A model generated the notes under the pieces. It saw only the letters and a program-made list of their open reading frames with translations. It did no database searches and was not told the DNA's origin. A program made the translations under genes and the position numbers. From NCBI RefSeq assembly GCF_000829315.1, contig NZ_AP013028.1, positions 750,001 through 782,000 on the forward strand: a stretch of 32,000 bases of DNA, read 5' to 3'. Positions 1 through 32,000 of the stretch are shown one piece after another. Source of the stretch: Wolbachia endosymbiont of Cimex lectularius. Lineage in GTDB: Bacteria > Pseudomonadota > Alphaproteobacteria > Rickettsiales > Anaplasmataceae. The number at the start of each line of letters is the position of its first letter. The first letter of the stretch is position 1.

Positions 1-1473
1 TTCTTAAAGAAAGCACAAGAATACCTTAATAGTTATAGAAATAGCCTGTGTAAAAATGAACAAATAGAGAAGGATTTTGGTAAATTGCAGGAATGGTATG
101 TCAAAAAATATGAGAAAGATTGGTACAATAAATTGATTGAATTAAACAGTCGATGCAATAGTGATAAAAAGCTGAAGGCTATAAAAGGTGAAGTTGATAA
201 TCTTGTAAAGAGGAGTAGTGAACAACTTAACATATTAAGAAATGTAGTCGAAAGAAAGTATGAACATAGTGCAAATGTATTAAATCAGATGCTTTCACTA
301 ACTCCAACTATTTTAAAAAAGGATAGTAGTGTTAAAACTAAGGGATCTGATTTACGGAAAAAAGCCCCTTCCAACATTTCTGAAAAAGGTCAGCACATAG
401 ACGAGGCCATTGATAGGTGCTTTGTGTCTCCGATATTAGAATATATCTATGTCACAAAAGTGTATAAAGAGCTGTTAGGAGGGGGTGATCTAACCATCAG
501 AAATTCAGTCAAGGAATTTAGAGACTGTGTAAAAGCAAAGAGAACAGAAGAGTTTAACATCCAGAGTAAGATGAACAATTATTCGCTTAAGGAATTACAA
601 ACAAAAATTGAAGCATTGAGAAATTTCTTATTTTATCAAGAAAATTTAAGCCTACAGGAAAAAGAAATAGAGAAGTATATTAACAATAATCAGTCAAGAG
701 CAAAAGTAATATTAGTGCAGATGCTGGAAAGATGTGGGAAGCTTTTGGGAGAGGAATTCAAGGAGGAAAAGACATGGTTTAAAAGAGTAGGAGAGAAAAT
801 AGAAAAGGAACGAAAAGCAACAGAGCAAGCAAATGCAAGGGCAGAACAGGAAGCTCAAAGGGCAGGACATATTAATAAGGTGAGTAAGATTTTTTTAAGA
901 AAAATATATAGTCTTGGTGATGAGTTGCAAGATATAGTGGTGGAAAGTCAAGATGAAATTGTAGATGCGATCGTACAACGCATTATGGAATGTAGCTTTT
1001 CTCCACAACAAATACTGGATGCAATAATTGAAGAAATAAAATCTAATGAAGACCAAGTTAGAAGGGAGGGTAAAGTTAATGCTGAACTAATTGAAAATGT
1101 AATGAGAGGTTTTATAGTTGCAGTAGATGAAGAGCAAATTGAACCGAATACGGACATAGAAGGTGCTTGTAAATCTGAACATGAGGAAGAATTAGAATCA
1201 CAAAAAAGCTTAGATGACGATCAAAATAGTACAGAAAGGAACAAGTTGCTTATTATAACTGCTTCCGCTTCCGTTGGCTTATTGTTGGGCCTGAGCATAG
1301 CATATCTTGCAGGAGCTGCTACTTTGACTCCTATTGGTGCTGTTACGGTATTTGTTACAGCTGCAGTAGTTGGTACATCGGTAGGGTATGGTATCGGAAA
1401 GTTTTATGAGAAGGTTAGTAGCAAACTCTCTGATGTATCTACTGGACATTCTAAACTAGAGCTACTGGTGTAA
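1..1473 (+). CDS. Hypothetical alpha-helical protein, 5' end outside the window, with a paired C-terminal transmembrane hairpin
   Basis: Frame 1 has no stop from nt 1 up to the TTG at 85 where the ORF track starts, so the gene probably begins upstream of the window. TAA at 1471-1473. The sequence is K/E/Q-rich and helical. Nt 1246-1398 encode LLIITASASVGLLLGLSIAYLAGA-ATLTP-IGAVTVFVTAAVVGTSVGYGIG, two hydrophobic helices joined by a short turn. No family recognised. Confidence 0.6.
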   Translation, partial: FLKKAQEYLNSYRNSLCKNEQIEKDFGKLQEWYVKKYEKDWYNKLIELNSRCNSDKKLKAIKGEVDNLVKRSSEQLNILRNVVERKYEHSANVLNQMLSLTPTILKKDSSVKTKGSDLRKKAPSNISEKGQHIDEAIDRCFVSPILEYIYVTKVYKELLGGGDLTIRNSVKEFRDCVKAKRTEEFNIQSKMNNYSLKELQTKIEALRNFLFYQENLSLQEKEIEKYINNNQSRAKVILVQMLERCGKLLGEEFKEEKTWFKRVGEKIEKERKATEQANARAEQEAQRAGHINKVSKIFLRKIYSLGDELQDIVVESQDEIVDAIVQRIMECSFSPQQILDAIIEEIKSNEDQVRREGKVNAELIENVMRGFIVAVDEEQIEPNTDIEGACKSEHEEELESQKSLDDDQNSTERNKLLIITASASVGLLLGLSIAYLAGAATLTPIGAVTVFVTAAVVGTSVGYGIGKFYEKVSSKLSDVSTGHSKLELLV

Positions 1474-1680
1474 TTCAAATTGCTAAGTGTATGCTATAGC
1501 TAAAAGGGTTCTTCAAGACGACGTAGAGATATGGTATTGAGTGATATAAAAAGCAGAAAAATGTTAAAGCCATGCTATTGTTCTGTTTTTTAGCGTTCGG
1601 GGAAATCTTACTTTGGTTGGCTATACCAGACAGGTGAGTATAAAAGTTATGTTAAAATGCACCATTTTCATGGGAAACTG

Positions 1681-1735
1681 GGTCCCAGTGTCACGCACTT
1701 GGATGACAGGAGGAGGGGCTACTTGGATGACATCG
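1681..1735. repeat. Short GC-rich palindromic/direct-repeat element in the intergenic region
   Basis: ggtcccagtgtcacgcacttggatgaca...ctacttggatgaca. The 12-mer acttggatgaca occurs twice (1697-1708 and 1721-1732). ccagtg/cacttgg forms an imperfect hairpin. The composition is GC-rich against an AT-rich background. Confidence 0.35.
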
Positions 1736-1814
1736 TTTACTATGTTCATATTACAATATTTTCAGTGTGCTCATCTGTGTTTCTCCTAAACCATAATGCA
1801 AGAGATCTACTAGG

Positions 1815-2414
1815 TTAAGCCTTTTTGCCAATTATCACAACATTTTCACTTGGGAAAAAATAATCAGGTATAGCCATATTTTTTGGTGCAGGCCCCCCAA
1901 TTACTCGACCTGATGTATCATAATATGAGCCATGGCAAGGACAAAACCAGCCGTTGCCGCCTTTTGTAGCATGATCAACCGGCACACACCCAAGATGGGT
2001 ACATATTCCAACCATAATTAACCACTCATCTTTTCCTTTGCATACTCTTTGCTCATCAGGCTGGGGATCTCGCAAATTTTTTACATCAACTGCTCTTGCC
2101 GCCTCAATCTCTTGTTTCGTACGTCTGCGAATAAATACCGGTTTACCTTGCCATTTTACTTTTTTCCCTTGCCCTTCTTGAATATCAGATAGATTAACCT
2201 CGACCGTAGACATCGCTAAAACTTCAGCGGAAGGGTTCATAGACTTAACCAGTGGCCAAAGTCCACTTGCAGCTCCTATACCTGCCATAGCACATGTAGT
2301 TAATGTTATAAAATCTCTCCTACTCTTATTTTTAGTGAGGTCTTTAACAGGAGATGCTTCTTTAGCTTTCTTGTCTGCCAACGATTTTTTATTTTTATTT
2401 AATTTTTTGTCCAT
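1815..2414 (-). CDS. petA: Ubiquinol-cytochrome c reductase (bc1) Rieske iron-sulfur subunit
   Basis: Rieske boxes CTHLGC and CPCHGS are present. The N-terminus has an SRRDF twin-arginine motif followed by a hydrophobic anchor. Length (199 aa) is typical. Confidence 0.95.
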   Translation of the reverse strand: MDKKLNKNKKSLADKKAKEASPVKDLTKNKSRRDFITLTTCAMAGIGAASGLWPLVKSMNPSAEVLAMSTVEVNLSDIQEGQGKKVKWQGKPVFIRRRTKQEIEAARAVDVKNLRDPQPDEQRVCKGKDEWLIMVGICTHLGCVPVDHATKGGNGWFCPCHGSYYDTSGRVIGGPAPKNMAIPDYFFPSENVVIIGKKA

Positions 2415-2498
2415 CGATCTCTACTCAGCTACAAGTATATATTTTAGCTTAAATACTATAGATTAATCAATAAAAACTTGCACTTTTAGCTATCGTTG

Positions 2499-5210
2499 CT
2501 ACAGCTCAGAGGAGACAGAGTTTCCGACTTCTTCAGAAGTGCTATCTTCAGTGGAACCAGGATCTTCAATTTTTGCTGCTGACACCACCTTTTCTTTACT
2601 CTCTGTTTTAAATAGGGTGACTCCCTGAGTGCTACGTCCTGCAATTCTAATATCATCCACTGAAATGCGAATTAACTTTCCTTTATCTGTAATGAGCATT
2701 ATATTGTCACCCTGCTCAACTGGAAAACTAGCAACGACACTACCGTTTCTGCTGGTAGTAAGAATATTGGTGATACCAACACCACCCCTATTGGTTACTC
2801 TGTACTCATACGCAGAAGTTCTTTTACCAAAGCCATTTTCGGTAATGGTTAGTATAAACTCCTCATTCACCGCAAGTTTTAAGAATAATTCACTGTCTAT
2901 TCCCAAATCGTTCAAAGTCTTTTCTAACTTAGAATCAATGGCGTTGTTAGTAGCAGCTTCCAGTCTTTTTGCAAGTGGAACTTTTAGGTAAAGTTCTTTT
3001 GTTTCTGTTGTAACACCTATACCGTTTAGTATGGTCATGGATATCACGCTGTCGCTCTTTACAAGTTTGATGCCTCTTACACCATCTGAATTGCGGCTTT
3101 TGAATTGGCGAACATCACTTACAACAAATCTGATGCTTTTCCCAAGCGTCGTTGAAAGTAAAACGTGATCAATTTCGTTGCATACTTTAACTGACACTAA
3201 TTTGTCTCCTCCATCGAGCTTGATTGCTATCTTTCCATTACTTGGAATATAGTGAAAATCTGCTAAGGAGTTACGCCTTATGTTTCCATGAGCAGTAGCA
3301 AAGACTATATTCTGATTTTCATCATTCTCACTTGGGAGCGGCATGATGTTAGTTATAGTTTCACCTTCAGTGAGAGGAAATACATTAACAAGCGCTCTTC
3401 CACGTGCTGTTGGCTCTGCAAGAGGTAATTTATAAACTTTTAACCTATAAACTCTGCCAATATTGGAAAAGAATAAAAGACTAGTGTGGGTATTTCCAAC
3501 AAACAATTTTGTGGTTACATCTTCTTCCTTTAATCCCTGTCCCAGCTTTCCTTTTCCACCACGACGCTGAGTTCTATAGTGAGAAAGCTTCACGCGCTTA
3601 ATGTAACCATTCATAGTTACGGTCACCACCATATCCTCTTGTGGAATGAGATCCTCAGCTTCAATGTCTACATCTGACTCTTCTATTGAAGTCTTCCGCG
3701 GCACGGCAAATCTATTTTTTATTTCTTGTAAATTATTTTTTATTTCTTTCATTAATCCCTCTTCTGAGCCAAGAAAAGCGATATATTCTTTTATCAGGTT
3801 GATCATTGAATTTAGCTCAGCTTCTAATTTGACTTTTTCAAGACCTGTTAAGCGTTGCAATTTCATGTCAAGAATGGCCTTCGTCTGCAGCTCAGTTAAT
3901 CTGTACACTCCGTCTTTTAAAAAGCTCTCACTGTCTGAAATCAAGCTAATAATCGTGTTTATTTCCGCTGAAGTCTTCCACTCCTTATTTAAAAGCTCTT
4001 TGCTTGCTTCTTCAGGATCTTTTGCACCACGGATGATTTTTATCACTTCATCTATGCTCAAAACTGCAATATAGAGCCCTATATATATATGAGCTTTTTC
4101 CCTCGTTTTTCTTAGACGAAATTCCGTTCTCCTGATTAGTACTTCTTTTCTAAAGTCAACAAAAGCAGCTATGATTCCTTTCAATGACATCAAAGCAGGT
4201 CTGTTGTTACTGAGAACCAAAGTGTTAACACTAAAGCTACTTCTTAGGGGAGTAAGGCCCAATATTTGATTCAGTATGAAATCTGCTGCGGTATTTTTCC
4301 TAAGATCAATCACTACCCTAATGCCGGACTTATCGGACTCATCCCGGATTTCAGTTATGCCATCAATTTTCTTCTCTTTTACGAGTTCACCTATTTTCTC
4401 AATTAATTTTACTTTATTTACCTGGTAAGGTATTTCATCAATAACTATTGCTTGCCTATCTTGCGGCAGATCTTCTATATGAGTTTTACCTTGTACAACA
4501 ATTGAACCTCGACCTGTGGCAAACGCTGATCTTATTCCAGACCTACCAAGAATCGTTCCACCAGTTGGAAAATCCGGTCCCGGCACCACTTCAAGCAATT
4601 CATCTAAAGTTACTTCAGGATTGTCTATATATAACATGCAGGCATCGATTATCTCACCAAGGTTATGAGAAGGAATGTTGGTTGCCATACCGACTGCAAC
4701 ACCACTTGCACCATTTACCAATAGATTTGGGAACTCTGCAGGTAGTACAACAGGCTCTGTTTCATTTCCATCGTAGTTTGGCCTAAAGTCAACAGTATCT
4801 TCATCGATATCATTCAATAAAAAATGCGACACTTTGTGGAGCCTTGCTTCTGTATATCGCATCGAAGCTGGTGGATCTCCATCTATTGAACCAAAATTAC
4901 CTTGTCCATCAATAAGTGGTAAAAGAAGAGAGAAATTTTGAGCCATTCTGACCAAGGAGTCATAAATAGCCATGTCACCGTGTGGGTGATATTTCCCCAT
5001 TACGTCCCCAACTATACGAGCTGCCTTTTTATATGGCTTACCAGCATCGTACCCTGCCCTTGACATTGCATATAATATGCGCCTGTGAACAGGTTTAAAC
5101 CCATCGCGCACGTCAGGTATAGCCCGGCTTATGATCACGCTCATTGCGTAAGAGAGATAAGAATCTTCCAGCTCTTTCACTATTGAAACTGGTACTATAT
5201 TGTCTTGCAT
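2499..5210 (-). CDS. gyrA: DNA gyrase subunit A
   Basis: 903 aa. The N-terminus reads [33 protein letters not shown]...HPHGD..Y. The C-terminus has beta-pinwheel repeats and an acidic tail. Confidence 0.97.
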
Positions 5211-5341
5211 TTTCTATACTTTAATCGAAGTAATTGTAATCTTAACATTTAGTTAAGCAAATGGTCAATGAGAAATTAGACAGCATGTGGTTCTACTTTT
5301 TGTTTACAATAATAATATTGAGCTATAGAATTACACTAAAG

Positions 5342-5417
5342 GGGCAATTAGCTCAGCTGGTAGAGCATCTCGTTTACACCGAGGAGGTCGGCAGTTCAAG
5401 TCTGTCATTGCCCACCA
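5342..5417 (+). tRNA. tRNA-Val (anticodon UAC), CCA encoded
   Basis: Manual cloverleaf: acceptor GGGCAAT/ATTGCCC, D arm GCTC-AGCTGGTA-GAGC, anticodon stem TCTCG/CGAGG with loop TT-TAC-AC, T arm GGCAG-TTCAAGT-CTGTC, discriminator A, then CCA. Confidence 0.9.
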
Positions 5418-5672
5418 TATCGATTCTAGTATGTCACAAAATTCGCTATAACAGCCTGTTTTACTAGCTATACACACCGTTTTTTACATCTAATTATTTA
5501 TTTAAAATCTTCTATTTTCTTTCTATAACCCTCTACCATTTTTCTAAAAAAGGTAGGTGCGGTTTTGGAAAAAGCAACAACTAGTATAAAAATATATTTT
5601 ACATATAAATTTAAGCTTTACTCATGCTGTATGTTGTATACAATATATTATCTGTCTAGGTTAGGAGGTGGT

Positions 5673-7715
5673 ATGGTTACTATTACAGAGTCAACAAAAC
5701 ATGTTGAAGAGTCTGTTAGTAAGCAAGCAAGTGAGCGTAAGCTAGGAGAGAAATTAAGTACTGGGCAAGATTGGTTAGAAACAGATGGATTGTATGAATT
5801 GGTTAGAGAGTGTTTATGTTTATTTCATAGTAGTACTTTAACAGATAGTGCTCAAGGCTCGTATGCTAATAACCTAAATAATTTAGTACATTTATGGTTT
5901 GTTGACAAGTCTGATTTAACGGAAAGTCAAAAAAAGTTAAATAGAGAACTGTTGAGTATTCTTAACAACTATCTACTTCTTCGTCACCACAATAAAGACA
6001 CAGGAAAAGTAAATCACCTTTTTGCAAACCATGAAGAACTTGAAAAATTTTTACAAAATAATAAGAACAATCAAGATCTAAAAACTGTTCTTAACTTAAA
6101 AAGAGGAGAATCCGGATTGACAGTATTGTATGTGGTGTCAAGTTTGGCTGTTAAACGTGAAGGAATAGATTTACTCATAAAAGCTGGAGCTGATCCTAAC
6201 GCAAAAAATGATAGAGGACAGACACCCTTACATTATGCTGTTACTGGTTTTAACGGTGTAGTTCCCCTCATAGAAGCAAAAGCTGATCCTAATGTACAGG
6301 ATAATAAGGGAAGAACACCTTTACATTATGCTGCTTATTTTGGTTGTAATGGAAGTATAGATTTACTCCTAAAGGGCGAGGCTAAGTGTGATATACTTGA
6401 TAAACAAGGAAAAACTCCGCGGCAAGTCGCAATTGATAATGGTCAATACCATGTTGAAAGATGCTTTTTCACTGACAACAAAAAAAGGTTGAGTGAAGAA
6501 TTATATGGTATATTTGATAAATGTTATGAAGATAATTCTGGTCTCACTGCTAAGCTCAAAGAATTTTTGAGTAAGCACAAGAGTAATCAAGATCTGAAAG
6601 CAGTTTTGGATGTAGGGTTAGCAGATAATTTAACTTTTTTTGGTTCTGAAATAAAGGGCTTGTTTTTGGAGGCAGGAGCAACTGATCTAAAAGAACAAAA
6701 TTGTGGTAAGGAAGAGCATTTGCTCAGGTCTAAAGATTTATGGAGTAATTTAACGCCAAATCAACAGATAAAGTTAGATGAGTTTTTAAGTAGAATATCT
6801 GACGCTCAAAATATGAGTCAACTAGAAAAAGTTGTAAACGAAGCTATGAGTTCTGGAATGAGGTTTAATTTTCCTATTCGTTCATATGGAGTGATATGCG
6901 AAGGTATGTACAACTTTGCAGATTGTGTAATGAAAAAAGCTAGTGAGCGAAATGAGTTAGAAAAGGATCCTAAAGTCGCTAGTAGTATAATATGTAAATT
7001 GGTATCAAGAGGAGTAACATTACATAAAGGACCTAGTATGGATGTGATCAACACATTGGAATTAAAGTTTAAAGACTATAAAGCTAATATAGTAAGAGCT
7101 TATGAAGACCATACAAAGCGTACTCTGGAATTTCTGAAAATTGTTAAAAGTGCAGCAAGTGGTCAATTGTGTGATGTAAGAATAGACAATATCACCTCTT
7201 ATTTAGAGTATTCTGAAGACAGCATAATAAATGTTGCAGAGATTACAAATGGGGCAAGGAATTTAGGACTAACCCGGGGAGAAGTGGGATATGGAAGAGA
7301 TATAATCAAGATTGGTAAAAGCGAGGTAGAAATTATAATAGAAAATGGTATAAGGAATTACACAGATCTTACAGATGATAGCGATATAGTATTAACTTTC
7401 TATACCAGTTTGGGAGAACTAGAAGTGAGGTTATACCCTGATACGCAAGACACAAATCTCATAAGGGTAGAAATAAACAGTCAAGCTCTGCTAGAGCAAT
7501 TAAAAAACTGCAATGAAAAAATAGGAAAGAATTGCTTACTGGGAAGGTTGCCAGTTAGCGAGGCTATAGAGCAAGGATCTTTTGTCAGATCTGGAAAATC
7601 AATGTGTTCTGAAGTGATAGGTCAATCTGATAGAAAGCAAATGGACTCTTGGGTAATGCGTGAAGAATTAAGAAGAATCCCAGGTACAGAAAGGGAAAAA
7701 GTTATTATGCCTTGA
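5673..7715 (+). CDS. Ankyrin-repeat protein with a large uncharacterised C-terminal domain
   Basis: ATG at 5673 follows AGGAGG (5663-5668); the ORF-track start at 5565 is probably an artefactual extension. ANK consensus (G.TPLHYA...G....LL..GADPN) appears at about 6111-6464. About 335 C-terminal residues have no motif I recognise. Confidence 0.8.
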   Translation: MVTITESTKHVEESVSKQASERKLGEKLSTGQDWLETDGLYELVRECLCLFHSSTLTDSAQGSYANNLNNLVHLWFVDKSDLTESQKKLNRELLSILNNYLLLRHHNKDTGKVNHLFANHEELEKFLQNNKNNQDLKTVLNLKRGESGLTVLYVVSSLAVKREGIDLLIKAGADPNAKNDRGQTPLHYAVTGFNGVVPLIEAKADPNVQDNKGRTPLHYAAYFGCNGSIDLLLKGEAKCDILDKQGKTPRQVAIDNGQYHVERCFFTDNKKRLSEELYGIFDKCYEDNSGLTAKLKEFLSKHKSNQDLKAVLDVGLADNLTFFGSEIKGLFLEAGATDLKEQNCGKEEHLLRSKDLWSNLTPNQQIKLDEFLSRISDAQNMSQLEKVVNEAMSSGMRFNFPIRSYGVICEGMYNFADCVMKKASERNELEKDPKVASSIICKLVSRGVTLHKGPSMDVINTLELKFKDYKANIVRAYEDHTKRTLEFLKIVKSAASGQLCDVRIDNITSYLEYSEDSIINVAEITNGARNLGLTRGEVGYGRDIIKIGKSEVEIIIENGIRNYTDLTDDSDIVLTFYTSLGELEVRLYPDTQDTNLIRVEINSQALLEQLKNCNEKIGKNCLLGRLPVSEAIEQGSFVRSGKSMCSEVIGQSDRKQMDSWVMREELRRIPGTEREKVIMP

Positions 7716-7724
7716 GATTTGCCC

Positions 7725-7748
7725 TAGACAGTATGTCTAATCTTTTCT
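7725..7748 (+). terminator. Weak candidate intrinsic terminator after the ANK gene
   Basis: tagaca-gta-tgtcta (6-bp perfect stem) followed by atcttttct. The stem is short and AT-rich. Confidence 0.25.
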
Positions 7749-7837
7749 ATTGTCCTGTTAATAAGGCAGTAACTTAGCTTTTGTAGTTAATTAATTTTTG
7801 TGTTATAGAATAGTGTTTTTAATTTTTGCAGGGTAAT

Positions 7838-8326
7838 ATGTGGAACAGGGCGTGTAGAAAAGGAGTTATCTCAATATTGAGTTTTTTGCTTGTTATCCTG
7901 GTCTTAGTGGTTGTAGTCCAAGTTTTTACCAGGGGCCGAAGTTGTGTCAAAGCTAGTGATCATGATATTGAAGCGTTGTTTAATCGTTGGAATGATTCGT
8001 TAAAAACTGGCGATGCCTACCAGGTTAACGCAAACTACACTGATGATGCAGTGTTGCTGCCAACTTTATCCTCTAGCCCTAGAACAACTAGTGCTCAGCG
8101 CGTTGATTACTTTAAAGATTTTTTAGCTAAATATCCAACTGCAGAAATTGAGTCACGCACTATAAACATTGGATGTAATAAAGCTGTCGATACGGGCTTA
8201 TATACCTTCAGACTGAAGGACGGAAAGGAGTTACGTGCTCGTTACACATTTACTTACAGATGGGACAAGAATAAATGGCTAATATCATCGCATCACTCTT
8301 CATTGCCACCTGAAAATCACTCGTAA
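7838..8326 (+). CDS. Membrane-anchored NTF2-like (SnoaL/DUF4440, CaMKII-association-domain-like) protein
   Basis: N-terminal hydrophobic anchor VISILSFLLVILVLVVVVQVF. It is followed by ...W..SLKTGDA......Y.DDAVLLPT.S...R........YF..FL...P......T...G.......G.YTF....G......RYTFTY......W.ISSHHSS.P, the pattern I associate with this NTF2-like family. ATG at 7838; an alternative TTG lies at 7826. Confidence 0.6.
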   Translation: MWNRACRKGVISILSFLLVILVLVVVVQVFTRGRSCVKASDHDIEALFNRWNDSLKTGDAYQVNANYTDDAVLLPTLSSSPRTTSAQRVDYFKDFLAKYPTAEIESRTINIGCNKAVDTGLYTFRLKDGKELRARYTFTYRWDKNKWLISSHHSSLPPENHS

Positions 8327-8354
8327 CTTTGGAGCTTTGGCATGGCTATCTATA

Positions 8355-8993
8355 GAACTTTCGTCATCGGGAAAGCAAATAAAATAGCATGATAAATTGG
8401 TTCAAACCTATAATCATAAGCAGAAAGCGCTAGATTTCTTGCATAACCACATCAAACCAGTTCTTGGCAGCGCTTTGGATTCAACAGAAACAAAAAAACT
8501 ACCTTGACAAATTTCTCCGGTTCCCTTATCATATTATTGAAGCTATTTATTTATTTTCGCAATCTGTGCAGGTTAATGACAAAAAACTTAGGGTATTTGG
8601 CGTCTCATGTTTAAATTTTTGCACTATGTGCACCTCACGTCTTTTTAAAACTTCTGGTTTTTACCTATACAAGCTGAAACGCGCTTATAAGTCGTTTAAG
8701 ACAGTATAGAACGTCAAATAGACAAGGGAGAATTTGAATACTAGCTGCTCTAGGTTTCTTTTGCCTTTTTTTCTGCTCAGTAAATTTCTTAACGTTTACA
8801 GTTTGGGTTATTTGCATTTAAAAGTAGCTGAATCGTAGCGCTGAGAATAAAAACGCCGATATTTGAGGTACATATAAATAATTAGCCACCGACCAGGGTT
8901 TCTTTTGCCTTTTTCTCGTTTAGTAAATTTCTTAAGCATAAAGGTTATACCAACTTTCGTTATCAAACAAGACACATAATAAATTCACTAACC
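8355..8993 (+). repeat. Mosaic intergenic repeat family, copy A (longest)
   Basis: Shares long blocks with 16552-17073, 23790-24180 and (reverse strand) 20113-20298. Examples: aaaaactac(c)ttgacaa..., ...ctttttaaaacttctggtttttacc.acaagctgaaacgcgcttataagtcgtttaagaca, and ...gggtttcttttgcc.tttt.ct....agtaaatttcttaa (present twice in this copy). It is flanked by a related ~45-55-bp module (8355-8412 and 8950-8993). Confidence 0.8.
8504..8532 (+). promoter_or_regulatory. sigma70-type promoter inside repeat copy A
   Basis: TTGACA (8504-8509), a 17-nt spacer, then TATCAT (8527-8532). Geometry is identical in copies B and C. Confidence 0.55.
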
Positions 8994-9107
8994 TAATCGT
9001 AGGAAGACTTTTTAATTTACTATTGGAATTTGGTATAATAATGAGGTTTGGTATAAGACAATGCTTCAGTTTGCAGGTGTTTGATCGTTAATACAAGTAT
9101 ATATTGA

Positions 9108-18097: not shown

Positions 18098-18520
18098 CTA
18101 GGCAAAAGAGCGTTCAACAACCCATCTTTTTGGCAATACGACGAAAGTGTGTAACTCACTTCGCTTTATTACTTCAACAGTCGCACCAATGATAGCTTTT
18201 ATTTGTGTTGCAAAATTTTCTCCTGTGTAGCCAGCATCAACCAGTATGTTTTTAACTTCAGAGAGGTTTGCTTTAGCATTTTCGACCATTTTCACAGCAC
18301 TGCTACGGTCAGTTGCTTCTGCCGTTGTTACATAAATTGCATGTGGCAAACCTTGTGTATCAACTGCAATATGGCGCTTTATCCCTGAAATCTTTTTACC
18401 TGCATCATAGCCTTTTTTTTCAGCAGTATCTGCGTTTTTAACGCTTTGAGAATCAATTATACAAAAGCTAGTTTTCTCTTTCCGACCATTGCTGATACGG
18501 ACCTCTCCAACTAATTTTTT
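18098..18520 (-). pseudogene. IS5-family transposase OrfB (DDE part), truncated by a premature stop
   Basis: The +1 frame opens inside the A8 run (18515-18522). At 18099 this copy has T where copies 2 and 3 have C, so sense TGG (Trp) becomes TAG. This removes the last 35 residues (WLEKCRRLWKNCER...). Confidence 0.8.
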
Positions 18521-18788
18521 TTAAGACTAATTCCAACAAGCTTGGCTCTTCTCCATTCTTTTTACTCCACACTCGAAAATAGTAATATACGCTTTCCCAT
18601 CTTGGAAAACCCTTTGGTAACATCCTCCACTGACAACCACTTTTTAAGACGTACAACACCCCACAAAATACGTCATACAAATCAAGTTTTCTTGGTTTTG
18701 TTTTCTGCTTGCTACTCTCCAAAATTGGCCTGATTTTTTCAAACTGCTCTTGACTTATATTACTTGGATAACTTTTCTGCATAGACAC
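18468..18788 (-). CDS. IS5-family transposase OrfA (N-terminal DNA-binding part)
   Basis: 106 aa, MSMQKSYPSNISQEQFEKIRPIL...YVLKSGCQWRMLPKGFP.W..VYYYFR.W, which is typical of the IS5-family N-terminal domain. Confidence 0.9.
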   Translation of the reverse strand: MSMQKSYPSNISQEQFEKIRPILESSKQKTKPRKLDLYDVFCGVLYVLKSGCQWRMLPKGFPRWESVYYYFRVWSKKNGEEPSLLELVLKKISWRGPYQQWSEREN

Positions 18789-18846
18789 CTCATTATTAAT
18801 CTATGCTTACTTTACCTCACATTTCCAAGATTTTAAACAGGTTCTT

Positions 18847-19310
18847 AGAAGGAACCGCATAGATGTAGTAGAAGCTCTGTTAAGAGCAGAGGGAATCAAT
18901 ATTAATGAAGATGATTATTCTGGAAACACTCCTTTGCATTGGGCTGTCTATGGTGGCAATTTAGATATAGTAAAAGCTCTGTTAGATAAGGGAGCAAGTA
19001 TTAATGTAGTAAATGGGATGGCGATACTCCTCTAGATTTAACTACTAACGAAGAAATAAAAGCTCTATTACAAAAAGAATCTATCACATCTACAACAGAA
19101 GAACAAACAAGCACTTTTTTTGACAGTTTTTTTAGTATACTTATAAAGCCTATTTCATTAATGGTATTATTTTCTTGTGGTTTAATATCATGGTTGCTTT
19201 GGTCTCACATAAAAAAAACTGAAGGAAATGCAGAACAATCTTGTGATCCATTAGTTGGACTAAATGATAGTGATTATAACGACCAAAATGATCTACATCT
19301 CTTCCAATAA
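18847..19310 (+). pseudogene. 3' fragment of an ankyrin-repeat gene with a C-terminal TM helix; 5' end cut off by IS copy 1, plus an internal frameshift
   Basis: Frame from 18847: RNRIDVVEALLRAEGININEDDYSGNTPLHWAVYGGNLDIVKALLDKGASINVVNG. It stops unless one G is added to the GGG run at 19015-17. It then reads DGDTPLDL...FFDSFFSILIKPISLMVLFSCGLISWLLW...LFQ* (TAA 19308-19310). Confidence 0.75.
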
Positions 19311-19445
19311 ATTTAGTAACATATAGTGTTAATTCCAATTACACAAAGAGCAGATATGCCACTTTACACCGCTGTTTTACTTGCTTCAGTAAGGGCTTTT
19401 TCTTCAGATCTGTTCTCTGAGCAACGGTAGATAAAGTTGTGTGTT

Positions 19446-19973
19446 CTAGCTCATGAAACACCTTGATAAATCTTTATCCTTCGCTGTAATATCTAATAGA
19501 CGTATTTCTGTGCTTGGTGTCTTTTCAACTATTTCCCAGTCACTGATACAAATATCATCTTCTTGTTCTGATAATCTACAATCATTTTCGTTAACGATTT
19601 CCCACTCACTATTTTGGTAATCATTAATGAACCTTTCAATTTTTTCTGCTTTTACTCCGCTAAACTTATGCAACACTTTTTCACAGAGTTCAATCATCCT
19701 TTCTTTCGTGGAAGAACAAATTCCACTTTCAGTAAACTTCTCTAACGAATAGTCTATTTGAGCCAACCATTTCAAATCTTCTTTTTCAGAAGTTGTAATG
19801 ATTTCTGGCGAGGAAGTTGTAATATCTATATTTTGATGCTGCTCATCCTGCTTTGGCTCTATTGTTATATAACAATCATCACTAAAGAAAAGATCTCTCA
19901 AATCTGTACAAAAAGGGCCATAGAGAAATTCGTTCCATTTCTGATTTATTTTAGTAAAAAGATTGCTAAACAT
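19446..19973 (-). CDS. Acidic hypothetical protein (175 aa) with two (S/D)-W-E-I-V motifs
   Basis: Single clean ORF starting at an ATG. No recognisable family. SEWEIV is encoded at about 19593-19610 and SDWEIV at 19527-19544. Confidence 0.55.
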   Translation of the reverse strand: MFSNLFTKINQKWNEFLYGPFCTDLRDLFFSDDCYITIEPKQDEQHQNIDITTSSPEIITTSEKEDLKWLAQIDYSLEKFTESGICSSTKERMIELCEKVLHKFSGVKAEKIERFINDYQNSEWEIVNENDCRLSEQEDDICISDWEIVEKTPSTEIRLLDITAKDKDLSRCFMS

Positions 19974-20112
19974 TTTATTACTCCTTGGTTAACTTTATTA
20001 AATATTAGCACAATAAATTAAATTTAGTAAATATTTTATTAAGATATCAATTAGTTAGTAGATAATCATTAAGATAATATTTTAAATAATTCATATGCTA
20101 AAATATATTAAT

Positions 20113-20298
20113 CTTGTATAGGTAAAAACCAGAAGTTTTATAAAGACATGCGGTGCACATAGTGCGAAAAATAGTACGCCAAATACAAGTTTTCTTGTCG
20201 TTTTGACCTGTACAGATTGGAAAGTTAAATAAATAGCTTCAATACCGTGGTAAGGGAACTGAAGGAATTTGTTAAGTAGTTTTTTTTGTTCCTATTGG
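20113..20298 (-). repeat. Mosaic intergenic repeat family, copy D (truncated, promoter hexamers degenerate)
   Basis: The reverse complement aligns with the 5' part of copies A-C. It has TTAACA (20270-20275), a 17-nt spacer and TACCAC (20247-20252) in place of TTGACA/TATCAT. It ends after ...tacctatacaag. Confidence 0.7.
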
Positions 20299-20320
20299 AG
20301 ACGGTTGTTGTATGCCTATT

Positions 20321-22237
20321 TCAACAGTAGACAGCGTCATTTCTAATTACCTTAACATTTTCCCTTGGTAGTTCTTTAATGAATCGCGAGGCATACATTG
20401 GCTGCCACTGGTTATTCACTTCCCTTCTGTCTGCGCATGAAATAATCAACTTTTCTTTTGCTCTGGTTATTCCAACATATGCAAGTCTTCTTTCTTCTTC
20501 CAAAGCTTTGCCACTATTGTCCTCAAAAGATCTTTGATGTGGAAATAATCCCTCTTCCCAGCCAGGCAGAAACACACATGGAAATTCAAGTCCCTTAGCT
20601 GCATGAAGAGTCATAACATATACGGTGTTGTCATTATTCATATTATCCACTTCCATCACTAGACTTATGTGCTCTAGGAAAGTTGTAGCACTATCGAAAT
20701 TTTTCAAAGATGAAATGAGTTCTCTAACATTCTCTATGCGTGCTAAACCTGTTACTTCTTCATTTTCAAGCATTTCAATATATCCTGATTGATTTGCTGT
20801 AGTTTTAACAAGCTCGTTTAGCGGCTTTACGCTTACTATTTCTTCCCAAGCTTTGATTTTATTTAAAAAACCATTTAGTGAAAGTTTGATTTTCTCAGTG
20901 ACTTGATTACTATCAACCAATGTTCTTGCCGCTTCAAAAAAAGAAATTCTGTTGTCTTGAGCGACCGCATATATCTTTTTCATGGTGGTCGGCCCTATGC
21001 TTCTTTTTGGCCGATTTACTATCCTCTCGAAAGCTAGGTCATCATTATTGTTTATAACGAGTCTTAAATATGCGATTATGTCTCTAACTTCTTGACGTTC
21101 GTAGAATTTTACGCCACTTACAATCTTATAAGGAATTGAGTATTTTATAAAGTACTCTTCTAGAACTCTAGTTTGGAAAGTAGCTCTCACCAGCACTGCA
21201 ATGTCACTGAATTTGTATTTATTGAGCTTTAATATCTGTTCGCTTATGAACCTAGCTTCGGTTTTCCCATCCCATAGTTTTATTAGATTTACTTTCTCTC
21301 CTTTAATATTTGTTGTCCACAATTTTTTTTCTAAGCGGGTTTTATTGTGATTGATAACATGTGATGCAGTTGCAAGTATATGGGATGTTGATCTGTAATT
21401 GCATTCCAGTTTGACGGTTTTTGCACCTTTAAAGTCGTCGGAAAATTTTAAAATGTTTTCAACTTCTGCACCACGCCAACTATATATCGATTGGTCATCG
21501 TCTCCCACACAGCAAATATTTGAGTGCTCTTTTGCAAGGTATTTTAACCAAAGATATTGTATTGCATTTGTATCTTGATACTCATCTACCATGATATATT
21601 TAAATTTGTTTTGGTAGTAGGACAGAGTTTCAGTATTTTGGTTGAAAAGTTGTATATTGTATAGCAGTAAATCACCAAAATCGACAGAGTTAAGGAATTT
21701 TAACCTTTCTTGATATTGGCGATAGACTTTTAATGCGGTTACATATACTGGCCTAAATAATTGGGTTTCTTCCACTTCAGATGGCAGTAAACACTTTTCT
21801 TTCCATTTCTGGATTATATTCATAATGGTGCTATCTTTCTCTGATGGATTATTGGAACTTATTTCATTAATGATGTTTTTTATTACCTGCAATTGGTCAT
21901 CTACACCAATGATTGTAAAATTAGAGTTTAAGCCTACAATTTCAGCATGACGGCGTAAAATTTTTGCTGCAATTGTATGGAAAGTGCCAAGCCATGGTAT
22001 ATTTGTGCCCGTGAGTTCAAGTACCCTTGATACCATTTCATTTGCTGCTTTGTTTGTGAATGTGACTGCTAATATCTCATCAGAATGAGCGTAGCCATTT
22101 CGAATTATATGCGCTATTCTTGAAGTAATTGTTCTTGTTTTTCCTGTTCCAGCACCGGCCAATATCAAAACTGGCCCATCTACGTTAGTTACAGCCAATT
22201 GTTGTTCCGAATTTAGCAGTGAGAGATAATCATTCAT
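20321..22237 (-). CDS. uvrD: UvrD/Rep/PcrA-family ATP-dependent DNA helicase
   Basis: 638 aa. Motifs AGAGTGKT (I), TFTNKAA (Ia), VDEYQDTN (II), GDDDQSIYSWRGA (III), YRS, TLHAAKGLEF (V) and LAYVGITRAK (VI). Confidence 0.93.
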   Translation of the reverse strand: MNDYLSLLNSEQQLAVTNVDGPVLILAGAGTGKTRTITSRIAHIIRNGYAHSDEILAVTFTNKAANEMVSRVLELTGTNIPWLGTFHTIAAKILRRHAEIVGLNSNFTIIGVDDQLQVIKNIINEISSNNPSEKDSTIMNIIQKWKEKCLLPSEVEETQLFRPVYVTALKVYRQYQERLKFLNSVDFGDLLLYNIQLFNQNTETLSYYQNKFKYIMVDEYQDTNAIQYLWLKYLAKEHSNICCVGDDDQSIYSWRGAEVENILKFSDDFKGAKTVKLECNYRSTSHILATASHVINHNKTRLEKKLWTTNIKGEKVNLIKLWDGKTEARFISEQILKLNKYKFSDIAVLVRATFQTRVLEEYFIKYSIPYKIVSGVKFYERQEVRDIIAYLRLVINNNDDLAFERIVNRPKRSIGPTTMKKIYAVAQDNRISFFEAARTLVDSNQVTEKIKLSLNGFLNKIKAWEEIVSVKPLNELVKTTANQSGYIEMLENEEVTGLARIENVRELISSLKNFDSATTFLEHISLVMEVDNMNNDNTVYVMTLHAAKGLEFPCVFLPGWEEGLFPHQRSFEDNSGKALEEERRLAYVGITRAKEKLIISCADRREVNNQWQPMYASRFIKELPRENVKVIRNDAVYC

Positions 22238-22396
22238 TGTAGCCCTACCAAATATAGTCCCATAAGTTAACCCTATTGTTCACGCTCTGTAAAGTCTTTG
22301 TTTTGAATTTGATCTAGGCAGTGACAATCACTGAAAAAATTGGCCGAGATTTACAATAAGATACGTAAGGAAATATCGTGCATATACTAAAACCGG

Positions 22397-22470
22397 TGGG
22401 ATTGGTAGGACTCGAACCTACGACCAATTCGTTATGAGCGAACTGCTCTAACCAACTGAGCTACAATCCC
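22397..22470 (-). tRNA. tRNA with CAU anticodon (elongator Met or lysidine-dependent Ile2)
   Basis: Manual fold of the reverse complement: GGGATTG/CAATCCC acceptor, GCTC-AGTTGGTTA-GAGC, anticodon stem GTTCG/CGAAT with loop CT-CAT-AA, variable TGGTC, T arm GTAGG-TTCGAGT-CCTAC, discriminator A. CCA is not encoded. Confidence 0.88.
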
Positions 22471-22512
22471 CTTCATTAATATTTATAATACACACAAAAA
22501 CAAATTTGTCTA

Positions 22513-22836
22513 TTAGCTTATTTCGCTATCAACCCAGCTTAACAAGTCACTTATTGCAGCAATTTTGCGTGCAACTTCCTTACCGTCTTGAAATATGATC
22601 AAAGTAGGTATGGATTGAATTCCATATTTACTCGGCGCTTCAGTTCCTTCATCTATATTGAACTTGCAGATCTTAACTTTGCCCTTCTTATCTTTAGCTA
22701 ATTGTTCAATGCGCGGCATTAGACTTTTACATGGTCCACACCACTCTGCCCAAAAGTCCACTAATACAAACCCCTTGTAATCAGTGACCTCAGACTTAAA
22801 ATTTTGATCATTTATTGATGTAATATCGTCACTCAT
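22513..22836 (-). CDS. trxA: Thioredoxin
   Basis: WCGPC active site. About 107 aa from MSDDITSINDQNF.... The 15-codon upstream extension in the ORF track is unlikely to be real. Confidence 0.93.
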   Translation of the reverse strand: MSDDITSINDQNFKSEVTDYKGFVLVDFWAEWCGPCKSLMPRIEQLAKDKKGKVKICKFNIDEGTEAPSKYGIQSIPTLIIFQDGKEVARKIAAISDLLSWVDSEIS

Positions 22837-22945
22837 AAAATACCTAGCTAAATTTGTACAATATAGCGCACTTACCAGCAACTAATCAACTAAATTCTTA
22901 CTGAGTAGCCTGAAAAATTGCCTAAAGCGTTTTGCATAGCTTCCA

Positions 22946-23566
22946 TTACACCTGATGACTAAAGATGTCCACATTTTCCCACCCCATTAAATCTAATTCA
23001 ACACGAGTAGGAAGAAATTCAAAGCACTTTTGGGCTAATTCTTTTCTGTTTTCACGTTCCAGCATAGAATCTAGCTTTTCCTTTATTTTATGGAGATATA
23101 AAACATCAGATGCAGCATAACTTTTTTGTTTATCCGTTAAATCCTCACTTCCCCAATCGGAGGATTGCTGCTGCTTATTTAACTTAGTATCAAGCAATTC
23201 TAGGCATAATTCCTTTAGGCTATGATTGTCTGTATAAGTACGAACCAAACGTGAAGCTATTTTTGTGCAATAGCATGGAAGTGCCCAAGTTTTCAAGTAA
23301 TAGCGTATTATGCTGACATCAAACCGTGCAAAGTGAAATATTTTAGTTATACTTTTATCCCCCAATATTTTTCTTAAGTTTGGAGCTGTATAATCACTTT
23401 TCAATTGAACCAAGTGAGCGTTGCCGTTATTAAAAGAGAGCTGTACAAGACACAATCTGTCTCTAACGTGAAGTAGCCCCATTGCCTCTGTATCAACAGC
23501 TATAGACCTTACGTTATCTGGTATTGAACTAGCCGGCAGGTCATCTTTGTGTACAAATATCCTCAT
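22946..23566 (-). CDS. rnd: Short RNase D-like 3'-5' exonuclease (DEDD family)
   Basis: IAVDTEAMGL (Exo I), a HFARFD-type Exo II region, and YAASDVLYLH (Exo III, DEDDy). 206 aa. Confidence 0.85.
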   Translation of the reverse strand: MRIFVHKDDLPASSIPDNVRSIAVDTEAMGLLHVRDRLCLVQLSFNNGNAHLVQLKSDYTAPNLRKILGDKSITKIFHFARFDVSIIRYYLKTWALPCYCTKIASRLVRTYTDNHSLKELCLELLDTKLNKQQQSSDWGSEDLTDKQKSYAASDVLYLHKIKEKLDSMLERENRKELAQKCFEFLPTRVELDLMGWENVDIFSHQV

Positions 23567-23706
23567 AAGGCTTTGTGAAATATTGAAAGACTAATAATAA
23601 TTGAAAGTGAGTTTTAAGTACACAAATAATAGACAGCTCCTAACATTTTAGTATGCATGGGGTTTACAAATCGTTGTATATACCTATAATTAAGAAGTGA
23701 AAGACT

Positions 23707-23779
23707 GCGGGAGTAGTTCAGTTGGTAGAACGCAACCTTGCCAAGGTTGAGGTCGAGGGTTCGAACCCCTTCTCCCGCT
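23707..23779 (+). tRNA. tRNA-Gly (anticodon GCC)
   Basis: GCGGGAG/CTCCCGC acceptor, GTTC-AGTTGGTA-GAAC, anticodon stem CAACC/GGTTG with loop TT-GCC-AA, T arm GAGGG-TTCGAAC-CCCTT, discriminator T. Followed by a T7 run. Confidence 0.9.
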
Positions 23780-23789
23780 CTTTTTTTCC

Positions 23790-24180
23790 AAAATCATTCA
23801 AAAAATTTACTTGACAACTTTCGCCGTTACCCTTATAATGATACTGAAGCTATTTGTTTAACTTCCCAATCTGTGCACTGCATGTCTTTTTAAAACTTTG
23901 GGTTTTTGCCCATACAAGCTGAAACGCGCTTATAAGTCGTTTAAGACATCACCCAACGCCGGATTTTAAAATAGAGAGTGGAATAACTAGCTACCTCGGG
24001 GTTTTATTGTCTTTTTCCTCTGTCTGGTAAATTTCTTAAATATTATAGCTTAAACTAGTTGCGTTTAAAAGCAGCTAAATTGCAGCGTTTAAGGCATAAA
24101 AACGCCAATACTGAAAATAAATACTAACCAGGGCTTCTTTTGCTTTTTTTCAGCCTTGCTACTCGTTAGCGCTGCATTGG
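23790..24180 (+). repeat. Mosaic intergenic repeat family, copy C
   Basis: Starts just after tRNA-Gly. Shares the promoter block, the ...caagctgaaacgcgcttataagtcgtttaagaca block, two ...cttcttttgc/taaatttcttaa modules, and a gctactcgttagcgctgc tail related to 17034-17053 in copy B. Confidence 0.8.
23811..23839 (+). promoter_or_regulatory. Perfect-consensus sigma70 promoter inside repeat copy C
   Basis: TTGACA (23811-23816), a 17-nt spacer, then TATAAT (23834-23839). Confidence 0.6.
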
Positions 24181-24792
24181 CTATATCACATGGGATTGTG
24201 CAATAGATGCAGCTTAACATAAAAAGTTTGACTTTTTGAAGTTTTGTGTTATGCTCAGGCTCAAATATAGTTCGCTATTAGTAAGGGGTAGTTACCATGA
24301 ATAAAGAAGAAGCTTTAAAAGTATTGGAAATATCAGATGATCCTTCTGCTCCTGACATTGTTTGTAAAGTTAAGCAGCGACTTAAAAATTACATAAGGAT
24401 AGCATAGAGAACCTCTCAGAGAAAATAGAAGCATGCAAATTTCTTACTGATGGTCAAGAAGATCAAGCAGAAGTTTTCTCGGACCTTGTAATATCAGCCA
24501 TTAACGACGATAAACTAGATTTTCTGAAGTTGTTGCTAGAGACAGTAAAAAATGATAACGAATTTAACTATTTGAATACAGAAGGTACTGGTGGCAATAT
24601 ACCATTAAACTTCGCGCTTGGGCATACAAGTTGTAAACATGAGTCAAGAATTAAGGCCATAAGTTTACTTTTAAAGTACGGTGCTAATCCTAATATAAAA
24701 GATCAAGAAGGCAAGTCGTTACTCTGCTGTGTTATTGATAGCCATGGCGATATTGATCGTTATAAAGCTGTAGAATTACTCTTAGAACCTGT

Positions 24793-25321
24793 TTAAAATC
24801 TTCGTAACAGGAGAGAAATGAAGGAGAGGACTATCATCTGTAAGCTAGTGTTGAGCTTCCGCTCGCAATTTTTCCACAATCGCCTGCACTTTTCTAACCA
24901 GGCAAAAGAGCGTTCAACAACCCATCTTTTTGGCAATACGACGAAAGTGTGTAACTCACTTCGCTTTATTACTTCAACAGTCGCACCAATGATAGCTTTT
25001 ATTTGTGTTGCAAAATTTTCTCCTGTGTAGCCAGCATCAACCAGTATGTTTTTAACTTCAGAGAGGTTTGCTTTAGCATTTTCGACCATTTTCACAGCAC
25101 TGCTACGGTCAGTTGCTTCTGCCGTTGTTACATAAATTGCATGTGGCAAACCTTGTGTATCAACTGCAATATGGCGCTTTATCCCTGAAATCTTTTTACC
25201 TGCATCATAGCCTTTTTTTTTCAGCAGTATCTGCGTTTTTAACGCTTTGAGAATCAATTATACAAAAGCTAGTTTTCTCTTTCCGACCATTGCTGATACG
25301 GACCTCTCCAACTAATTTTTT
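24793..25321 (-). pseudogene. IS5-family transposase OrfB, frame broken by an A8 to A9 expansion
   Basis: The sense strand reads GCT GAA AAA AAA AGG CTA TGA here, against GCT GAA AAA AAA GGC TAT GAT in copies 1 and 3. The DDE region is therefore in a third frame relative to OrfA. Confidence 0.8.
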
Positions 25322-25589
25322 TTAAGACTAATTCCAACAAGCTTGGCTCTTCTCCATTCTTTTTACTCCACACTCGAAAATAGTAATATACGCTTTCCCA
25401 TCTTGGAAAACCCTTTGGTAACATCCTCCACTGACAACCACTTTTTAAGACGTACAACACCCCACAAAATACGTCATACAAATCAAGTTTTCTTGGTTTT
25501 GTTTTCTGCTTGCTACTCTCCAAAATTGGCCTGATTTTTTCAAACTGCTCTTGACTTATATTACTTGGATAACTTTTCTGCATAGACAC
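25269..25589 (-). CDS. IS5-family transposase OrfA
   Basis: Translation identical to OrfA of copy 1. Confidence 0.9.
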   Translation of the reverse strand: MSMQKSYPSNISQEQFEKIRPILESSKQKTKPRKLDLYDVFCGVLYVLKSGCQWRMLPKGFPRWESVYYYFRVWSKKNGEEPSLLELVLKKISWRGPYQQWSEREN

Positions 25590-26198
25590 CTCATTATTAA
25601 TCTATGCTTACTTTACCTCACATTTCCAAGATTTTAAACAGGTTCTTAGATAAGGGTGTTAATCCTAATGTGCAGGATAATCAAGGTAGAACACCGTTGC
25701 ACTACTTATGTAGCAAATATTATGAAGCTGGTAGTGTTAAAATCGCAAAATTGCTCTTAAGAAGAGGTGCTGATCCAGATTCGAAGGATCAAAGTGGCAA
25801 AAAACCAATAGACCTTGTTAACCCTGACAGTAGCGTTGGAAGGCTATTTGGTGCTGTTAATTATAAGAAAGCATTCCGGTTTGGATGTGCTACGTTATTA
25901 ACTACAGCAGGTAGTATTGCCTTGATTTCTGGGGTTGCAGACGCGTACATAGGTAAAGTTTGGTGTTCTACTCTTGCAGTAGGTATGGCTGCTATTGCAT
26001 TATATTGTGCGTACCAAACAATAAAAATGATGTTTTTTTCAGGGCCCTCAACTGAATTCACTGAAGCTAGGGCAGAGTTTCTTAATAGTCAGAAATCACC
26101 AAATCCGGCAGGTGGAGCTTAATAATTAGAGACTAAAGGAGTTCTTTTTTAAAAAACTTAAGGTATAATATAGGTATTTGATATCTTTTATAGTGATT

Positions 26199-32000: not shown

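Follow-up and report, generated by a model that had tools for sequence, protein, structure and literature searches.

The Correia elements (NEMIS) of Neisseria, ERIC, BOX and BIME are short, non-coding, high-copy intergenic repeats, some of them modular or mosaic; the Correia elements among them have working promoters and are transcribed together with their neighbours. A different kind of element, the putative mobile promoter, was reportedly described by Matus-Garcia et al. (NAR, in 2012) as homologous promoter-containing sequence that recurs, in one genome or across several, ahead of genes that are not homologous. In Wolbachia, transcription factors are few and promoters are poorly defined. 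Among the intergenic sequences of wMel are the tandem repeats VNTR-141 and VNTR-105 (Riegler et al. 2012, PMC3287509), and the genome also holds repeat family 8, whose 45 copies of >200 bp resemble no known element (Wu et al. 2004, PMC368164). Also in wMel, IGR-1021 (the WD1243/WD1244 interval), IGR-1047 (the ispH/WD1275 interval) and IGR-1049 were picked as highly transcribed intergenic regions (Woolfit 2015, PMC4349823). The passages of that report that deal with them consider each separately, as a candidate sRNA region that was dropped for read-through or repetitiveness, and do not unite them in a promoter-bearing repeat family.

The locus analyzed here contains a promoter-bearing dispersed repeat that is partly known in pieces: it is Wolbachia-specific and intergenic, and is present in tens of copies per genome. 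Like Correia, ERIC, BOX and BIME, it is short, non-coding, high-copy, intergenic and mosaic. It shares no sequence similarity with them, and its body is made of tandem 140-nt units, unlike theirs. The promoter lies at the 5' boundary and reads across the whole element, whereas the Correia promoter reads outward from the end; unlike in Correia elements, we found neither terminal inverted repeats nor a TA duplication. Compared by description only, the repeat resembles wMel family 8 (PMC368164) as a high-copy Wolbachia repeat of unknown type, but family 8 is described as flanked by inverted repeats and none were found here. We propose that a full copy is probably a self-contained non-coding transcription unit of this dispersed family.

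The window, i.e., the whole 32,000-nt stretch of the Wolbachia genome of the bed bug Cimex lectularius that was analyzed, holds exactly four copies of the repeat (Table 1); repeat search, MAFFT alignment and nhmmer with the family HMM (E 1e-49 to 1e-116) revealed no fifth one in it. The four-copy mosaic family proposed in the earlier note is thus real, with copies A, B and C full and copy D truncated and decayed. The four loci stand, but their proposed extents do not entirely: the 5' stretches 8355-8420 and 16552-16690 are a different short repeat and an alternative upstream module. Copy B is internally deleted by about 27 nt between short direct repeats. Copy C, located 10 nt past tRNA-Gly(GCC) (23707-23780), is missing about 75 nt from its 5' transcribed region. 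Copy D sits between the stop codon of a uvrD-like gene (20321) and the ORF 19973-19446, and is present with an identical truncation at the orthologous L053 site; it is a decayed, truncated relic. The view that no ORF is conserved was also correct, since the 81-codon ORF of copy A (8464-8709), which starts upstream of the predicted transcript start, is not kept across copies.

Table 1. Features of the four repeat copies in the window
Feature	Position	Strand	Details
Copy A, full element	8421-8996	+	Upstream module, promoter, 5' transcribed region, two ~140-nt tandem units; nhmmer envelopes 8421-8890 and 8875-8996, E 1.3e-116; MAFFT
Copy A A-tract	8492-8498	+	AAAAAAACTAC, directly 5' of the -35 box; putatively UP-element-like
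Copy A promoter	8504-8509, 8527-8532	+	TTGACA, 17 nt, TATCAT; 11/12 matches
Copy A predicted start	8539	+	G of GAAGCTATT; homology to wMel RACE inserts (PMC4349823)
Copy A short palindrome	8620-8632	+	TGCAC-TAT-GTGCA, in transcribed region
Copy A weak A/U inverted repeat	8646-8663	+	taaaac-ttctg-gttttta, then T-run
Copy A dyad	8682-8694	+	cgcttataagtcg
Copy A tandem unit 1	8676-8797	+	Dyad cgcttataagtcg, AACGYCAA, T-rich GGTTTCTTTTGCC, TAAATTTCTTAA; alignment
Copy A tandem unit 2	8818-8945	+	Diverged copy of unit 1, period ~143 nt; alignment
Copy B	16691-17077	+	nhmmer, MAFFT
Copy B promoter	16739-16744, 16762-16767	+	TTGACA, 17 nt, TATCAT; 11/12 matches
Copy B predicted start	16774	+	Homology to wMel RACE inserts (PMC4349823)
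Copy B dyad	16887-16899	+	cgcttataagtcg
Copy B single tandem unit	16881-17005	+	
GC-rich palindrome after copy B unit	17027-17076		-22.1 kcal/mol
Copy C	23768-24147	+	nhmmer, MAFFT
Copy C promoter	23811-23816, 23834-23839	+	TTGACA, 17 nt, TATAAT; 12/12 matches
Copy C predicted start	23846	+	Homology to wMel RACE inserts (PMC4349823)
Copy C dyad	23927-23939	+	cgcttataagtcg
Copy C tandem unit 1	23921-24048	+	
Copy C tandem unit 2	24060-24185	+	Decayed
Copy D	20328-20107	-	Cut off after weak inverted repeat, no dyad; nhmmer E 1e-49, MAFFT
Copy D decayed hexamers	20275-20270, 20252-20247	-	TTAACA, 17 nt, TACCAC; start-equivalent 20240

The promoter geometry attributed to these copies, with intact hexamers in three and decayed ones in the fourth, is there as proposed. 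Shared hexamers alone prove nothing, because all copies have a common ancestry. Throughout the family (~90 copies), however, the spacer varies far more than the hexamers and the spacing do, and the geometry is under constraint: of 89 copies, 84 have an exact TTGACA and 85 the 17-nt spacing, with 61 distinct spacer sequences, and mean pairwise identity is 0.97 in the -35 box, 0.61 in the spacer, 0.82 in the -10 box and 0.59 in the next 6 nt. Positions 1, 2 and 6 of the sigma-70 -10 box are known to be important, and the conservation of the box (per-site identity.98,.92,.72,.52,.92 and.86) follows this pattern. The sites of the A-tract have a pairwise identity of 0.84-1.0 in the family, and the tract may serve as an UP element. 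The downstream blocks TTTGGCGTC and TTTTTGCACTATGTGCAC and the dyad reach the same conservation as the hexamers. These equally conserved transcribed blocks hint at a constraint beyond the promoter, one that reading the family as a promoter repeat leaves unexplained. The first 45 nt are a generic optimal promoter, since at least 120 unrelated low-GC phage contigs have the promoter 15-mer and geometry and nothing more (viral-contig pattern scan); nhmmer gave no hits of the family in those contigs. We therefore rejected this stretch as a family signature or a sign of phage origin.

Published data place the start of transcription on this promoter in relatives from the fruit fly. The 5' RACE inserts of IGR-1021 and IGR-1047 given by Woolfit (PMC4349823) are members of the family (nhmmer with the family HMM, E 9e-64 and 6e-49), and the primer sites of IGR-1049 and IGR-1035 in the same report are also homologous to it. 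Both inserts share with the window copies the GAAGC start motif, the core, the dyad and the unit end TAAATTTCTTAA; unlike the window copies, they come from wMel (supergroup A) and other genomic sites, where they are transcribed and 5' mapped. Directly behind the adapter they read GAAGGCATTC and GAAGCTATTG, respectively, and the first nucleotide of both RNAs is the G of GAAGC (GAAGGC... and GAAGCT...), exactly 7 nt past the -10 box. A start about 7 nt past the box had been predicted, and for two wMel homologues that check has in effect been carried out. The published RACE procedure used TAP with no minus-TAP control, so that a processed 5' end is formally possible. The Cappable-seq supplements contain no start at either wMel coordinate, and that study discarded multi-mapping reads. 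In these relatives the promoter of a full copy starts a long non-coding transcript: the IGR-1047 insert contains ~290 nt of RNA that spans the weak hairpin and continues past the dyad across the first tandem unit, and the IGR-1021 RNA is reported as co-transcribed with the downstream CDS WD1244 (PMC4349823). The window copies keep the start sequence, with G at 8539, 16774 and 23846, and by this homology the promoters of copies A, B and C are probably active in the bed-bug Wolbachia.

The 3' part of the element consists of tandem units. Modules of the form gggtttcttttgcc...taaatttcttaa had been proposed there; the sequences exist, but they are 3' parts of diverged ~140-nt tandem units rather than separate modules. 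The units begin at the dyad, which, as expected, is present in all copies but the truncated one. Their spacing in copy A is 143 nt, and A1, A2, B1, C1 and C2 align with each other. TRF made no call on the units because they are only ~68% alike, and direct alignment was used instead. They resemble VNTR-141 (PMC3287509) in being head-to-tail intergenic units of ~140 nt (here with a period of 143, one or two per copy) and in strain-variable copy number, the number of units here differing between orthologous copies. In addition, the linker after unit 1 contains, at several loci and in the published part of the IGR-1047 insert, the 3'-terminal 13 nt of the reverse primer for VNTR-141 (AGGTTAGTTGCAT); at the level of the primer, which is the only level compared, primer and linker differ by 3 edits at 14 loci. 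The units differ from VNTR-141 in that its 23-bp hairpin with a 9-bp palindromic stem is absent from A1, A2 and C1, which have a weak dyad (-3.9 kcal/mol), and in that a strong GC palindrome is found only once, after copy B, whereas VNTR-141 has a hairpin in each period. The VNTR literature (PMC3287509) mentions no promoter, and the family described here has one.

At the scale of the genus, a core 27-mer of the repeat has at least 120 hits, spread over 9 Wolbachia genomes, and many of these loci lie at contig ends. Copies are intergenic, in both orientations and often flush with stop codons, and no neighbour gene recurs on either side of them. The shared homology begins ~15-25 nt 5' of the -35 box and ends after one unit (~125 nt past the seed) or two (~250 nt). 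Orthologous copies with 95-100% identical flanks have patches with identities down to 42-77%, in the spacer, at +1 to +30, at +45 to +65 and in the 3' units, and both alleles of each patch are found in other copies too. That these patches are more diverged than the flanks points to short-patch gene conversion between copies. A search of the flank pairs of all loci gave filled orthologous sites only, with no empty site or target duplication (the comparison of L053 with the window, considered as an empty site, is a rearrangement instead), and a repeat search found no terminal inverted repeat joining the ends of the element. The left end TAGAYTTCTTGCATAA and the unit end TAAATTTCTTAAGCATAA are similar in direct, not inverted, orientation, and the element differs from a MITE in having no terminal inverted repeats. 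Given these results, we infer mobility, and the mode of spread, only from copy number and differing locations. BLAST against plasmids gave no match to the family, and a wRi record labelled phage WO has one truncated copy, among the chromosomal genes ruvA and rnhB (BLAST). Our literature searches turned up no comparable Wolbachia repeat or MITE that carries a name.

What is this repeat for, if anything? Neutral repeat debris, whose hexamers arose by chance or were inherited without function, would be in line with the common ancestry of all copies and with the many promoter-like matches of AT-rich DNA: scanning positions 8000-25000 (17 kb) gave 58 of them versus 56 expected in shuffles, with copies A, B and C as the top three. 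The retention of hexamers and spacing across 61 spacer variants and the RACE ends, which coincide exactly with the expected +1 in each of two independent copies from wMel (as published), largely refute this explanation, which we regard as very improbable; the earlier note had already argued against debris. A small-protein or type I toxin-like locus, encoding a short hydrophobic and basic peptide, is extremely improbable. A 37-aa ORF (MFNFLHYVHLMSLLISPRLLGFSLYKLKRAYKSFKTV) is uninterrupted in 18 of 77 copies, all of one subfamily, but the ATG is missing in 29 of the 77, there is no Shine-Dalgarno sequence, subfamily substitutions mostly change amino acids, and in the window the ORF has 13 aa (copy A) or a deleted start (B and C); we thus rejected the hypothesis. 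It is also unlikely that the copies are multi-copy genes whose product is a regulatory RNA acting in trans, be it bacterial or cross-kingdom, and in which the conserved blocks would be functional RNA and the promoter would be conserved because the RNA is needed. Such genes would have their own strong promoter, with the 5' end mapped in the wMel homologues; these were chosen from RNA-seq, according to the report's account of the selection, as highly expressed intergenic-specific transcripts in wMelPop-CLA (PMC4349823). The conserved blocks lie inside the transcript, the random orientation suits a stand-alone gene, and some subfamilies have better hairpins (the L096 type has a 5' stem of -10.2 kcal/mol) or have changed ACAAG/CTTGT to ACAAAG/CTTTGT. 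Against this, no conserved RNA structure was found: RNAalifold on 77 copies yielded -3.4 kcal/mol, with 5 invariant pairs and no compensatory ones. Four hand-built helices were 87.7% paired versus 86.0% in shuffles, a small excess only, and pairs changed on both sides were not above shuffles (73/500). There is no strand asymmetry in these helices, as the numbers of G-U cells (169, in 16 pairs) and A-C cells (105, in 15 pairs) are similar. The TGCAC-TAT-GTGCA helix, with 91% of cells paired in the family alignment, is nearly invariant and hence uninformative, and an exhaustive stack search returned many spurious G/U-rich helices. Single-sequence folds of the RNAs predicted from the window copies were unremarkable (z-scores -0.5 to -1.3), Rfam at the gathering threshold matched only 3 tRNAs, and an E-value scan of 8300-9100 gave noise. 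Large indels between copies, moreover, shorten the RNA by 27-75 nt. Copies A, B and D carry the taaaac-ttctg-gttttta inverted repeat, as described before, and copy C has an altered version of it. It is very weak, and as a terminator it is not credible in copy A, where it lies outside the minimum-free-energy fold (segment of -2.0 kcal/mol) and is not called by the terminator scan, which found no intrinsic terminator in any window copy. The published IGR-1047 RNA reads through the equivalent site (PMC4349823). With neither consensus structure, covariation, strand asymmetry nor terminator, and with wMel RNAs reported to be at least 290 nt long or co-transcribed with the next gene, as for IGR-1021, the proposal of a small-RNA gene is not supported in that form.

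The other proposal, a portable promoter with a long leader that is kept for driving the downstream gene, seems rather unlikely. In the window, the ORFs ahead of copies A, C and D (9108, 24278 and 19973, respectively) run in the same direction as the copy, the element is without a terminator, and the reported co-transcription of wMel IGR-1021 with WD1244 (PMC4349823) would fit. Like putative mobile promoters, the family consists of homologous promoter-containing sequence upstream of non-homologous genes; unlike them, its conserved unit of 350-600 nt goes far beyond the length of a promoter and co-orientation is not enriched, the downstream ORF being co-oriented in 19 and convergent in 24 of the 43 copies with a callable ORF. 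Furthermore, the wRi copy aims into the 3' end of the convergent rnhB, the distance to co-oriented starts varies widely (82-936 nt), and a separate promoter-like TTGGAA...TATAAT lies between copy A and rsmE. The element does bring a promoter to new places, but we see no sign of selection for that purpose. Alternatively, transcription could be conserved because the element needs it, either as a functional multi-copy regulator RNA (e.g., a sponge, an antisense source or a host-directed RNA) or because the RNA or its transcription is required for spread or gene conversion. This is distinctly unlikely; if true, the variable patches (spacer, +1 to +30 and +45 to +65) would be functional allele classes rather than drift. 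We instead read the family as in the main a selfish or near-neutral repeat whose active promoter feeds its neighbours as a side effect. As a non-coding transcription unit, a full copy would open with the A-tract and a near-consensus sigma-70 promoter (TTGACA, 17 nt, TATCAT or TATAAT). RNA polymerase would start at the G 7 nt past the -10 box and cover a 5' region of ~140 nt and then at least one diverged VNTR-141-type unit of ~140 nt. With no terminator inside the element, the RNA would continue into downstream sequence, in sense into co-oriented genes (rsmE after copy A) and in antisense into convergent ones. Gain and loss of units, deletions between internal short repeats and short-patch gene conversion would together produce the mosaic pattern.

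These observations may have consequences for the interpretation of Wolbachia transcriptomes. Tens of near-consensus intergenic promoters reading both ways would explain some orphan or antisense starts and "candidate sRNAs", and many such signals would be lost when multi-mapping reads are discarded. The family links two separate reports, on VNTR typing markers and on RACE-mapped intergenic transcripts. It also offers a clear case in which a promoter stays intact while gene conversion shuffles the surrounding repeat. To our knowledge, Wolbachia is not yet open to engineering, and a compact (~45 nt), naturally strong native promoter could be of use for future genetic tools. Finally, the family accounts for many assembly breaks.

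The feature is real, and the description that fits it best is not a small-RNA gene but a dispersed repeat that carries a promoter, of which parts were already known. Repeat search, MAFFT and a family HMM all recovered the four copies claimed by the earlier note (see the table), and none of them revealed a fifth copy in the window. The promoter geometry matches that description exactly, and the three intact promoters are the top three sigma-70 matches in the 17 kb scanned (12/12, 11/12 and 11/12); the 58 weaker matches are not above shuffles. The claimed dyad cgcttataagtcg was likewise found in copies A, B and C. Two other proposed parts stand only partly. Copies A, B and D carry the A/U inverted repeat and copy C an altered form, but it is thermodynamically negligible and lies outside the best fold of copy A. 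The 3' modules exist as parts of something larger: they and the dyad make up diverged tandem units of ~140 nt. Where the copies differ in the 5' transcribed region, sequence has been deleted between short direct repeats inside the element (CTCATGT/CTCACGT and TCTGTGCA/TATGTGCA).

Repeat copies and neighboring features in the window (starts are predictions)
Feature	Position	Strand	Tandem units	Predicted start
Copy A	8421-8996	+	two	8539
Copy B	16691-17077	+	one	16774
Copy C	23768-24147	+	one + decayed second	23846
Copy D (decayed)	20328-20107	-		20240
IS5-like copies	17981-18848, 24780-25650, 28908-29777			
rsmE	9108-9833	+		
Coiled-coil ORF	9747-12224	-		
tRNA-Gly(GCC)	23707-23780			
GC-rich palindrome	17027-17076			
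Decayed palindrome	~24150-24180			
ATACCAACYTTYGTTAT ... AAATTCACTMAACC repeat	8343-8400, 8940-8990, 16552-16610			
actgggtcccagtgtcacgcacttggatgacagg palindrome	1676-1712			
CCAATTMCAYTRCACAAAGAGCRGATGGACAA motif	19331-19360			

Conservation across the family shows that the promoter is constrained. Of the 89 copies covering the promoter region, 84 have an exact TTGACA and 85 keep the 17-nt spacing, with 61 different spacer sequences. Mean pairwise identity is 0.84-1.0 in the A-tract plus CTAC, 0.97 in the -35 box, 0.61 in the spacer, 0.82 in the -10 box and 0.59 in the 6 nt after it. Had the hexamers drifted like the spacer, TTGACA would be left in only a minority of copies. The per-site identities of the -10 box (.98.92.72.52.92.86) follow the pattern that the established roles of positions 1, 2 and 6 in sigma-70 promoters would produce. 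The promoter is not the sole constrained part, as several blocks downstream of the start equal it in conservation. The first 45 nt of the element are a generic optimal promoter, since a scan of viral contigs found the same 15-mer and geometry in 120 or more unrelated phage contigs of low GC (L128-L247; exact motif AAAACTACTTGACAA, 16 nt, TATNAT) and no homology to the rest of the element in any of them. In these contigs the motif is often followed closely by a ribosome-binding site and ATG. The AAAACTACTTGACAA-type context, which includes the CTAC ahead of the -35 box, is a "super-consensus" promoter context of wide occurrence.

The earlier note expected transcripts to begin about 7 nt after the -10 box, and 5' ends have already been mapped there in wMel. 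Woolfit et al. 2015 (PMC4349823) chose wMel intergenic regions (IGRs) by high, intergenic-specific RNA-seq signal and subjected them to 5' RACE, and their primers for IGR-1021, IGR-1047, IGR-1049 and IGR-1035 are sequences of the repeat family. These transcripts are the nearest relatives of the element; homology places them in the family, with two cloned RACE inserts matching the family HMM (E 9e-64 and 6e-49). Past the RNA adapter, whose last bases are ...GAAGAAA, the inserts start GAAGGCATTCAGTTATCTTC... and GAAGCTATTGTATTTGC..., the first base being the G 7 nt after the -10 hexamer, which is the same in every copy and predicts the starts in the table. The RNA was TAP-treated without a minus-TAP control; processed 5' ends are unlikely, because in two independent copies the end coincides with the canonical +1 position for a promoter of consensus type. 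The IGR-1047 insert represents ~290 nt of RNA that extends through the weak hairpin and the dyad as well as the first unit, and the same paper reports that the IGR-1021 RNA is co-transcribed with the downstream CDS. The failed IGR-1049 RACE is uninformative, since the primers given there lie in the element's sense orientation. The promoter is real, and the element in the window is very probably transcribed.

These starts and the constrained promoter support the original reading, a small-RNA gene or mobile promoter cassette, in part; no conserved structure, terminator or co-orientation bias was found. The evidence speaks against a structured small RNA: folds of the RNAs predicted for A, B and C are not better than those of shuffled sequences (z -0.7, -1.3, -0.5), RNAalifold applied to 77 copies shows five pairs, all invariant, and no covariation, a terminator scan of the copies found none, and the element has no Rfam match. 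Four candidate helices built by eye (5' stem GAAGCUA/UAGCUUC, long-range UUGGCGU/ACGCCAA, UGCAC/GUGCA and the A/U hairpin) are 87.7% paired vs 86.0% in shuffles, and their double-change pairs are not above shuffles (73 of 500). An apparent excess of G-U over A-C (169 vs 105 cells) is gone when counted by pair (16 vs 15). The 5' stem has four pairs in the window copies (-2 to -4 kcal/mol) and reaches -10 kcal/mol in one subfamily outside the window. A 37-codon ORF is open in one subfamily only, being 13 codons or missing in the window copies. One subfamily (loci L096, L038, L118 and others) has a 15-nt insertion in the transcribed region that the window copies lack; it gives rise to a better hairpin (CCTAG-ACTT-CTAGG plus T5, -7 kcal/mol) and also opens this ORF, MFNFLHYVHLMSLLISPRLLGFSLYKLKRAYKSFKTV.

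A cassette serving downstream genes would fit copies A, C and D, where the ORF ahead is co-oriented. Where a downstream ORF could be called (43 copies), it is co-oriented in 19 and convergent in 24, which removes the bias expected of such a cassette; upstream neighbors are equally mixed (24 to 21). Copies frequently lie flush with the upstream gene's stop codon or ~125-145 nt from a divergent start, as expected from tolerated insertion in a compact genome. In an all-against-all comparison, the shared sequence has an abrupt left edge 15-25 nt upstream of the -35 box and ends after one or two units, and nothing outside these boundaries is common to the copies; hence the repeat carries no gene along with it. 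Alternative upstream modules, of which there are at least two kinds, occur in about half of the copies; one kind starts TAGAYTTCTTGCATAA, similar to the unit end. In function, the element is like Correia elements, which are promoter-bearing intergenic repeats, or like "mobile promoters". It belongs to neither family, as it lacks terminal inverted repeats, co-orientation bias and sequence similarity. The units resemble wMel VNTR-141 (Riegler et al. 2012, PMC3287509) in period and copy-number variation, with sequence identity compared at primer level only, but lack its reported 9-bp-stem hairpin. The wMel "repeat family 8" (45 copies; Wu et al. 2004, PMC368164) may be the same element.

The exact core 27-mer occurs at no fewer than 120 loci, many at contig ends; all listed matches fall within nine Wolbachia genomes, the five richest among them having 29, 23, 20, 17 and 16 loci. 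Genomes with other core matches include wMoz, wPaur, wTis and a Paracimex-labelled MAG, and wRi (supergroup A) has a truncated copy between ruvA and the rnhB 3' end. Orthologous copies occur in different genomes with varying unit number, and we found no empty orthologous site. In ortholog pairs with flanks 95-100% identical, the copies fall to 42-77% identity in patches. In the clearest pair, loci L053 and L092, the flanks and a ~210-nt core are ~99% identical, and the sequence has been rewritten at the left junction, in the spacer, at +1 to +30 and +45 to +65, and in the 3' unit. Both versions of every patch occur in other copies, a pattern that indicates short-patch gene conversion between copies, which explains their "mosaic" look.

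The window (~35% G+C) also encodes ankyrin-repeat proteins, gyrA, atpG, sucA and a uvrD-like helicase. Several Wolbachia assemblies encode an identical RsmE protein, and two of them also match the copy A flanks at 100%, which identifies the window as Wolbachia DNA. The 3' end of rsmE overlaps that of a convergent ORF by 87 nt (9747-9833); this ORF encodes an 825-aa coiled-coil protein and has internal direct repeats at 11002-11326. The three IS5-like insertion sequences (~870 bp, 99-100% identical) have imperfect 48-nt terminal inverted repeats and a transposase reading frame in two parts. At least two of them lie within ankyrin-repeat ORFs that they disrupt, which suggests that the element was active recently.

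Several small families of repeats form a patchwork in the intergenic Wolbachia DNA of this region. Immediately 3' of copy B lies a GC-rich palindrome (-22 kcal/mol) whose core, GCTACGCGTTAGCGG, is similar to the wMel primers for IGR-834 and IGR-921 (VNTR-105 locus), and a decayed version follows copy C. Copy C starts only ~10 nt past the tRNA-Gly(GCC) 3' end and the wMel VNTR-105 locus is likewise 3' of a tRNA (tRNA-Arg-4); a preference for tRNA 3' flanks is possible. The separate short ATACCAACYTTYGTTAT ... AAATTCACTMAACC repeat flanks copy A on both sides and copy B on the left; it may mark a rearrangement or recombination point, since locus L080 joins an orthologue of the copy A left flank to a B-like copy. 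The actgggtcccagtgtcacgcacttggatgacagg palindrome is closely similar to the 5' RACE insert of the wMel putative sRNA ncrwmel01 (IGR-60) and is another dispersed Wolbachia repeat previously named an sRNA; a similar copy adjoins a family member in L053 (4271-4369). The short dispersed motif CCAATTMCAYTRCACAAAGAGCRGATGGACAA recurs beside members of the family, in L053 (4422-4450) and upstream of copies in three further loci (L023, L035 and L075).
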